Shown: positions 1 to 64,000 of the stretch, in pieces
Layout of the letters: the number at the start of each line of letters is the position of its first letter
How positions within the stretch are numbered: the first letter of the stretch is position 1
NCBI GenBank assembly: GCA_964458285.1
Contig: CAYWID010000004.1
Span: 147,842-211,841, forward strand
Direction of reading: 5' to 3'
Length of the DNA: 64,000 nt
Source: an uncultured Subdoligranulum sp.
GTDB lineage: Bacteria; Bacillota; Clostridia; Oscillospirales; Ruminococcaceae
Made by a program: the position numbers and the translations under genes
Notes under the pieces: model-generated
The model's database searches: none
The model's input: the letters and a program-made list of their open reading frames with translations, nothing else
Told to the model about the DNA's origin: nothing

Positions 1-96
1 CACGCTGAAGCGCCCGCTTCAAGACGCAGCGGGGCGCGCGCCGCCTTTTTTTGCCTGTTTTGAGGGGGTGCGGGGGCTTTTCCGGCCGGCCGGCGG

Positions 97-125
97 TTGA
101 ACCCGCCGCCCCGGCATGGTACAAT
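97..125 (+). promoter_or_regulatory. sigma-A promoter for the first CDS
   Basis: TTGAAC (97-102), 17 bp spacer, TG-extended TACAAT (120-125). Confidence 0.7.
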
Positions 126-155
126 GGTGCTGTTGAAAAAAAGGAGCCGGATACG

Positions 156-749
156 ATGATCGAACCCGAAAAAGCAAACGGAACCAACCATGCCGCGCTG
201 GGCTTTCTGCTGCTGGGGCTGGCGGCGGCGGGCCGCGCCCTGCTGGGCGTGCCCGGGCAAAGCAGCATGGCCGAGGTGACCCTCTCGATGCTGGGGGTGA
301 TCGGCCTGCTGCTGCTGGCCGACCGGCATTCCCTTCCGGCGCTGCCCTCCGCGCTGGGGCAGGTCGTGCTGGAACTGATTTTGTGCGGCAGCCAGACGGA
401 GGGCGCGTGGCGCCGGCTGCGCGTTGTGCTGCGCGCCGCCGATCTCTGGCTGGTGCTGGTCACGGTGGTGCTGGCGCTGGGCCTGGCCGCCTCGTTCGAC
501 CCCGGCGCGGCGTTTGCCAAAAGCAGCCGGGCCATGGGCGTAAGCGCGGCGGCGGTGCTGGCCGTGCAGACCGTGCTGCTGTGGCTTTCGGCCCGCAACC
601 CGGCCGACGCCGCGCTGGCCACGGCAAGCGCGGCGGTGTTTGTGGCGTTCTCGGTGCTGCTGCTGTGGTTTACCGCGCTGATGCTGCGGCTGTACGGCCG
701 CCTGCGCACCCCGCTGCCGCCGCGCCGCGGCTGGCGGCACCGGGGCTGA
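156..749 (+). CDS. hypothetical multi-pass membrane protein
   Basis: AAGGAG at 141-146 before ATG 156; several hydrophobic segments; no family recognised. Confidence 0.7.
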   Translation: MIEPEKANGTNHAALGFLLLGLAAAGRALLGVPGQSSMAEVTLSMLGVIGLLLLADRHSLPALPSALGQVVLELILCGSQTEGAWRRLRVVLRAADLWLVLVTVVLALGLAASFDPGAAFAKSSRAMGVSAAAVLAVQTVLLWLSARNPADAALATASAAVFVAFSVLLLWFTALMLRLYGRLRTPLPPRRGWRHRG

Positions 750-837
750 GGCCGGGCCGATTGCCTTGTCCGGCCCCGCCGGGCCGGATGCGCCCCGACC
801 CATAAGACAGGAAAAAAAGAAAGACAGGAAAAAAATC

Positions 838-1473
838 ATGCGTAAGCTGCAATACAATTCCCCGGTCGTTTTGTCGTTTTTCTTTCTTTCGCTGGCCGCG
901 CTGGGGCTGGGCTTTGCCACCGGCGGCCGCACCACAACGGCCTTCTTCAGCGTCTACCGCGCCTCGCCGCTGGACCCGCTTGCCTATGTGCGGCTGTTCG
1001 GCCATGTGCTGGGCCACGCCGGGTGGAGCCATTTCCTCAACAACATGCTGCTGCTGCTGGTGGTGGGCCCCCCGCTGGAAGAAAAATACGGCAGCAGGCC
1101 GCTGCTTGCCGGCATGGCAATCACGGCGCTGATCTCGGGCGTGCTGCAATGCCTGCTGTTCCCCGGCAGCGCCCTGCTGGGGGCCTCCGGCATCGTGTTC
1201 ATGCTGATCATGCTGTCCAGCCTGGCCGGCATGCGCAGCGGCGGCATCCCCCTCACGCTGGTTCTGGTGGCCGCGCTCTACCTGGGCCAGCAGGTGTACG
1301 CCGCACTTTTTACACAAGATAATGTCGCTTATTTTATGCACATTGTTGGCGGCGCCTGCGGCACCGGCTTCGGCTTTGCTTCCGCAAGCGGCGGTAAAAC
1401 GGCGCTGCCGCGCCGGATTTTTTGCCGCGGCAGCCCCCGCGCGCTTTTTGTGCGCCGTGCGCAGGCAAATTGA
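838..1473 (+). CDS. rhomboid family intramembrane serine protease
   Basis: HFLNNM, catalytic GASG and HIVGG motifs; multiple TM helices; start trimmed to ATG 838. Confidence 0.9.
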   Translation: MRKLQYNSPVVLSFFFLSLAALGLGFATGGRTTTAFFSVYRASPLDPLAYVRLFGHVLGHAGWSHFLNNMLLLLVVGPPLEEKYGSRPLLAGMAITALISGVLQCLLFPGSALLGASGIVFMLIMLSSLAGMRSGGIPLTLVLVAALYLGQQVYAALFTQDNVAYFMHIVGGACGTGFGFASASGGKTALPRRIFCRGSPRALFVRRAQAN

Positions 1474-1532
1474 CAAATCCCCCTTTTTTGTGGCATCCTA
1501 AAAGAGGATCACGGGGAAGGGGTTGGATAACG

Positions 1533-1895
1533 TTGAAATATCTTTGGCAATTCGCCGTCATACTGGCGGTTTCGTTTGCGGGGGAGGGGCTGCACGCGGC
1601 GCTGCCGCTGCCGGTGCCCGCCGGCATCTACGGGATGGCCCTGCTGTTTGCGCTGCTGGCCACCGGGCTGCTGCCCGCCGCCCGCGTGCGGGAAACCGGC
1701 GCGTTTTTGATCGAGATCATGCCGCTGCTGTTTATACCGGCGGCCGTGGGCCTGCTGGAAAGCTGGGGGCTGCTCCGGCCGCTGCTGGTGCCTTACCTGG
1801 TCATCACGGCCGTGTCCACGGCGGCCGTGATGGCGGTGTCCGGCAGGGTGACCCAGGCGGTTTGCCGCCGCACAAGGGCGGGGAGGGAACAATGA
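1533..1895 (+). CDS. cidA: CidA/LrgA family holin-like protein
   Basis: TTG start after GGAAGGGG; LPVPAGIYGM and LLFIPAAVG motifs; overlaps lrgB start (ATGA). Confidence 0.85.
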   Translation: MKYLWQFAVILAVSFAGEGLHAALPLPVPAGIYGMALLFALLATGLLPAARVRETGAFLIEIMPLLFIPAAVGLLESWGLLRPLLVPYLVITAVSTAAVMAVSGRVTQAVCRRTRAGREQ

Positions 1896-2584
1896 GCGCT
1901 TTTTTGCAGGGCTCGGCCTTCTTTGGGGTGCTTGTCAGCCTGCTGGCCTACGCCGCCGGGGAGGCTTTGCGCAAAAAGCTGCGCACGCCGCTGTGCAACC
2001 CGCTGCTGCTTGCGGTGGCGGCGGTCATGGCCGTGCTGGCGCTGGGGCATATCCCCTACAAAACCTACTACGCGGGCGCCCGGTATCTCAGCGAGCTGCT
2101 TACCCCGGCCACGGTCTGCCTGGCCATCCCGCTCTACGACCGCCTGGCCCTGCTCCGGCAGAACTGGCGGGCCATCCTGGCGGGCATCGGCGCGGGGGTG
2201 CTTACCGGCCTGTGCAGCATTCTGGCGCTGGCGGCGGCCTTCGGGCTTGACCACGCGGCCTACGCCACCCTGCTGCCCAAATCCGTCACAACGGCTATCG
2301 GGATGGGCATATCGCAGGAGCTGGGCGGCCACGTCACGCTGACGGTGGCCGTCATCCTGATCACCGGCGTGCTGGGCAATGTGTTTGCGGAGCTGATCTG
2401 CCGCCTGTTCCGCATCACGGAGCCGGTGGCCGTGGGGGTGGCGCTGGGCACCTCCGCCCACGCCATCGGCACGGCCAAGGCTATGGAGCTGGGCGAGGTC
2501 CAGGGCGCCATGAGCAGCCTTTCCATCGCGGTGGCGGGCATTCTGACGGTGGCGGGCGCCGGCGTGTTCGCCCGCTTTCTGTAA
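1892..2584 (+). CDS. lrgB: LrgB/CidB family protein
   Basis: PATVCLAIPLY, PKSVTTAIGM and GTSAHAIGTAKA motifs. Confidence 0.92.
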   Translation: MSAFLQGSAFFGVLVSLLAYAAGEALRKKLRTPLCNPLLLAVAAVMAVLALGHIPYKTYYAGARYLSELLTPATVCLAIPLYDRLALLRQNWRAILAGIGAGVLTGLCSILALAAAFGLDHAAYATLLPKSVTTAIGMGISQELGGHVTLTVAVILITGVLGNVFAELICRLFRITEPVAVGVALGTSAHAIGTAKAMELGEVQGAMSSLSIAVAGILTVAGAGVFARFL

Positions 2585-2658
2585 GCGCCCGGCACCTTGG
2601 CCGAATACAAAGGACTTTCCCGCGCCGGCGTGTTCGCCCGCTTTCTGTAAGCGCCCGG
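2556..2658 (+). repeat. 37-bp perfect direct repeat duplicating the lrgB 3' end, 29-bp spacer
   Basis: GCGCCGGCGTGTTCGCCCGCTTTCTGTAAGCGCCCGG at 2556-2592 and 2622-2658. Confidence 0.95.
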
Positions 2659-2757
2659 GCCGCAGGGCGCAGAACCGTTCTCAAAAAAACCGTTCCCGGA
2701 TCAAACCGCCCCGGGCGGCGCGCCGCCGGGAACCACACCGTCAGGAGGTATGCACAA

Positions 2758-4353
2758 ATGCTGGATCAGGGTAAAATTCTGTTGGGCCGGGGCCAGACCC
2801 CCGTCTGGATGCTGCCGGGCATGGCCAACCGCCACGGGCTGATTGCGGGGGCCACAGGCACCGGCAAAACCGTGACCGTGCGGGTGCTGGCCGAGGGGTT
2901 CTCGGCGCTGGGGGTGCCGGTGTTTCTGGCCGACGTAAAGGGCGATCTGAGCGGCATGGCGCTGCCCGGGCAGGACGGCGACAAGCTGCGCGCCCGGCTG
3001 GGGGCCGTGGGCATCGACCCCGCGCAGTTCCCGCCGGCGGGCTGCCCCTGCCGGTTCTGGGACGTGTTTGGCAAAATGGGCACCCCGGTGCGCACCACGG
3101 TCAGCCAGATGGGGCCGCTGCTGCTGGCCCGCCTGCTGGATCTGACCGAGGTGCAGCAGGGGGTGCTGAACCTTGTGTTCCGCCTGGCGGACGACCGCGG
3201 CTGGCAGCTGATCGACCTCAAGGATCTGCGCAGCCTGCTGGCCTTTGCGGGGGCCCACAGCAAGGACTTCACGGTTCAGTACGGGAACCTGTCGGCCCAA
3301 AGCATAGGGGCCATACAGCGCAGCCTGATGGCCCTGGAGACCGCGGGCGGCGACCGCTTCTTCGGCGAGCCCGCCTTCGACATCGCGGACTGGCTGCAAA
3401 CCGACGATGCCGGGCGGGGAATCGTCAACATCCTGCACGCGGCGGAGCTTTGCCGGCAGCCGCTGCTCTACGCGACCTTCCTGCTCTGGCTGCTGGGCGA
3501 GCTGTACGAGGCCCTGCCCGAGGTGGGCGACGTCCCCCGCCCCCGCCTGGTGTTTTTCTTTGACGAGGCGCACCTGCTGTTCGACGGCGCCCCCAAGGTG
3601 CTGACCGACCGCGTCGCCCAGGTGGTGCGGCTGATTCGCAGCAAGGGGGTGGGGGTGTATTTCTGCACCCAAAACCCCGCCGATATCCCGGACGACGTGC
3701 TGGCGCAGCTCAACAACCGCGTCCAGCACGCGCTGCGCGCCTACACCCCCGCGGAGCAGAAGGCCGTGCGGGCGGCGGCCCAGAGCTTCCGGCCCAACCC
3801 CGCCTTCAAAACCGAGGCGGTCATCGGCACGCTGGGCACCGGCGTGGCGCTGGTCAGCCTGCTGGACGCCGAGGGGGTGCCCGGCGTGGTGCAGCAGGCG
3901 ACGGTCTGCCCGCCCCAAAGCAGCTTTGCGCCGCTGGCCGATGCGGCCCGCGCCCAGATGATCGCCATGAACCCCCTGCACGCCAGGTACAGGGACGCCG
4001 TGGACAACCGCAGCGCCTACGAAATTTTGGCCGAGCAACAGCAGGCCGAGGACGAGAAGGCCAGAGCCGCCGCCGACGCCAAGGCCGACGCCGCGGCCCA
4101 AAAGGAGGAGGACCGCCTTGCCCGCGAGGAGGAGCGCGAACGCCAGCGCCGGTACAAGGAGGAAGGGCGGGACAGCAAGGGCCGCACCAAGCTGGAACGC
4201 AGCGTCCAGCACGCGGCCAGCCGCACGGCGGGCAGCATCGGCCGCAGCCTTGGCCGCCAGATCACCCGCGGCGTGCTGGGCACCGGCCACAGCACCGTCA
4301 CCAACGCCGCCGGAACGCTGGTGGGCAGCCTGCTGGGCGATCTGTTCCGCTGA
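2758..4353 (+). CDS. HerA-like / DUF853 (YjgR-type) P-loop ATPase
   Basis: NRHGLIAGATGTGKT Walker A, FFFDEAHLLF Walker B, RSKGVGVYFCTQNP; AGGAGG RBS. Confidence 0.92.
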   Translation: MLDQGKILLGRGQTPVWMLPGMANRHGLIAGATGTGKTVTVRVLAEGFSALGVPVFLADVKGDLSGMALPGQDGDKLRARLGAVGIDPAQFPPAGCPCRFWDVFGKMGTPVRTTVSQMGPLLLARLLDLTEVQQGVLNLVFRLADDRGWQLIDLKDLRSLLAFAGAHSKDFTVQYGNLSAQSIGAIQRSLMALETAGGDRFFGEPAFDIADWLQTDDAGRGIVNILHAAELCRQPLLYATFLLWLLGELYEALPEVGDVPRPRLVFFFDEAHLLFDGAPKVLTDRVAQVVRLIRSKGVGVYFCTQNPADIPDDVLAQLNNRVQHALRAYTPAEQKAVRAAAQSFRPNPAFKTEAVIGTLGTGVALVSLLDAEGVPGVVQQATVCPPQSSFAPLADAARAQMIAMNPLHARYRDAVDNRSAYEILAEQQQAEDEKARAAADAKADAAAQKEEDRLAREEERERQRRYKEEGRDSKGRTKLERSVQHAASRTAGSIGRSLGRQITRGVLGTGHSTVTNAAGTLVGSLLGDLFR

Positions 4354-4445
4354 CGGCCCCGGCGGGGGGGCCCCGCACCTGCCGTGGCGGACGGCTTTGC
4401 GCGCAAAACCGCCCGGCGGGGGGCCGGGCGGGGCGGAAGGGCGGG

Positions 4446-5429
4446 TCAGCCGTCCATAATCGGGATGCCGGCCTGGCGGCGCGCCCCGTCCAGCAGCGCC
4501 TGCACCAGCAGGCTCCTGTCCATCGCGTCGCGGCAGGCCTGCCGGTCCCGCCGGACAAAGATATCGGCAAAACGGGCCAGCTCGTAGTACAGCCGCTCGG
4601 GCGCATCGTTCAGGGCGTAGGCGGTCGCCTCGCCGCCGTTGGGCTGAAACGTGAAGGACGCGTAGCTGTTGGCCGGGCCGTCGCAGCGCAGGCAGCCGCG
4701 GTCGCCCTGCAGCTGCACCAGGCAGGGGGCCGCGCAGTTTTTGGCCGCGGTCAGGCTGGCCTGCATCCCCGGGTAGTGCAGCAGCAGCACGCCGGAGGTA
4801 TCGATGCCCCGCTCCAGGTTGGCAAAATAGTGCAGGCTTTGCGGCGCGCCGAACAGCCCCACCAGGAAGTACAGGTTGTACAGGTTGAGGTCCATCAGGG
4901 CGCCGCCGCTTTTTTGCGGGTCGAACACGGGCGGCAGCGCGCCCTGGCAAAAAGCGTCGTACCGGCGGGAATACTGCGAAAAATTGAGCGTGGCCACCCG
5001 CACCCTGCCCAGCGCGGGCAGCAGCGCCCGCGTTTTTTCGTAGTTGGGAAGATACTGGTTGCTGATGGCCTCAAACAGGTAAAGGCCCCTGGCCTCGGCC
5101 AGGACGGCCAGCTCCCGCGCCTGCCGCAGATTGGAGCAGAACGGCTTCTCGCAGATCACATGGCGCCCGGCCTCCAGCGCCTGCCGGGCAAAGGCGTAGT
5201 GCAGGTGGTTGGGCACCGCAATGTACACAAAGTCCAGCGATGGGTCGCGCAGCATCTGCGCATAGTCGGTCACCACGGCGGGGATGCCGTGCGCCGCCCC
5301 CAGCGCCTGCGCCTGCTCCCTGTGGCGGGGCGTGCCGCACAGCACGGCCACCTCCCAAGCGGGCAGCCTGGCCGCCGCCGCCAAAAAATCAGGCACGATG
5401 GCGCCCGCCCCCGCAATTCCCAGCTTCAT
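4446..5429 (-). CDS. Gfo/Idh/MocA family oxidoreductase
   Basis: GAGAI Rossmann start, HVICEKP motif, GGALMDL. Confidence 0.92.
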   Translation of the reverse strand: MKLGIAGAGAIVPDFLAAAARLPAWEVAVLCGTPRHREQAQALGAAHGIPAVVTDYAQMLRDPSLDFVYIAVPNHLHYAFARQALEAGRHVICEKPFCSNLRQARELAVLAEARGLYLFEAISNQYLPNYEKTRALLPALGRVRVATLNFSQYSRRYDAFCQGALPPVFDPQKSGGALMDLNLYNLYFLVGLFGAPQSLHYFANLERGIDTSGVLLLHYPGMQASLTAAKNCAAPCLVQLQGDRGCLRCDGPANSYASFTFQPNGGEATAYALNDAPERLYYELARFADIFVRRDRQACRDAMDRSLLVQALLDGARRQAGIPIMDG

Positions 5430-5485
5430 GGCTTGTTCCTCCCCCCCCTGATACATCCAAAACGACAATGGCGATAATCTAATCT

Positions 5486-5514
5486 ATCATACCACAAAAT
5501 TACGGGCGTGTCAA
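5486..5514 (-). promoter_or_regulatory. sigma-A promoter of the oxidoreductase
   Basis: minus strand TTGACA-17-TATGAT with TG extension. Confidence 0.75.
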
Positions 5515-5559
5515 GTACCATTCCCCGTTTTTTTTCGTACTCCCCAAAAAAAGAATGCA

Positions 5560-5800
5560 GTCGTCGTCCTCGTCGTTCAGCCTGCGCAACCGCCGCCGCG
5601 CCCGCCCTTTGCCGCAAAGCACGCCGCCTTCCTTCTTGGTTGGTGTTGACGTTGACGATGACGATGACTGTAATGTTGATGTTGATGTTGATGTTGATGT
5701 TTACGTTGATGTTGATGTTGGGTTTTTAAAAAACCGTTGGGTTAAAAAAAAACCGTTCGGTTTTTTTTGAGGGAGGGGGGGCGCCCCGGCGGGGGGCAAT
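5560..5800 (-). pseudogene. decayed fragment resembling the linker of DUF6291-type phage/ICE replication-initiator proteins
   Basis: minus frame reads RRGAPPPSKKTERFFFNPTVF*KPNININVNININININITVIVIVNVNT with one in-frame TAA at 5726-5728; family resemblance is from memory, not a search. Confidence 0.45.
5645..5719. repeat. imperfect (GTTGAT/GTTGAC)n hexamer tandem repeat
   Basis: directly visible; encodes an (N-I/V)n tract on the minus strand. Confidence 0.95.
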
Positions 5801-5908
5801 CGGCAGGGCCGGATGCCGAATAACGCAATAAAACGAAATAAAACGAAACAAATCAACCGGAAAGGCCGCGGCGGGGCAAGCCGCGCGGCGGAAAGGAAGC
5901 GTACGACC

Positions 5909-6601
5909 ATGGAGAAATGGGCCGAGGCCATGCCGGTGCTGCGCACCTCGCCGCTGTTTGCGGGCATAGACGACCGCGAGCTGACCGGGATGCTGACCTG
6001 CCTGGATGCCCGGCGGGAAACCTGCCCCAAGGGGGCCTTTGTGCTGCGCGCCGGGGACAGGGTGGAGGCCGTGGGCCTGCTGCTGGCGGGCAGCGTGCTG
6101 GTCCTGCAGGAGGATTTTTGGGGCAACCGCAACCTGATTGCCCGGCTGATGCCGGGGCAGCTTTTTGCCGAATCGTTTGCCTGCGCGCCGGGCGCGACGC
6201 TCAGCGTAAGCGCGCTGGCGGACGCCCCCTGCACGGTGCTGTGGCTGGATGTCCGCCGTATTTTGACCACCTGCCCCGCGGCCTGCGCCCACCACAGCCG
6301 GCTGATCCGCAACCTGCTCTCCGACCTGGCGGGCAAAAACCTGCTGTTCAACGAAAAGCTGACCCACATGGCCCAGCGCACCACGCGGGAAAAGCTGCTT
6401 TCCTACCTTTCGGCGCAGGCGCAAAAGCAGGGCGGCCCCACCTTTACAATCCCGTTCGACCGCCAGCAGCTGGCCGATTACCTGGCCGTGGAGCGCAGCG
6501 CCATGTCCGCCGAGCTGGGCCGCCTGCGGGACGAGGGCGTGCTGGATTTTACCCGCAGCCGCTTCACGCTGCGCCAGCCGCCCGCGGGCGGCACCGCCTG
6601 A
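5909..6601 (+). CDS. Crp/Fnr family transcriptional regulator
   Basis: cNMP-binding-like domain (GQLFAESF) and C-terminal HTH (RQQLADYLAVERSAMSAEL); GAAAGGA RBS. Confidence 0.92.
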   Translation: MEKWAEAMPVLRTSPLFAGIDDRELTGMLTCLDARRETCPKGAFVLRAGDRVEAVGLLLAGSVLVLQEDFWGNRNLIARLMPGQLFAESFACAPGATLSVSALADAPCTVLWLDVRRILTTCPAACAHHSRLIRNLLSDLAGKNLLFNEKLTHMAQRTTREKLLSYLSAQAQKQGGPTFTIPFDRQQLADYLAVERSAMSAELGRLRDEGVLDFTRSRFTLRQPPAGGTA

Positions 6602-6616
6602 TTTACGCCGCCGTAA

Positions 6617-6669
6617 GCAAAGCCGCCGGGGCGCGCCGTTTTTTGTGCGGCGCGCCCCGGCGGCTTTGC
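6617..6669. terminator. 22-bp perfect inverted repeat between the Crp/Fnr gene and the convergent sRNA
   Basis: GCAAAGCCGCCGGGGCGCGCCG (6617-6638) / CGGCGCGCCCCGGCGGCTTTGC (6648-6669); lacks a clean U-tract, so terminator role is uncertain. Confidence 0.55.
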
Positions 6670-6696
6670 CCGGTCAAGGGGCAAAAAAGGCGACAG

Positions 6697-6774
6697 GAAA
6701 GCCCCGCCGAGGGAGGGCGGGGCTTACAGAAAGGAGGAGGAGAAAACATGAAAAAGTGTAGTTTTGTTTGCTAC
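6697..6774 (-). ncRNA. putative anti-SD/anti-AUG small RNA, copy B
   Basis: TTGACG-17-TACAAT promoter; core CUUUUUCAUGUUUUCUCCUCCUCCUUUCUG; hairpin AAGCCCCGCC-CUCCCUC-GGCGGGGCUU; paralogue at 33124-33210. Confidence 0.75.
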
Positions 6775-6780
6775 GGTCTT

Positions 6781-6834
6781 ATTGTAACCGATTTGTTACG
6801 ATTCGTCAAGAGCAAATTGTTACGTTTTTGTAAC
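6781..6834 (-). promoter_or_regulatory. sRNA promoter with two 7-4-7 direct-repeat boxes (OmpR-family type)
   Basis: plus-strand TTGTAAC 6782, TTGTTAC 6793, TTGTTAC 6817, TTGTAAC 6828; -35 at 6804-6809, -10 at 6781-6786. Confidence 0.8.
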
Positions 6835-6971
6835 TTCCCTGTAAAAAGGCGGGCGCCCCGGCCGCCGTGCCGAAGGGGGCGCAGGCCGGGCGCGGTTTTG
6901 GCAAAAAAAGCCGCCGTTGCGCTTTGAATTTTGCGCATTCCGACAAAAAGAAAAAAAAGAATGCGCCCGTT

Positions 6972-7002
6972 GAAACAATTCTGTGACAAGCCTCGTTATA
7001 AT
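6972..7002 (+). promoter_or_regulatory. putative TCS operon promoter with a degenerate repeat box in place of -35
   Basis: GAAACAA-ttct-GTGACAA (6972-6989) then TATAAT (6997-7002). Confidence 0.5.
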
Positions 7003-7086
7003 GAATAAGGAGAATTGCGGCCGGGGTCGCCTGGAAACGGCGCGGCGGCATTTTGGAAACGGAAAACATAGGCGGAGGCATGGCAG

Positions 7087-7740
7087 ATGGCAAATATCCT
7101 GATCGCGGAGGACGAGCGTGCAATCAACAATCTGATGGCGGCCAACCTGCGGCTGGTGGGGCACGCCTGCACGCAGGCTTTTACCGGCCCCCAGGCGCTG
7201 GAGCTGGCGCAAAGCGGCGCCTTTGACCTGGTGCTGCTGGATGTGATGCTGCCCGGGCAGGACGGCTTTGCGGTGAAAAGCCTGCTTCCCGCCGAGCAGC
7301 CGGTTATTTTTGTGACGGCCCGCACCGGCCTTGGCGACAAGCTCAAGGGCCTTGGCCTTGGCGCGGACGATTACATCGTCAAGCCGTTTGAAATACTGGA
7401 GCTGCTTGCCCGGGTGGAAACCGTGCTGCGCCGCACCCGCCGCAATGCCGAGACGTTCGCTTTTAAAGATCTTTTGGTCGATCTGACGGCCCGGCGGGTG
7501 GTGCGCGGCGGCGAGACGCTGGAGCTTACCCCGCAGGAATTTGCCCTGCTGGAGGCGCTGGTCATCAACCGAAACCTGGCGTTAAGCCGAGAAAAGCTGC
7601 TTTCCATCGCCTGGGGCTACGATTACGAGGGCGAAACCCGCACCGTGGACGTACACATCCAGCGCATTCGCAAAAAGCTTGGCCTTGAGCAGGAGATTCA
7701 AACCGTTTTCAAGGTTGGCTACCGGCTCAACACGCGGTAA
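7087..7740 (+). CDS. OmpR/PhoB family response regulator
   Basis: ILIAEDE, LLDVMLP, GADDYIVKPF, winged-helix RTVDVHIQRIRKKL. Confidence 0.95.
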   Translation: MANILIAEDERAINNLMAANLRLVGHACTQAFTGPQALELAQSGAFDLVLLDVMLPGQDGFAVKSLLPAEQPVIFVTARTGLGDKLKGLGLGADDYIVKPFEILELLARVETVLRRTRRNAETFAFKDLLVDLTARRVVRGGETLELTPQEFALLEALVINRNLALSREKLLSIAWGYDYEGETRTVDVHIQRIRKKLGLEQEIQTVFKVGYRLNTR

Positions 7741-7761
7741 GCGGCGCAGAAAGGCACAACC

Positions 7762-9249
7762 ATGACAAAACAAGCCCGCCCTGCGCGGCGGATGGCCTTC
7801 TGGATGCGCACCTACCTTGCCACGCTGGCGCTGTTTCTGGCCTGCCTGGGCGGGGGCGTGCTGGGCGTTACGGTGTTGAGCCGCAACATGAGCTTTGGCG
7901 CCCGCAGCGAGGAATTTTTGACCCACCAGCATATTCTGCTGCAACAGATGGCCGAGGATATCGCGGCGGTGGCCGCCGACCGCCCCGCGGCGCTCAACGA
8001 GCTGTACACCTTTTACGGCCAGCGGGTGCGCGGGCAGGGGATGCGGCTGGCCGTGTGGCAAAACGGCCTGCTGCGCTACAACGACCAGCCCCGCCTTGCC
8101 GCCCGCCCCGAGCTGGACGCCCTGCGCCCCGGCCAGCGCAGCTGGCAGGTGCGGCGGCTGGACGGGCGGCATATCCTGTTCGCCACCACGGCCTTCACGG
8201 GCGAGCTGACCGGCTACACGGTCAGCTGCTGCGCCGATATTGAGGATTTCTACGCCCAGTGGCGGCGGATGGGCAGCCTGGCGCTGGGGCTGGGCGCGGG
8301 CGTCTGCGCGATGTTTGCGGCGGGGCTGTATCTGGTGCTGCGCCGCATGTACCGCCCGCTGGGCGCCCTTACCGCCACGGCCCGCACCCTGGCCGGGGGC
8401 GATTTTTCGGCCCGCGCCGCCGCCGCCCGGTCCGACGAGCTGGGCGAGCTGGCCCGCACCCTCAACGAGATGGCGGGCCGGGTGGAGCGCCAGGTGGGGG
8501 AGCTGGCCGCCGAGGCCGAGAGCAAGCAGCAGCTGGTGGACAACCTTTCCCATGAGATGCGCACCCCCCTTACGGCCATCGGCGGCTATGCCGAGTATAT
8601 CCAGCGGGCCGATCTGCGCGGGGACGAGCTGGCCGAGGCCGCCGACACCATCCTGTTTGAAAGCCGCCGCCTGCTGGGGCTGTCCAACCAGCTGGTCAAG
8701 CTGTCGGTGCTGACGCACGAAACGCCGGAGTTTTGCCGCCTGCTGCCGGAGGGGCTGCTGCGCCGGGCGGTGCAGACCGTGCTGCCCAAGGCCGAGGGGC
8801 GCGGCGTGGCCGTGGTGCTGGCGCCCGGCGCGCACAACGCCCCCGCCCTGGCGGGCGACGCCGATCTTTTGGAAAGCCTGCTGGTCAACCTGGCCGATAA
8901 CGGCATCAAGGCCTGCGGCGCGGGCGGCTCCGTCACCCTTTCCGCCGCGGCGGAAAAAGACGGCGGCTGCGTTTTTTGCGTGCGGGACACCGGGCAGGGG
9001 ATGGATGCGGCCACCCTGGCGCGCATCGGCCAGCCCTTTTACCGGGCGGACAAGGCCCGCTCCCGCGCCGAGGGGGGCGCCGGGCTGGGGGTGGCGCTCT
9101 GCCGCGCCATCGCGGAGGCCCACGGCGCCGTGCTGCAGTACGCCAGCAGCCCCGGCAGGGGCACGTCCGTCACCCTGCGCTGCCCGCCCTGGCGGGAAAC
9201 GCCCGGGCAGGATTTACCGGCCTGCAACATCCCCGATACAGCGCCATGA
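7762..9249 (+). CDS. HAMP-domain sensor histidine kinase
   Basis: two TM segments, HAMP (DELGELARTLNEM), H-box SHEMRTPL, N-box NLADNG, G-boxes DTGQG and GAGLG. Confidence 0.95.
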   Translation: MTKQARPARRMAFWMRTYLATLALFLACLGGGVLGVTVLSRNMSFGARSEEFLTHQHILLQQMAEDIAAVAADRPAALNELYTFYGQRVRGQGMRLAVWQNGLLRYNDQPRLAARPELDALRPGQRSWQVRRLDGRHILFATTAFTGELTGYTVSCCADIEDFYAQWRRMGSLALGLGAGVCAMFAAGLYLVLRRMYRPLGALTATARTLAGGDFSARAAAARSDELGELARTLNEMAGRVERQVGELAAEAESKQQLVDNLSHEMRTPLTAIGGYAEYIQRADLRGDELAEAADTILFESRRLLGLSNQLVKLSVLTHETPEFCRLLPEGLLRRAVQTVLPKAEGRGVAVVLAPGAHNAPALAGDADLLESLLVNLADNGIKACGAGGSVTLSAAAEKDGGCVFCVRDTGQGMDAATLARIGQPFYRADKARSRAEGGAGLGVALCRAIAEAHGAVLQYASSPGRGTSVTLRCPPWRETPGQDLPACNIPDTAP

Positions 9250-9293
9250 TACGGCGGCCGTATGCTGGGGCGTGCAAAGGAGGCTTGCAAGCC

Positions 9294-10406
9294 ATGAAAC
9301 ATTTTTTGAAAACGCTGGGCATCCCCGCGCTGCTGCTGGCGGCGGCCGTGTGTACCGCCGCGTGCGGCAGCCTGAACGGCCTGGGCGCCAAGCCCACCGT
9401 GGAGGCGGATACGATCCCGGCCAGCGAGGAGAGCGCCGTGGGCGCGGTGACGGCCCGCAGCGCGCAGGACGCGCCCTACCGGAAGGGCCTGGGCTTTACG
9501 GCGGAACCCGCCGCCACCGACCTTGCCCCCCAGGCGGCCGCCAACCGCGCGGCCGCGCTGTACCGGGATGTGGGCGGGGAAAGCGGCAGCCAGCCCTGGC
9601 TGCTCAACTACCTGCCAGCCGGCACGGCGCCGGGGCTGAACGGCGGGCGCTCGGCCTACCTGGCCGCCGTGTACGCGGACGGCAAAAGCATGGACGAAAG
9701 CACCCTCTATTTCGACTGCATCCTGGACGGCATCACCGGCCGCCCCGTGCAGTTTTACGCCAACTGGCCGCTGGCCGACATCTGGCAGGCCCTGGCGCTG
9801 ACCGACGGCCAGAGCCGGCAGCTGGCCGACGGGCAATCCCTCTCCGCGGCGGAATACGCCAATCTGGACGCCGTCTACCAGCCCATGGCCGAGCAGGCCC
9901 GCCACTGGCAAAGCACCCAGATGGACGATTACGCCGCCCTTGTCAAAAGCGCAGTGGGCCTGGCGGACGCGGACTGGCAGCGGGCGGCGCCCGCCCTGCC
10001 CGGCACGGCGCAGGAATACCTGGAAGGGCTGTATGCCGCCGACCGGCCGGGCGCCCCCGCCCGGGCGCTTGCCGTCCCCACCTACCGCGTTGCGCAAAAC
10101 GGGGCGCCCTACGTTCTGGAGATGGGCACCGCCGTTGAAAAGGCCGTCTGGTTCGGCCCCGAGCAAACCGACGACGGCGGCACCTTTTTGGTGGAGGACG
10201 ACGGCAGCTGGAACTACGCGCAGATCCCCCCCATGCCCGAGCAGAAGCCCGGGGACGAGGGCTGGTATGAGCAGGCCGGGGACGGCTCCTGGTACCATGT
10301 GGATCGGAACGGCGTGCCGGACGGCGCCGCGTCCGGCGGCACGCCCGCCACGGCGCAGGCGTCCGCCCCCGCGGCAAACGCACCGCCAGCCGGCTACAAA
10401 ACGTGA
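9294..10406 (+). CDS. lipoprotein of unknown function, third gene of the TCS cluster
   Basis: AAAGGAGG RBS; MKHF + hydrophobic stretch + TAAC lipobox; acidic/aromatic C-terminus. Confidence 0.8.
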   Translation: MKHFLKTLGIPALLLAAAVCTAACGSLNGLGAKPTVEADTIPASEESAVGAVTARSAQDAPYRKGLGFTAEPAATDLAPQAAANRAAALYRDVGGESGSQPWLLNYLPAGTAPGLNGGRSAYLAAVYADGKSMDESTLYFDCILDGITGRPVQFYANWPLADIWQALALTDGQSRQLADGQSLSAAEYANLDAVYQPMAEQARHWQSTQMDDYAALVKSAVGLADADWQRAAPALPGTAQEYLEGLYAADRPGAPARALAVPTYRVAQNGAPYVLEMGTAVEKAVWFGPEQTDDGGTFLVEDDGSWNYAQIPPMPEQKPGDEGWYEQAGDGSWYHVDRNGVPDGAASGGTPATAQASAPAANAPPAGYKT

Positions 10407-10444
10407 AAATCCACCCAAAAATCCCCGGTTTGCGCTTTTGGGGG

Positions 10445-10473
10445 TTGACAAACCCGCGCAATGCGGGTATACT
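10445..10473 (+). promoter_or_regulatory. sigma-A promoter of the trp operon
   Basis: TTGACA-17-TATACT. Confidence 0.88.
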
Positions 10474-10494
10474 GCAAACAATTCAATAAACTAA

Positions 10495-10780
10495 ACCGAT
10501 GAAGCGGAGATAAAAACGGGAAAAGCGCCCTACAGAGAGTCCGGCACAGCTGAGAGCCGGGCGGCGGCAGCCCGTTAAATGGACCGCGGAGGGTGCGGCG
10601 AACGGCCAAAAGGCCCGGTATCCCGCAACGTGGGGGCATACGTCAGTTGCCGCGGATATGTTGGTATCCGGCAGAGGGTGCGGGCGCGTCGGCGCCCGCA
10701 AAACGGGGTGGCACCGCGGATTTGTTTAAATTCGTCCCCGGCAAGGTACGCTGTTACTTTGCCGGGGGCGTTTTCTTTTT
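10495..10780 (+). promoter_or_regulatory. T-box riboswitch (Trp specifier) with intrinsic terminator
   Basis: AGAGA and GCTGAG stem I motifs, TGG specifier at 10580-10582, T-box GGGTGGCACCGCG at 10706-10718, terminator 10733-10780. Confidence 0.92.
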
Positions 10781-10816
10781 ATTTCGTCCCCGGCCCACAA
10801 AAAAGAGGTGCCCGCC

Positions 10817-12304
10817 ATGAAGCAATCCGTCCAGACCCCCACGCTGGAAACCGCCCGCGCCTACGCGCAGGACGGGGCCTTCCAGACCATCCCGCTCAGC
10901 CGGGAGCTGCTGGCCGACCTGCGCACGCCGCTGCAGGTTTTGCAGGCGCTGCAAAACGTCAGCAGCCATGTGTTTATGCTGGAAAGCGTGGAGGACCGCA
11001 CCCGCTGGGGCCGCTACACGTTTTTGGGGTACGACCCCGGGCTGGAGTTGAGCTGCCGGGCGGGCAGGCTCCGGGTGGGCGGCGCCACCCGGATTACCCT
11101 GGACAACGCCGACCCGCGCGCGGCCGTCCGCCAGGTTCTGGCCGAGAACAAAAGCCCCCGCCTGCCGGGGCTGCCCAGCTTTACGGGCGGGCTGGTGGGG
11201 TACTTCGGCTACGACTACATCCGCTACAGCGAGCCCACCCTGGCGCTTACGGCCCGGGACGAGGAGCAGTTCAACGATGTGGATCTGATGCTGTTCGACA
11301 AGATCATCGCGTTCGACCATTTTCGCCAAAAGATCATCCTGATGGCAAACATCCACACAAAGGACCTGGAAACGGAGTACCGGCGCGGGGTGCGCGCCCT
11401 GGACGAGATGGAGGCGCTGGTCCGCCGCGGCCAGCCCCGGCCCATCCCGCCCGCCAGGCTGGAAAGCGCCTTCCGGCCGCTGTTCACCAAGGAGCAGTAC
11501 TGCGCGATGGTGGCGCGGGCCAAGCAGTACATCTACGAGGGCGATATCTTCCAGGTCGTGCTTTCCAACCGGCTGGAAGCCGATTTTTCGGGCAGCCTGC
11601 TGGACCCCTACCGGGTGCTGCGCACGCTGAACCCCTCGCCCTATATGTTCTATTTCAGCTCGGAAGACATCGAGCTGGCGGGCGCCTCGCCCGAGACGCT
11701 GGTCAAGCTGGAAAACGGCGTGGTGCATACCTTTCCGCTGGCAGGCACCCGCCCGCGCGGCAAAACCGACGCGGAGGACAGGGCGCTGGAGGCCGAGCTG
11801 CTGGCCGACGAGAAGGAGGGCGCCGAACACGCGATGCTTGTGGATCTGGGCCGCAACGACATCGGCCGCATCAGCGAGTTTGGCAGCGTGGCGGTGGACC
11901 GGTACCGGAGCGTGGAGCGGTTCTCCCATGTCATGCACATCGGTTCCTCGGTGCGGGGCACCCTGCGGGCCGGGCTTACCGCCGTGGACGCCGTGGACGC
12001 CATCCTGCCCGCGGGCACCCTTTCGGGCGCGCCCAAGCTGCGGGCCTGCCAGATCATCAACGAGCTGGAGGACAACAAGCGGGGCATCTACGGCGGGGCG
12101 GTGGGGTATCTGGATTTTGCGGGCAACCTGGACACCTGCATCGGCATCCGGCTGGCCTTTGCCAAAAACGGGCGGGTGTTCGTCCGCTCGGGCGCGGGCA
12201 TCGTGGCCGACAGCGTGCCGGAAAACGAGTATCAGGAATGTCTGAACAAGGCCGGCGCCGTTCTCAAGGCGCTGGAGCTGGGGCAGGGAGGGCTGGACGA
12301 ATGA
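10817..12304 (+). CDS. trpE: anthranilate synthase component I
   Basis: LESVE, EGDIFQVVLS, NPSPYM, ASPETL, LPAGTLSGAPK motifs. Confidence 0.96.
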   Translation: MKQSVQTPTLETARAYAQDGAFQTIPLSRELLADLRTPLQVLQALQNVSSHVFMLESVEDRTRWGRYTFLGYDPGLELSCRAGRLRVGGATRITLDNADPRAAVRQVLAENKSPRLPGLPSFTGGLVGYFGYDYIRYSEPTLALTARDEEQFNDVDLMLFDKIIAFDHFRQKIILMANIHTKDLETEYRRGVRALDEMEALVRRGQPRPIPPARLESAFRPLFTKEQYCAMVARAKQYIYEGDIFQVVLSNRLEADFSGSLLDPYRVLRTLNPSPYMFYFSSEDIELAGASPETLVKLENGVVHTFPLAGTRPRGKTDAEDRALEAELLADEKEGAEHAMLVDLGRNDIGRISEFGSVAVDRYRSVERFSHVMHIGSSVRGTLRAGLTAVDAVDAILPAGTLSGAPKLRACQIINELEDNKRGIYGGAVGYLDFAGNLDTCIGIRLAFAKNGRVFVRSGAGIVADSVPENEYQECLNKAGAVLKALELGQGGLDE

Positions 12305-13893
12305 TTCTGCTGATCGATAACTACGACAGTTTTTCCTACAATCTTTACCAGATGATCGGCGGGATCTGCCCGGACATCCGGGTTGTGCGCAACGACGAGC
12401 TGACCGTGGAGCAGGTGGAGGCGCTGCACCCCAGCCACATTTTTCTTTCGCCCGGCCCCGGCCGGCCCGCCGATGCGGGCATCTGCGTGGCGCTGGTGCA
12501 AAAGCTGCGGGGCAAGATCCCGATCTTCGGCGTCTGCCTTGGGTTTCAGGCCATCTGCGAGGCCTACGGCGGCGTGGTGGACCACGCGCCCTGCCTGATG
12601 CACGGCAAAACCTCCGAGGTGACGGCCGACCCCCGCTGCACCCTGTTCAAGGGGATGCCGGCGCGTTTTCCGGCGGCGCGGTATCACTCGCTGGCCGCCG
12701 TGGAAGCCACCCTGCCCCCCGCGCTGGCCGTCACGGCCCGCGCCGCGGAGCGGGACGGCAGCCGCACCGTGATGGCCGTCTGCGATGAAGCGGCCCGCGT
12801 GTACGGGGTGCAGTTTCACCCGGAATCCATCCTGACGCCCAACGGCGAAACGATTGTACGGAATTTTTTGGAGGAGGGACACAAAGTGATTCGAGAAGCG
12901 ATCATTCAGCTTACCCAGAAAAAGGACCTCAGCTTTGCGATGGCGGAGCAGGTCATGGACGAGATCATGAGCGGGCAGGCCAGCGAGCTGCAGATCGGCG
13001 CCTACCTGATCGCGCTGAGCATGAAGGGGGAGACGATCGACGAGATCGCGGCCTCGGCCAAGGGGATGCGCAGCCACGCGGTCAAGCTGCTGCACGACAG
13101 GGACGTACTGGAAATTGTGGGCACCGGGGGCGACCATTCCAATTCCTTCAACATTTCCACCACCTCGGCGCTGGTGGTGGCGGCCGCCGGGGTGCCGGTG
13201 GCCAAGCACGGCAACCGCGCGGCGTCCAGCAAATGCGGCGCCGCCGACGTGCTGGAGGCGCTGGGCGTGGATATCACGGTATCGCCGGAAAAAAGCCGCC
13301 AGCTGCTCAACAACAGCAACATCTGCTTTCTGTTCGCCCAAAAATACCACCTGGCCATGAAGTATGTGGCCCCCGTGCGCAAGGAGCTGGCCGTGCGCAC
13401 CATCTTCAACATCCTTGGCCCCCTCTCCAACCCCGCGGGCGCCAACCTGCAGCTGATGGGCGTGTACGACCCCGCGCTGCTGGCGCCGCTGGCCGGGGTG
13501 ATGATGCGGCTGGGCGTGTACAGCGGCATGGTCGTGTACGGGCAGGACGGGCTGGACGAAATCTCGATGAGCGCGCCCACCGACGTCTGCGAGATCAAAG
13601 ACGGCAAAACCGCCTCCTACACCATCACGCCCGAGCAGTTCGGCCTGACCCGCTGCACCCGCGAGGAGCTGGTGGGCGGCACCCCCGCCGAGAACGCGGC
13701 CATCACCCGCGCGATTTTGGAGGGCGAAAAAGGCCCCCGGCGGGACGCGGTGCTGCTCAACTCGGCGGCGGCGCTCCACATTGCCAGGGGCATGACGATG
13801 GAAGAGGGGCTGGCCCTTGCGCGCGAAACGCTGGACAGCGGCAAGGCCCTTGCCAAGCTGGAAGAATTCATCCGCATTTCCAACGAACCGTGA
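12301..13893 (+). CDS. trpGD: fused anthranilate synthase component II (glutamine amidotransferase) / anthranilate phosphoribosyltransferase
   Basis: LIDNYDSF, GVCLG, QFHPES followed in frame, with no stop, by GTGGD, FNIST, KHGNR; internal SD + GTG at 12886. Confidence 0.92.
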   Translation: MILLIDNYDSFSYNLYQMIGGICPDIRVVRNDELTVEQVEALHPSHIFLSPGPGRPADAGICVALVQKLRGKIPIFGVCLGFQAICEAYGGVVDHAPCLMHGKTSEVTADPRCTLFKGMPARFPAARYHSLAAVEATLPPALAVTARAAERDGSRTVMAVCDEAARVYGVQFHPESILTPNGETIVRNFLEEGHKVIREAIIQLTQKKDLSFAMAEQVMDEIMSGQASELQIGAYLIALSMKGETIDEIAASAKGMRSHAVKLLHDRDVLEIVGTGGDHSNSFNISTTSALVVAAAGVPVAKHGNRAASSKCGAADVLEALGVDITVSPEKSRQLLNNSNICFLFAQKYHLAMKYVAPVRKELAVRTIFNILGPLSNPAGANLQLMGVYDPALLAPLAGVMMRLGVYSGMVVYGQDGLDEISMSAPTDVCEIKDGKTASYTITPEQFGLTRCTREELVGGTPAENAAITRAILEGEKGPRRDAVLLNSAAALHIARGMTMEEGLALARETLDSGKALAKLEEFIRISNEP

Positions 13894-13928
13894 CCCCCCT
13901 TTTTTTGCCCAAGACAGGAGAAAACGCG

Positions 13929-14744
13929 ATGATTCTGGAAAAAATCGTGGCCGATACCGTTTGCCGGGTGGCCGCGGCCAAGCAGGCCCTGCCCGCGGCC
14001 GAGGCGGCGCGCCGCGCGCTGGCCCTGCCCGTGCCGGCGGGCTTTCCGTTCCGCGCCGCGCTGGCCCGGCCGGGGCTTCGCTTTATCTGCGAGGTCAAAA
14101 AGGCCTCCCCCAGCAAGGGGGTCATCGACCCGGTGTTTGATTACAAGGCCATCGCCCGCGCCTACCGGGACGCCGGGGCCGACGCCGTCTCGGTGCTGAC
14201 GGAGCCGCATTTCTTTCTGGGCGGGCCGCAGGTCCTGGCCGATATCGCGGCCGAAATTTCCACCCCGCTGCTCCGCAAGGATTTTGTGGTGGACGATTAC
14301 CAGCTCTACGAGGCGCGGCTGCTGGGGGCCTCGGCGGTGCTGCTGATCAGCGAGATCACCGAGGAGGCGACGCTGGGGCGCCGCATTGCGCTGGCGCGGC
14401 GGCTGGGGCTTTCGGCGCTGGTGGAGGCCCACACCGAGCCTGAGATCGCCAAGGCGCTGCGGGCCGGGGCCGACCTTCTGGGGGTCAACAACCGCGACCT
14501 GCGCACCTTTGCGGTCGATTTCTCGGCGGCCGCGCGGCTGCGGGCGCTGGTGCCGCCAGGCGTGCTGTTTGTGGCCGAAAGCGGCGTTGCAAGCCCCGCG
14601 GACGCGGCGGTTCTGCGCCAAGCCGGGGCCGATGCCGCGCTGGTGGGCGAGTACCTGATGCGCGCGCCGGATAAAACCGCCGCGCTGGCCGCCCTGCGCG
14701 CCGCCGCCGCCCCCGCCGCCCCCGCCGCGGGCGGCGCGCCATGA
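13929..14744 (+). CDS. trpC: indole-3-glycerol phosphate synthase
   Basis: EVKKASPSKG, SVLTE, LRKDF, GVNNRDL. Confidence 0.95.
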   Translation: MILEKIVADTVCRVAAAKQALPAAEAARRALALPVPAGFPFRAALARPGLRFICEVKKASPSKGVIDPVFDYKAIARAYRDAGADAVSVLTEPHFFLGGPQVLADIAAEISTPLLRKDFVVDDYQLYEARLLGASAVLLISEITEEATLGRRIALARRLGLSALVEAHTEPEIAKALRAGADLLGVNNRDLRTFAVDFSAAARLRALVPPGVLFVAESGVASPADAAVLRQAGADAALVGEYLMRAPDKTAALAALRAAAAPAAPAAGGAP

Positions 14745-15367
14745 CCCCGCCGCGGGGGCCGGCCCCCAAAATCAAGCTCTGCGGGCTTTCGCGCCCGGCG
14801 GATATCGCGGCCGCCAACCGCCTGCTGCCGGATTACATCGGCTTTGTGTTCGCGCCCGGCAGGCGGCAGGTAAGCCCCGCCCAGGCGGCGGCGCTGCGGC
14901 GGCAGTTAAGCCCCGCCATCCCCGCCGTGGGGGTGTTTGTGGCCGAGCCGCCGGAAGAGATTGCCGCGCTGGCCGCCGCGGGCGCCATCAACGTCATCCA
15001 GCTGCACGGCGCGCCCGATGCCGCCGGGCTTTGCGCGCTGCGGCAGGCCACCGGGCTGCCGGTGTGGCAGGCCGTCCGGGTGACGGACGCCCAAAGCCTG
15101 CTGGCCGCCCGCGCCCTGCCCGCCGACCTGCTGGTGCTGGACGGCGGCGCGGGGGAGGGCCGCGCCTTTGACTGGACGCTGCTCAGGGGCTTTCCCCGCC
15201 CGTACTTTCTGGCCGGCGGGCTGAACGCCGGCAACCTGGCGGCGGCCATCGCGGTGGTGCGGCCCTACGGCGTGGACGTAAGCAGCGGCGCCGAAACAAA
15301 CGGTAAAAAAGACCCCGCCAAAATGGCCGCGCTGGTGGCGCTGGCCCGCGCGGCGGAATATCGCTGA
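14741..15367 (+). CDS. trpF: phosphoribosylanthranilate isomerase
   Basis: KLCGL, QLHG, LAGGL, GVDVSSG. Confidence 0.95.
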   Translation: MTPPRGPAPKIKLCGLSRPADIAAANRLLPDYIGFVFAPGRRQVSPAQAAALRRQLSPAIPAVGVFVAEPPEEIAALAAAGAINVIQLHGAPDAAGLCALRQATGLPVWQAVRVTDAQSLLAARALPADLLVLDGGAGEGRAFDWTLLRGFPRPYFLAGGLNAGNLAAAIAVVRPYGVDVSSGAETNGKKDPAKMAALVALARAAEYR

Positions 15368-15430
15368 ACGGGCGCCGCGCGGCTTTGGCGCGGCCCCCGC
15401 CGATCCATAGGAACAGGAGTGTGAAAAACC

Positions 15431-16615
15431 ATGTCGAAAGGCCGTTTTGGCGTACATGGGGGCCAGTATATCCCCGAAACGCTGATGAATGCCATGCTGG
15501 AACTGGAAACAGCCTACAAAACCTATAAGGACGACCCGGCGTTTCAGGCCGAGCTGACCGCGCTGCTCAACGAGTACGCGGGCAGGCCCAGCCGCCTGTA
15601 TTACGCCGCGCGGATGACCGCCGATCTGGGCGGGGCCAAAATCTACCTCAAGCGGGAGGATCTGAACCACACGGGCGCCCACAAGATCAACAACGTGCTG
15701 GGCCAGATGCTGCTGGCCCGGCGGATGGGCAAGACCCGCGTGATTGCGGAAACGGGCGCCGGGCAGCACGGGGTGGCCACGGCCACCGTGGCCGCCATGA
15801 TGGGGATGGAATGCGAAATTTTTATGGGCCGCAAGGACTGCGAGCGCCAGGCCCTCAACGTTTACCGGATGCGGCTGCTGGGGGCCAGGGTTCACCCCGT
15901 GGATACCGGCACCGCCACCCTCAAGGACGCCGTCTCGGCCACCTTCCGGGAGTGGACGGCCCGCATCGACGATACCCACTATGTGCTGGGCAGCGTGATG
16001 GGGCCGTACCCCTTCCCGGAGATGGTGCGGGATTTTCAGGCCGTCATCGGGCGGGAGATCCGCGCCCAGCTGCAGGAAAAGGAGGGCCGCCTGCCGGACG
16101 CCGTGCTGGCCTGCGTGGGCGGCGGCTCCAACGCCATCGGCGCGTTCTACGATTTTATCCGGGAGCCCTCGGTGCGGCTGATCGGCTGCGAGGCCGCCGG
16201 GCGGGGCATCGATACCGCCGAGACGGCCGCCACCATCAGCACGGGGCGGCTGGGCATCTTCCACGGGATGAAATCCTACTTTTGCCAGGACGGCCAGGGG
16301 CAGATCGCGCCCGTCTACTCCATCTCGGCCGGGCTGGATTACCCGGGCGTCGGGCCTGAGCATGCCTGGCTGCACGATACCCGCCGCGCCGAGTATGTGG
16401 CCGTGACCGACGACGAGGCCGTGGATGCCTTTGAGTATCTTTCCCGCATCGAGGGCATCATCCCGGCCATCGAGAGCGCCCACGCGGTGGCCTACGCCAG
16501 AAAGCTGGCCCCCGCCATGGGCCGGGACAAAATTCTGGTCGTCAACATTTCGGGCCGGGGCGACAAGGACTGCGCCGCCATCGCCCGCTACCGGGGGGAG
16601 GAGCTTTATGAGTAA
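15431..16615 (+). CDS. trpB: tryptophan synthase beta chain
   Basis: [39 protein letters not shown]. Confidence 0.97.
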
Positions 16616-17387
16616 CATTGCCAAAGCCTTTGACCATGGCAAGGCGTTCATTCCGTTTGTGACCTGCGGCGACCCAGACCTTGCCACGACCGAGCTGCTG
16701 GTGCCCGCCATGGCCGACGCCGGGGCCGACCTGATCGAGCTGGGCATCCCTTTCTCCGACCCCACGGCCGAGGGGCCCGTCATCCAGGAGGCCGACAACC
16801 GCGCCCTGGCCGCCGGCGCCACCACCGACAAGATTTTTGCGATGGTGCGCCGCCTTCGCGGCGCCGTCGCGGTGCCGATGGTCTTTATGACCTACGCCAA
16901 CGTCGTGTTCTCCTACGGGTCGGAGCGGTTTATCCGCACCTGCGCCGAGATCGGCATCGACGGACTGATTCTGCCCGACATCCCGTTTGAGGAAAAGGGC
17001 GAGTTTGAGGATCTCTGCGAGCGGTACGGGGTCGATCTGATCTCGCTGATCGCCCCCACCAGCCACGAGCGGATCACGCGGATCGCCGCGGCGGCGCACG
17101 GCTTCGTCTACTGCGTTTCCTCGCTGGGGGTCACCGGCACCCGCGCCGAAATCACCACCGACGTGGGCGCCATGGTAAGGCTGGTCAAGGCCGCGCGGGA
17201 CATCCCGTGCGCGGTCGGATTCGGCATTTCCTCCCCGGCGCAGGCGGCGGCCATGGCCGCCGTGTCGGACGGGGCCATCGTGGGCTCGGCCATCGTCAAG
17301 CTCTGCGCCCGCTACGGGCGGGACTGCGTGGCCCCCGTGGCCGATTACGTCCGCCGGATGAAGCAGGCCGTGTCCGGCACCGCGTGA
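16608..17387 (+). CDS. trpA: tryptophan synthase alpha chain
   Basis: [34 protein letters not shown]. Confidence 0.97.
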
Positions 17388-17420
17388 GCCGCGGCGCCGG
17401 TTCCGCCGCGCAAAAAGCAG

Positions 17421-17459
17421 CGGCGGGCGCCCCCCGGAAAGGGCGCCCGCCGTTTTTTT
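17421..17459 (+). terminator. intrinsic terminator of the trp operon
   Basis: CGGCGGGCGCCC/GGGCGCCCGCCG 12-bp stem + T7. Confidence 0.85.
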
Positions 17460-17480
17460 GCGCGCCGCGGCGCGCAGGCT

Positions 17481-17609
17481 TTACTTTCTGCCGGTAAAAT
17501 ACTGGAGCGCGTACACGGCGCCCACGATCACCCCGATCACGAGAAAGATGCCGACCATGCCGATCAGCATGGCGGGCAGGGTGGTTGTCACCGAAGCGGG
17601 ATACAACAT
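17481..17609 (-). CDS. OadG-like small single-TM subunit (42 aa), absent from the ORF track
   Basis: AAGGAGG RBS overlapping the oadB stop; MLYPASVTTTLPAMLIGMVGIFLVIGVIVGAVYALQYFTGRK. Confidence 0.8.
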   Translation of the reverse strand: MLYPASVTTTLPAMLIGMVGIFLVIGVIVGAVYALQYFTGRK

Positions 17610-17622
17610 GCCAAACGCCTCC

Positions 17623-18756
17623 TTACACGCCCATCAGGGTCAAAATCAGGCCGCCCGCAATCACCGAGGCAATCTGGCCCGAAACGTTGACGCTGATCGA
17701 ATACATCAGTAAAAAATTCTGGTTGTCCTCCTTGAGGCCCATCTGGTTGATGACGCGGCCGCTCATCGGAAAGGCCGAGATGCCCGCCGCGCCGATCATC
17801 GGGTTGAGCTTTTTGCCCGCGGGCAGGAACAGGTTGATCAGCTTGGCAAACAGCACGCCGCCCACGGTGTCAAACACAAAGGCGACCAGGCCCAGCGCCA
17901 GGATCAGCAGGGTATCGGGCCGCACAAACTTTTCGGCGGTCATCTGCCCGGCCACGGTCAGCCCCAGCACGATCGTGATCAGGTTGGCCAGCACGTTCTG
18001 GGCCGTCTCGGACAGAGCGTTCAGCACGCCGCACTCCCGCAGCAGGTTGCCGAACATCAAAAAGCCCACCAGCGCCACGCTGGCCGGGGCCACCAGCCCC
18101 GCAATGACCGTCACTGCGATCGGGAACAGGATGCGGGTGGTTTTGCTTACCCGGCCCTTTTGGTAGGGCATGCGGATGCTTCGCTCCTTCCGGGTCGTGA
18201 CCAGCCGGATCACCGGCGGCTGCACGATGGGCACCAGCGCCATATAGCTGTAGGCCGCCACCATGATCGCGCCCAGATAGCGGGATTTCAGCACGTTTGC
18301 CACAAAGATGGCGGTGGGGCCGTCCGCCGCGCCGATGATGGCGATGGAGGCCGCATCGTTGAGCGGGAAGAAAAAGCCCGCCACAAAAAAGGTGAAAAAG
18401 ATGCCGAACTGGGCCGCCGCGCCAAACAGCATCAGCCAGGGCTTTTCCAGCAGGGGGCCGAAATCGATCATGGCGCCGATGCCGATGAACAGCAGCAGGG
18501 GAAACAGCTCGTTCGACATGCCCGCGTCAAACAGCGCGGTGATGGGGCCCACCACATCGCCCTGCGTGATCGCGCCCGAGAGGGGCAGGTTGACCAAAAT
18601 CGCGCCAAAGCCCATGGGCAGCAGCAGGCTCGGCTCCATTTTTTTGGCGATGCCCAGATAAATCAGCAGGCCGCCGATGGCCCACATCACCGCCATCTGC
18701 CAGGTCAGGTTGCCAAAGTTGGCAAACAGGCTGGCGAAGGTTCCCAAAAAATCCAT
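17623..18756 (-). CDS. oadB: Na+-translocating decarboxylase beta subunit
   Basis: EPSLLLPMGFGAILVN, IIGAADGPTAIF, AYSYMALVP, IGAAGISAFPM; GAGGAGG RBS. Confidence 0.95.
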   Translation of the reverse strand: MDFLGTFASLFANFGNLTWQMAVMWAIGGLLIYLGIAKKMEPSLLLPMGFGAILVNLPLSGAITQGDVVGPITALFDAGMSNELFPLLLFIGIGAMIDFGPLLEKPWLMLFGAAAQFGIFFTFFVAGFFFPLNDAASIAIIGAADGPTAIFVANVLKSRYLGAIMVAAYSYMALVPIVQPPVIRLVTTRKERSIRMPYQKGRVSKTTRILFPIAVTVIAGLVAPASVALVGFLMFGNLLRECGVLNALSETAQNVLANLITIVLGLTVAGQMTAEKFVRPDTLLILALGLVAFVFDTVGGVLFAKLINLFLPAGKKLNPMIGAAGISAFPMSGRVINQMGLKEDNQNFLLMYSISVNVSGQIASVIAGGLILTLMGV

Positions 18757-18824
18757 ACGCAATCCTCCTCAACAAACTACCGTGCGGGGCAAAAGCGGGC
18801 GGGGGGCGGCCCCGGCGGGCCACC

Positions 18825-18871
18825 AAAAAAGAGACTTTTACCGCAGCAAACCATGCTGCGGTAAAAGTCTC
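18825..18871 (-). terminator. intrinsic terminator inside the oadB 5' leader
   Basis: 18-bp perfect stem GAGACTTTTACCGCAGCA/TGCTGCGGTAAAAGTCTC + T6 on the minus strand. Confidence 0.9.
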
Positions 18872-18960
18872 AGTGCAAAAGCGCGGTTCCGGGCTTTCGC
18901 CGTGATGACGAAGCCGCGCAGCGCGGCCGGGCCGCACCCCTTACTCCCTTTTATCCCATT
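18872..18960 (-). ncRNA. candidate riboswitch aptamer upstream of oadB (possibly Na+-sensing DUF1646-type)
   Basis: lies between promoter and leader terminator; nested stems GGUGC/GCACU, GCCGCG/CGCGGC, UUCGUC/GGCGAA; class not verified. Confidence 0.5.
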
Positions 18961-18967
18961 GCCTTTT

Positions 18968-18996
18968 AGTATAGCGGATGGCGGGGCGCTCTGCAA
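18968..18996 (-). promoter_or_regulatory. sigma-A promoter of the oadB leader
   Basis: minus strand TTGCAG-17-TATACT. Confidence 0.75.
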
Positions 18997-19051
18997 GTGC
19001 AAACAAAAATTTAGGGCAATGCCGCGCCTTTCCGGCCCGCCCCGGCCCGCC

Positions 19052-19100
19052 AAAAAACAAAACCGGGGCGGGCAGCCTGCGTTCAGTCTGCCCGCCCCGG
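19052..19100 (-). terminator. intrinsic terminator of ackA
   Basis: 13-bp stem CCGGGGCGGGCAG/CTGCCCGCCCCGG followed by T-runs on the minus strand. Confidence 0.75.
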
Positions 19101-19133
19101 CGCGGTTTTATGCGGGGAAAAAGCGCGCCGCGC

Positions 19134-20348
19134 TTACAGCCGCTCGCCCAGGGAATCCACGATGTTCCTGGTGTCCCGCGCAATCATCAGCTCCTCGTTG
19201 GTGCAGATGGCCAGCACCTTGACCCTGGCGTCGGGGCCGGTGATGTCGTTCACATCCAGGCCGCGGCGCAGGTTTTGCGCCTCGTCGATGGAAATGCCCA
19301 AAAAGTCCATGTCCTTGCAGACAGCCGCGCGGGTCTCCCAGCTGTTCTCGCCGATGCCGCCGCAGAACACCAGGCAGTCCAGCCCGCCCATGGCCGCCGC
19401 GTAGCCGCCGATGTATTTTTTGAGCTGGTAGGCCAGCATATCCAGCGCCAGGCGGGCGCGCTCGTCGCCCGCCTCGGCGGCGGCCGTCACGTCGCGGTTG
19501 TCGCTGGAAACGCCGGAAACGCCCAGCAGGCCGGACTTTTTGTTCATCACGTCGTCAAATTCAGCGGGGGTCATGCCGGCGGCGGCCTCAATGTAGCCGG
19601 GGATGGAGGGGTCCATGTCGCCGCTGCGGGTGCCCATGATCAGGCCGGAAAGCGGGGTCATGCCCATCGAGGTATCCAGCACCTTGCCGCCGTCCACCGC
19701 GGCCACCGAGGAGCCGTTGCCCAAATGGCAGGTCACGATCTTCAGCTCGCCGGGCTCGCGGCCCAGGTATTGCGCGGCCGCCAGGCTGACAAAGCGGTGG
19801 GAGGTGCCGTGGAAGCCGTAGCGGCGCACATGGTACTTCTCGTAATACTCGTAGGGCAGCGCGTACATATAGGCCTTGGGGGGCATGGTGGAATGGAAGG
19901 CGGTGTCAAACACGGCCACCATCGGCTTGTTTTCGCCAAAAACCTTTTTGGCGGCCTCCACGCCCAGCACGCAGGCGGGGTTGTGCAGCGGGGCCAGCGG
20001 GGCCAGCTCGTTCATCGTATCGATGACCGCGTCGGTGACAAGGCAGCTTTCCTTGAATTCCTCGCCGCCGTGAACCATCCGGTGGCCGATGGCGCCCACC
20101 TCGCCGATGTCGCCGATGACCTTGCCCTCGCCCTCGGTCATTTTTTTGACCAGCGCCTCAAACGCCTGGGTGTGGGTGGGGAAGGGCAGCATGGTTTTCC
20201 ACTTGCCGCCGTTGGCGCTGTGGGTGATGCTGCTGCCCGCCAGGCCGATGCGCTCGCACAGGCCCTTGCACAGGACATGCTCGTTTTCCATATCGATCAG
20301 CTGATATTTTAAGCTGGAAGAGCCACAGTTGATAACCAGAACTTTCAT
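19134..20348 (-). CDS. ackA: acetate kinase
   Basis: VINCGSSSLKY, GHRMVHGG, APLHNP, RRYGFHGTSH, CHLGNGSS, TNEELMIA. Confidence 0.97.
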   Translation of the reverse strand: MKVLVINCGSSSLKYQLIDMENEHVLCKGLCERIGLAGSSITHSANGGKWKTMLPFPTHTQAFEALVKKMTEGEGKVIGDIGEVGAIGHRMVHGGEEFKESCLVTDAVIDTMNELAPLAPLHNPACVLGVEAAKKVFGENKPMVAVFDTAFHSTMPPKAYMYALPYEYYEKYHVRRYGFHGTSHRFVSLAAAQYLGREPGELKIVTCHLGNGSSVAAVDGGKVLDTSMGMTPLSGLIMGTRSGDMDPSIPGYIEAAAGMTPAEFDDVMNKKSGLLGVSGVSSDNRDVTAAAEAGDERARLALDMLAYQLKKYIGGYAAAMGGLDCLVFCGGIGENSWETRAAVCKDMDFLGISIDEAQNLRRGLDVNDITGPDARVKVLAICTNEELMIARDTRNIVDSLGERL

Positions 20349-20533
20349 TTGTCCAGAATCCTCCTTCTTGAGGCGGAAACCCGCCCCCGTTTACGAATCG
20401 ATGAAAGTATTATATAATGGTTGCCGGGATTTTTCAAGGAAAATGGGATTTTGTAGGAAAAATGGACAAATAACAGGCAATATCGTACAAAAAACGGGGC
20501 CGGCGCGCGCCGGCCCCTTGCAGGGAGAACACG

Positions 20534-21739
20534 ATGGAATTTGCAGGCGTCATCACCGAGTACGACCCCTTCCACAACGGCCACGCGGCCCAGCTGGCCG
20601 CGCTGCGTGCGCGCGGCGCCACAACGATCGCCGTGTGCATGAGCGCGGGGCTTACCCAGCGGGGCGGGGTGCCGCTTTTGCCGGAGCCTGTGCGCGCAAG
20701 GGCCGCGCTGCTGTGCGGGGCCGATCTTGTGGTGGCGCTGCCCGCGCCCTACGCCTGCGCGGGGGCCGAGGCGTTTGCCGCGGCGGGGGTGGCCCTGCTG
20801 ACGGCGCTTGGCTGCGACACCCTGGCCTTTGGGGCCGAAACGCCGAGCGCGCCCCGGCTGCTGGCGGCGGCCGGGGCGCTGCAAAGCGGCGAGCTTTCGG
20901 CGGCGCTGCGCGCCGGGCTGGCGGGCGGCGCCCCGTTCGCGGCGGCCCGCGCCGCCGCCGCCGAGACCCTGCTGCCGGGCGCGGCGGCCCTGCTGCGCAG
21001 CCCCAACGATATTTTGGGCATCGAGTACTGCAAGGCGATCCTGGCCCAGCAAAGCCCGCTTGTGCCGCTGCCGCTGCCCCGGCTGGGCGCCGGGCACGAC
21101 GCCCCGCTGCCCGGGCGTGGGGCGGACGGCCGCCCGGTGGCCTCGGCGGGATACCTGCGGCGCCTGGCGGCCGCGGCGGGAAACGCCGGGGCCGGGCCGG
21201 AACCGCTGCGCCCCTTTGTTCCGCCCGAGGCGTTCGAGCTTTACTGCGCCGCCTTTGCGCGGGGGGAACAGAGCGATCCCGCCGCCTTTTCCACGGCGCT
21301 GCTGGCCCTGCTGCGCCTGGCCGACCCGGCCGGGTTCGCCCGGGTGCGCGGCCTGTCCGAGGGGCTGGAAAACCGGCTGGCCGCCGCGGTGCGGCAGGCG
21401 GGCAGCGCCGCCGCGCTGTACGATCTGCTCAAAACGCGGCGGTATTCCCACGCGCGGCTGCGCCGCCTGGCGCTGGACGCCGCGCTGGGGGTGCAGGCGG
21501 GCAGCCTGCCGCCGCTGCCGCCCTACCTGCACCTGCTGGGCGCGCGCAGGGCGGCCCTGCCGCGCCTGAAGGCCGCCCGCCTGCCCGCGGCCACCTCGCT
21601 GCGCACGCTGGCCGATACCGGCCCCGCGGCCCGCGCGGTGGCCGCGGCCCACGCCCGCGCCTGCGATTTTTCGGCCCTGTGCCGGGTCGCGCCGCAGCCC
21701 TGCGGCCTGGCCTACACCCAAAAGCCGGTGCTTTTGTAG
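20534..21739 (+). CDS. tmcAL: tRNA(Met) cytidine acetate ligase (YlbM-type nucleotidyltransferase)
   Basis: EYDPFHNGH, QRGG, PNDILGIEY, KTRRYSHARLRR. Confidence 0.88.
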   Translation: MEFAGVITEYDPFHNGHAAQLAALRARGATTIAVCMSAGLTQRGGVPLLPEPVRARAALLCGADLVVALPAPYACAGAEAFAAAGVALLTALGCDTLAFGAETPSAPRLLAAAGALQSGELSAALRAGLAGGAPFAAARAAAAETLLPGAAALLRSPNDILGIEYCKAILAQQSPLVPLPLPRLGAGHDAPLPGRGADGRPVASAGYLRRLAAAAGNAGAGPEPLRPFVPPEAFELYCAAFARGEQSDPAAFSTALLALLRLADPAGFARVRGLSEGLENRLAAAVRQAGSAAALYDLLKTRRYSHARLRRLALDAALGVQAGSLPPLPPYLHLLGARRAALPRLKAARLPAATSLRTLADTGPAARAVAAAHARACDFSALCRVAPQPCGLAYTQKPVLL

Positions 21740-21864
21740 CGGGCCGCCGCCCCCGCAAAAAAAACGGCGGGCGGCCTCTTTTGCAAGCGTTCCTGCGCTT
21801 GTAAAAAAGGCCGCCCGCGCCGCCGCGTTCCCGCCCCGCGCGCCGGCGCGCGGGGGGCGGCGGG

Positions 21865-22446
21865 TTATTCCGCCTGCTCGCGGAAGGTCAGGCCGCTGTC
21901 GCTCATGCGCTCCACAATGGCCAGGCTGCACACCTTGTAGCCCTCCGCGCGCAGCAGCACGCCGCCGGGCTGAAAGCCTTTTTCAATGCACACGCCGATG
22001 CCGCCCACCCGGGCGCCCGCCTGCCGGCAGATGTCCAGAAGGCCCTGCATGGCCTTGCCGTTGGCCAAAAAGTCGTCCACGATCAGCACGTTGTCGTCCG
22101 GGCCCAGAAATTTCTGCGCCAGCGTGATGTCGTAATCCTTGCCGTAGGTGTAGGAATGCACGACCGAGGTGTACACGTCGCCGTCCAGGTTTTTGCTTTT
22201 GGCTTTCTTGGCAAACACCACCGGCACCCCGAAATGCCGCGCCGTCATGCAGGCGATGGCAATGCCGGAAGCCTCGATCGTCAGGATCTTGTTGATGCCG
22301 TCGCCCTGAAACAGGCGGTGAAATTCCTCCCCGATGGCGTCCAGCAGGGCGACGTCCACCTGGTGGTTCAAAAAGCAGTCCACCTTCAGCACGTTGCCGG
22401 GCCGAACCTGCCCCTCCCGCAGAATGCGCTCTTCCAAAAGTTTCAT
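21865..22446 (-). CDS. xpt: xanthine phosphoribosyltransferase
   Basis: [31 protein letters not shown]. Confidence 0.95.
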
Positions 22447-22476
22447 AACACCATACCCCTTTCCAAAGTTGTACCC

Positions 22477-22505
22477 ATTATGGCAAATCACGACGTTTTT
22501 TGCAA
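22477..22505 (-). promoter_or_regulatory. sigma-A promoter of xpt
   Basis: minus strand TTGCAA-17-CATAAT with TG extension. Confidence 0.7.
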
Positions 22506-22632
22506 TCGGTCTTTTGCGGTTTTGGGGAATATTTTGATGGAATGTCAAATTGACACTATTCTGTAATTGAATTTTGTGCAGGGTGCATACAAAATCAAAA
22601 AACAAAAAAACAAACTATGTCGATTTAACGCA

Positions 22633-22661
22633 TTGAATAAAAAGCAAAAGAACATTATAAT
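22633..22661 (+). promoter_or_regulatory. sigma-A promoter of livK
   Basis: TTGAAT-17-TATAAT. Confidence 0.8.
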
Positions 22662-22749
22662 AAATTTCATCATTACAACGCAACTGTGCGTAAAAGGCGC
22701 CGCCTTCCGGCGGGGCCCGGCGTTGTAAAAGTACAGGAGGGAAAGATTT

Positions 22750-23976
22750 ATGAAAAAGTTCGTCAGCGTTGTGCTGGCCGCCGCCATGGCGGCCAGCCTG
22801 GCAGCCTGCGGCGCCACCGCGGATGCCACGGCGTCCTCCGCCACCGCGGAGGGCAGCGCCTCCACCGCCGCGGAGGGCAGCGCCTCCGCTTCCGGCGCCG
22901 CCATCAAAATCGGCGGCATCGGCCCCTTGACCGGCGCGGCCGCCGTGTACGGCAACGCCGTCAAAAACGGCGAGGAGCTTGCCGTCAAGGAGATCAACGC
23001 CAAGGGCGGCACCCAGTTTGAGCTGAAGTTTGAGGACGACGAGCATGACGCCGAGAAGTCCGTCAATGCCTACAACAGCCTGAAGGACTGGGGCATGCAG
23101 ATTCTGGCGGGCCCCGTCACCACCACCCCGACCCTGGCCGTTGCGGCCGAGGCCGCCGTGGACAATATCTTTGAGCTGACCCCCTCCGCCTCCGCGCAGG
23201 CCGTCATCGAGACCGGCGACAACGTCTTCCAGGTCTGCTTCACAGACCCCAACCAGGGCATTGCCTCCGCCGATTACATCGCCGAGAACAAGCTGGCCAC
23301 CGCCGTGGGCGTCATCTACGATTCCTCGGACGCCTACTCCAGCGGCATCTATGAAAAGTTCAACGCCGAGGCCCAGAGCAAGGGCCTCAAGGTTGTGGCC
23401 GCCGAGGCTTTCACCGGCGACAACAAGAGCGACCTTTCCACCCAGGTTACCAAGTGCAAGGATGCGGGCGCCGATCTGATCTTCCTGCCCATCTATTACA
23501 CCGAGGCCTCCCAGATCCTCAAGTACGCCAGCAGCATCGGCTACGCGCCCAAGTTCTTCGGCTGCGACGGCCTGGACGGCCTGCTGGACGTCGAGGGCTT
23601 TGACAAAAACCTTGCCGAGGGCGTCATGCTTCTGACCCCGTTCGCCGCCGATGCCACCGATGCAAAGACCCAGGCCTTTGTCACCGCGTATAAGGCCGCC
23701 TACGGCGAGACCCCGAACCAGTTTGCCGCCGATGCCTACGACGTCGTGTACTCGATCGCGCAGGCCTGCGACGCCGCCCAGGTCACGCCCGACATGAAGG
23801 CCGCCGATATCTGCGAGGCCCTCAAGGCCCAGTTCACCACCATGAAGTTCGACGGTCTGACCGGCACCGGCATGACCTGGGACGCCACCGGCGCCGTGTC
23901 CAAGTCTCCCCGCGCCGTCGTGATCGAGAACGGCTCCTACAAGGCGATGGCCGCCACCGCCGAATCCGCCAAGTAA
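22750..23976 (+). CDS. livK: branched-chain amino acid ABC transporter substrate-binding lipoprotein
   Basis: LAAC lipobox; IGGIGPLTG, EDDE periplasmic-binding type I; followed by livHMGF. Confidence 0.92.
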   Translation: MKKFVSVVLAAAMAASLAACGATADATASSATAEGSASTAAEGSASASGAAIKIGGIGPLTGAAAVYGNAVKNGEELAVKEINAKGGTQFELKFEDDEHDAEKSVNAYNSLKDWGMQILAGPVTTTPTLAVAAEAAVDNIFELTPSASAQAVIETGDNVFQVCFTDPNQGIASADYIAENKLATAVGVIYDSSDAYSSGIYEKFNAEAQSKGLKVVAAEAFTGDNKSDLSTQVTKCKDAGADLIFLPIYYTEASQILKYASSIGYAPKFFGCDGLDGLLDVEGFDKNLAEGVMLLTPFAADATDAKTQAFVTAYKAAYGETPNQFAADAYDVVYSIAQACDAAQVTPDMKAADICEALKAQFTTMKFDGLTGTGMTWDATGAVSKSPRAVVIENGSYKAMAATAESAK

Positions 23977-24100
23977 GCTTTCCGCCGCGCGGGCCGGCGC
24001 TTGGCCGCCAACAGAAAAAATCTGCCAAAGGGGGCTGCTGAGAGCAATCGGCGGCTCCCTTTTTGCGGTTTTGCCGCACCGGCGGATTTTTTTGGCCGTT

Positions 24101-24143
24101 CGGCGTGAAAAAAGTTGTTTCACGCCGCAAATTGTGGTACTAT
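24101..24143 (+). promoter_or_regulatory. internal promoter before livH with a 10-bp inverted repeat over the -35
   Basis: CGGCGTGAAA (24101-24110)/TTTCACGCCG (24118-24127); TTGTTT-17-TACTAT with TG extension. Confidence 0.55.
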
Positions 24144-24221
24144 TTGAAGTATTCCCGTTGATCTGCTGCTTGTGCGGCAGTTGGTGCGGCGGGGTATCGA
24201 ACAAGTGAGGTGTTTGTCGCA

Positions 24222-25103
24222 ATGCAGTTCTTATCCTACCTGATCAACGGCATCAGCCTTGGCAGCGTGTACGCGCTGATCGCCCTGGGTTATACGATGG
24301 TCTACGGCATTGCCAAAATGTTGAACTTCGCCCACGGCGATGTCATCATGATCGGCAGTTATGTGGTGTTTTTTGCGTTCGGTTCGTTCGGGCTCAACCC
24401 CATCGTGGCCATCGTCCTCTCGATGGCGGTCTGCACGATCCTGGGCGTCACGATGGAGCGGGTGGCCTACCGGCCCCTGCGGGAGGCGCCCTCCCTGGCC
24501 GTGCTGATCACGGCCATCGGCGTCAGCTATCTACTGCAGCAGATCGCGCAGCTGCTGTGGACCTCCAACCCCAAGTCCTTCACCTCGGTGGTGGGGGTCA
24601 AGCCGGCGTCCCTGTTCGGCGGCCGGCTCATGATCTCGGGCGAGACGCTCGTCACCATCCTGACCTGCATCGTCATCATGGTTTCGCTCAGCTGGTTTGT
24701 CAACCACACCTCGGCGGGCCACGCGATGCTGGCCGTGTCCGAGGACCGCGGCGCCGCCCAGCTGATGGGCGTCAACGTCAACGCCACCATCTCCCTGACC
24801 TTTGCCATCGGCAGCGCGCTGGCGGCGGTGGCGGGCGCGCTGCTCTGCTCCTCGTACCCAACCCTGCAGCCCACCACGGGCGCCATGCCCGGCATCAAGG
24901 CCTTTGTGGCCGCGGTGTTCGGCGGCATCGGCTCCATCCCCGGCGCCTTCATCGGGGGCATCCTGCTCGGCATCATCGAAAATCTGAGCAAGGCGTACAT
25001 TTCCACCCAGCTCTCGGACGCAATCGTGTTTCTGGTGCTGATTGTTGTGCTTCTTGTCAAGCCCACGGGTCTGCTTGGCAAAAAAGTCAACGTGAAAGTG
25101 TAA
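24222..25103 (+). CDS. livH: branched-chain amino acid ABC permease
   Basis: LIALGYTMVYG, NFAHG, GGIGS. Confidence 0.95.
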   Translation: MQFLSYLINGISLGSVYALIALGYTMVYGIAKMLNFAHGDVIMIGSYVVFFAFGSFGLNPIVAIVLSMAVCTILGVTMERVAYRPLREAPSLAVLITAIGVSYLLQQIAQLLWTSNPKSFTSVVGVKPASLFGGRLMISGETLVTILTCIVIMVSLSWFVNHTSAGHAMLAVSEDRGAAQLMGVNVNATISLTFAIGSALAAVAGALLCSSYPTLQPTTGAMPGIKAFVAAVFGGIGSIPGAFIGGILLGIIENLSKAYISTQLSDAIVFLVLIVVLLVKPTGLLGKKVNVKV

Positions 25104-25113
25104 GGTGAGCGGG

Positions 25114-26193
25114 ATGGCAATCACAAAAATCAAAAATCTGTCCAGGACGGCCAAAAGCAATTGCATCACCTACGGCATCGTCGTCTGCTTTTTTATCCTG
25201 ATCCAGATCCTCTCGGCGGCGGGGGCGCTCACCAGCTCCTTTGCGGGGCAGCTGGTGCCCATCTGCGCCTACATCGTGCTGGCGGTCTCCCTCAACCTGA
25301 CGGTGGGCATTCTGGGCGAGCTTAGCCTTGGCCACGCGGGCTTTATGAGCGTGGGCGCCTTCTCGGGCACGCTGGTCTGGATGGCGGCCGGCGCCGCCAT
25401 GCCGGGCTGGGCGGCGCTGCTGCTCTCGTTTGCGGTGGGCGGCGCGGTGGCCGGGCTGTTCGGGCTTATCATCGGCATCCCGGTGCTGCGCCTTTCGGGC
25501 GATTACCTGGCCATCGTCACCCTGGCCTTCGGCGAGATCATCAAAAACTTTATGAACGCCTGCTACCTGGGCGTGGATGCCGCGGGGCTTCACTTTTCCC
25601 TGAAGGACAGCGCCTCCCTCCACCTGGCCGCGGACGGCAAAATGCTGATCAACGGCGCCATGGGCGTAACGGGCATCAAAAAGGCCTCCACCTTCACCGT
25701 CGGCATCGTGCTGATCCTGATCACCCTGTTCGTCATCCTCAACCTGATCCACTCCCGCTCGGGCCGGGCCATCACGGCTATCCGCGACAACCAGATCGCG
25801 GCCCAGAGCGTGGGCATCAACATCACCCGCTACAAGCTGATGGCCTTCATCGTTTCGGCGGTTTTTGCGGGGATGGCGGGCGTGCTGTACAGCCTCAACT
25901 TCTCCACGCTGGTCGCCAAAAAGTTTGATTACAACACCTCCATCCTGATCCTGGTGTTCGTGGTGCTGGGCGGCATCGGCAACATCCGCGGCTCCATCAT
26001 CGCGGCGGCCATTCTGACGGTTCTGCCCGAGCTGCTGCGCAGCATGAACGACTACCGGATGCTGATCTACGCCATCGTGCTGATCGTCGTGATGATCTTC
26101 AACCAGAGCCCGCAGCTGGTGGCCTGGCGCAAAAAGCTGTTTGCCCGGTTTAAAAAACCGGACGGCAAAACCAAAACGAAGGGGGTGGCGTGA
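25114..26193 (+). CDS. livM: branched-chain amino acid ABC permease
   Basis: SLGHAGF, LRLSGDYLAIVTLAFGEI. Confidence 0.95.
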   Translation: MAITKIKNLSRTAKSNCITYGIVVCFFILIQILSAAGALTSSFAGQLVPICAYIVLAVSLNLTVGILGELSLGHAGFMSVGAFSGTLVWMAAGAAMPGWAALLLSFAVGGAVAGLFGLIIGIPVLRLSGDYLAIVTLAFGEIIKNFMNACYLGVDAAGLHFSLKDSASLHLAADGKMLINGAMGVTGIKKASTFTVGIVLILITLFVILNLIHSRSGRAITAIRDNQIAAQSVGINITRYKLMAFIVSAVFAGMAGVLYSLNFSTLVAKKFDYNTSILILVFVVLGGIGNIRGSIIAAAILTVLPELLRSMNDYRMLIYAIVLIVVMIFNQSPQLVAWRKKLFARFKKPDGKTKTKGVA

Positions 26194-26194
26194 G

Positions 26195-26956
26195 ATGGCC
26201 TTGCTGGAAGTCAGCAATCTTGGCATTGCGTTCGGCGGCCTGCAGGCCGTCTCGCAGCTGGATCTTTCGATTGAAAAGGGCCACCTGTACGGGCTGATCG
26301 GCCCCAACGGCGCCGGCAAAACGACCGTGTTCAACATGCTTACCGGCGTGTACCGCCCCACCGAGGGCAACATCGTGCTGGACGGCGTGGACATCACGGG
26401 CAAAAGCCCCGAGTTCATCAGCAAGTCCGGCGTGGCCCGCACCTTCCAGAACATCCGGCTTTTCAACGAGATGTCGGTGCTGGACAACGTCAAGGTGGGC
26501 CTGCACAACCAGGTGCAGTACGGGATGTGGACGGGCATTTTCCGCCTGCCCGCCTACCGCGAGAAGGAACACGAGATGAACCGCCGCGCCCTCAGGCTGC
26601 TCAAAATCTTTGATCTTGACGGCCAGGCGGAGCTTAAGGCGTCCCAGCTGCCCTACGGCCAGCAGCGCAAGCTGGAAATCGCCCGCGCGCTTGCCACCAA
26701 CCCCAAGCTGCTGCTGCTGGACGAGCCCGCCGCCGGCATGAACCCCAACGAGACCGAGGAGCTTATGCAGACCGTCCACAGCGTGCGCGACCAGTTCGGC
26801 ATTGCGATTCTGCTGATCGAGCATGATATGAACTTCGTCATGGGCATCTGCGAGGAAATCTCGGTGCTGGATTACGGCCGCATCATCGCGCAGGGCGACG
26901 GCAAGGCGATCCGCAATAACCCCAAGGTCATTGCGGCCTATCTGGGAGGTGACTGA
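26195..26956 (+). CDS. livG: branched-chain amino acid ABC ATPase
   Basis: GPNGAGKTT, RTFQN, LPYGQQR, LDEPAAG. Confidence 0.95.
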   Translation: MALLEVSNLGIAFGGLQAVSQLDLSIEKGHLYGLIGPNGAGKTTVFNMLTGVYRPTEGNIVLDGVDITGKSPEFISKSGVARTFQNIRLFNEMSVLDNVKVGLHNQVQYGMWTGIFRLPAYREKEHEMNRRALRLLKIFDLDGQAELKASQLPYGQQRKLEIARALATNPKLLLLDEPAAGMNPNETEELMQTVHSVRDQFGIAILLIEHDMNFVMGICEEISVLDYGRIIAQGDGKAIRNNPKVIAAYLGGD

Positions 26957-26958
26957 CC

Positions 26959-27678
<720 letters not shown>

Positions 27679-27914
27679 ACGCCCGCCCCCGCAAAAACAA
27701 CGCCGAAAGCCGCATGGACCGCTGTGCCATGCGGCTTTTCTGCGCCCGCGCGCCGGCGGCGCGCGGGCGCAGGGCGCGGCGCAGAAAAACGCATAAACGG
27801 CACAGGATACGCAAGGATACGGGAATAAACCCCCGCTTATCCCCCCAAAAAAGCAAGAAATCGCAAAAATACGCGGGAATTTTCAAAAATATCGCAGCAT
27901 TTGCGCAAATTCTA

Positions 27915-27942
27915 TTGACATACGGCACCCGCTCTGTATAAT
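27915..27942 (+). promoter_or_regulatory. sigma-A promoter of potABCD
   Basis: TTGACA-16-TATAAT. Confidence 0.8.
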
Positions 27943-28153
27943 AGCATTTGTGTCATGCTCTTGGGGCAAACGGCTGGGCCGCGCCCCGGAGCCCTGGCGC
28001 TGATCGCGCGGCCTGCCGCCGCCGGGCCTGTTTTGGGGGCCCGGCGGCGGCACAAACCTTTGCGGGGGCCGCGCAGGGGGCGCCGCTTTGCCCAACGTCC
28101 GGCGGCACGCCGGGCTATCGCCGCGGCAGCACCGCAAAGGGGGATGCAGAACC

Positions 28154-29200
28154 ATGGATGAATCGCTGATCGTCTCGCTCAAAAACATCGTGGTGGATTT
28201 TGATGGGGAAAAAGTGCTGAACGGCCTGTCCCTGGCAATCCACGATAAGGAGTTCGTGACCTTTCTGGGGCCGTCCGGCTGCGGAAAAACCACGACCCTC
28301 CGCGTCATCGGCGGGTTTATCACCCCGCAGTCCGGCCAGGTCTTTTTTGACGGCAAGGACATCACGGCCCTGCCGCCCTACCGCCGCCAGGTGAACACCG
28401 TATTCCAGAAATACGCGCTGTTCCCCCATCTGAACGTGTTTGAAAACGTCGCGTTCGGGCTTCGGCTCAAAAAAATGACCGAGACCGAGATCCGCCCCAA
28501 GGTGCTGGAAATGCTGGAAATCGTGGGCCTCAAGGGCTTTGAACGGCGCAGCATCACCCAGCTTTCGGGCGGGCAGCAGCAGCGGGTGGCCATCGCCCGC
28601 AGCCTGATCAACCAGCCGCGCGTTCTGCTGCTGGACGAGCCGCTCGGCGCGCTGGACATGAAGCTGCGCAAGGAGATGCAGCTGGAGCTCAAGCGGCTTC
28701 AGCGGGAGATGAACATCACCTTCGTCTACGTCACCCACGACCAGGAGGAAGCCCTGACCATGTCGGACACGGTGGTCGTCATGCAGAAGGGGAACATCCA
28801 GCAGATCGGCAGCCCGCAGGATATCTACAACGAGCCGCAGAACGCCTTTGTGGCGGATTTCATCGGCGCCTCCAACATTTTGGAGGGCATTATGATCCGG
28901 GACTTTCTTGTGGAGTTTGCCGGGCACGAGTTCACCTGCGTGGACCGCGGCTTCCGCCGCAACGAGCCGGTGCAGGTCGTCGTCCGGCCGGAGGATGTAG
29001 CGGTGGTGCCGCCCAGCGCCGGCATGTTGACCGGCCTTGTGCGGGAGGTCATCTTCAAGGGCGTCCATTTTGAGATGCACGTCGATGTGGACGGCAAGGA
29101 ATGGCTGATCCACTCCACCCAGGCCAGCCTGCCGGGCGAGCTGATCGGCATGAACATCGGCCCCGACGAGATCCACATCATGTCCCGGGCGGAGGTGTGA
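28154..29200 (+). CDS. potA: spermidine/putrescine ABC ATPase
   Basis: [35 protein letters not shown]-like tail. Confidence 0.95.
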
Positions 29201-29205
29201 CGGCC

Positions 29206-30027
29206 ATGCTCAAAACCAAAAACTCCCGCTGGCTGGCCACCCCCTACCTGATCTGGATGAGCCTTTTCATCGTGGTTCCGCTGGTCATTGTGGTCTACTA
29301 CGCCCTCACGGGCAGCGACGGCGCCTTTACCCTGCAAAACCTGACCCAGATCGGCCGGTATTCCTCGGTGTTTGCGCGCAGCCTGCTGCTGGCGCTGGAG
29401 GCCACCGTCCTCTGCCTGGTGCTGGCCTTTCCGGTGGGGTATCTGCTCTCCCGGCTGCGCGCCAACAAGCAGCACATCATGCTGATGCTGGTCATGCTGC
29501 CCATGTGGATGAACTTTTTGCTGCGCACCTACGCCTGGATGTCCCTGCTTGAAAAAAACGGCCTTCTCAACCGCTTTCTGGGGCTGTTCGGCCTCGGCCC
29601 CTTCAATATGATCACCACGGCGGGCGCCGTGGTGCTGGGCATGGTGTACAACTATCTGCCCTACATGATCCTGCCCCTCTACACGGCCATGACCAAGATC
29701 GACGATTCGGTCATCGAGGCCGCGCAGGATCTTGGCGCCGATACCCTCCATGTGCTGAACAAGGTGCTGATCCCGCTTACCCGGCCCGGCATCGCCACCG
29801 GCATCACGATGGTGTTTGTACCCGCGGTGTCCACCTTCATCATCAGCCGGATGCTGGGCGGCGGCGGCAACCTGCTGATCGGCGATCTGATCGAGCTGCA
29901 GTTCCTCGGCAACTCCTACAACCTCAACCTCGGCTCGGCCATGAGCCTGGTGCTGATGGTGATCGTGCTGCTCTGCATGAGCTTTACCTCCAGCTTTGAC
30001 GAGGAAGAGATGGAAGGGGTGATGTGA
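29206..30027 (+). CDS. potB: spermidine/putrescine ABC permease
   Basis: LPMWMNFLLRTYAW, EAAQDLGA. Confidence 0.93.
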   Translation: MLKTKNSRWLATPYLIWMSLFIVVPLVIVVYYALTGSDGAFTLQNLTQIGRYSSVFARSLLLALEATVLCLVLAFPVGYLLSRLRANKQHIMLMLVMLPMWMNFLLRTYAWMSLLEKNGLLNRFLGLFGLGPFNMITTAGAVVLGMVYNYLPYMILPLYTAMTKIDDSVIEAAQDLGADTLHVLNKVLIPLTRPGIATGITMVFVPAVSTFIISRMLGGGGNLLIGDLIELQFLGNSYNLNLGSAMSLVLMVIVLLCMSFTSSFDEEEMEGVM

Positions 30028-30869
30028 TGAATACCGCCAACGCAAGGCTGCTTCGCCGCACCTATCTGGTGCTGGTCTTCGGGTTTATGTACCTGCCCAT
30101 CGCGGTGCTGATCGCGTACAGCTTCAACGAGAGCAAAAGCCGCACGGTTTTTACCGGCTTCACCTTTCACTGGTACCAGAGTCTTTTTCACAACGATATG
30201 ATCCTTTCGGCGCTGGGGCTCAGCGTGGTGCTGGCGCTGGCCGCCTCGGTCATCGCCACGGTGCTGGGCACCCTGGCCACCATCGGCATCAACGCCATGG
30301 GCCGCAAAGCGCAGCTGCTGATCACCAACATCAGCTATGTGCCGGTCGTCAACCCGGAAATCATCACCGGCGTGTCCCTGATGCTGCTGTTCGTTCTTTA
30401 CCAGCGGCTGGGCCACGGGGGGGACGGCAGCGTGTTCGGCTGGTTCACCCTGCTGGCGGCGCACATCACCTTCGATGTGCCCTACGTCATCTTCAACGTG
30501 GCGCCCAAGCTCCGCCAGCTGGACCCCAGCATGTACAACGCGGCGCTGGATCTGGGCTGCACGCCCCGGCAGGCCTTTGTCAAGGTGCTGCTGCCCCAGC
30601 TTACCCCGGCCATCCTTTCGGCGTTTTTGATCTGCCTGACCTACTCGATCGACGACTTCATCATCTCCTACTTCAACTGCGGCACCATGCAGACCCTGCC
30701 CATCGCCATCTACAGCATGACCCGCAAAAAGGTCAGCCCCGAGATCAACGCCCTCTCGGCCATCATGTTCCTGGTCATTCTGTCCATCATCCTGCTTTCC
30801 AACGCGGCGGACAGCCGCACCTACCGCAAAAACCAGGCCGCCATCCGCCGCAACGCGGCGGAGCAGTAA
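30027..30869 (+). CDS. potC: spermidine/putrescine ABC permease
   Basis: YLPIAVLIAYSFN, PEIITGVSL, SIDDFIISYF. Confidence 0.93.
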   Translation: MNTANARLLRRTYLVLVFGFMYLPIAVLIAYSFNESKSRTVFTGFTFHWYQSLFHNDMILSALGLSVVLALAASVIATVLGTLATIGINAMGRKAQLLITNISYVPVVNPEIITGVSLMLLFVLYQRLGHGGDGSVFGWFTLLAAHITFDVPYVIFNVAPKLRQLDPSMYNAALDLGCTPRQAFVKVLLPQLTPAILSAFLICLTYSIDDFIISYFNCGTMQTLPIAIYSMTRKKVSPEINALSAIMFLVILSIILLSNAADSRTYRKNQAAIRRNAAEQ

Positions 30870-30881
30870 GGGGGCGGGCAG

Positions 30882-32135
30882 ATGAAACACAGCCTTTTGG
30901 CCCGGCGGCTGGCCGCCGGGACGGGCGCGCTGGCGCTGCTGGCCGCCGGGCCGGCGGTTTCCGTGCAGGCCGCCGATGCCGTCCGCGTCAGCGACGGCGT
31001 CGCCGTATCGGGCGATTACGACTGGACCCGCTTTGCCAACGACAACATCACCCTCAACATCTACAACTGGGGCCTGTACATCTCGGACGGCTCGGACGAC
31101 AGCGAGGACGTCCTCTCGGACTTTGAAAAGCTGACCGGCATCAGGCTCAACTACACCACGTTCGACGCCAACGAAAGCCTGTACGCCAAGATGAAATCCG
31201 GCGGCGCCACCTACGACGTGATCTTTCCCTCCGACTACATGATCGGCAGGATGATCCAGGAAAAGATGCTGGCCCCGCTGGATTTCCAAAACATCCCCAA
31301 CATGGCCAACATCGGCAACGCCTACAAGGGCTGGGCCTTTGACCCGGACAATACCTACAGCGTGCCGTATATGTGGGGCACCACCGGCATCGTGTACAAC
31401 ACCACGATGGTGGAAACGCCGCCCGACTCCTGGGCCGATCTGTGGGACGTGCAGTACGCGGGCAACATTTTAATGTTCAACAACTCGCGCGATGCCTACG
31501 CCATCGCGGCCAAAAAGCTTGGCTTGTCCCTGAACCCCACCTCCACGCAGGAGGTGGACCGGGTCATGGAGGAGCTGAAAGCCCAAAAAAACGTCGTGCA
31601 GGCCTACGTCATGGACGAGATTTTTGACAAGATGGAGGGCGGCGAGGCAGCCATGGCGCCCTACTACGCGGGCGACGCCCTGACCATGATCGCCGATAAC
31701 CCCGACCTTGCCTTTGTTTCCCCCAGGGAGGGCGTCAACTTCTTTGTGGACAGCATGTGCATCCCGGCCAACAGCAAAAACAAGGCGGCCGCGGAGCTGT
31801 TCATCAACTATCTGTGCGAGCCCTCGGTCGGCCTGGCCAACTGCGATTACATCGGGTATTCCACCCCCCTCACGGCGGTGCGGGAGCAGCTGGACGACAG
31901 CGTGAAAAACAGCCCGATCGCCTACCCGGACGCCGAGGTTATGAAAAAGGCCGAGGTGTTCAACACCCTGCCGGACAACATCAACAACCGCCTCTCGGAG
32001 GACTGGAGCGAGATGAAAAGCTACGACGGCAGCGGCAGCGGCTGGATGGTCGTGGTGTTTTTGCTGGTGGCCGTGGGGCTGTCCGGCTTCAACATCTGGC
32101 GCAAGATGCGCAAAAAGGAGCGCGACAACTACTGA
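30882..32135 (+). CDS. potD: spermidine/putrescine-binding protein with C-terminal membrane anchor
   Basis: IYNWGLYI, NESLYAK, PSDYM, PYMWGTTGIVYN; C-terminal hydrophobic helix + basic tail. Confidence 0.93.
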   Translation: MKHSLLARRLAAGTGALALLAAGPAVSVQAADAVRVSDGVAVSGDYDWTRFANDNITLNIYNWGLYISDGSDDSEDVLSDFEKLTGIRLNYTTFDANESLYAKMKSGGATYDVIFPSDYMIGRMIQEKMLAPLDFQNIPNMANIGNAYKGWAFDPDNTYSVPYMWGTTGIVYNTTMVETPPDSWADLWDVQYAGNILMFNNSRDAYAIAAKKLGLSLNPTSTQEVDRVMEELKAQKNVVQAYVMDEIFDKMEGGEAAMAPYYAGDALTMIADNPDLAFVSPREGVNFFVDSMCIPANSKNKAAAELFINYLCEPSVGLANCDYIGYSTPLTAVREQLDDSVKNSPIAYPDAEVMKKAEVFNTLPDNINNRLSEDWSEMKSYDGSGSGWMVVVFLLVAVGLSGFNIWRKMRKKERDNY

Positions 32136-32161
32136 ACGGTTGCCGCCCAATGCCTTTGGCA

Positions 32162-32194
32162 GGCGGGACGCCCGTGCGGCGTCCCGCCATTTTT
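32162..32194 (+). terminator. intrinsic terminator of the pot operon
   Basis: GGCGGGACGCC/GGCGTCCCGCC 11-bp stem + ATTTTT. Confidence 0.8.
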
Positions 32195-32274
32195 GGCGCG
32201 CCGGAACTGGCGTTTTGCCAAAAACTGTGCTATACTTTTTGGCGGATTGATGAAAAGAAAGAAGGAACGGCGCC

Positions 32275-33060
32275 ATGCTGCAACCCTATGAATTTGCCGA
32301 GGATTTTACCGTTTACGGGTACGACGGGGACTACCGGGGCCTTGCCAGGCCGGGGGCGCTGCTGCGCTACGCGCAGGAGGTGGCCGGGCAGCAGTGTACC
32401 CATTACGGCATCACCGGGGAGGTGTACGCCCGCACCCACACGGCCTATGTGCTGGCCAAAACGGCCATGCGCTTTGTCCGCGTGCCCCGCGTAGGCGAGC
32501 GCCTGACCCTGATCACCCAGCCGGAGGCCCTCAAGCGGGCCGTCAACAAGCGCCTGACCGTGGTGCGGGACGCCGCGGGGGAGGAGATTGCCCTGCTGGA
32601 CAGCCGCTGGGTGCTGATCGATACCGAAAAGCGGGTCATCCTGCGCCGCCACCCGCCCGAGGTCTGCGGCCCCTGGGCCGAGGAGCTGGGCCGCAGCCTG
32701 CCCATGAAGATGGCTTCCCGGCCCGGGGACGCCGCCCCCGTGGGGGAGCGCCGGGCCGTTTACTCCCTCTGCGATGCCAACGGCCACCTCAACAACACCC
32801 GCTATGTGGATCTGGTGCTGGACGCCCTGCCCCCGCAGGCGCTGGACGGCGCGGCGGTGGAAACCCTGCTGATCTTTTACCACAAGGAGGTGCCGCGCGG
32901 GGAAGCGTTTATGCTGTACCGGGCCCAAACGGCCCCCGGCCGCTGGTATTTTTGCGGCGTGCGGGAGGATAAATGCTGCTTTGAGGCCGAGCTTTCCCTC
33001 CGCGCGCTGCCCTGGCGGGACGGCGCCGCGGCGGGCGAAGCGCCGCAGGGCGGCGGCTGA
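32275..33060 (+). CDS. acyl-ACP thioesterase (FatA/FatB-like double hot-dog)
   Basis: LRYAQEVA, CDANGHLNNTRY motif. Confidence 0.88.
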   Translation: MLQPYEFAEDFTVYGYDGDYRGLARPGALLRYAQEVAGQQCTHYGITGEVYARTHTAYVLAKTAMRFVRVPRVGERLTLITQPEALKRAVNKRLTVVRDAAGEEIALLDSRWVLIDTEKRVILRRHPPEVCGPWAEELGRSLPMKMASRPGDAAPVGERRAVYSLCDANGHLNNTRYVDLVLDALPPQALDGAAVETLLIFYHKEVPRGEAFMLYRAQTAPGRWYFCGVREDKCCFEAELSLRALPWRDGAAAGEAPQGGG

Positions 33061-33063
33061 AAC

Positions 33064-33117
33064 GTTACAATTTGTTTACAAAAAGGCCTTGACAACTGAT
33101 GACAAAATTGTTACAAT
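33064..33117 (+). promoter_or_regulatory. sRNA promoter with two 7-4-7 direct-repeat boxes
   Basis: GTTACAA 33064, TTTACAA 33075, TTGACA 33089-33094, ATGACAA 33099, GTTACAA 33110, TACAAT 33112-33117. Confidence 0.82.
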
Positions 33118-33123
33118 AAGCTT

Positions 33124-33210
33124 GCAAGTTCAACCAATTCCTTCTTTTTCATGTGTTTTTTTCTCCTTCTCCTCTGCGCCCCCGCCAATCCCTCCGGCGG
33201 GGGCCTTTTT
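33124..33210 (+). ncRNA. putative anti-SD/anti-AUG small RNA, copy A
   Basis: own promoter; core CUUUUUCAUGUGUUUUUUUCUCCUUCUCCUCU; terminator GCCCCCGCC-AAUCCCUCC-GGCGGGGGC-CUUUUU; no sense ORF with an RBS. Confidence 0.8.
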
Positions 33211-33211
33211 A

Positions 33212-33240
33212 TTGACAGGGCGGCAGGTTTTTGCTATACT
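33212..33240 (+). promoter_or_regulatory. sigma-A promoter of the opp operon
   Basis: TTGACA-17-TATACT with TG extension. Confidence 0.88.
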
Positions 33241-33408
33241 GTATCAAACCACTCTTTACGGCGCGCAATAGAATTTGGAAAAAAGGGGCAAACAAATGAC
33301 TCACAAGGAAGTGGGCGTTGTTTGCTTTTTGTCTTTTTTGGGCGCCGCCCAAAGAGCGGGGGAGCGCCGGGCAGAACGCTGCGCGGCGGAAGAAAGGATG
33401 GAAACGTG

Positions 33409-35397
33409 ATGAAGAAAAGCGGTCAACTTTTGGCCGGCCTGCTGGCTGGCGCTTTTTGCTTTTCCCTGGCGGGCTGCGGCTCCGCCGGCGGCAGCGGCGC
33501 AACCGGGGAGGCGGCCTCCGGCGGCGCCGCGGCCCCCAGCGTCTACCGCACCCTGTATTCCAGCGAGGTAACCACCCTGAATTACCTCACCACCAGCAGC
33601 ACAAACGAGTACGCCATCGGCGCCAACGTCGTGGATTCCCTGGTCGAGTACGACAGCTACGGCAGGATCATCCCCTCCCTGGCCGAGAGCTGGAGCCACA
33701 ACGACGATATGACCGAGTGGACCTTCCACATCCGCAAGGGCGCCAAGTGGGTGGATCAGACCGGCAAGGAGGTGGCCGATGTCACCGCCAACGACTGGGT
33801 CTCCGCGGCGCGCTACGTCAACGACGCCCACAACGATTCCGCCAACCAGTATATGTACAACACGGGCGCGGTCGTCCACAACGCGCAGGCCTACTATGAC
33901 TACACGGCCTACCAGCTCACGCTGGAAACGAACAACCTTGCCACCGGCGAGAACGCGGCGGATTCGGACGGCAACCCCATCACGGTCGTGGACCCCGTGG
34001 ATCCCGCCAGCATCGGCGTGCGGGCCGCCGACGATTCCACGCTGGTCTACACGCTGGATCAGCCCTGCCCGTTCTTTCTCACAGTGCTGTCCTACACCTC
34101 CTATATGCCGGTGTACGGCCCGTTTTTGGAGGAGAAGGGCAGCCAGTTCGGCCTGGACAACGAGAGCCTGCTCTACAACGGCGCCTACATCCTCTCGACG
34201 TTTGAGCCGCAGGACAGTCATATCCTGACCAAAAACCCCGCCTACTGGGACAAGGACAACGTCTTTATCGATAAAATCCAGGAAAAGTACAACCCCGAGG
34301 CCACCAGCGTGGAGGCCACCATGTACAAGAACGGCGAGGTCGATCTGGCCCACATCAGCGCCGATCTGCTGGATTCCTGGCTGAAGGACGACGCCACCAA
34401 AAACCTTGTCCACGGTTCCCGGCCGGACAATGCGTTCAGCTATTTCTACTGCTTCAACTTTGACCCCGAGTTCGACGCCCAGTACGAGCCGGAAAACTGG
34501 AAAAAGGCCGTCAACAACGAGGATTTCCGCCTTTCGATCCTTCACGCGCTCGACCGCGTCAAGGCCAAGACGGTCAGCGAGCCGTACGACCCCAAGAGCC
34601 TGCTCTGCAACACGGTCACCCCGGCCAACTTTGCCGTGGGCGCCGGGGTGGATTACACCCAGTACCCGGCGCTGCAGGCGTTTACAAACGGCGACAGCTT
34701 TGACGCCGCCGCGGCCGCGGCCAGCCGGGACAAGGCCCGCACGGCGCTTGCCGCCGAGGGCGTTACCTTCCCCGTCAAGGTGCTGATGCCCTACAACCCC
34801 ACCTCCCCCAACTGGGACAAGGAATGCCAGGTGGTGGAGCAGCAGCTTGAGGGCGCCCTCGGCGCCGATTACATCGATGTCATCGTGCAGGCCGGCCCCG
34901 AGACGGGCTTCCTGTCCTCGGTGCGGCGCAGCGGCAACTACGCGCTGCTCAAGTGCAACTACGGCGCCGATTACGCCGACCCCATGACCTACACCGATCC
35001 CTTCACCAAGGGCAGCAACTACAATTTCTGGGATACCAGCACCGACCCCGCCACTGCGGCCCTGTTTGCCGAATGGGAGGCCAAGGTCAAGGCGGCCTCC
35101 GCCATCTATAACGACGACGGCGCCCGCTACAAGGCTTTTGCCGAGGCCGAGGCCATCCTGATCGACCACGCCATCGTAATCCCCTACAGCATTTCCTCGG
35201 GCGAGGGGTACGTCGCCAGCAACCTCAACCAGCTGGAGGGCGAGTACGCCCCCTACGGCGTGGCGCGGGAGCGGTACAAGTACGAGCATCTTTACCCCAC
35301 CTCGATGAGCATGGAAGAATTCCGGAAGGCCTACGACGCCTGGGTGGCCGAGCGCACCCGGGCGGTGGCCGCCGCCACAACGGAATCCGCGTCCTGA
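33409..35397 (+). CDS. oppA: oligopeptide ABC substrate-binding lipoprotein
   Basis: LAGC lipobox; TTLNY, DSLVEYD, WTFHIRKGAKW (SBP family 5). Confidence 0.93.
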   Translation: MKKSGQLLAGLLAGAFCFSLAGCGSAGGSGATGEAASGGAAAPSVYRTLYSSEVTTLNYLTTSSTNEYAIGANVVDSLVEYDSYGRIIPSLAESWSHNDDMTEWTFHIRKGAKWVDQTGKEVADVTANDWVSAARYVNDAHNDSANQYMYNTGAVVHNAQAYYDYTAYQLTLETNNLATGENAADSDGNPITVVDPVDPASIGVRAADDSTLVYTLDQPCPFFLTVLSYTSYMPVYGPFLEEKGSQFGLDNESLLYNGAYILSTFEPQDSHILTKNPAYWDKDNVFIDKIQEKYNPEATSVEATMYKNGEVDLAHISADLLDSWLKDDATKNLVHGSRPDNAFSYFYCFNFDPEFDAQYEPENWKKAVNNEDFRLSILHALDRVKAKTVSEPYDPKSLLCNTVTPANFAVGAGVDYTQYPALQAFTNGDSFDAAAAAASRDKARTALAAEGVTFPVKVLMPYNPTSPNWDKECQVVEQQLEGALGADYIDVIVQAGPETGFLSSVRRSGNYALLKCNYGADYADPMTYTDPFTKGSNYNFWDTSTDPATAALFAEWEAKVKAASAIYNDDGARYKAFAEAEAILIDHAIVIPYSISSGEGYVASNLNQLEGEYAPYGVARERYKYEHLYPTSMSMEEFRKAYDAWVAERTRAVAAATTESAS

Positions 35398-35547
35398 CGG
35401 CGCTTTTTTCAAAAATCCAACGCAGACAAAGTCCGCATTCCCCCGCAAAAAACAGGGGGGATGCGGCTTTGTCCGGCCTTCGGTACGGCGCGCACCGGGG
35501 GCGGGGCAAGGCCGCATCCGGGCAGACAGGAAAGGGGAAATCCTTCC

Positions 35548-36498
35548 GTGGCAAGCTACATTCTCAAGCGGGTGCTGCACGCTCTGGTCACGCTGGCCGT
35601 CGTCATCGTGATCGTGTTCGTGCTGCTCCGGCAGATGCCCATCGAGGGGTACTTCAACAATTTCGATAAATACACCCCCGCGCAGATCACGGTGGGCCTG
35701 CAAAAGCTGGGCCTGACCGATCCCGTCCCCGTGCAGGTGGCGCACTATTTCCGGCAGCTTGCGCACGGCGACCTGGGCACCTCCAACAAGTACCGGGAGG
35801 GGTATCCCATCGCCAGGATCATCGCCAAAAAGGCCCCCGTCTCGATCGAGCTGGGGCTGATCAGCCTGGCCGTCTCGCTGGCGCTGGGGCTGGGGCTGGG
35901 CATCCTGATGGCCCGCTCCACCCGCACCCGCTGGAAGCTGTGGGATACCTTCGGCACCGTGTTCATCGTCATTGTGCAGGCGGTGCCCTCGGCGGTCTAC
36001 CATCTGCTGATCCAGCTCTACGGCAGCGAGCTGCTGGGCGTGCCCATGCTGTTCGACGCCGCCCGGCCCGCCACCTGGGTGCTGCCCGTTTTTTCGCTTT
36101 CCATCGGCAACATCGCCTATTATGCCATGTGGCTGCGGCGGTACATGGTGGACGAAAGCAACAAGGATTACATCCGTCTGGCCCGCGCCAAGGGGGTGCC
36201 CGCCGGGCGGATCAGCCGCGTCCATGTGTTTCGCAACGCAATCGTGCCGCTGGTGCAATACCTGCCCAACTCGATCCTGTTCACGCTGATGGGCTCGCTG
36301 TATGTGGAATCGCTCTACTCGATCCCCGGCATGGGCGGGCTGCTGGTGCAGGTCATCAAATTGCAGGACAACACGATGGTGCAGGCGCTGGTGCTGGTGT
36401 ACGCGGCGGTGTCGGTGCTGGGGCTGCTGTTCGGCGATCTGATGATGGCGCTGGTCGATCCGCGCATCAGCTTTACCAGAAAAGAGGGGGCGCGCTGA
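35548..36498 (+). CDS. oppB: oligopeptide ABC permease
   Basis: GTG start; GDLGTS, DYIRLARAKG, SIPGMGGL. Confidence 0.93.
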   Translation: MASYILKRVLHALVTLAVVIVIVFVLLRQMPIEGYFNNFDKYTPAQITVGLQKLGLTDPVPVQVAHYFRQLAHGDLGTSNKYREGYPIARIIAKKAPVSIELGLISLAVSLALGLGLGILMARSTRTRWKLWDTFGTVFIVIVQAVPSAVYHLLIQLYGSELLGVPMLFDAARPATWVLPVFSLSIGNIAYYAMWLRRYMVDESNKDYIRLARAKGVPAGRISRVHVFRNAIVPLVQYLPNSILFTLMGSLYVESLYSIPGMGGLLVQVIKLQDNTMVQALVLVYAAVSVLGLLFGDLMMALVDPRISFTRKEGAR

Positions 36499-37520
36499 TG
36501 ACATACCGCGGCATGAGATCCCGCCGGCTGGAAGCCGCGCTGGAAACCGAACTGAAAAACCAGACCGGCCAGGCCGGCGCCGCTCCGTCGGAGGCCGGGC
36601 TGTTCGCCCCCGCGGATTTCGACCACACCCAGGCCGAGCGCGGCGGCTACTCCAACTACTCCTACTGGGGCGCCACGGTGCGCACCTTCTTCAAAAACAG
36701 GGCGGCGGTGTTTTTTCTCTGCCTGATCGCGGCCGTTTTGCTGTTTACCTACATCCAGCCGCTGCTGCCCAACCAGAAAAGCCCCAAAACCATCTACAAC
36801 GATCCCACGACCGGGGTGCAGATCATCAACCAGGCCCCCAGCGCGGAATTTTGGTTCGGCACCAACTCAATCGGGCAGGACCTTTGGGCGCGCACCTGGG
36901 CCGGCACCCGCACCTCGCTGGGCATCGGCTTTGCGGTGGCCTGCTTTGAGGCGCTGTTCGGCACCACGGTCGGCGTGCTGTGGGGGTATGTGCGCAAGCT
37001 GGATCTTGCTTTTACCGAGCTGTACAACATCTTCGACAATGTACCCCAGACGCTGGTGCTGATTTTGATCTCCTACATTCTGCGCCCCGGCGTGGGCACC
37101 ATCGTGTTCGCTCTTTGCCTGACCGGCTGGCTGGACATGGCGCGGTTCATCCGCAACCAGGTCGTCATCATCCGGGACCGGGATTACAACCTGGCTTCCC
37201 GCTGTCTTGGCACCACCACCCCCCGCATCGTGCTGAAAAACCTGCTGCCCTACCTGGTGTCGGTCATCACGCTGCGGATGGCGCTGGCCATCCCCTCGGC
37301 CATCGGCAACGAGGTGTTCGTCACCTACATCGGCATCGGCCTGCCCACGGACACCCCCTCGCTGGGCAATCTGGTGCAGGCCGGGCGGCTGCTGATGAGC
37401 CAGCCCAACCTTCGCTACCAGCTTTTGTTCCCCACGGCGGTGCTGGCCGTCATCACGATCTCACTCTATGTGGTCGGCAATGCGTTTGCGGACGCCGCCG
37501 ACCCCAAAAACCATGTGTAA
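36498..37520 (+). CDS. oppC: oligopeptide ABC permease
   Basis: WFGTNSIGQDLWARTW, TGATG overlap with oppB. Confidence 0.93.
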   Translation: MTYRGMRSRRLEAALETELKNQTGQAGAAPSEAGLFAPADFDHTQAERGGYSNYSYWGATVRTFFKNRAAVFFLCLIAAVLLFTYIQPLLPNQKSPKTIYNDPTTGVQIINQAPSAEFWFGTNSIGQDLWARTWAGTRTSLGIGFAVACFEALFGTTVGVLWGYVRKLDLAFTELYNIFDNVPQTLVLILISYILRPGVGTIVFALCLTGWLDMARFIRNQVVIIRDRDYNLASRCLGTTTPRIVLKNLLPYLVSVITLRMALAIPSAIGNEVFVTYIGIGLPTDTPSLGNLVQAGRLLMSQPNLRYQLLFPTAVLAVITISLYVVGNAFADAADPKNHV

Positions 37521-37533
37521 GGGGGCGGCAGTC

Positions 37534-38649
37534 ATGGCGTTGGAACAAGCGCAAGATCCCGGGCAGGCCCGGCCGGACCGGGCGGGGCCTGCCGCCCCGC
37601 TCATCGCCATCCGGGATCTCGATTTCCGCTTTACCCTGCGCGGGCAGACCCTCCATGCGCTGCGCGGCGTTTCGCTGGACGTTTACCCCGGCGAAAGCCT
37701 GGCCATCGTGGGGGAATCCGGCTCGGGCAAAAGCGTGCTGGTCAAAACCCTGATGGGCCTCAACGATGCCAACGGCTATGTGGCCGGGGGCAGCATCCGC
37801 TTCGGCGGCCGGGAGCTGACCGCCCTGCATACCGACGAGGAATGGCGCGCCATCCGCGGCCGGGAGATCGCCATGGTGCTGCAGGACCCCATGACCAGCC
37901 TGAACCCCCTCAAAAGCATCGGCTGGCAGATCCGGGAGGCCGTGGAGCTGCACCGCAACCTGCACGGCGAGGCCGCGCGGTCGGCCGCGTGCGCCCTGCT
38001 GGAGGAGGTAGGCATCAGCGACCCCGCCCGCCGCTACGGCCAGTACCCGCATGAGTTTTCCGGCGGTATGCGCCAGCGGGTGGTCATCGCCATCGCGGTG
38101 GCCTGCCGCCCCCGCGTGCTGATCTGCGACGAGCCGACCACGGCGCTGGACGTTACGATCCAGGCGCAGATCGTAAGCCTGCTCAAGCAGATGCAAAAAA
38201 AATACAACCTTACTACGATCTATATCACCCACGACCTGGGCGTGGTGGCCAATGTGGCCGACCGCGTTGCGGTCATGTACGCGGGCGATATCGTGGAGGT
38301 GGGCCGCTGCGCGGAGGTGTTTTACGACCCGCGCCACCCCTACACCTGGGCGCTGCTGTCCAGCTTGCCCCAGCTTGGCGTCAAGGGGGAACCGCTGTAT
38401 GCCATTGAGGGCACGCCCCCCAACCTGTTCCGGCAGGTGGCGGGGGACGCCTTTGCGCCCCGCAACCCGCAGGCGCTCAAAATCGATTTTGTCAGGCGCC
38501 CGCCGATGTTTGCCGTTACGCCCACCCACGCCGCGCGCACCTGGCTGCTGGACCCGCGCGCGCCCAGGGTGGAGCCGCCCGCCCACATCCGCGCGCTGCG
38601 CGAGAAGGGCCGCGCGGCCGCCTGCGGCAGGGAGGTGCCCCATGTCTGA
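37534..38649 (+). CDS. oppD: oligopeptide ABC ATPase
   Basis: [36 protein letters not shown]. Confidence 0.95.
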
Positions 38650-39589
38650 ATCGCAAGAACGCCTGCCTCTGCTGGAGGTTGACCATATCCGGGTGCAGTT
38701 TGGCAAACCGCGCCGCCCCTTTGTGGCGGTGGGGGATGTCTCGTTCTCGGTCTATCCGGGGGAGACGTTCGGCCTGGTGGGGGAGTCCGGCTCGGGCAAA
38801 ACCACAATCGGCCGGGCCGTCATCCGGGCCAACCCGCTGGCCGCGGGCGAGATCCGCTTTGCGGGCCGGCGCATCTCCGGCAAGCTGACCCCCGCGCAGG
38901 ACCAGCAGGTGACCCGCGATATCCAGATGATCTTTCAGGACCCGATGGATTCCCTCAACGAGCGGGCCAAGGTGGGCTACATCGTGGCCGAGGGGCTGTA
39001 CGCGCCGGGCCGCCGCACCACCGAGGCCGAGCGCCGCGCGCTGGTGGACAAGGCTTTGCTGGATGTGGGGCTGCTGCCGGAGTTTTCCAGCCGGTTCCCG
39101 CACGAATTTTCGGGCGGGCAGCGCCAGCGCATCGGCATTGCGCGGGCGCTGATCCTCAACCCCCGGCTCATCGTGGCCGACGAGCCGATCTCTGCGCTGG
39201 ATGTATCGATCCGGGCGCAGGTGTTGAACCTGCTTGCCCGCCTGCAAAAGGAGCGCGGGCTGACCTACCTGTTCATCGCGCACGATCTCTCGGTGGTGCG
39301 CTTTATCTGCGACCGCATCGCCGTCATCCGCCGCGGCGCCCTTGTGGAATTGGCTGAAAGCGAACTCCTGTTCGCCCATCCGCTCCACCCCTACACGCGG
39401 GCGCTGCTCTCGGCCATCCCGCAGCCGGACCCCATCGCCGAGCGGAACAAAAAACTGCTGGTCTACGACCCGTCCTGCCACCATTACGAGAGCGAACCGC
39501 CCCGCTGGGCGGAGCTGGAGCCGGGCCATTTTGTGCTGGGCAACGCCCCCGAACTGGCGGCCTACCGCGCGCAGCTGGCAAAGGGCTGA
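38642..39589 (+). CDS. oppF: oligopeptide ABC ATPase
   Basis: GESGSGKT, FPHEFSGGQRQR, HPYTRAL. Confidence 0.95.
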   Translation: MSESQERLPLLEVDHIRVQFGKPRRPFVAVGDVSFSVYPGETFGLVGESGSGKTTIGRAVIRANPLAAGEIRFAGRRISGKLTPAQDQQVTRDIQMIFQDPMDSLNERAKVGYIVAEGLYAPGRRTTEAERRALVDKALLDVGLLPEFSSRFPHEFSGGQRQRIGIARALILNPRLIVADEPISALDVSIRAQVLNLLARLQKERGLTYLFIAHDLSVVRFICDRIAVIRRGALVELAESELLFAHPLHPYTRALLSAIPQPDPIAERNKKLLVYDPSCHHYESEPPRWAELEPGHFVLGNAPELAAYRAQLAKG

Positions 39590-39628
39590 ACAGGCGGGGC
39601 CAGCCCTTGCAGAAAGGAACAAAACGCA

Positions 39629-40480
39629 TTGCAGAATGAACTTTACAGGGAGATCGATGCGCAGATTGCCGCGTTTCCCGCAAAAACGGCGGTGCTGTCC
39701 GCCTGGCTGCCTGCGCCCGGCGCCCCCGCCGTGCCGGGGCTGCCGGTGGCGGGCTGCCTGTACGGCTGCCGGGCGGAGGAATCCGTCGTATCGGCCTCCA
39801 CCGTCAAGGTGGCGGTGCTGCTGACGGCGCTTTCCCTCTGCGCGCAGGGCGCGCTCCGCCCGGAGGAGCAGGTTTCGCTGCCGGAGGCCGCCATCCTGCC
39901 CGACACCCAGGTGTTTGAGGCGGAAAACCGCCGCCCCGCCTACCCCCTGTGGGAGCTGCTCTACTGGATGACCGTGGAAAGCGACAACACGGCCACCAAC
40001 CGCCTGCTGGACCTGCTGGGCATGGACGCCGTCAACGAATTCTGCCGCCGCTGGGGCCTGGCGAGCACGGTCGTGCGGCGCAAAATGCTCGATTGGGACG
40101 CCGTCGCGGCGGGCAAAAACAATTTTACCAGCCTGGCCGATCAGTACCGGCTGTACGCGCTGCTCAACGCAAAAAGCTTCCTGCCGCCCGCGCTGCGCGC
40201 CCTCGGCTGGCGGATGCTGGCGGAGCAGCGGTTTGCGGACGGCATCCTGCGCTACCTGCCCCGCCACCCGGTTTTTGCGCACAAATCCGGCTGCCTTGAC
40301 TTTCTGGAACACGATGCCGGGGTGTTTTTGGGGCGCCGCCTGCTGTTTGCGGGGGTGTTCACCTGGGACGGCCCCTCGCCGGAGGGCGACCACCGCCAGC
40401 TGCGGCACATCGGCAAGATCGGGCGGAACCTATACCTGGCCGCCCGGGACGAGCTTGGCCAAGAGGAGGCGCTGCCATGA
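39629..40480 (+). CDS. class A beta-lactamase-fold serine hydrolase, no signal peptide
   Basis: SxxK (STVK), SDN and KSG motifs; TTG start after GAAAGGA. Confidence 0.85.
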   Translation: MQNELYREIDAQIAAFPAKTAVLSAWLPAPGAPAVPGLPVAGCLYGCRAEESVVSASTVKVAVLLTALSLCAQGALRPEEQVSLPEAAILPDTQVFEAENRRPAYPLWELLYWMTVESDNTATNRLLDLLGMDAVNEFCRRWGLASTVVRRKMLDWDAVAAGKNNFTSLADQYRLYALLNAKSFLPPALRALGWRMLAEQRFADGILRYLPRHPVFAHKSGCLDFLEHDAGVFLGRRLLFAGVFTWDGPSPEGDHRQLRHIGKIGRNLYLAARDELGQEEALP

Positions 40481-41316
40481 CCGCAATCGCCAACAAGGCC
40501 GTCTGCCCGCTCTGCGCGGCGCCCGCCGCAACGGCCGGCACGCCCGCGCTCTCCGGCCTGGAGGACGAGGTGCTGCTTGGCATGCCGGTGGAGATCACCG
40601 GCCCGGCGCAGGCGGGATGGGTGCCGGTACTCACCGAGTACCGCTACACCGGCTGGATGAAAACCGGCGATCTTGTCGCCGACCCCGCGCGGGTCGCGCG
40701 CTGGCAGCAGGCGGAGCGGCGGGTGATTCTGCACAAAAACGCCGTCGATGTGCTGGCCCTGCCCAAGGTACAGGGGGCCTTTGTGGCGCAGGCGCTCCCG
40801 CTGGGGGGCCGCCTGGCCCTGAACGGCCCCGCCGCCGGGGGCTGGCAGCCGGTCGCTCTGCCGGACGGCCGGGCGGGTTTTGTCTGCGCCAGCGCGCTCG
40901 ATGCCCTGTGGGAGGCGCCCTGCTGCGCCGCGCCCGCCGCGCTGCGCCGCGCGCTGACCGATGCCGCCCGCCGCTATGCCGGCACCCAGTACCGCTGGGG
41001 CGGCAAAACGCCCGCGGGCATTGATTGCTCGGGCCTGTGCAGCATGGCGTATCTTTTGTGCGGCATCCGCATCTACCGGGACGCCGCCATCAAACCGGGC
41101 TTTCCGATCCATGCAATTCCGCCCGCCGCCATGCAGGAGGGCGATCTGCTCTATTTTCCCGGCCATATCGCCCTGTACCTGGGCGGCGGGCTGTACATCC
41201 ATTCCACGGGCCGGGCGGGGGACGACGGCGTGACCGTCAACAGCATGGACGCGGACGCCCCCCTCTACCGGGCCGACCTTCCCGCCAGGCTTCTGGCCGT
41301 GGGGTCGTATTTCTGA
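40477..41316 (+). CDS. SH3-like + NlpC/P60 peptidase (YkfC/DPP-VI-like), no signal peptide
   Basis: YRWGG, IDCSG (Cys), GHIALY (His), IHST (His); N-terminal SH3-like repeats. Confidence 0.88.
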   Translation: MTAIANKAVCPLCAAPAATAGTPALSGLEDEVLLGMPVEITGPAQAGWVPVLTEYRYTGWMKTGDLVADPARVARWQQAERRVILHKNAVDVLALPKVQGAFVAQALPLGGRLALNGPAAGGWQPVALPDGRAGFVCASALDALWEAPCCAAPAALRRALTDAARRYAGTQYRWGGKTPAGIDCSGLCSMAYLLCGIRIYRDAAIKPGFPIHAIPPAAMQEGDLLYFPGHIALYLGGGLYIHSTGRAGDDGVTVNSMDADAPLYRADLPARLLAVGSYF

Positions 41317-41429
41317 CCGCGTGCCTCCGCGCGCGTTTTTGGGCAAGGAGTATGACTAAAACCGCGCTGACACAGCATATTGCCTAAGATTCCTGCCCAT
41401 GGGCAACAAAAGATTGTCTGTGCGGAATT

Positions 41430-41458
41430 TTGTATTTTGTGCGCGGATATGGTACAAT
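41430..41458 (+). promoter_or_regulatory. sigma-A promoter of the IMP dehydrogenase gene
   Basis: TTGTAT-17-TACAAT with TG extension. Confidence 0.7.
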
Positions 41459-41536
41459 GCTATCCAAGTAGAAACGGTTCAACCGGCGGCACAGCCGGTT
41501 TTTCGCAGCGGTTACGCAGTAAAAGGAGAGTCATAC

Positions 41537-43039
41537 ATGGCGCATTATTTTCAGGAGCCGTCCCGCACTTTCGGCGAATATCTGCTGGTTCCCGGCTATT
41601 CCTCATCCGATTGCATCCCTGACCGTGTCAGCCTGCAAACCCCGCTGGTGCGGTACCGCAAGGGCGAGGAGGACTGCCCGGTTCAGATGAACATCCCGAT
41701 GGTTTCGGCCATCATGCAGTCGGTTTCCGGCGAAAAGCTGGCCATTGCGCTGGCCCGGCAGGGCGGCGTCTCCTTTATCTACGGCTCCCAGAGCATCCAG
41801 AGCGAGGCCGATATGGTGCGCCGCGTCAAGGCGTACAAAAAGGGCTTTGTCACCAGCGATTCCAACCTTCCGCCGGAGGCCACGCTGGGCGATGTGCTGG
41901 ATCTGAAGGTGCGCACCGGCCACTCCACGGTAGCCGTCACGGACGACGGCACCGCGCACGGCAAGCTGCTGGGCATTGTCGCCTCGCGGGATTACCGGCT
42001 TTCCCGCATGAGCAACGAGCTGCGCGTCACCGAGTTCATGACCCCGCTGGACAAGCTTGTCACGGCCCCCGCCACCACCAGCCTGCACGAGTGCAACGAT
42101 ATCATCTGGGACAACAAGATCAATTCGCTGCCGCTGCTGGATGCGCAGGGCCGCCTGCAATACATCGTGTTCCGCAAGGACTACGACAGCCACAAGGAAA
42201 ACTTCAACGAGCTGCTGGACGCCAACAAAAGCTATGTGGTGGGCGCCGGCATCAACACCCGCGATTACGCCCAGCGCATCCCCGCGCTGGTGGAGGCCGG
42301 GGTGGACGTACTCTGCATTGATTCCTCGGAGGGCTTTTCCGAGTGGCAGGCCCGCACGCTGGGCTGGGTTCGGGAAAAGTACGGCGACAAGGTCAAGGTG
42401 GGCGCGGGCAACGTCGTGGATCGCGACGGTTTCCTGTTTTTGGCCAAAGCGGGGGCTGATTTCGTCAAAATCGGCATCGGCGGCGGCTCCATCTGCATCA
42501 CCCGGGAGACCAAGGGCATCGGCCGCGGCCAGGCCACGGCGGTCATCGAGGTGGCCAAGGCCCGCGACGAGTACTACCGCGAGACGGGCGTCTATGTGCC
42601 CATCTGCTCGGACGGCGGCATTGTGCAGGACTACCACATCACGCTGGCGCTGGCCATGGGCGCCGATTTTGTCATGCTGGGCCGCTATTTTGCCCGCTTT
42701 GACGAAAGCCCCACCAACAAGCTGCGGGTGGGCGGCAACTACGTCAAGGAATATTGGGGCGAGGGCTCCAACCGCGCCCGCAACTGGCAGCGGTACGATT
42801 TGGGCGGCGCCCAGAAGCTTGGCTTTGAGGAGGGCGTGGACAGCTATGTGCCCTACGCGGGCGCGCTGGCCGACGGCGTGAACACCACCCTCTACAAGGT
42901 GCGCAGCACCATGTGCAACTGCGGCGCCCTCTCCATCCCGGAGCTGCAGGAGAAAGCGCGTCTGACCGTCGTTTCTTCCACCAGCATCGTCGAGGGCGGC
43001 AGCCACGACGTTATCTTGAAAAACAGCCCCAACAACTGA
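41537..43039 (+). CDS. guaB: IMP dehydrogenase with CBS pair
   Basis: [18 protein letters not shown] catalytic loop, CSDGGI; AAGGAGA RBS. Confidence 0.93.
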
Positions 43040-43076
43040 GGCTGCGGCAATACACCCGCCAAAAGCACGCCGCAAA

Positions 43077-43119
43077 AAAGGCCCGGCCGTTTTCCGTCAG
43101 GAAAACGGCCGGGCCTTTC
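43077..43119 (+). terminator. terminator after guaB (likely bidirectional)
   Basis: AAAGGCCCGGCCGTTTT/AAAACGGCCGGGCCTTT inverted repeat. Confidence 0.75.
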
Positions 43120-43194
43120 TGTCGCAAGCGCTGGCGCGCCGGGGCAAAAAAGGGCGCCCCGCCAAGTTGCCCTGGCAGGGCGCCCTTTTGTAAA

Positions 43195-43278
43195 TGGTGC
43201 GGAAGATGGGACTTGAACCCACACGTCATGGACACACGCACCTCAAACGTGCCTGTCTGCCGATTCCAGCACTTCCGC
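43195..43278 (-). tRNA. tRNA-Leu(GAG), CCA encoded
   Basis: GCGGAAG/CTTCCGC acceptor stem, TT-GAG-GT anticodon loop, long variable arm, GGTTCAAGTCC T-arm. Confidence 0.97.
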
Positions 43279-43406
43279 AGGCTGCAGCGGCGGGGATAGC
43301 CCCGCGCTGCAAGAAGAATGATAGCACAAAACGGGGGGCAAAGTCAAGTGTTTTTTGCTTTCCGCGCCGGGTGCCGTTCCTGGGCAAAAGCGCCGGACAA
43401 AGCGGC

Positions 43407-44336
43407 TCAATCGGCAAACATCGGGGTGGAAAGGTAGCGGTCGCCGGTATCCGGCAGCAGCGCCACAATCAGCTTGCCCTTGTTCTCGGGGCGCCTGGCC
43501 AGCTGCTCGGCGGCCCACACGGCGGCGCCGGAGCTGATGCCCACCAGCACGCCTTCCTCGCGCCCGATGGCGCGGCCCGCGGCAAAGGCGTCCTCGTTTT
43601 CCACCGTAATCACCTCGTCATACACGCCGGTGTCCAGGGTGTCCGGCACAAAGCCCGCGCCGATGCCCTGAATCTTGTGGGGGCCGGCCTTGCCCTGGCT
43701 CAGCACCGGGGAACCGGCGGGCTCCACGGCAATGACCTTGACGTTGGGGTTCCTGCTCTTCAGGTACTTGCCCACGCCGGTCAGGGTGCCGCCGGTGCCC
43801 ACGCCCGAAACAAAAATGTCCACCTTGCCGTCGGTGTCCTCCCAGATTTCGGGGCCGGTGGTGGCCAGATGCGCCGCCGGGTTGGCCGGGTTGACAAACT
43901 GCCCCGGCACATAGCTGTTGGGGGTTTCGGCGGCCAGCTCGTTGGCCTTCTCAATGGCGCCCTTCATGCCGCGCGCGCCCTCGGTCAAAACGATCTCGGC
44001 GCCGTAGGCCTTGAGCAGGTTGCGGCGCTCCACGCTCATCGTCTCGGGCATCGTCAAAATGGCGCGGTAGCCGCGCGCCGCCGCGATGGAGGCAAGGCCG
44101 ATGCCGGTGTTGCCGCTGGTCGGCTCGATAATCACCGAGCCGGGCGCCAGCTTGCCGGCTTTTTCGGCCTCGTCCAGCATATTTTTGGCAACGCGGTCCT
44201 TAACGCTGCCCGCCGGGTTAAAGGATTCCAGCTTGACCACAATGGCCTTGTCAAGCCCGCGCTTGGCCGAGTAATTGTTGAGCGCCAGCAGAGGCGTGTG
44301 GCCGATCAGGGCGTCGATCTTTTCCGCAATTTTCAT
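43407..44336 (-). CDS. cysK: cysteine synthase A
   Basis: [36 protein letters not shown]. Confidence 0.97.
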
Positions 44337-44670
44337 TTGAATACCCTCGTTTCAAGATTGTGTGTCAATGTTGTAATTCATATCGGATTACTATGATTAT
44401 ACCGCGAAAAACCAAAATGTCAAGCACCCGCCCGCGTTTTTTTTACCCCCGCACCGGCAGGCGGGGGCGGCCCGCGCATGATCCGCCCGCGCGGCGCATA
44501 CAGCTTACCAGAGCATGACGCGGAAGGAACGCGGCGAAACGCCTGCGCTCTTTCGCAGGCTTGCCCCGCGGGAACGACCTGCCCGCCGGAAAAGGCCGCG
44601 CGCAAAGGGCCGAAAAAAACCGCCGGGCGGCGCTTTGCCGCAGATAAACGCGCAAAGGGGGAACACAGAG

Positions 44671-45516
44671 GTGAAATCGACTGCAAAAACCAAAAAGCGT
44701 CCCGGACTGCCTGCCGTATGGCCGGGGCTGGCGCTGGCGCTGCTGCTGTGCGGGGGGCTGGTGCTGCTGGGCTGGGTGCTGCCCCCGCCGGTGCAGGCCC
44801 GGGAGACCGCCACGCCCGACGACCGCTTTGCGCTGCCCGCCCAGGCCCGGCCCGGGGACGACGCGCAGGAGGTCATGCTGCTGAAGATCGTCTGCCTGAC
44901 CTTTGACGACGGTCCCTCGGTCAACACCGAAAAAATTTTGAAGCTCCTGGCCGAAAAGCAGGTCCCCGCCACCTTTTTTGTCACCGCGCAGGAGGCCAAC
45001 CTGCCCTACTACCCGCTTCTTGCCCAGGCGCAGGCCCAGGGCCACCAGATCGCGCTGCACAGCGCCTGCCATGACTATGCCCGCCTGTATGCAAATCCCC
45101 AGGCGTTCTGGCTGGACATCAAGGCGCTGCGCTGCGCGCTGCAGCCCTATGTGGAGGTGGGGGGCATCCACTGGCTGCGGTTCCCCGGGGGCAGCACCAA
45201 CACGGTCAGCCACCGCTACGGCGGCGCGGGGATCATGCAAACGCTGGAGGCGCAGGCCGGCGAGCGCGGCTACGAGTGGATCGACTGGAACGTTTGCGCC
45301 GAGGACGCAACGGCCAGCCGCCCCAACGCCGACCAGATCGTGCGCAACATCCAGGCCCAGTCCCAAAACCGGGATATCTGCGTGGTGCTGCTGCACGATA
45401 CCAGGGCCACCGGCCAGACGGTGCAGGCGCTGCCCCGCATTCTGGATTGGTATCAGGCGCAGGGATACCATTTTTGCACGGTGGAGGAAATGTACGAGAC
45501 GCGGGACGGCGGCTGA
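44671..45516 (+). CDS. polysaccharide deacetylase (CE4/NodB) with N-terminal TM anchor
   Basis: LTFDDGP, HSACH, RFPGGS, LLHD; GTG start. Confidence 0.9.
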   Translation: MKSTAKTKKRPGLPAVWPGLALALLLCGGLVLLGWVLPPPVQARETATPDDRFALPAQARPGDDAQEVMLLKIVCLTFDDGPSVNTEKILKLLAEKQVPATFFVTAQEANLPYYPLLAQAQAQGHQIALHSACHDYARLYANPQAFWLDIKALRCALQPYVEVGGIHWLRFPGGSTNTVSHRYGGAGIMQTLEAQAGERGYEWIDWNVCAEDATASRPNADQIVRNIQAQSQNRDICVVLLHDTRATGQTVQALPRILDWYQAQGYHFCTVEEMYETRDGG

Positions 45517-45616
45517 ACAGGGCGGTGTTTTCCAAACAGCGAAAAACAGCCGTATTGCATTCGCTTGCAGGTTATAGTATAATACAAACAGGCAGTTGCA
45601 GAGAGGGGGCGCGCCG

Positions 45617-46165
45617 ATGCGCAGTACACAAAGCCGCGCCACGGCGCTCTGCGGGGTGCTGGGGGCGCTTTCGTTCGTGCTGATGCTGCTGGGGCTGATC
45701 CCCTTTGCCACCTACTGCGCGCCGATGTTCGCCGCGTTTCTGCTGATCCCCGTGCGGGAGGAGTACGGCGCCCGCTATGCGCTGCTGCTGTACGGCTGCG
45801 TGGCGCTTCTCAGCGTGCTGTTTCTGCCCGATAAGGAGCCTGCGCTGCTCTACGCGCTGGTGCTGGGCTATTACCCGGTTCTGCGGGGGGCGCTGGGGCG
45901 GGTCCGCTCCGCGCCGCTGCGGTGGGCGACCAAGCTGGCCGTGTTCAACGGGGGCCTGGCGGCCGTTTACGCGCTGCTGCTGGCGGTGATGGCCTCCCCG
46001 GCGCTGCTGGCGGATTTTCAGCAGGCTGGCCGGGTGCTGCTGGCCGTAACGCTGGCGGCGGGCAATTTTGCTTTTTGGATGTTCGACAGGGCCTTGCTGG
46101 TACTGACGGCAGCATACCGGCAAAAACTTGGCCCAAAACTTCGCAGAATGCTGCATAACGCATGA
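45617..46165 (+). CDS. hypothetical membrane protein (DUF2232-like)
   Basis: about five hydrophobic segments; own TTGCAT-17-TATAAT promoter at 45555-45583. Confidence 0.75.
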   Translation: MRSTQSRATALCGVLGALSFVLMLLGLIPFATYCAPMFAAFLLIPVREEYGARYALLLYGCVALLSVLFLPDKEPALLYALVLGYYPVLRGALGRVRSAPLRWATKLAVFNGGLAAVYALLLAVMASPALLADFQQAGRVLLAVTLAAGNFAFWMFDRALLVLTAAYRQKLGPKLRRMLHNA

Positions 46166-46191
46166 TGAATTTGGGAAGGACGGGAAAAAGT

Positions 46192-47499
46192 ATGTGGTTC
46201 AACAAAGCGGTCGTCTATCAGGTCTACCCGCTGGGGCTTTGCGGTGCCCCGCTGCAAAACGACGGCGTGCCGGCGCATCGGATCCTGCGCATCCTTGACT
46301 GGGTGGCGCATATCCAGGCGCTGGGCGCCTCCTGCGTGCTGTTCAACCCCCTGTTTGAGAGCGATGCCCACGGGTACGATACCCGGGATTACACCCGGCT
46401 GGACGCCCGCCTTGGCACCAACGAGGATTTTGCGGCGGTCTGCCGCGCGCTGCACGCGGCGGGCATCCGGGTGATGCTGGACGGCGTGTTCAACCACGCG
46501 GGCCGGGGCTTTTGGGCCTTCCGGGATGTGCAGGAAAAAAAGTGGGACAGCCCCTACAAGGACTGGTTCCACCTCTCGTTTGAGGGCAACAACCGCTACA
46601 ACGACGGCTTTTGGTACGAGTGCTGGGAGGGCTGCGAGGAGCTTGTCAAGCTGAACCTGCAAAACCCGGCGGTGCGGCAATACCTGTTTGACGCCGTCCG
46701 CGGCTGGGTGCGGGATTTTGACATCGACGGGCTGCGCCTGGATGTTGCTTACTGCCTTGACAAGGGGTTTCTGGCCGAGCTTCGCGGCCTGACCGACAGC
46801 CTCAAGCCGGATTTTGTGCTGGTGGGCGAGACGCTGCACGGCGATTACAACCAGTGGATGAACGACAGGGCCTGCCACTCGGTCACAAACTACGAGTGCT
46901 ACAAGGGGCTGTATTCCAGCTTTAACACCGGCAATATGCACGAGATCGCCTACAGCCTCAACCGGCAGTACGGCAGCGAGCCCTGGTGCCTGTACACGGG
47001 CAAGCAGCTATTCAGCTTTGTGGATAACCACGACGTCACCCGCGCGGCCACCATCATGACCGATCCAAGGGAGCTGGCGCCGCTTTACGGCCTGCTGTTC
47101 GGGATGCCGGGCGTTCCGGCGGTCTACTACGGCAGCGAGTGGGGGATGGCCGGCGATAAGAAAAACGGCGATCCCGCCCTTCGCCCCGCCGTCGAAAAGC
47201 CGGAGGAAAACGAGCTGACCGCCTGGATTGCGGCGCTGGCCAAGGCCCGGCAGGGCAGCGCGGCGCTTTGCATCGGCAGCTACCGCAACGTGCTGGTGCA
47301 GCCCAGGCAGCTGCTTTTTGAGCGCCGCGCCGCCGGGGAGCGGGTGCTGGTTGCCATCAACGCGGACAGCGCCCCCTGCCACCTGGATTTCAACGCCGAG
47401 GCGGGCTGCGCCACCGATCTGATCACCGGCCAGTACCATGATTTCGGCGGCGGCAGCGATCTGCCCGCCTACGCCTGCCGTTTCTGGAAAACCGAGTAA
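46192..47499 (+). CDS. GH13 alpha-amylase family (cyclomaltodextrinase/neopullulanase-like), cytoplasmic
   Basis: HGYDTRDY, DGVFNH, DGLRLDVA, VGET, FVDNHD. Confidence 0.92.
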   Translation: MWFNKAVVYQVYPLGLCGAPLQNDGVPAHRILRILDWVAHIQALGASCVLFNPLFESDAHGYDTRDYTRLDARLGTNEDFAAVCRALHAAGIRVMLDGVFNHAGRGFWAFRDVQEKKWDSPYKDWFHLSFEGNNRYNDGFWYECWEGCEELVKLNLQNPAVRQYLFDAVRGWVRDFDIDGLRLDVAYCLDKGFLAELRGLTDSLKPDFVLVGETLHGDYNQWMNDRACHSVTNYECYKGLYSSFNTGNMHEIAYSLNRQYGSEPWCLYTGKQLFSFVDNHDVTRAATIMTDPRELAPLYGLLFGMPGVPAVYYGSEWGMAGDKKNGDPALRPAVEKPEENELTAWIAALAKARQGSAALCIGSYRNVLVQPRQLLFERRAAGERVLVAINADSAPCHLDFNAEAGCATDLITGQYHDFGGGSDLPAYACRFWKTE

Positions 47500-47554
47500 A
47501 AGGGCCGCAGGCCGGCCGATGCAGGCCGCCCAGGCGTCGGCCGCCGCACCCAAC

Positions 47555-47614
47555 AAAAAACCGCAGCGCGTTCGGGTCCCCCCAAAAGGGGGCCGGAACG
47601 CGCTGCGGTTTTTT
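47555..47614. terminator. bidirectional terminator between the GH13 gene and gltD
   Basis: AAAAAACCGCAGCGCGTTC ... GAACGCGCTGCGGTTTTTT. Confidence 0.8.
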
Positions 47615-47691
47615 GCGCGGCAAACGGCGCGCGCCGTTCGCTTTGCTTTGCTTTTATTCTCTTTACACCGGCTGCGCCGGGCAGCCCGCGC

Positions 47692-49173
47692 TCACAGGTT
47701 GCTGTAGCCCATCAGGCAGGCGTCCACGGCGGCGGCGGCGTCCCGGCCCTCGCGCAGGGCCCACACCACCAGGCTTTGGCCCCGGCGCATATCGCCGCAG
47801 GCAAACACCTTGGGCACATCGGTGGCAAAGCGGCGCTCGGCCACGTTGCCGCGCCCGGTCAGCGATACGCCGAACGCATCGGCCACATAGCGCTGGCAGC
47901 CGGTAAACCCGGCGGCAATCAGCACAAGGTCGCACTCCACGGCAAATTCCTCGCCGGTGGGCACCATCCCGCGCCGCCCGGTGGCCTCGTCCACCACCCG
48001 GCTTTCCAGCTTGCTGATCAGCGCGCCGCACACCTGCCCGGCGTCGTTGCGGTAAAATTCCTTGACGGTGGTCTGGTAAATGCGGGGATCGCCGCCGAAT
48101 TTGGCGATGGCCTCCTGCTGGCCGTAATCGGTTTTCAGCACGCGGGGCCACTCCGGCCAGGCGTTGGCGGGGGTGCGGCAGGCGGGCGGGCAGGGCATCA
48201 TTTCCAGCTGCACCACCGCGGTGCAGCCCTGCCGGACGGCGGTGCCCACGCAGTCGTTGCCGGTGTCCCCGCCGCCGATGACCAGCACCTTTTTGCCTGC
48301 CGCGCTGATGGCCTTGCCGTCCGCAAAGCCGCTGTCCAGCAGGCTGTGGGTCACGCTGGAAAGGTAATCCACCGCAAAATGGATGCCCCCGGCCTCGCGG
48401 CCCGGCGCGCCCACGTCGCGGGGCTGCTTGGCGCCGCAGCAAAGCACCACGGCGTCGTAGGCGTCCAGCACGGTCTGCGCGTCCACCGCGCCGCCCACGT
48501 CGGCGCCGGTCTGAAAGGCGATGCCCTCCTCGGCCAGCAGGGCGGCGCGCCGCGCAATGACGGATTTTTCCAGCTTCATGTTGGGGATGCCGTACATCAG
48601 CAGGCCGCCCACCCGGTCCTCCCGCTCCAGCACGGTCACGCTGTGGCCGCGCTTGTTGAGAAGATCGGCCGCCGAAAGCCCGGCAGGCCCGGCGCCCACC
48701 ACGGCCACCTTTTTGCCGGTGCGGGTCGGCGGGGGGCAGGCGCGCAGGGCGCCGCTGGCGTAGCCGTACTCGATGATGGCGCGCTCGTTCTCCCGCACGG
48801 TGACGGGGTCGCCGGTGGCCATGCCGCAGGTGCAGGCCGCCTCGCACAGAGCGGGGCAGACCCGGCTGGTAAACTCGGGAAAGCGGTCGGTGACCATCAG
48901 GCGGCGCAGGGCCAGCTCCCACTTGCCCTGGTAGACAAGATCGTTCCACTCGGGGATCAGGTTGTTGAGCGGGCAGCCGCTGGCCATCCCGCCGATCATC
49001 ATGCCGCTCTGGCAAAAGGGAACGCCGCAGTCCATGCAGCGGGCGCCCTGCCGCTGCTGCTCGTCCCGGTGAAGAGGAATGTGAAACTCGTCAAAATTTT
49101 CAATGCGCTGTTCCGGCGGCAGCTCGGTGCTGGTTTGCCGGGTGTATTCCATAAAGCCTGTGGGTTTTCCCAT
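47692..49173 (-). CDS. gltD: glutamate synthase small subunit
   Basis: RCMDCGVPFCQ, VVGAGPAG, YGIPNMK, IGGGDTG, GDMRRGQSL. Confidence 0.96.
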   Translation of the reverse strand: MGKPTGFMEYTRQTSTELPPEQRIENFDEFHIPLHRDEQQRQGARCMDCGVPFCQSGMMIGGMASGCPLNNLIPEWNDLVYQGKWELALRRLMVTDRFPEFTSRVCPALCEAACTCGMATGDPVTVRENERAIIEYGYASGALRACPPPTRTGKKVAVVGAGPAGLSAADLLNKRGHSVTVLEREDRVGGLLMYGIPNMKLEKSVIARRAALLAEEGIAFQTGADVGGAVDAQTVLDAYDAVVLCCGAKQPRDVGAPGREAGGIHFAVDYLSSVTHSLLDSGFADGKAISAAGKKVLVIGGGDTGNDCVGTAVRQGCTAVVQLEMMPCPPACRTPANAWPEWPRVLKTDYGQQEAIAKFGGDPRIYQTTVKEFYRNDAGQVCGALISKLESRVVDEATGRRGMVPTGEEFAVECDLVLIAAGFTGCQRYVADAFGVSLTGRGNVAERRFATDVPKVFACGDMRRGQSLVVWALREGRDAAAAVDACLMGYSNL

Positions 49174-49187
49174 GTTGGCCGCCCTCC

Positions 49188-52100
49188 TTATTTCGCGTTT
49201 TTCATGGCGTAGAACGCTTCGATCTGCGCCTGCTCGCTGTCCTCGCCCTTTTCTTCCATCTGGGCGATCAGCCGCAGCATTTTGTCGTAATCGTGCGGAA
49301 GCACCTTTTTGAACTTGGGCAGATACTCGCCGAAATTGTCCAGAATCTGCCTGCCGCGCGGGGAGCCCGTCAGCTCCACATGCTCGCGGATCAGCTCCTT
49401 CAGCAGCGAAACGTCGTATTTGTGTTCCACCGGTTCCAGGCTGACCATGTCCTTGTTGACGCGCTGGTAAAAATCCCAGTCCTCGTCCAGCACATAGGCG
49501 ATGCCGCCGCTCATGCCCGCGGCAAAGTTTTTGCCGGTTTTGCCCAGCACCGCCACGGTGCCGCCGGTCATATACTCGCAGCCGTGGTCGCCCACGCCCT
49601 CCACGACGGCCGTTGCGCCCGAGTTGCGCACGCAGAACCGCTCGCCCGCAACGCCGTTGATAAAGGCCTTGCCGGAGGTGGCCCCGTACAGCGCCACGTT
49701 GCCGATCACGATGTTCTGGCTGCGGTCGTAGGCGACGGCGTCGGACGGGTAGACGATCAGCTTTCCGCCCGAAAGCCCTTTGCCCAGGTAATCGTTGGAA
49801 TCGCCCACCAGCTCCAAAGTCAGCCCCGCGGGCAAAAAGGCGCCGAAGCTCTGTCCGCCGTAGCCGCGGCACTTGACATGGAAGGTGTCCTCCGGCAGGC
49901 GGTTGCCGAACCTGCGGGTGATCTCGCTGCCAAAGATCGTGCCGAACGCGCGGTCGGTGTTGCCCACGGCCAGCTCCACGGTCATGGGGCGGGGTTCCTC
50001 GGCGTCGAAGTTCTTCTTGAATTTCTTCATCAGAACCTTCATGTCGGCGGTCTTTTCCAGGCCGAAGTTGTAGGCGGCCTTGCGCTCAAAGTGAACGTTG
50101 GAATCCGCAATCAGGGGGTTGTTGAGCAGCGCGCTCAGATCCAGTTCGCTTGCGCGGCTGCCGGCGGGGGCCTCCCGCACGCGGAGCAGGTCGGTGCGGC
50201 CCACCAGCTCCTCCACGCTGCGCACGCCCAGCCGGGCCATGTACGCGCGCAGATCCTGCGCCATAAAGCGCATAAAGTTCATCACATACGCAGGCTTGCC
50301 CTTGAACCGCTTGCGCAGCTCGGGGTTTTGGGTGCAGATGCCCATGGGGCAGGTGTCCAGATTGCAGACCCGCATCATCACGCAGCCCATCGCAACCAGC
50401 GGGCCGGTGCCAAAGCCGAATTCCTCGGCGCCCAGCATGGCGGCCACGGCCACATCGCGGCCGCTCATCAGCTTGCTGTCCGTCTCGATGCGCACGCGGG
50501 TGCGCAGGCCGTTCATGATCAGGCATTGGTGCGCCTCGGCCACGCCCAGCTCCCAGGGCAGGCCCGCGCCGTGGATCGAATTGCGGGGGGCGGCGCCGGT
50601 GCCGCCGTCAAAGCCGGAGATCAAAATGACCTCGGCGCCTGCCTTGGCCACGCCCGCCGCAATGGTGCCAACGCCCGCCTCGCTGACCAGCTTGACGTTG
50701 ATGGCGGCGCTGCGGTTGGCGCATTTGAGGTCGTAGATCAGCTGGGCCAGATCCTCGATGGAGTAGATATCGTGGTGGGGCGGGGGAGAGATCAGCCCCA
50801 CGCCGGTGGTGGAATGGCGGGTTTTGGCCACCCACGGGTAAACCTTGCCGCCGGGCAGCTGGCCGCCCTCGCCGGGCTTGGCGCCCTGCGCCATCTTGAT
50901 CTGGATTTCCTCGGCGCTGACAAGATAGTTGCTGGTCACGCCGAACCGGGCGGAGGCCACCTGCTTGATGGCGGAGTTGGCCTCGGTGCCGTACCGTTCC
51001 TCGGCCTCGCCGCCCTCGCCGGTGTTGCTTTTGCCGCCCAGCCGGTTCATGGCGATGGCCATGCACTCGTGGGCCTCCTGCGAGAGGGCGCCGTAGCTCA
51101 TGGCCGCGGTCTTGAACCGGTGAACGATCGATTCCACGCTCTCCACTTCCTCAAGGGGAACGCCCTGCGCCGGATAGTTGAAGTCCAGCAGGCTGCGCAG
51201 ATGCACCTCGTCGTCGTTGGTCCGGTTGATGGCGTCGGCATAGGCCTGGAACTTTTGAAAATCGCCGGTCCAGCAGGCCTGCTGCAGCAGATGGATCGTC
51301 AGGGGGTTGTACAGGTGCTGCTCGGCGTGTTCGCCGCTGCGGAATTTATGCTCGCCCAGGCTGGCCAGCTCCATGTTGATGTCCAGGCCCAGCGGGTCAA
51401 ACGCCTGCTGATGGCGGGTTTCCAGATCCTGCTGGATATCGCGCAGGGTGATGCCGCCCACCCGGCTGACCGTGTTGGTAAAGTATTTGTCCACCACGGC
51501 CCGGCTGATGCCCAGCGCCTCAAAAATCTGGCTGCCCTGGTAGGACTGTATCGTGGAAATGCCCATCTTGGAGGCGATTTTCACAATGCCCGCCAGCACG
51601 GCCTTGTTGTAATCGTCCACGGCGGCGTAGTAGTCCTTGTCCAGCAGCCCCTGTTCGATCAGCTCGGCCACCGTCTCCTGCGCCAGATAGGGGTTGATGG
51701 CGCAGGCGCCGTACCCCAGCAGGGTGGCAAAGTGATGCACCGCGCGCGGCTCGCCGCTTTCCAGCACCAGCGCCATGGCGGTCCGCTTTTTGGTGCGCAC
51801 CAGGTACTTGGATACCGCGCCCACGGCCAGCAGGCTGGGGATGGCGACGTGGTACTCGTCGATATCGCGGTCGGACAGGATCAGGATGTTGGCGCCGTCG
51901 CGGTAGGCGCGGTCCACATCGACGAACAGCCGGTCGATGGCCTGCTCCAGGCTGGTGTTTTTATAGTAGCAGATCGAAACGGTCTCGACCTTAAAGCCCG
52001 GCACCTGCATCGATTTGATCTTCAAAACGTCGGTCTCGGTCAGGATGGGGTTGTTGATTTTCAAAACCTTGCAGTTGTCGCTGTTTTCTTCCAGCAGATT

Positions 52101-53738
52101 GCCCTGCGCGCCCACATAGACGGTGGTGGAGGTGACGATTTTTTCCCGCAGCGCGTCGATGGGCGGGTTGGTGACCTGGGCAAACATCTGCTTGAAGTAA
52201 TCAAACAGCGGGGGATGGTTTTTGCTCAGCACGGCCAGCGGGGTATCGCTGCCCATGGCCCCGGCGGGCTCGGCGCCGTTCTTGGCCATCGGCAAAATCA
52301 GGGTGGAAACATCCTCGTACTGGTAGCCGAAGGCCTTCTGCAGCCGCACCAGCTCCTCGCGGTCGTGGCTGGGCACCTTCTGGTTGGGAATTTTCAGCCC
52401 GGCCAGGTTGACAAGGTTGCGGTCCAGCCACTCGCCGTAGGGCTGGCGGGAGGCATAGTCGGCCTTCAGCCGGTCGTCGTCCACCAGCTCGCCCTTCACG
52501 GTGTCCACCAGCAGCATCTTGCCGGGGCGCAGGCGGTCCTTGCGCACCACCTCGGCGTCCGGGATGTCCAGCACGCCGACCTCGGAGGAAAGGATCAGCC
52601 GTCCGTCCGCCGTGATGTAGTACCGGCTGGGGCGCAGGCCGTTGCGGTCCAGCACGGCGCCCATCACGTCGCCGTCCGAGAACAGGATCGACGCGGGGCC
52701 GTCCCACGGCTCCAGCATGGTGGCGTAATACTGGTAAAAATCCCGTTTTTTGGGGTCCATGCTCTTGTTGTTGCTCCACGGCTCGGGGATTGTGACCATA
52801 ACGGCCAGCGGCAGATCCATGCCGTTCATCACCATAAATTCCAGCGTGTTGTCCAGCATGGCGGAATCGCTGCCGTCCTGGTTGACGATGGGCAGGATCT
52901 TGGTCATGTCGTCCTTCAGCACGCTGCTGCCGATGGTTTCCTCGCGGGCCAGCATGGTGTCCACGTTGCCGCGGATCGTGTTGATCTCGCCGTTGTGCAG
53001 AATATAGCGGTTGGGGTGGGCGCGGTTCCAGCTGGGCGCGGTGTTGGTGGAAAACCGGCTGTGTACCATGCCGATGGCCGAGCGGTAATCGGCGCTTTGC
53101 AGATCGGGGTAGAACAGGCGCAGCTCCTTGACCAAAAACATCCCCTTGTAGACGATCGTGCGGCTGGAAAGGCTGCACACATAGGTGTTCAGGCAGCTCT
53201 GTTCAAAGATGCGGCGCACCACATACAGTCTGCGGTCAAAATCGATCCCCGCCGCCACGCGGGCGGGCTTTTCCACAAAGCCCTGCCAGATGCTGGGCAT
53301 ACAGTCCCGCGCCTTGTTGCCCAAAACCTCAGGGCAGGTGGGAACCGCGCGCCAGCCCAAAAAGGTCAGACCTTCCTTTTTGCAGATAATCTCAAACAGC
53401 TTGCGGGCCTGGTTGCGCTGCAACTCGTCCTGCGGAAAAAAGAACATTCCCACGCCGTATTCCCGCTCCCGGCCCAGGGCGATGCCCTCGGCGGCCGCGG
53501 CCTTTGCAAAAAATTCATGGCCGATTTGCAGCAGAATGCCCACGCCGTCGCCGGTTTTGCCCTCGGCGTCCTTGCCCGCGCGGTGTTCCAGATGCTCCAC
53601 GATCTGCAAGGCGTCGTCAATGGTTTTGTGGGTCTTGCGGCCCCGGATGTCCACCACGGCGCCGATGCCGCAGTTGTCGTGTTCAAAGCGGGGGCTGTAC
53701 AGCCCGGCGCTTTCGCTGCGCACTGTAAAGTCTTCCAT
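49188..53738 (-). CDS. gltB: glutamate synthase large subunit
   Basis: EHDNCGIG, HSRFSTNT, HNGEINT, KMAQGAKPGEGG, CVMMRVCNLDTC, GDHGCEYMTGG. Confidence 0.97.
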   Translation of the reverse strand: MEDFTVRSESAGLYSPRFEHDNCGIGAVVDIRGRKTHKTIDDALQIVEHLEHRAGKDAEGKTGDGVGILLQIGHEFFAKAAAAEGIALGREREYGVGMFFFPQDELQRNQARKLFEIICKKEGLTFLGWRAVPTCPEVLGNKARDCMPSIWQGFVEKPARVAAGIDFDRRLYVVRRIFEQSCLNTYVCSLSSRTIVYKGMFLVKELRLFYPDLQSADYRSAIGMVHSRFSTNTAPSWNRAHPNRYILHNGEINTIRGNVDTMLAREETIGSSVLKDDMTKILPIVNQDGSDSAMLDNTLEFMVMNGMDLPLAVMVTIPEPWSNNKSMDPKKRDFYQYYATMLEPWDGPASILFSDGDVMGAVLDRNGLRPSRYYITADGRLILSSEVGVLDIPDAEVVRKDRLRPGKMLLVDTVKGELVDDDRLKADYASRQPYGEWLDRNLVNLAGLKIPNQKVPSHDREELVRLQKAFGYQYEDVSTLILPMAKNGAEPAGAMGSDTPLAVLSKNHPPLFDYFKQMFAQVTNPPIDALREKIVTSTTVYVGAQGNLLEENSDNCKVLKINNPILTETDVLKIKSMQVPGFKVETVSICYYKNTSLEQAIDRLFVDVDRAYRDGANILILSDRDIDEYHVAIPSLLAVGAVSKYLVRTKKRTAMALVLESGEPRAVHHFATLLGYGACAINPYLAQETVAELIEQGLLDKDYYAAVDDYNKAVLAGIVKIASKMGISTIQSYQGSQIFEALGISRAVVDKYFTNTVSRVGGITLRDIQQDLETRHQQAFDPLGLDINMELASLGEHKFRSGEHAEQHLYNPLTIHLLQQACWTGDFQKFQAYADAINRTNDDEVHLRSLLDFNYPAQGVPLEEVESVESIVHRFKTAAMSYGALSQEAHECMAIAMNRLGGKSNTGEGGEAEERYGTEANSAIKQVASARFGVTSNYLVSAEEIQIKMAQGAKPGEGGQLPGGKVYPWVAKTRHSTTGVGLISPPPHHDIYSIEDLAQLIYDLKCANRSAAINVKLVSEAGVGTIAAGVAKAGAEVILISGFDGGTGAAPRNSIHGAGLPWELGVAEAHQCLIMNGLRTRVRIETDSKLMSGRDVAVAAMLGAEEFGFGTGPLVAMGCVMMRVCNLDTCPMGICTQNPELRKRFKGKPAYVMNFMRFMAQDLRAYMARLGVRSVEELVGRTDLLRVREAPAGSRASELDLSALLNNPLIADSNVHFERKAAYNFGLEKTADMKVLMKKFKKNFDAEEPRPMTVELAVGNTDRAFGTIFGSEITRRFGNRLPEDTFHVKCRGYGGQSFGAFLPAGLTLELVGDSNDYLGKGLSGGKLIVYPSDAVAYDRSQNIVIGNVALYGATSGKAFINGVAGERFCVRNSGATAVVEGVGDHGCEYMTGGTVAVLGKTGKNFAAGMSGGIAYVLDEDWDFYQRVNKDMVSLEPVEHKYDVSLLKELIREHVELTGSPRGRQILDNFGEYLPKFKKVLPHDYDKMLRLIAQMEEKGEDSEQAQIEAFYAMKNAK

Positions 53739-53976
53739 CCTGTTTCTCCTTCCCGTGTACCCGATGCGCGGTCCGCCCGGCTGTGCCATAGGGCAAAACC
53801 GGGCCGGACGGCAAAAAAAAGACGCCCCGCGGCGGGGCGCAATGGCCCCTGCCGGGAACGTCTTTGTTCTTGCCATCACTATACCATGGCAAGCGCGCAT
53901 TTACAAGGGAGAAACAAAAGATTCTTTAAAAATTCAGGCAAAAAACAATGCAAAATTAAAATGCAAGGTATTCTGC

Positions 53977-54402
53977 TTACGATTCTTTTGCATCGTGGCC
54001 GTTCTGGGCCTTCAGCTCGGCCAGGATGTCGGTCAGCAGCTCCTCCTGGGTGGGCTTCTTGGGCTCGTCCTCGGCCTCCTCGGTCTTGCCTTCCAGAGAT
54101 TTGCGCAGGTCGCTCAGGCGGTTCATGCCTTTCAGGATGCAGAACAGCACCAGCGCCATCAGGAAGAAGTTGATGACGGTGGAGATAAAGGCGCCGATGC
54201 CAAGGCTTACGGTGGGGGTCAGCTGGATCGCCACGCCGCTGAAATCGGTTTGAAAGATCAGGCCGATGAGGGGGTTGATGATGTTGGCCGTCAGCGAATC
54301 CACAATGCCCTTGAACGCGCCGCCGATGATGACGCCGATGGCCATGTCCATCACGTTGCCCTTGAGGGCGAACGCGCGGAATTCTTCCCAAAATTTTTTC
54401 AT
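53977..54402 (-). CDS. mscL: large-conductance mechanosensitive channel
   Basis: EFRAFALKGNVMDMAIGVIIGGAF, LLTDI. Confidence 0.96.
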   Translation of the reverse strand: MKKFWEEFRAFALKGNVMDMAIGVIIGGAFKGIVDSLTANIINPLIGLIFQTDFSGVAIQLTPTVSLGIGAFISTVINFFLMALVLFCILKGMNRLSDLRKSLEGKTEEAEDEPKKPTQEELLTDILAELKAQNGHDAKES

Positions 54403-54494
54403 AGAGAATGCCTCCTTGCTTGCAATTCAAACCGGCCCCGGAAGTCCCGAGGCCGGCTGTAGACGTATTTCCGGGCCGCTTACGGGGGGCGCGC

Positions 54495-55322
54495 TCAGCC
54501 TTTCAGCAGGGCGGCCACGGCCTTGGCGGCCTCGTCCAGATAGCTGCCGGCAAAGGTCTCGATCATGCCGGCGTCGGCCTCCCTGGCCAGCTCGGGGTCG
54601 ATGGGCATTTTGGCCAGCACCGGCAGGCCGTAGCGGGCGGCGGTTTCCTCCACATGGCTGTCGCCAAAGACGGAGATATGTTTGCCGCAATCGGGGCAGA
54701 CGGCGTAGCTCATGTTTTCCACAATGCCCAGGAGCGGCACCTTCATCATCTGGGCCATCTGAACGGCCTTTCCCACGATCATGCCCACCAGCTCCTGCGG
54801 GCTGGAAACGATGACGATGCCGTCCACCGGCAGCGTCTGAAAGACCGTGAGGGGAACGTCGCCGGTGCCCGGGGGCATATCGACGAACAGAAAATCGACA
54901 TCCTGCCAGATCACATCCTGCCAGAATTGCTTGACGGCCCCGGCAATGACCGGGCCGCGCCAGACGACGGGGGCTTCCTCGTCCTCCAGCAGCAGGTTGA
55001 TGCTCATGATCGAGATATCGGTATGGCTTTTGACGGGGTAGATGCCGTCGTCGTCGCCCCCGGCGGGGCCGTGGACGCCGAACAGCCTGGGGATGGAGGG
55101 GCCGGTGATGTCGGCGTCCAGAATGCCTACCGAATAGCCCAGACGGCGCATGGAAACGGCCAGCATGGCGCTGGTCATGCTTTTGCCCACGCCGCCCTTG
55201 CCGGATACCACGCCGATCACCTTTTTAATATGGCTTTTGGCGTGCGGCGGCTCGTGCTGCGGGGGGCGGCTGTCGCAGCTGGCGCTGCAATGGTCGCAAT
55301 CGTGGTTGCAAGATTCACTCAT
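54495..55322 (-). CDS. Mrp/NBP35 family Fe-S cluster carrier ATPase
   Basis: SGKGGVGKS, DADITGPSIP, DMPPGTGD, ENMS-CPDC. Confidence 0.94.
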   Translation of the reverse strand: MSESCNHDCDHCSASCDSRPPQHEPPHAKSHIKKVIGVVSGKGGVGKSMTSAMLAVSMRRLGYSVGILDADITGPSIPRLFGVHGPAGGDDDGIYPVKSHTDISIMSINLLLEDEEAPVVWRGPVIAGAVKQFWQDVIWQDVDFLFVDMPPGTGDVPLTVFQTLPVDGIVIVSSPQELVGMIVGKAVQMAQMMKVPLLGIVENMSYAVCPDCGKHISVFGDSHVEETAARYGLPVLAKMPIDPELAREADAGMIETFAGSYLDEAAKAVAALLKG

Positions 55323-55429
55323 ATTGAAAGTTCTCCTTATTGTAATGGGTACAGTTCCAGTTTACGCCCCTTTCGGACGTTTTGCAAGAGGCGCGGTCGG
55401 CCTTTGCCGCGCGCTTTCCGCGCCGTGCG

Positions 55430-56263
55430 TCAGGGCAGCGCGGCCACAATGCCCGCCACCAGCGCTTCAAACACCGGGCCGCGGCGGTTGGCCGTGGCCA
55501 GCACCTCGTCGCCGTCCAGCCGCTTGTCCGCCATGCCGGCGGCCATGTTGGTCAGCAGGCTGAGGCCCAGCACCGGCAGGCCGCAGTGGGCCGCCGCAAT
55601 GGCCTCGGGCACGGTACTCATCCCCACGGCGTCCGCGCCCAGGGTGCGAAAAGCCCGGATCTCGGCGGGCGTCTCAAAGCTGGGGCCCATGTAGCCCAGG
55701 TAAACGCCGGAGCGCAGCGTCACGTTTTGGGCCATGGCGACATCCAGAGCGATTTTTTGCAGCTCCGGCGCATACACATGGGTCATATCGCAAAAGCGGG
55801 GGCCGATGGCGTCATCGTTGGCGCCGCGCAGCGGGTTGGCGCCCATAAAGTTGATGTGGTCGGTGATCAGCATAAAATCGCCCACCGAAAAATCCCGGTT
55901 GACGCCGCCCGCCGCGTTGGTCAAAAGCAGGGCGCGGCAGCCCAGCGCCTTCAGCACCCGCACCGGCAGCGCGATGGCGGACATCTCGTGTCCCTCGTAG
56001 TAGTGGTACCGCCCCTGCATGCACAGCACGGGGGCGCCGCCCAGCGTACCGGCCACAAAGCGGCCCGCGTGGCCGGGCGCGGTGGCGGCGGGAAAGCCCG
56101 GCACCTCCGCGTAGGGGATGAAAACGGGGTCGGCGATGCGGTCGGCCAAACCGCCCAGCCCGGAACCCAGCACCAGCGCGTACCGGGGCGCAAAGGGCAG
56201 GCGGCCTTGCAGATAGCCGGCGGCGGCCCGCACGGCGGCCCCATCGGCGGAAATGTGTGACAT
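55430..56263 (-). CDS. punA: purine nucleoside phosphorylase (trimeric type)
   Basis: LGSGLG, QGRYHYYEG, TNAAGG, GPSFETPAE, VGMST. Confidence 0.95.
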   Translation of the reverse strand: MSHISADGAAVRAAAGYLQGRLPFAPRYALVLGSGLGGLADRIADPVFIPYAEVPGFPAATAPGHAGRFVAGTLGGAPVLCMQGRYHYYEGHEMSAIALPVRVLKALGCRALLLTNAAGGVNRDFSVGDFMLITDHINFMGANPLRGANDDAIGPRFCDMTHVYAPELQKIALDVAMAQNVTLRSGVYLGYMGPSFETPAEIRAFRTLGADAVGMSTVPEAIAAAHCGLPVLGLSLLTNMAAGMADKRLDGDEVLATANRRGPVFEALVAGIVAALP

Positions 56264-56348
56264 GGCAAATCCCTCCAAAATACCAAAGTTGCGTTTTTAC
56301 CAGTGTACCATAGGACATGGCGCGATACAAGCGGGAGGAACCGACAAA

Positions 56349-57854
56349 ATGCGGACGAAAACCTATTTAAAAAACGCAGCGCTGCTCACGGCGTCCGGGC
56401 TGGCGCTGCGGGCGCTCGGGATGGTGTTCCGGGTGTATCTGGCCGGGCAGCTGGGCGGCGAGGGGATGGGGCTGTACCAGCTGATCCTGTCGCTGTACAT
56501 GGTGTTTGTCTCGCTGGCCACGGCGGGCATCAACGTGGCCTCCACCCGGCTGGCCGCCGAAAATCTTGCCCGCGGGTGGGGGATCGGCCGCACGGTGCGG
56601 CGGCTCTCGGTCACGGCGGCGGTGCTGGGCACGGCGGCCATGATGGGGCAGACGGCGCTGGCGGGGGTTCTGTCCCGCGCCGTTCTGCACGATGCCCGCG
56701 CCGAGCTGGCGCTGCGGATTCTGGCGCCCAGCCTGCCTTTTATGGCGGTGGCGGGCAGCCTGCGCGGCTGCTTTTTAGCCGGGCGCAAGGTGCAGCCCAA
56801 CGTGACGGCCCAGATGGTGGAGCAGCTGCTGCGTATGGGCGTTGTGTTTGTAACCCTGCGCCGGTTTGTCGGCTGGGGGGCCGGGTACGGCTGCGCGGCG
56901 GCGCTGGCCGGCAACACGGTCAGCGAGGCCGTCTCCTGCCTGATCATGGTGGGCTATGCCCGGCGGGACAAAGCGCTGCGCACCCCGGCGGCCCGGCGGG
57001 GCAGCGGCTACGCCAAACGGGAGCTGCTGGGCATTCTGCTGCCCGTGGAGGGCGGCCGGATGCTGGCCAGCGGGCTGCAGGCTGCCGAAAGCGCCCTGAT
57101 TCCGCTGTGCCTGGGGCAATACCTGGGCGCGCGGGCGCTGGCGGTGGCCCAGTACGGCGCGCTGAAGGGGATGGCCGAGCCGCTGCTGTTTTTTCCCTTC
57201 TCGGTGCTGGCGGCCCTCTCGGGGCTGCTGATGCCCGAGATCACCCGCGCCCGCACCCGGAAGGACGCGGCCGCCGCGGCGCGGCTGATCGACCGGATGA
57301 TGACGGCCAGCGGGTTGTTTTCGGCGCTGGCGGCGGTGCTTTTTCTGCTGTTTGGCCGCCCGGCCGCCCTGCTGCTGTACCGGGACGAGACGGTGGGGGC
57401 CTACGTTCAGATTTTGGGCGCGGCGGCCCCTTTCCTGTACACCGAAAGCTTGGTGGACGGGGTGCTGCGGGGCCTTGGGGAGCAGTGGGCGACCTTCCGC
57501 TTCTCGGTGGAGGATTCTGTGCTGCGGATTGCGGGGATCCTGCTGCTGCTGCCCCGCTGGGGGATGGGGGCGTTTCTCGGCATCATGCTGGCGTCCAATG
57601 CGATGACCTGCGCCCTCAACACGGCGCGGATGCTGCGCTGCACGGGCGCCCCGGCGCACTGGGGCCGCTGGGTGCTGGCGCCGCTGGGGTTTGCCTGCCT
57701 GGGCGGCGGGGGCGGCTGGGCGCTGCTGTGCTGGCTTACGGCCGAAACCGCCGCCCCCGCGCCGCTGCGGCTGGCGCTGGCGCTGGCGCTGGTGCTGGGG
57801 GTCTACGGCGGGCTGGCGCTGCGGTGCAAGATGGTTCGCTCGCTTACGGGCTGA
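56349..57854 (+). CDS. SpoVB-like / MOP superfamily polysaccharide flippase
   Basis: FRVYLAGQLGGEGMGLYQL N-terminus typical of SpoVB; about 12-14 TM segments. Confidence 0.85.
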   Translation: MRTKTYLKNAALLTASGLALRALGMVFRVYLAGQLGGEGMGLYQLILSLYMVFVSLATAGINVASTRLAAENLARGWGIGRTVRRLSVTAAVLGTAAMMGQTALAGVLSRAVLHDARAELALRILAPSLPFMAVAGSLRGCFLAGRKVQPNVTAQMVEQLLRMGVVFVTLRRFVGWGAGYGCAAALAGNTVSEAVSCLIMVGYARRDKALRTPAARRGSGYAKRELLGILLPVEGGRMLASGLQAAESALIPLCLGQYLGARALAVAQYGALKGMAEPLLFFPFSVLAALSGLLMPEITRARTRKDAAAAARLIDRMMTASGLFSALAAVLFLLFGRPAALLLYRDETVGAYVQILGAAAPFLYTESLVDGVLRGLGEQWATFRFSVEDSVLRIAGILLLLPRWGMGAFLGIMLASNAMTCALNTARMLRCTGAPAHWGRWVLAPLGFACLGGGGGWALLCWLTAETAAPAPLRLALALALVLGVYGGLALRCKMVRSLTG

Positions 57855-57890
57855 AAAGCCCGCGGCGCGGCCCCGCCCCCGGAATACCCC

Positions 57891-57923
57891 AAAAAGACCC
57901 CCCGGCGATTGTTCGCCGGGGGG
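57891..57923 (-). terminator. intrinsic terminator of malQ
   Basis: CCCCCCGGCGA/TCGCCGGGGGG stem + TCTTTTT on the minus strand. Confidence 0.75.
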
Positions 57924-57967
57924 CATAGGGGAAGTGAAATGACAAGGTGAAACGGCGGGGCGGGGGG

Positions 57968-59485
57968 TCAGGCCTTTTCGGCAGGCGCAGGCTCCCGGCC
58001 GGCCTGGGTGCCCAGCCGCCCGTACAGGGTCATCTGGTGGCGAAGCCTGCGCGCCAGCGTGGGGGTAAAGGCTCCCGGCAGCGCGCGCCAGCACCAGTTT
58101 CCGCCCAGGGTGGAGGGGGTGTTCATCCGGGCCGCGTGGCCCAGCTCCAGCACGTCCTGCGCCTGCACGATGGCAAGATCGGCCACGCTGGACCAGGCGC
58201 CCCGCATCATCCCCCAAACGTACCCTTCCTCGGCGGTCAGCTTGAGGTAATCGATCGCGTGGGCGACATCGTCGCGCGGGGCGGTGTCGAACCAGCCCGC
58301 CGTCGGCTCGTTGTCGTGGGTGCCGGTGTACACAATGCACTTGCGCGGGTAGCTGTGGGGCAGGTAGTCGCCGCCGTCCCGGCTGTCAAAGGCAAATTCC
58401 ATCACCTTCATGCCGGGGTAGCCCGCGTCGGCCAGCAGCCGGCGCACATCGTCCGAAAGAAAACCCAGATCCTCCGCAATGATGTCCCGCGGGCCAAGCG
58501 CCTCGTTGACAGCGCGGAACAGCTTCATGCCGGGGCCGGTGCGCCAGCGGCCCTGGCAGGCGTCGGTGGCGCCGTAGGGGATGGCGTAATACCCGGCAAA
58601 ACCGCGGAAATGGTCGATGCGCAGCACATCGTAGATGCCGCACAGATGCCGGATGCGGCGTATCCACCAGCGGAAGCCGTCGGCCTCCATGGCGTCCCAG
58701 TCAAACAGCGGGTTGCCCCACAGCTGGCCGGTAGCCGAAAATCCGTCCGGCGGGCAGCCCGCCACCTCAATGGGGCGCAGCGCCTCGTCCAGTTGAAATT
58801 CCTGCGGGTTGGCCCAAACGTCCACGCTGTCCGCCGCCACATAGATCGGCAAATCGCCGATGATCGAGACGCGGCGGCTGTTGGCATAGGCCTTGAGGGC
58901 CGTCCACTGGCGGGTGAAAAGATACTGCACGGCCTGCCAGAACGCGATGTCCCCGGCGCAGGCCGCGCGGGCTTTTTCCAGCACCGCGGGGTCGCGGCGG
59001 CAGAGGGAAGGCTCCCAGGTGTTCCAGGCCGCGCCGCCGTGCTGGTCCTTCAGGGCCATGAACAGGGCGTAGTCCGGCAGCCAGAAATCGTTTTGCGCGC
59101 AAAACGCCGCATACCCGGCCGGGGGATGGGCCAGCAGCCGTGCGGCCGCCTTGCGCAGAACGGGATACCGCTTTTGGTACAGCGCGCCGTAGTTCACGCT
59201 GTCCGGCGCCGCCTCCCAGTCGATCCCCTTGTACTCCTCGGGCAGCAGCAGTCCCTCGCGGGCCAGCTCGTCCAAATCGATCAGGTAGGGATTTCCTGCA
59301 AAGGTGGAAAAGGATTGATAGGGCGAATCGCCGTAGCTGGTGGGGCAAACCGGCAGGATCTGCCAGTAGGTCTGCCCGGCGGCGGCCAGAAAATCGACGA
59401 ATTCGCGTGCTGCCGCGCCCATGGTGCCGATCCCGCAGGGGGAGGGCAGACTGGATAGGTGCAGCAGGATACCGCTTGCTCTCAT
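57968..59485 (-). CDS. malQ: 4-alpha-glucanotransferase (amylomaltase, GH77)
   Basis: GILLHLSSLP, DSPYQS, GDLPIYV, RIDHFRG, AEDLG, YTGTHDN. Confidence 0.96.
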   Translation of the reverse strand: MRASGILLHLSSLPSPCGIGTMGAAAREFVDFLAAAGQTYWQILPVCPTSYGDSPYQSFSTFAGNPYLIDLDELAREGLLLPEEYKGIDWEAAPDSVNYGALYQKRYPVLRKAAARLLAHPPAGYAAFCAQNDFWLPDYALFMALKDQHGGAAWNTWEPSLCRRDPAVLEKARAACAGDIAFWQAVQYLFTRQWTALKAYANSRRVSIIGDLPIYVAADSVDVWANPQEFQLDEALRPIEVAGCPPDGFSATGQLWGNPLFDWDAMEADGFRWWIRRIRHLCGIYDVLRIDHFRGFAGYYAIPYGATDACQGRWRTGPGMKLFRAVNEALGPRDIIAEDLGFLSDDVRRLLADAGYPGMKVMEFAFDSRDGGDYLPHSYPRKCIVYTGTHDNEPTAGWFDTAPRDDVAHAIDYLKLTAEEGYVWGMMRGAWSSVADLAIVQAQDVLELGHAARMNTPSTLGGNWCWRALPGAFTPTLARRLRHQMTLYGRLGTQAGREPAPAEKA

Positions 59486-59512
59486 GGAAGTAAATTCCGC
59501 CTTTCTCAAAGA

Positions 59513-60541
59513 TCACGAAATCAGGGGCTGGGGTACGATCAGCTGGCGGACGCTTTCGCCCTCCACCAGCTCAAAGGGAACGATCTCATGCACGGCGGAG
59601 CTGTTTTCCTCCACGCAGTGCAGCAAAATTTCCACGCCGCGCGTCGCCAGCCTGCTCACGTTTTGCCGGATGGTCGTAAGGCGGGGAACACAGTAGCCGG
59701 CCAGGGCCACGCCGTCAAAGCCGGTGACGGAGATGTCCTGCGGCACCTGCCGCCCGTGGTCCTGCAAAGCGCGCAGCGCGCCCATGGCCATCAGATCGCT
59801 CATGGTAAAAACCGCCGTCATGGCGGGGCAGTGGGCCAGCAGCCAGCACATGGCCTGGTAGCCGCCGTCCATCGAAAACCTGGCGTACCCGTACTGGGTG
59901 TCGCGGTCAAAGGCAAGCCCGCGGCGCAAAAACGCCTGCTGGCAGCCCGCCAGGCGGGAGAACGAGGGGCGCGAAAGCTCGGGCCGGCTGCCGATCAGGC
60001 CGAACTTGCGGTGGCCGCGTTCGTACAGGTAGTCGATCATCCGGGCGGAGGCGGCCGCGTCGTCCACGCTCACGCTGGACAGATTCCGGATATCCAGCGC
60101 GGCGGCGCTGTTGGTCACCAGCACGCAGGGCACGCCCAGATCCGCCAGCGCGGGGGTAAAGTAGTCCAGGTTGGAGCCCAGAAACACGATGCCGTAGGGC
60201 TTGCGCTCCTGGCAGACCACGGTGGCCTGCTCCACCTCGTTGGCTTCCTCGTCGATGTAGTAAAGGATGCTTACATAGCCGCGCTCCTCGATCAATGCCT
60301 GCATTTTTTCGATGATGGCGGCAAACAGCATGTTCTGGGTGCCTTTGACGATCAGAGCAATGCCCGAGCTGGCCTGCATCTTCAGATGCTTGGCGTTGGC
60401 GTTGGGCTGAAAATTGTGCTTTTGCACCACATCCAGGATGCGGGCGCGGGCAACCTCGCTGACGTTGGGATCGTTGTTCAGCACGCGGGATACCGTGCCC
60501 ACCGCGTACCCAGATTCCCGAGCGATGTCCTTGATCGTCAT
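59513..60541 (-). CDS. LacI family transcriptional regulator (MalR-like)
   Basis: TIKDIARESGYAVGTVSRVLN HTH, PQDISVTGFD. Confidence 0.95.
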   Translation of the reverse strand: MTIKDIARESGYAVGTVSRVLNNDPNVSEVARARILDVVQKHNFQPNANAKHLKMQASSGIALIVKGTQNMLFAAIIEKMQALIEERGYVSILYYIDEEANEVEQATVVCQERKPYGIVFLGSNLDYFTPALADLGVPCVLVTNSAAALDIRNLSSVSVDDAAASARMIDYLYERGHRKFGLIGSRPELSRPSFSRLAGCQQAFLRRGLAFDRDTQYGYARFSMDGGYQAMCWLLAHCPAMTAVFTMSDLMAMGALRALQDHGRQVPQDISVTGFDGVALAGYCVPRLTTIRQNVSRLATRGVEILLHCVEENSSAVHEIVPFELVEGESVRQLIVPQPLIS

Positions 60542-60587
60542 GGCTCGACACTCCTTTGCGAAAAAACTTTCTGCATTTGCCAGTATA

Positions 60588-61436
60588 TCAGCCTTTTACG
60601 GCGCCTGCAATAACGCCGTCGATAATATATTTCTGGCAGACAAGGTACAGGACGATCACGGGCAGGATTGTGATGATGATGCAGGCCATCATGGGCGCCA
60701 TCTGCACGCTGCCGTAGCTGCCGCGGAAATACTGGATGGCCATGGGGATGGTGCGGAACTGCTTGATGTCCAGCACCAGGGTGGGCAGCAGGTAGTCGTT
60801 CCACACCCACATGGTTTCCAGGATGGCGGTGGAGATCATGGTGGGCTTAAGGATGGGAATGACCACCTTGAAAAAGATCTGCAAAGGGTTGCAGCCGTCG
60901 ATCATGGCGGCCTCCTCGATCTCAAGGGGCATGGATTTTACAAAGCCGGTGAACATGAACACGGCCAGGCCGGCGCCAAAGCCCAGGTAGATGATGCAGA
61001 TGTTGAACGGGTTGTTCAGGCGCAGGGTATCGGCGGTTTTGGCCAAAGTGAACATGACCATCTGGAAGGGGACGACCATCGAGAAAACGCACAGGGCGTA
61101 CATTCCCTTGGAAAGAACGCCGGTCACGCGGGTGATGTACCACGCGCACATCGAGCAGCACAGCAAAATCAAAAACACCGAGGATACCGTGATGACCAGG
61201 CTGTAGCCGAACGATTTAAGAAAATCCATCGACTGGATGCCGTAGATGTAGTTGGCCAGGCCGACAAAGGTGTCGGCGGTGGGCAGCTCGAACGCGCGGG
61301 TGGTGGAGATGGCAAGTTCATCCTTGAGCGAGTTGGAAAGAATCATGAAGATGGGGTAGATGTATACCACGCACAGCAGCCCCAAAATGACCGAGATGAC
61401 CGCGTTTACGCGGGACTGACTTTTGGAAGAAACCAT
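60588..61436 (-). CDS. carbohydrate ABC permease (MalG-like)
   Basis: EIEEAAMIDG EAA motif, WVWNDYL. Confidence 0.93.
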   Translation of the reverse strand: MVSSKSQSRVNAVISVILGLLCVVYIYPIFMILSNSLKDELAISTTRAFELPTADTFVGLANYIYGIQSMDFLKSFGYSLVITVSSVFLILLCCSMCAWYITRVTGVLSKGMYALCVFSMVVPFQMVMFTLAKTADTLRLNNPFNICIIYLGFGAGLAVFMFTGFVKSMPLEIEEAAMIDGCNPLQIFFKVVIPILKPTMISTAILETMWVWNDYLLPTLVLDIKQFRTIPMAIQYFRGSYGSVQMAPMMACIIITILPVIVLYLVCQKYIIDGVIAGAVKG

Positions 61437-62287
61437 TATTGCTGCACCTCCTTGGAACGGGTGATCCGAAGCTGTACCATCGAGATGATGACGACGAACA
61501 GGAAGAATACCACGGCCTTGGCCTGGCCGATGCCCTTCCACTGGGGTCCGCTGCGGGCATAGAAGGTATCGTAAATGTTGAGGGCCAGCATCTGAGAGTT
61601 TTTGGCAGGCTCGCCGCCGGTCAGGGAGAGGTTCTGGTCAAAGAGCTTGAAGGAGTTGGTCAGGGTAAGGAAGGTGCAGATGGTGATGCTGGGCATGACC
61701 ATGGGCAGCTTGATGCGGAACAGGATCTGGCTGTTGGTGGCGCCGTCGATCTTGGCGGCCTCGATCAGATCGCCGGGCACGTTCTGCAAACCGGCAATGT
61801 AGATGATCATCATGTAGCCGATCTGCTGCCAGCACATCAGGATGATCAAGCCCCAAAAGCCGGATACGGCGTCCAGCGCCAGCAGCGGCTTGCCCAGATA
61901 GGTCAGCAGGCCGTTGAGCAGGATCTGCCAGATATAGCCCAGAACGATGCCGCCGATCAGGTTGGGCATGAAAAAGATGGTGCGGAACACGTTGGTGCCG
62001 ATCAGCTTGCGGGTCAGCAGCAGGGCGATGGCAAAGCCCAGGATGTTGATAAGCAGGGTGGACACGATGGTGAACAGCACCGTAAAGAAAAACGCATGGT
62101 TGAAGGTATCGTCGATCCAGATGTTCACATAGTTGCTGATGCCCACCCATTTGACGTTGTTCACGGTGGTGAACTTGCAGAACGAAAGCGCGATGCCCCA
62201 GATAAACGGCCATACAAACCCGATGACAAAGGCGATCAATGTGGGAAGCACAAAGACCGGCCAGTATTTTTTCATAGCTTTTTGCAT
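61436..62287 (-). CDS. carbohydrate ABC permease (MalF-like)
   Basis: DLIEAAKIDGA, FKLFD. Confidence 0.93.
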   Translation of the reverse strand: MQKAMKKYWPVFVLPTLIAFVIGFVWPFIWGIALSFCKFTTVNNVKWVGISNYVNIWIDDTFNHAFFFTVLFTIVSTLLINILGFAIALLLTRKLIGTNVFRTIFFMPNLIGGIVLGYIWQILLNGLLTYLGKPLLALDAVSGFWGLIILMCWQQIGYMMIIYIAGLQNVPGDLIEAAKIDGATNSQILFRIKLPMVMPSITICTFLTLTNSFKLFDQNLSLTGGEPAKNSQMLALNIYDTFYARSGPQWKGIGQAKAVVFFLFVVIISMVQLRITRSKEVQQ

Positions 62288-62439
62288 TTCATTTCCCCCT
62301 GAAATTTCAAAGCAATCTCAAACGGACGGCCAGCGGCGCCTGGCGCACCATAAAAAGGGGCGGGCGATCGTTTGGCATCGCCCACCCCTTTCCTGCAATT
62401 TCTCAAAGCGCCGCGGTCAAAACAATCCTTTCAGCGCGA

Positions 62440-63816
62440 TCAGCCATTGGCAAGCTTATACTCGGTCGCCCAGCCGTCCACAAACGCGGTCTTGACGGCA
62501 TTCCAGTCGCCGGTGCCGGCAGCGTAAGCGGTCAGAGCGGAACCGACGCCATTCTTCCAGTTCTCGGAAGGCATGGTGGAGAAGCACCACGCAACCGGGG
62601 TCTTGCCGTCGGCAATATACTGGTTGGAAGCCTGGATCAGCGGGTTGGTTGCCTCGTATTCGCCGGTAAAGGTGTCAAACGGAGTGACGAAGCCCATATC
62701 CTGGCTCATGGATTTGCGGCCCTCGTCGCTGGTAATCACCCAGTTCAGGAAGTCGAGGGTGGCCTGGATGTCCTCAGGCTTGGATTCCTTGTTCACGCAC
62801 CAGTAGTTCTCGGAGCCGGTGCAAAGGCCCTGGTTCTCCTCGCCCTCGGCGCCGATGTAGATGGGCAGCATGCCCAGGTTGTCGTCGCCCAGGCTCTTGA
62901 TGTCGTTGTAGGCCCAGGTGCCGTTCTGGTAGAACACGGCCTTGCTGCCCGCAAACTCTGCGGTGGCGTCATCGCCGGTCTTGCTGGCCAGCAGGGTGGG
63001 GTCGCAGGTGGAATCGGTGATGTACAGATCCCAGATCTTCTTGTAGTTGTCGAGGTAGGTGCCCTTGATGGCGGCGGTGGAAGTCTCGTTGTCGGCCTTG
63101 TACTCATAGTAGATGGGCAGGTTGGCCAGGTGGGTCTTGAAGCGCCAGTCGGAGGAGGAATCCATGCCGGCGGAGGTGAAGGCGCCGTCCACGCCAAGCT
63201 CGGCCTTGCGTGCCTGGATATCGTCTGCGGCGGCCTTCAGCTTGTCAAAGCTGTTGATGTCCTCGGCCTTGTAGCCTGCCTTGGTCAGCAGCGCCTTGTT
63301 GTAGATGATGCCGTAGGTCTCAATGACGTAGGCGATGCCGTCCACCGCGCTGCCGTCCTTCAAAGCGAAGTCGTCGCTCTTGAGGTGCTTGTACAGCTCG
63401 GAGCCGGACAGGTCGTAGCAGTAATCCTTCCAGTTGGCAAGACCCACGGGGCCGTTGACCTGGAACAGGGTGGGCGCGTCGGTCTTGGCAATCTCGCTCA
63501 TCAGGGTAGTCTCGTACTCGCCGGAGGCGGCGGTGACGACCGTCACGGGAACGCCGGTCTGCTGGGTGTAGGTGGTGGCCAAAGCCTGCCAATCCTTATC
63601 CTGCTCGGGCTTGAAGTTCAGGTAGTATACCTTGCCGCCTGCGCTGGTAGCGGCGGTGCTGGCCGCGGTGTCCGCGGTGGACGATGCGGCGGCTTCGCTG
63701 GAAGCGGCGGTAGACTCACTGGAAGCGGCGGACGAAGCGCTGGAACCGCACCCGGCCAGCATACCCGCTGCCATGGCGGACGCCATACTGATGGCAAGAA
63801 CTTTCTTAGCTTTCAT
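62440..63816 (-). CDS. maltose/maltodextrin ABC substrate-binding lipoprotein
   Basis: LAGC lipobox, Ser/Ala linker, YYLNFKPE, SBP family 1; context with malQ. Confidence 0.9.
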   Translation of the reverse strand: MKAKKVLAISMASAMAAGMLAGCGSSASSAASSESTAASSEAAASSTADTAASTAATSAGGKVYYLNFKPEQDKDWQALATTYTQQTGVPVTVVTAASGEYETTLMSEIAKTDAPTLFQVNGPVGLANWKDYCYDLSGSELYKHLKSDDFALKDGSAVDGIAYVIETYGIIYNKALLTKAGYKAEDINSFDKLKAAADDIQARKAELGVDGAFTSAGMDSSSDWRFKTHLANLPIYYEYKADNETSTAAIKGTYLDNYKKIWDLYITDSTCDPTLLASKTGDDATAEFAGSKAVFYQNGTWAYNDIKSLGDDNLGMLPIYIGAEGEENQGLCTGSENYWCVNKESKPEDIQATLDFLNWVITSDEGRKSMSQDMGFVTPFDTFTGEYEATNPLIQASNQYIADGKTPVAWCFSTMPSENWKNGVGSALTAYAAGTGDWNAVKTAFVDGWATEYKLANG

Positions 63817-63859
63817 TGCTATTCTTCTCCTAAAATGCTTGGTTGTGATTTGCTGAACG

Positions 63860-63873
63860 TGAAACCGTTTCCA
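63860..63873. promoter_or_regulatory. LacI-family operator downstream of the sugar ABC promoter
   Basis: minus strand TGGAAACGGTTTCA fits TGNAANCGNTTNCA. Confidence 0.8.
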
Positions 63874-63889
63874 CATCCGGTATGCTTGC

Positions 63890-63918
63890 ATTATAGGCCA
63901 GGCCCAAAGAAAATGCAA
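63890..63918 (-). promoter_or_regulatory. sigma-A promoter of the maltodextrin operon
   Basis: minus strand TTGCAT-17-TATAAT. Confidence 0.82.
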
Positions 63919-64000
63919 GTGTTTTTCATCGAAAAAACTTAAAAACGTCATATATCATTAAATATTGAAACGGATTTTATGCAATACGTCAAACGCTGAT

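Follow-up and report, generated by a model that had tools for sequence, protein, structure and literature searches.

A probable small regulatory RNA gene of an undescribed family, carrying anti-start-codon and anti-Shine-Dalgarno modules, in Gemmiger and related genera

We analysed a window of 64,000 nucleotides from the draft genome of an uncultured Subdoligranulum sp. (contig CAYWID010000004.1), in which a short element (copy A) lies between an acyl-ACP thioesterase gene and an oppA-like gene. The first-pass annotation, made by reading the sequence, had named a promoter, a start site, an RNA body, a terminator and a promoter for oppA at this position, and all of these were found where it had placed them (Table 1). 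The stop codon of the thioesterase gene (33058-33060) is followed almost at once by the first promoter box, from 33064, which opens a direct repeat ending 7 bp 5′ of the -35 hexamer. Two sites matching 11 of 12 consensus positions occur in the 2.5-kb region, against 0.6 expected in shuffles. The oppA-like gene does have a second, separate promoter of this quality, as had been proposed, beginning 2 nt past the U tract of the element.

Table 1 Features of copy A, copy B and their surroundings (window coordinates)
Feature	Position	Strand	Remarks
Acyl-ACP thioesterase gene	32275..33060	+	Pfam PF01643 + PF20791; conserved upstream neighbour
Upstream direct repeat GTTACAA-N4-TTTACAA	33064..33081	+	11-bp period; candidate response-regulator site; read directly in the sequence
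Promoter TTGACA-17-TGtTACAAT	33089..33117	+	sigma-70 type; 11/12 consensus match, TG present
-35 TTGACA, copy A	33089-33094	+	followed by 17-nt spacer and TG
Second repeat pair ATGACAA-N4-GTTACAA	33099-33116		within spacer and -10
-10 TACAAT, copy A	33112-33117	+	
TTGCAAG	33122..33128	+	nearly invariant; spans the inferred +1 (about 33124)
Predicted sRNA transcript, copy A	33124..33210	+	~87 nt, from promoter and terminator geometry; inferred start G at 33124, 7 nt past the -10
Anti-start module CUUUUUCAU	33144..33152	+	complement of AUG-AAA-AAG
Pyrimidine tract UUUUUUUCUCCUUCUCCUCU	33156..33175	+	anti-Shine-Dalgarno module
CUCCUUCUCCUCU	33163-33175		begins 10 nt 3′ of CUUUUUCAU in the RNA body
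Intrinsic terminator	33178..33210	+	9-bp G+C stem, loop and U tract
Terminator stem, 5′ arm GCCCCCGCC	33178-33186	+	
Terminator loop AAUCCCUCC	33187-33195	+	second anti-Shine-Dalgarno, UCCC-type motif
Terminator stem, 3′ arm GGCGGGGGC	33196-33204	+	followed by CUUUUUAUU
Promoter TTGACA-17-TATACT of oppA-like gene	33212..33240	+	11/12 match; outside the sRNA
oppA-like gene, start	33409		gene start AUGAAGAAA
livK-like gene	22750		
Copy B, diverged second sRNA copy	~6687..6809	-	66.3 bits in covariance model
-35 TTGACG, copy B	6809-6804	-	followed by 17-nt spacer
-10 TACAAT, copy B	6786-6781	-	
Predicted RNA, copy B	~6774-6687	-	+1 about 6774
Anti-start module CUUUUUCAU, copy B	6756-6748	-	
Pyrimidine tract, copy B	6746-6728	-	
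Hairpin GCCCCGCC/CUCCCUC/GGCGGGGC, copy B	6723-6701	-	U tail weak
OmpR/PhoB-family regulator gene	7087-7740		with kinase, divergent from copy B

The predicted transcript of copy A (81.4 bits, E = 3e-16 in the covariance model) folds with a minimum free energy of -21.9 kcal/mol (z = -3.75), and its predicted structure consists of the terminator hairpin alone, with all of the RNA 5′ of the hairpin unpaired. Both CUUUUUCAU and CUCCUUCUCCUCU fall within this unpaired region and both are kept in relatives. The TTGCAAG at the predicted start either extends the 11-bp repeat array by a further unit or is a 5′ motif of the RNA.

The element had been described as a stand-alone sRNA of ~87 nt. It has its own promoter and terminator; however, no terminator-like site occurs in 33060-33177, between the thioesterase stop codon and the sRNA terminator, so that the gene is not fully stand-alone. 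As no other terminator is present, that of the sRNA is probably common to the thioesterase mRNA. The sRNA lies immediately 3′ of the acyl-ACP thioesterase gene in every Gemmiger carrier sampled, a synteny kept in other genera as well, while the gene downstream of it is a different one in most relatives.

The same genome contains a diverged second copy (copy B) in unrelated surroundings, flanked by a Crp/Fnr-like gene on one side and a two-component system on the other. Copy B was located by motif search, a BLAST search of the genome with copy A having missed it. Every other genome sampled carries a single copy, with the exception of the draft genome G064, which gave two partial hits. Both copies of the present genome deviate from the core that is invariant in the genus, and a strict core pattern derived from these atypical cores matched none of the relatives, which were recovered instead by BLAST, the covariance model and the genus core.

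Within Gemmiger the element was present, its architecture unchanged, in all 25 of the good genomes sampled, and because the identical architecture recurs in each of them the arrangement is not due to chance. A core of 27 nt, UUUUUCAUGUGUUCUUCUCCUCCUUUC, is invariant as an exact 27-mer in 42 species, and UUUUUCAU is kept in all family members including the longer forms described below. The 5′ part of the RNA varies across the genus in both sequence and length, and some variants have additional hairpins at other positions. The pyrimidine tract of other Gemmiger species reads UUCUUCUCCUCCUUUC, which has CCUCCUUUC(U) in common with the 3′ end of Gemmiger 16S rRNA, as read in complete Gemmiger genomes since this end is missing from the present draft assembly. 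The terminator stem shows compensatory changes in 6 of 8 pairs, a score reached by none of 500 shuffles, and while the stem co-varies the loop, UCCCUC, stays the same throughout the genus and in the majority of long-form relatives. Core and terminator loop, on whose conservation the proposal of an sRNA had been made to depend, are thus both retained across the genus and beyond it.

A longer form of ~170 nt was identified in at least 12 further genera; it has the promoter and the three modules of the short form and, in addition, a further helix that co-varies. The family as recognised from its sequence is one of Gemmiger and these genera within a single GTDB family. A strict pattern matched 35 of 401 genomes and 13 of 166 genera, never more than once per genome, and the reversed-pattern controls returned no match. 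Across the central helix and terminator of the long forms 13 pairs are altered on both sides, again with a score that none of 500 shuffles reached. GCAAGAAAG of the long forms is able to pair with CUUUUUCAUGU, although this helix never varies and is hence uninformative, and a 5′ hairpin could mask the anti-start module. The RNA had been said to mirror a whole translation-initiation region; this describes Gemmiger, in which the modules are contiguous, but not the other genera, where a piece of the structured domain parts the anti-start from the anti-Shine-Dalgarno module. Most of the weak covariance-model hits outside the genus were antisense of real lipoprotein gene starts and were rejected as homologues.

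The promoter of copy A is conserved throughout the genus and in other genera, and the repeat.TTACAA-N4/5-TTWACAA is kept in the same position and form in 45 distinct promoters, with TTACAA-like units phased at 11 bp spanning about -75 to +20. In the present genome this type of promoter is exclusive to the two sRNA genes. Only exact or compound promoter patterns were used, as the pattern with two mismatches also matches ordinary sigma-70 promoters. The 11-bp phasing suggests control by a response regulator of the OmpR/PhoB type. A regulator of this family is encoded with its kinase divergently from copy B, and its orthologues have a related box at the -35 position of their own promoter; clear orthologues occur in only part of the genus, and in five other species the two-component systems that neighbour the sRNA are no orthologues of this one. 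NCBIfam names the regulator and kinase no further than the OmpR/PhoB family. Read on the opposite strand, the sRNA promoter boxes fit the WalR (YycF) box consensus TGTWAH-N5-TGTWAH. The system beside copy B is not a WalRK orthologue by NCBIfam, however, because the regulator scores 153 bits against a YycF cut-off of 340 and the kinase 151 bits against a WalK cut-off of 725.

The complementarity of the RNA to translation-initiation regions points to a class of possible targets. Genes with ATGAAAAA starts are 12-fold enriched for a lipobox (23 of 60, p = 1.7e-14); all eight of those sampled are ABC-transporter binding proteins, and the median duplex energy of these initiation regions is -23 kcal/mol versus -17 for the remainder. 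This enrichment of binding proteins is a prediction and not a test, since it follows almost automatically for an anti-AUGAAAAA sequence. When scored with a lipoprotein matrix the reverse complements of the copy A and copy B cores fall in the top 5% of initiation regions, and that of the genus core just under the top-5% line. By predicted pairing the region of oppA is placed among the top 3.4% and that of the livK-like gene among the top 6%; both are good but not outstanding candidates. Duplex energies are governed mainly by generic Shine-Dalgarno pairing. In a genome-wide RNAduplex scan the output was overwhelmed by G-rich sites that pair with the terminator arm, and restriction of the scan to the core against initiation regions still placed mostly generic strong Shine-Dalgarno sites in the top ranks, for which reason we claim no specific targets. 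A search for a near-perfect trans target found no genomic site within 3 mismatches of the 24-nt anti-core; the invariance of the 27 nt is therefore not explained by one strong target. No Hfq was found by a crude tblastn search.

Taken together, the conserved architecture and the co-varying helices indicate that positions 33124-33210 very probably contain a real small regulatory RNA gene of an undescribed family. As to its function, we favour on balance a trans-acting repressor that pairs with many initiation regions, a reading built on sequence comparison. Transcription would be driven by the strong sigma-70-type promoter, which is flanked and overlapped by the phased repeats, to which a response regulator of the OmpR/PhoB type probably binds, and would end at the intrinsic terminator, which probably serves the upstream thioesterase mRNA too. 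The active parts would be the three conserved unpaired pyrimidine modules, namely CUUUUUCAU, complementary to AUG-AAA-AAG, the CUCCUCC-type tract, a repeat of the 3′ tail of 16S rRNA and hence the complement of the Shine-Dalgarno sequence, and the UCCCUC of the terminator loop. By imperfect pairing in trans with many mRNA initiation regions, the three modules probably block the 30S subunit. The preferred targets would be mRNAs in which a purine-rich Shine-Dalgarno region is followed by AUGAAAAAR, in this genome mainly those of lipoprotein substrate-binding proteins of ABC transporters, with the adjacent oppA-like gene and the livK-like gene as additional predicted partners.

The strongest competitor to this reading, though an unlikely one, is that the invariant pyrimidine core is directed at a protein and not at mRNA, serving as a decoy or sponge, either as a mimic of the 16S tail that titrates a factor binding or cutting that tail or as a binder of S1, the 30S subunit or another pyrimidine-tract protein. 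Twenty-seven nucleotides without change in 42 species far exceed what an sRNA seed typically needs, and the absence of a near-perfect RNA partner together with the exact 16S tail sequence CCUCCUUUC(U) in the core would fit such a role. However, the conservation of UUUUUCAU equals that of the tail mimic, yet this module would have no part in a 16S-tail decoy, the core has diverged in both copies of the present genome and in other genera with its complementarity to initiation regions retained, a constraint imposed by many targets can likewise freeze a long seed, and no candidate protein is known. Less probable again is a function in cis, the element being either the thioesterase gene's own 3′ UTR and terminator or a short promoter-proximal transcript that does no more than modulate the transcription of neighbours such as oppA, by promoter occlusion or transcriptional interference. 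The uninterrupted stretch from the thioesterase stop codon at 33060 to the element, the synteny kept across genera and the closeness of the oppA promoter to the U tract are what such a function would predict, whereas the element's own 11/12 consensus promoter is conserved everywhere, the downstream gene is not, and copy B lies among unrelated genes; neither an invariant unpaired 27-mer nor a conserved loop would be required of a bare terminator.

We consider it very improbable that the conserved product is a tiny peptide encoded on the minus strand (MKKKELVELASLL in copy A), whose strong Shine-Dalgarno sequence the plus strand would mirror. The minus strand does contain a canonical GGAG...AUG with an ORF of 13 codons, and several relatives have 12-13 codons ending in LLAS/KL. 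Across relatives, though, the frame ranges from 5 to more than 26 codons and has in common only MKK and those residues that the conserved promoter DNA imposes; that of copy B continues with no comparable stop, and in the long forms GGAGGAG lies ~30 nt from the ATG, leaving no Shine-Dalgarno at a usable distance. Promoter and terminator are conserved on the plus strand while the minus strand has no conserved promoter. The opposite-strand ORF of 13 aa, which the first-pass annotation had put forward as the rival product, is thus not conserved, and the element lacks coding potential. Just as improbable is the notion that what is conserved is mainly DNA, comprising the regulator-binding repeats and the promoter, with the short RNA a by-product that has no function. 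The length of the phased array, into which the TTGCAAG at +1 fits, speaks for it, but the most conserved stretch, the 27-mer, belongs to the transcribed part downstream of the repeats, and the terminator and central helix co-vary at the level of RNA.

The trans-acting repressor can be given a more specific form, for which we have only tentative confidence: the 16S-tail copy CCUCCUUUC, joined to the complement of AUG-AAA-AAR, may recognise signal-peptide mRNAs, allowing one RNA to throttle the lipoprotein binding proteins of ABC transporters upon an envelope-sensing two-component signal. If so, a whole class of exported proteins would be addressed through the signature they share, a strong Shine-Dalgarno followed by a Met-Lys-Lys start, the 27 nt would owe their invariance to dozens of targets recognised simultaneously, and the RNA would be a counterpart in Gram-positive gut anaerobes of GcvB, MicL and RybB that is addressed via signal-peptide codons. 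Gemmiger, Subdoligranulum and related bacteria rank with the most abundant inhabitants of the human and chicken gut, and the sRNA would be a family-wide, easily recognised regulator that probably governs investment in nutrient-uptake proteins. Its defined promoter signature could reveal the signalling system above it, and the three conserved unpaired modules and the natural short and long variants make it experimentally tractable.

No Rfam 15 family matched the element, in agreement with the earlier impression that it is not a known family, and literature searches turned up no publication on regulation by small RNAs in Gemmiger or Faecalibacterium. The comparison first drawn with the cia-dependent small RNAs (csRNAs) of Streptococcus (Marx et al. 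2010, PMC3091779) holds for the anti-Shine-Dalgarno and anti-start features and for the mode of action, but does not extend to membership of that family. Each is an intergenic gene of ~50-200 nt that ends in an intrinsic terminator and whose promoter is associated with a direct repeat of 11-bp period of the kind used by OmpR-type regulators, each places an anti-Shine-Dalgarno sequence and CAU (anti-AUG) in an unpaired region, and for each a block of translation initiation at several mRNAs is proposed. They share no sequence or Rfam similarity, however, and no csRNA family was among the Rfam 15 hits up to E = 10 on 32950-33450 or reached the gathering threshold anywhere in the window. The CiaR direct repeat, NTTAAG-N5-TTTAAG, lies 10 bp upstream of the -10 and replaces the -35 (PMC3091779), whereas the present element has no TTTAAG repeat and carries TTACAA-N5-TTWACAA upstream of an intact TTGACA -35, with a second pair over the spacer and -10. 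The unpaired region of csRNAs lies between two stem-loops, whereas the copies in the window have no 5′ stem-loop; the anti-start module of the element additionally spans two Lys codons, and the element belongs to Oscillospirales rather than streptococci and is single-copy in most genomes.

A second likeness is to LhrC1-5 of Listeria monocytogenes, which expose UCCC-type CU-rich motifs in loops, including that of the terminator, and in single-stranded stretches, and are induced by the envelope-stress two-component system LisRK (Sievers et al. 2014, PMC4132741). With these and other UCCC-motif sRNAs (RsaE/RoxS, RNAIII, SprD, FsrA) the element has in common redundant CU-rich motifs, in single strands and the terminator loop, that bind or, in our case, would bind Shine-Dalgarno regions; there is no homology (the LhrC and RsaE/RoxS Rfam models gave no match), and the element has in addition an anti-start-codon module and a long stretch whose sequence is that of the 16S tail. 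LhrC also targets oppA. GcvB of enterobacteria, which is Hfq-dependent and applies a G/U-rich seed to C/A-rich sites upstream of the Shine-Dalgarno, is a functional analogue only: each is a single sRNA restraining, by prediction in our case, many ABC-transporter substrate-binding proteins including Opp and Liv, but here a pyrimidine seed would act on the Shine-Dalgarno and start codon in a genome whose crude search gave no Hfq. MicL represses a lipoprotein mRNA under envelope stress (PMC4102768). As in the 3′-end sRNAs DapZ and MicL, the promoter of the element stands at the very end of the upstream gene and one terminator is apparently common to both transcripts, though here the promoter lies just past the stop codon and not within the coding sequence. 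Conceptually the element would belong to an already well-known class, that of CU-rich anti-Shine-Dalgarno sRNAs under two-component systems.

The element on the plus strand at 33124-33210 (copy A, about 87 nt) is very probably a genuine sRNA gene, and its reading as an sRNA in the first-pass annotation holds up as far as sequence analysis reaches; we regard it as representing a hitherto undescribed sRNA family, of a kind that is well known. Re-reading of the sequence located the promoter, +1 G, body motifs and terminator that the annotation had described, together with its separate promoter for oppA. The copy A promoter matches the consensus at 11 of 12 positions (two such sites in the 2.5-kb region vs 0.6 in shuffles) and its first box lies 4 nt 3′ of a thioesterase stop codon, with no terminator found between that codon and the promoter. 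The predicted fold of the RNA consists of the terminator hairpin alone (-21.9 kcal/mol, z = -3.75), all 54 nt 5′ of it being unpaired.

Features of the two sRNA copies, their neighbours and the repeat array of the sRNA promoter region
Feature	Position	Strand	Remarks
Copy A -35, TTGACA	33089-33094	+	17-nt spacer with TG
Copy A -10, TACAAT	33112-33117	+	
Copy A inferred start, G	33124	+	7 nt 3′ of -10, within TTGCAAG motif
Copy A CUUUUUCAU	33144-33152	+	followed by 10 nt
Copy A CUCCUUCUCCUCU	33163-33175	+	10 nt 3′ of CUUUUUCAU
Copy A terminator stem-loop	33178-33204	+	9-bp stem GCCCCCGCC/GGCGGGGGC, loop AAUCCCUCC, U tract
Second 11/12 promoter	begins 33212	+	for OppA-like lipoprotein gene
OppA-like lipoprotein gene, true start	33409	+	
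Copy B promoter	6809-6781	-	
Copy B inferred start	~6774	-	
Copy B CUUUUUCAU	6756-6748	-	
Copy B tract UUUUCUCCUCCUCCUUUCU		-	
Copy B hairpin	6723-6701	-	GCCCCGCC/CUCCCUC/GGCGGGGC
OmpR/PhoB-type regulator gene	7087-7740		
TTACAA-like pair	ends 7 bp before -35		
Further TTACAA-like unit	farther upstream of that pair		often present
-35 itself			one unit of 11-bp array
TTACAA-like pair	over spacer and -10		
TTGCAAG	at start		part of 11-bp array
GTTACA	~+12		long forms

Three conserved pyrimidine modules are predicted to be unpaired: UUUUUCAU, the complement of AUG-AAA-AAG (anti-start), CUCCUCC(UUUC) (anti-SD) and UCCCUC in the terminator loop. Across Gemmiger (the GTDB genus, which takes in records named Gemmiger formicilis or Subdoligranulum variabile) the element was recovered, by BLAST and a covariance model, from all 25 genomes with a completeness of 90 % or more. 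Sampled genomes hold one copy each, except for the source genome and for one draft (G064) with two partial matches. Core and terminator loop, whose conservation in relatives the first-pass annotation had set as a test, are both kept, the 27-mer UUUUUCAUGUGUUCUUCUCCUCCUUUC being letter-perfect in 42 species representatives. The segment from start to core varies among species in sequence and in length (~20 to ~60 nt), some species having there an additional, CCCC-looped hairpin; in L020, L025-L028, L031, L033 and other loci this hairpin (GCAAC-ACCCCAAG-GUUGC) is followed by another CCCC. The gene always lies 3′ of an acyl-ACP thioesterase gene (Pfam PF01643 and PF20791), while the downstream gene varies among Gemmiger species. 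Three exact-core matches (L042, L053 and L067), whose bins carry the labels Acutalibacteraceae, Bulleidia and Coriobacteriaceae, are probably on mis-binned Gemmiger contigs, since their flanks show the Gemmiger-type thioesterase synteny. The source genome is atypical in having two copies, both without the genus-invariant core: copy B is a diverged minus-strand paralogue flanked by a Crp/Fnr-like gene on one side and a divergent OmpR/PhoB-type regulator and histidine kinase on the other. The 2.35-Mb genome contains no further copy, and the promoter type is restricted to these two.

A compound pattern (the -10, a start-site TTGCAAG and, within 35 nt, UUUUUCAT) was found in 35 of 401 genomes of the GTDB family, spanning 13 of 166 genera and at most once per genome, while reversed-pattern controls gave zero occurrences in the 401 genomes. 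Outside Gemmiger the RNA takes a long form of ~165-175 nt with promoter and 5′ end (UUGCAAGAAAGUUACA...CUUUUUCAUGUG) as in Gemmiger, a helix-closed central domain holding UCUCCUCCU and a terminator loop that is usually GUCCCUCC; thioesterase synteny holds in these genera too. The central helix and terminator co-vary, with 13 pairs altered on both sides and a score that 0 of 500 shuffles reach. Loci L136-L159 and L179-L192, in other genera, are long forms of ~170 nt in which the co-varying central helix encloses UCUCCUCCU. A candidate 5′ hairpin, whose GCAAGAAAG arm could sequester module CUUUUUCAUGU, never varies and so is uninformative on pairing. The proposal that the RNA mirrors a whole translation-initiation region stands for Gemmiger, where the mirror is contiguous, but not for the long forms, in which anti-start and anti-SD lie ~25-35 nt apart; the contiguous mirror is therefore a derived, shortened Gemmiger state. 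Neither form matched an Rfam 15 family at gathering threshold or permissive E-values, bearing out the earlier failure to recognise a known family, and our literature searches turned up no account of an RNA like it in Gemmiger/Faecalibacterium-type bacteria.

The minus strand of copy A reads GGAG...AUG AAA AAG, as expected of a micro-ORF that might itself be the family's product. In relatives the frame following AUG AAA AAG runs from 5 to more than 26 codons without conserved length or sequence, and any frame of 12-13 codons with an LLAS/KL end owes those residues to the conserved DNA of TTGCAAG and the -10. Given the module spacing of the long forms, their minus-strand ATG has no Shine-Dalgarno sequence that it could use, and the micro-ORF falls as a reading for the family. 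On the plus strand, no Shine-Dalgarno sequence accompanies the AUG within CAUGUG, and a 748-codon ORF (33151-35397) crossing the sRNA, its terminator and the oppA promoter does not mark a gene start, being an accidental in-frame upstream extension of oppA. The Gemmiger terminator helix carries compensatory changes at 6 of 8 pairs (stem variants CCCCCGCC/GGCGGGGG, CCTCGCCC/GGGCGAGG, CTCCGCCC/GGGCGGAG and CCGCTGCC/GGTGGCGG), a covariation score reached by 0 of 500 shuffles and by no slid register, and the UCCCUC loop remains constant throughout while the stem changes; these are signatures of selection on a plus-strand RNA. Separately, the ~170-nt oppA leader contains a short ORF (33275-33409, plus strand; 37 codons from ATG 33297 or 44 from TTG 33275) whose stop codon overlaps the oppA start (GTGATG) and which may be either a leader ORF with translational coupling or a chance occurrence in G+C-rich DNA.

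The anti-SD module is identical to the Gemmiger 16S rRNA 3′ end (...GGAUCACCUCCUUUCUA) over CCUCCUUUC(U) and so should bind the sequences that the ribosome itself recognises. Sixty predicted genes of the source genome begin ATGAAAAA; their products have lipoprotein signal peptides in 23 cases (odds ratio 12, p = 1.7e-14) and, in most of the remainder, a membrane anchor or a signal peptide of another kind. The eight genes sampled all encode ABC-transporter substrate-binding proteins, from several Pfam families. Weak covariance-model matches in other genera are antisense to MKK..LLAL..ACG gene starts, and under a matrix derived from lipoprotein starts the reverse complements of the copy A and B cores rank in the top 5 % of initiation regions, that of the genus core just below this line. 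Because these matches and scores fit such starts, the sRNA looks like the consensus beginning of a binding-protein lipoprotein gene in negative. Predicted duplex energies have a median of -23 kcal/mol for ATGAAAAA-type initiation regions vs -17 for the rest, with the adjacent oppA-like gene at -27.4 kcal/mol (top 3.4 %) and a livK-like gene at 22750 in the top 6 % (gap-free over 24 nt, one mismatch, five G-U pairs); these numbers are suggestive, not decisive, and generic strong Shine-Dalgarno sites score as well as the named candidates, making the target predictions non-specific. The 24-nt anti-core has no counterpart with 3 or fewer mismatches in any genome searched, so pairing must be imperfect and spread over many targets. 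Such pairing with many mRNA initiation regions may be the reason for the 27 frozen nucleotides. Repression in trans through pairing with initiation regions, as the first-pass annotation had it, is on balance the probable mode of action, and the chance that the main targets are mRNAs for binding-protein lipoproteins is only slightly below even.

The sRNA promoter region carries TTACAA-like units at 11-bp spacing, a phasing characteristic of OmpR/PhoB-type regulators. Such a regulator is encoded divergently from copy B; it falls below every NCBIfam equivalog cut-off and by those models is neither a WalR nor a PhoB orthologue. A direct repeat, GAAACAA-N4-GTGACAA (6972-7004), lies 8 bp upstream of the TTATAAT -10 of its gene, replacing a -35. 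Orthologues in other Gemmiger (L195-L202) have TGTAAC-N5-GGATAC-N7/8-TTATAAT, the conserved box preceding their own -10 by 8 bp, and the regulator looks to be positively autoregulated via a similar half-site. Clear orthologues (at least 63 % identity) occur in some Gemmiger species only. Five Gemmiger species (L047, L050, L053, L056 and L060) have an OmpR-type regulator and kinase on the same strand between thioesterase and sRNA; with only 36-38 % identity to its best matches in the source genome, this inserted regulator is the orthologue of no regulator there. In the neighbourhoods examined from the other genera, no two-component system adjoins the sRNA. The patchy orthologues, non-orthologous neighbours and lack of such a system in other genera disfavour the copy B-adjacent regulator as universal controller, and control by a two-component system is a reasonable if tentative lead, rather short of an even prospect. 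A handful of other intergenic TTACAA-N4/5-TTWACAA-type direct repeats in the G+C-rich source genome (C2:57263, C3:70725, C4:39559, C5:30780, C6:49931 and C9:95388, all outside the window) may mark further members of the same regulon.

Closest in mode of action are the streptococcal csRNAs, which are intergenic and terminator-ended with anti-SD and CAU sequences in an unpaired region and have promoters in which CiaR binds an 11-bp direct repeat (PMC3091779), and Listeria LhrC and other UCCC-motif sRNAs, which present redundant CU-rich sites, one of them in the terminator loop, LhrC depending on an envelope-stress two-component system (PMC4132741). Membership in either group was rejected, as the Gemmiger sRNA differs from both in fold, shows no similarity to their Rfam models and lacks a CiaR box. 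GcvB is a functional analogue only, and a crude tblastn with an approximate query sequence gave no match to Hfq. The CCCC of the extra 5′ hairpin in some Gemmiger sRNAs recalls the C-rich motif of RsaE/RoxS. The sRNA terminator probably serves the thioesterase transcripts as well, a predicted arrangement in which the upstream gene shares its 3′ end with the sRNA as with DapZ- and MicL-type 3′-end sRNAs.

Follow-up and report, generated by a model that had tools for sequence, protein, structure and literature searches.

A candidate operon for the uptake and breakdown of peptidoglycan stem peptides, with a putative cytoplasmic DD-peptidase of the class A beta-lactamase fold

Which peptides are imported by an opp operon that ends in genes for a class-A-fold hydrolase and a YkfC-like cysteine peptidase, and what might a lactamase-fold protein contribute to their breakdown? 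Such an operon lies in the window analysed here, a stretch of 64,000 nucleotides from a Gemmiger-type bacterium of the gut. Peptidoglycan-peptide recycling and scavenging are understood mainly from E. coli and Bacillus, and we know of no cytoplasmic enzyme in either that acts on DD bonds, be it D-Ala-D-Ala or the D-Ala-mDAP cross-link. The explanation favoured here, with moderate confidence, is that one operon serves the uptake and breakdown of free peptidoglycan stem peptides, in which the lactamase-fold protein would act as a cytoplasmic DD-peptidase. The substrates and activities proposed below are predicted from gene content, gene order, conservation and catalytic residues.

The operon and its proteins

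The block from 33212 to 41344 is, judged by its signals, one operon that runs from promoter to terminator:

33212..33240, + strand: probable opp promoter, sigma-70-like (TTGACA-17-TATACT with TG, 11/12 matches)
33409..35397, + strand: oppA, Ami/Ali-type substrate-binding lipoprotein, 662 aa (Pfam SBP_bac_5, E 2e-51; lipobox LAGC)
35548..36498, + strand: oppB permease (BPD_transp_1 and BPD_transp_1_N), GTG start
36498..37520, + strand: oppC permease (BPD_transp_1 and OppC_N)
37534..38649, + strand: oppD ATPase (ABC_tran and oligo_HPY)
38642..39589, + strand: oppF ATPase (ABC_tran and oligo_HPY), 8-base overlap with oppD
39590..39628, + strand: spacer of exactly 39 bp with a GAAAGGA ribosome site; the slot is occupied by ldcA in most relatives
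39629..40480, + strand: lactamase-like gene, TTG start, 283 aa (PF13354 Beta-lactamase2, E 9e-43)
40477..41316, + strand: YkfC/dipeptidyl-peptidase-VI-like gene, two predicted SH3b domains and NlpC/P60 (PF00877, E 1e-19)
41318..41344, + strand: intrinsic terminator at the operon end, a GC-rich hairpin with T5, directly after the last stop and before guaB

The gene model and family matches confirm the order given in a preliminary description of this DNA, namely oppABCDF, 39 bp, and a lactamase-fold gene that overlaps an SH3-NlpC/P60 gene; this last overlap is 4 bp long (ATGA). No terminator-like site was found on the + strand between oppF and the two enzyme genes, and an Rfam scan of 32900-41500 found no riboswitch or leader. 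The lipoprotein signal of OppA is MKKSGQLLAGLLAGAFCFSLAGC. The GTG start of oppB is preceded by the ribosome site AGGAAAGGGG, and a start at the ATG at 35461 is probably too far upstream. The match of an Rfam miRNA model to the oppA-oppB hairpin was dismissed as chance, and a second promoter-like site at 33089-33117 probably belongs to a small RNA.

Neither enzyme carries a signal peptide, as the preliminary description had also stated, and both are thus probably cytoplasmic. In the AF2 model of the lactamase-like protein (pLDDT 93.3), residues 2-15 form helix 1 of the fold, and the N-terminus is conserved from residue 1. In the NlpC/P60 protein, the N-terminus MxAIxNxxVCPL (MKAIV..CPL here) is likewise conserved from residue 1 among relatives, and forms the first SH3 strand.

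The NlpC/P60 protein aligns over residues 25-259 with 3PVQ and 3NPF and also matches 2HBW and 3H41, while SH3_16 scores 24.0 bits, just under its cut-off of 25.8. It is a putative gamma-D-Glu-diamino-acid endopeptidase, whose C184, H230 and H242 occupy the places of the CSG, H and H of 3PVQ in the alignment and do not vary among 76 relatives. In YkfC-type enzymes, the N-terminal SH3b domains close the S2 site and thereby confer specificity for a free N-terminal L-Ala. The chlamydial YkfC receives its peptides through Opp; it cleaves tripeptides as well as tetrapeptides and requires the free L-Ala (PMC9928106).

Gene neighbourhoods in relatives

A survey of gene neighbourhoods, which the preliminary description had proposed as a check, was carried out with related loci and tblastn, and covers 80 loci, the best 80 of 171 matches, mostly from Oscillospiraceae; more distant members might behave differently. 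Among these best 80 of 171, all 72 informative loci have the YkfC-like gene next after the lactamase-like one, so that the adjacency is far beyond chance. Within the same best 80 of 171, an S66 LD-carboxypeptidase gene, ldcA, lies immediately upstream of the lactamase-like gene in 61 of the 75 informative loci, and opp (oppF) lies upstream in 59/66. The same set includes 36 loci with an MR_MLE dipeptide epimerase (best NCBIfam name L-Ala-D/L-Glu epimerase) ahead of oppA, and 38 with an M55 DppA D-aminopeptidase after ykfC. The gene between oppF and the lactamase-like gene was a Peptidase_S66 in each of the seven cases scanned. The order in relatives is epimerase-opp-ldcA-bla-ykfC-dppA, and in three loci the trio or the pair of enzyme genes stands apart from opp. 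One ORF that recurs ahead of the epimerase gene matches no family. Since relatives carry LdcA, the epimerase, a YkfC-like enzyme and the M55 DppA around the same opp genes, the earlier proposal of an import and breakdown unit for peptidoglycan peptides, analogous to Bacillus dpp-ykfABC(D), gains support.

Relative to this arrangement, the window is a reduced, stripped-down form of the conserved cluster. Of the elements of a dpp-ykf-type cluster, it has the importer linked to YkfC and lacks the S66 enzyme, the L-Ala-D/L-Glu epimerase and DppA. Peptidase_S66 was detected neither in the window nor anywhere in its 99%-complete genome, in which there was also no match to M55 and, for MR_MLE, a single MR_MLE_C match below the family cut-off.

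The preliminary description had placed the penicillin-recognising fold where the carboxypeptidase would be, making it the LD-carboxypeptidase of the unit, which would replace LdcA and convert tetrapeptide to tripeptide for YkfC. The lactamase-like gene does occupy the slot after oppF that holds ldcA in relatives, and the genome, as noted, has no detectable Peptidase_S66 in its 99% completeness. However, the two genes stand side by side in those 61/75 loci (best 80 of 171) and are therefore not alternatives, so this placement was not borne out. The absence of ldcA from the cluster is moreover scattered: it was lost in the window, in the other Gemmiger genome and in several scattered lineages, with at least four changes forced on the tree (a quick IQ-TREE run), and of five relatives without ldcA that were searched, three encode an S66 enzyme elsewhere. 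The bonds attacked by penicillin-recognising enzymes are of the D-Ala-D-X type. PBP-A, the nearest characterised relative of the lactamase-like protein, showed no LD-carboxypeptidase activity (PMC11189452). Nor would an LD-carboxypeptidase step be strictly required, since a YkfC-type enzyme can cut the tetrapeptide directly (PMC9928106). On these grounds replacement of LdcA is rejected as improbable.

The source of the peptides is a separate matter. Among solved structures, OppA is closest to pneumococcal AliB, AmiA, AliD and AliC (E 2e-56 to 2e-48), followed by DppE and MppA; because it resembles general long-peptide binders rather than MppA or DppE, the transporter may serve peptide import in general. 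The locus could thus be a general oligopeptide-nutrition system, whose two enzymes handle occasional D-amino-acid peptides of any origin and are not dedicated to cell-wall recycling, particularly as the genome encodes only two family-5 binding proteins and as peptidoglycan fragments from other gut bacteria would be food, not recycled material. This appears improbable, as the LdcA, YkfC, L-Ala-D/L-Glu epimerase and DppA of relatives are specific to peptidoglycan stem peptides. Compared with the stem-peptide explanation, what changes is chiefly where the peptides come from, while the chemistry stays the same.

The lactamase-like gene itself is rare among the genomes sampled, since no match at E 1e-30 was obtained in 400 genomes sampled across the class and a draw of 36 same-genus genomes gave only paralogues with 27-28% identity. 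Six same-genus genomes carry opp-ykfC in its absence, showing that the gene is dispensable in the genus. The protein evolves fast: the two Gemmiger copies share 60% identity, versus 83% for OppF.

The lactamase-like protein as a candidate DD-peptidase

The lactamase-like protein possesses the motifs S57-T-V-K60, S118-D-N120 and K219-S-G221, and S-x-x-K, SDN and K-x-G are invariant in 78/78 members of its family. K-P-G replaces K-T/S-G in 33 of the 78, which is unusual for penicillin-recognising enzymes. At the Glu166 position, the alignment places Met in all 78; in the window protein this is M153, aligned with PBP-A L158, which is mutated to Glu in 2J9O (L158E). Foldseek matches of the model include 4HES, PER-1, PBP-A and BlaB, with TM values of about 0.8. 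PBP-A was the nearest relative of characterised function both by profile (E 4e-32) and by structure (TM 0.81 to 2J7V). The protein atlas offers automatic names only, 'serine hydrolase' and 'beta-lactamase class A domain'.

The class A fold, complete with the three serine-enzyme motifs, and the presence of the cytoplasmic regulatory protein BlaB (2WUQ) among the structural matches, would suit a true beta-lactamase or a BlaB-like sensor of beta-lactams or muropeptides, whose place beside opp would be accidental or regulatory and which would take no catalytic part in peptide breakdown. Yet of the features of a functional class A enzyme only the motifs were found: Glu166 is replaced by the invariant Met, an export signal is absent, and the score against NCBIfam bla_class_A is 57 bits, compared with a curated cut-off of 200. 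The gene's invariant position between ldcA and ykfC, and the fact that no conserved regulator gene was recognised among the flanking genes scanned, likewise speak against this idea. A true beta-lactamase is rejected for want of Glu166 and of export, and the idea as a whole is highly improbable. Like PBP-A-type enzymes, the protein combines the class A fold with a residue at position 166 that is not acidic; it departs from them in its probably cytoplasmic location.

PBP-A is both a DD-carboxypeptidase and a DD-endopeptidase, and cleaved a sugar-free synthetic pentapeptide (PMC11189452). The most likely role of the lactamase-like protein is, by this homology, that of a cytoplasmic DD-carboxy/endopeptidase on imported stem peptides. 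Trimming of D-Ala from such peptides is plausible, and the best fit would be a DD-carboxypeptidase (pentapeptide to tetrapeptide), not an LD-carboxypeptidase. In the proposed mechanism, the Ami/Ali-type Opp transporter would import stem peptides, and the lactamase-fold protein, a penicillin-binding-type enzyme with Ser57, Lys60, Ser118 and Lys219 and devoid of Glu166, would strip the terminal D-Ala off pentapeptides and/or open D-Ala-(D)mDAP cross-links in imported dimers. The pentapeptide D-Ala and this cross-link would be the sole bond types that the other cluster enzymes leave uncovered. The YkfC-like peptidase (Cys184/His230/His242) would then cut the gamma-D-Glu-diamino acid bond of peptides with a free N-terminal L-Ala. 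LdcA (tetrapeptide to tripeptide), the L-Ala-D/L-Glu epimerase and the D-aminopeptidase DppA would complete the pathway in most relatives; in the window's genome, where none of these three was detected, the products would be L-Ala-D-Glu together with mDAP or mDAP-D-Ala, left to general peptidases.

Several observations count against this mechanism, namely the identity of only ~20% to PBP-A, the type of OppA, the dispensability of the gene in the genus, its fast evolution and the K-P-G members. Furthermore, PBP-A and all well-studied DD-peptidases are, to our knowledge, extracytoplasmic, and a cytoplasmic DD-carboxypeptidase would need to spare UDP-MurNAc-pentapeptide.

The enzyme might instead be another D-stereospecific hydrolase of this pathway. 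It could be a dipeptidase for D-Ala-D-Ala or mDAP-D-Ala, act as a D-aminopeptidase or D-amidase, or deamidate amidated iGln or mDAP residues. Strict pairing with YkfC (72/72, best 80 of 171) would suit an enzyme whose substrate is released by YkfC, for example mDAP-D-Ala(-D-Ala), and beta-lactamase-fold proteins do include D-aminopeptidases, amidases and glutaminases. The D-aminopeptidases and amidases known to us in the superfamily are, however, class-C-like or belong to families other than PF13354, and 38 loci (best 80 of 171) already have an M55 D-aminopeptidase. Although PBP-A specificity hinges on iGln amidation (PMC11189452), we regard this alternative as unlikely.

Our literature search, which covered few subscription journals, found no paper that places the lactamase-like family in a stem-peptide cluster. 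In the surveyed loci from Oscillospiraceae, a conserved but uncharacterised serine hydrolase of the class A fold lies between LdcA and YkfC and is a candidate for the missing DD step. A cytoplasmic DD-peptidase, if real, would supply the one reaction type that LdcA, YkfC, the epimerase and DppA do not provide. It would also constitute an intracellular beta-lactam target in abundant gut anaerobes. A tentative suggestion is that it represents the first penicillin-binding-type enzyme with a physiological role in the cytoplasm, a DD-endopeptidase/carboxypeptidase with which gut Oscillospiraceae could completely degrade the cross-linked or pentapeptide wall fragments that a long-peptide Opp of the Ami/Ali type brings in. 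Such bacteria may also clear NOD1/NOD2-active wall fragments from the lumen. Natural variants for comparison exist in the full set, the set lacking ldcA and the set lacking the lactamase-like gene. For annotation, caution is advised against naming such genes beta-lactamases or resistance genes.

Comparison with known systems

The B. subtilis cluster dppABCDE-ykfABCD comprises the D-aminopeptidase DppA, the Dpp transporter, the LD-carboxypeptidase YkfA, the L-Ala-D/L-Glu epimerase YkfB and the gamma-D-Glu-diamino-acid endopeptidase YkfC. As in the window, a family-5 peptide ABC importer is joined to stem-peptide hydrolases that have no signal peptide, and the window's relatives have homologues of every enzyme around the same opp genes. 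They differ in gene order, in an Ami/Ali-like binding protein here and in an obligate class-A-fold serine hydrolase added between ldcA and ykfC; from the window, ldcA, the epimerase gene and dppA are missing. The E. coli pathway MppA/Opp-LdcA-MpaA-YcjG follows the same logic of import, LD-carboxypeptidase, gamma-D-Glu-mDAP cleavage and dipeptide epimerase; unlike the window, it uses a zinc carboxypeptidase, MpaA, in place of NlpC/P60, its genes are scattered, and it has no cytoplasmic penicillin-recognising enzyme.

A minimal two-part system, comparable to the opp-ykfC of the six same-genus genomes, is found in Chlamydia trachomatis, where stem peptides released by an amidase enter through OppABCDF and a YkfC in the cytoplasm cleaves gamma-D-Glu-mDAP in tripeptides as well as tetrapeptides (PMC9928106). 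To such a system the window adds the lactamase-fold enzyme.

For that enzyme, PBP-A from Thermosynechococcus elongatus (PDB 2J7V) shares the class A fold and the three motifs, with Leu158 at the Glu166 position where the window protein has Met153. In contrast to the exported, wall-acting PBP-A, the window protein, ~20% identical, has no signal peptide, lies within a cytoplasmic catabolic cluster, and has a predicted activity. The best match in both sequence and structure is the Veillonella parvula 'beta-lactamase class A-like protein' 4HES (E 4e-16 with a single sequence and 9e-38 with a profile; TM 0.86), a structural-genomics entry whose PDB title gives no function. The two proteins are about 22% identical and share the R-x-M-x-D segment around the Glu166 position; the length of 4HES suggests that it, too, has no signal peptide.

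Organization of the opp-enzyme block

The oligopeptide transporter genes and the two enzyme genes form a compact block, all on the + strand of the window, with a GC content of 60-71%.

Features of the opp-enzyme block
33212-33240, candidate opp promoter, strong and sigma-70-like
33409-35397, + strand, oppA, 662-aa lipoprotein with an LAGC lipobox
35548-36498, + strand, oppB
36498-37520, + strand, oppC
37534-38649, + strand, oppD
38642-39589, + strand, oppF
oppF-bla spacer, 39 bp, with a ribosome site inside
39629-40480, + strand, lactamase-like gene (bla), 283 aa, PF13354, TTG start
40477-41316, + strand, ykfC-like gene, 279 aa, SH3b-NlpC/P60, ATGA overlap with bla
41318-41344, terminator (GC hairpin and T5), after the last stop and ahead of guaB

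The gene models, promoter and terminator together confirm the preliminary description of oppABCDF, the spacer and the overlapping enzyme pair as one block. No + strand terminator-like site was found between oppF and the enzyme genes, and the neighbours are unrelated, comprising liv and pot ABC systems, an acyl-ACP thioesterase, guaB and a polysaccharide deacetylase.

The 150-bp oppA-oppB spacer (35398-35547) contains a stable hairpin (35458-35520), which also gives a chance match to a miRNA model, and a weak terminator-like site lies at 35389-35403, where oppA ends and the spacer begins. A hairpin or weak terminator behind a binding-protein gene is the usual layout for production of binding protein in excess. 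Directly upstream of the opp promoter, within 33064-33210, a promoter-like site at 33089-33117 and, ahead of a T-run, a terminator-like hairpin at 33189-33203 bracket a putative short transcript. In it, CCTTCTTTTTCAT and TTTCTCCTTCTCC are antisense to a ribosome site plus Met-Lys-Lys, and the oppA product begins with Met-Lys-Lys.

Gene neighbourhoods of the lactamase-like family

The lactamase-like family is small, its members coming mostly from metagenome assemblies and the few named ones from Clostridia; a random draw of 400 genomes from the class gave no match to it. When 185,579 species genomes were scanned by pattern, 171 relatives were recovered. The best 80 of these loci (L011-L090), many from MAGs, were used for the neighbourhood survey that had been proposed at the outset, with gene order counted by tblastn with the window's proteins. 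They are mostly from Oscillospiraceae (Intestinimonas, Pseudoflavonifractor, Flavonifractor, Faecousia, Angelakisella, Vermiculatibacterium and Pullichristensenella), together with one Caproiciproducens and one Gemmiger MAG.

Among these best 80 of 171 loci, a ykfC-like gene directly follows bla in all 72 with enough 3' DNA, and oppF lies upstream of bla in 59 of 66. The preliminary description had placed the penicillin-recognising fold where the carboxypeptidase would be. This is contradicted by co-occurrence: in 61 of 75 loci, oppF and bla are separated by a gene of about 305 aa, which in all seven cases scanned encodes an S66 LD-carboxypeptidase (ldcA; best NCBIfam name, muramoyltetrapeptide carboxypeptidase). 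Since ldcA and bla occur together in most of these loci, bla as an LD-carboxypeptidase replacement was rejected. Clustering of flanking ORFs further placed, in 36 loci, an MR_MLE enzyme (best name, L-Ala-D/L-Glu epimerase) immediately before oppA, and an M55 D-aminopeptidase, DppA, about 22 bp behind ykfC in 38. The full unit is thus epimerase-oppABCDF-ldcA-bla-ykfC-dppA; loci lacking opp carry ldcA-bla-ykfC or bla-ykfC on their own.

In 18 loci (including L040:465-1484 and L017:146-1159), the epimerase is preceded on the same strand by a conserved ORF of some 340 aa, which has no Pfam or NCBIfam match and may be a further part of the full cluster. Downstream of dppA, an M42 aminopeptidase (9 loci) and an FMN-dependent dehydrogenase (7 loci) were seen, and an Amidohydro_3 enzyme adjoins the unit in some loci; such extra genes include L046:3822-4856, L064:7804-8838, L043:4356-5954 and L063:11710-13068.

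The reduced unit of the window and its genus

Relative to this arrangement, the window holds a reduced, stripped-down variant of the conserved unit. Searches of its genome (2.35 Mb, 99% complete) for S66, by the family model and by a relative's protein, both gave nothing; there was no M55 match, and the only MR_MLE_C match falls below the cut-off. A quick ML tree pairs the window with L011, with support, beside ldcA-positive loci, and the absence of ldcA requires at least four changes, which argues for its repeated loss. An S66 gene is present elsewhere in the genome in three of five ldcA-less relatives.

Orthologous opp genes occur in 14 of 62 other genomes of the genus (OppA identity 58-76%, mostly about 71%). 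In six of those examined (loci L097-L101 and L104; genomes G003, G026, G473, G004, G478 and G474), the ykfC-like gene comes straight after oppABCDF and the lactamase-like gene is missing. Another, the Gemmiger MAG from which L011 comes, shares the window's thioesterase-opp-bla order. The position of guaB differs too: it is upstream of oppA in G473 and G478 but downstream of ykfC in the window, so a rearrangement has affected either the unit or guaB.

Catalytic features and proposed roles of the enzymes

Both enzymes lack a signal peptide, as initially described: in a confident model (pLDDT 93.3), residues 2-15 of the lactamase-like protein form its first helix, and conservation of the NlpC/P60 protein begins at residue 1, in an SH3 strand. 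Residues 25-259 of the latter align with Bacteroides dipeptidyl-peptidase VI (3PVQ, 3NPF), with further matches to 2HBW, 2EVR and B. cereus YkfC (3H41), and its Cys184, His230 and His242 show no variation across 76 relatives.

The lactamase-like protein has a class A fold, its top structural matches (TM about 0.8) being PER-1, PBP-A, BlaB and 4HES, an uncharacterised Veillonella protein, and it scores only 57 bits against a cut-off of 200 with the NCBIfam class A model. The STVK, SDN and KSG motifs reported previously are present, and all 78 family members share Ser57, Lys60, Ser118-Asp-Asn, Met153, Lys219 and Gly221. A profile alignment puts Met153 opposite Leu158 of PBP-A, which was changed to Glu in 2J9O to mimic Glu166. 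With its serine motifs invariant and Met at the Glu166 position, the protein is predicted to retain complete serine acyl-enzyme catalysis but to lack the base that lactamases use for deacylation.

The third motif varies across the 78 aligned members of L011-L090 (K-T-G in 40, K-P-G in 33, K-S-G and K-G-G in 2 each); its proline is unusual among penicillin-recognising enzymes. The window's genome (G000:C3:164048-164563, L002) and its genus (L006-L009) also carry, at a different place, a second PF13354-like paralogue that is only distantly related (24-28% identity; ORFs about 290-380 aa long).

[quoted passage not shown] The bonds left over would be DD bonds, namely the D-Ala-D-Ala of pentapeptides and the D-Ala-(D)mDAP of cross-links, on which enzymes of the penicillin-recognising fold classically act. 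PBP-A, which shares the class A fold and has a hydrophobic residue at the Glu166 position, is both a DD-carboxypeptidase and a DD-endopeptidase; it cleaves a sugar-free synthetic pentapeptide, and LD-carboxypeptidase activity was not seen (PMC11189452). Taken together, the lack of Glu166, the kinship with PBP-A and the strict pairing with YkfC lead us to lean, with modest confidence, towards a cytoplasmic DD-carboxy/endopeptidase as the best reading of the lactamase-like protein. OppA most resembles the long-peptide-binding Ami/Ali proteins of pneumococcus, a likeness compatible with uptake of larger fragments that does not itself establish specificity.

A chlamydial YkfC-type enzyme cuts the tetrapeptide directly (PMC9928106). 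If its counterpart in the window's genome did likewise, the pathway there could run without LdcA.

By its gene content, the unit appears to be a known recycling and catabolic module, whose conserved, predicted cytoplasmic PBP-like component is undescribed in the incompletely covered literature searched. The original assignment to peptide import and stem-peptide breakdown, on the model of Bacillus dpp-ykf, was right: with S66, MR_MLE, M55 and YkfC-like genes around the same opp, the full unit has all the enzymes of the Bacillus cluster and one further conserved member, the lactamase-like protein.
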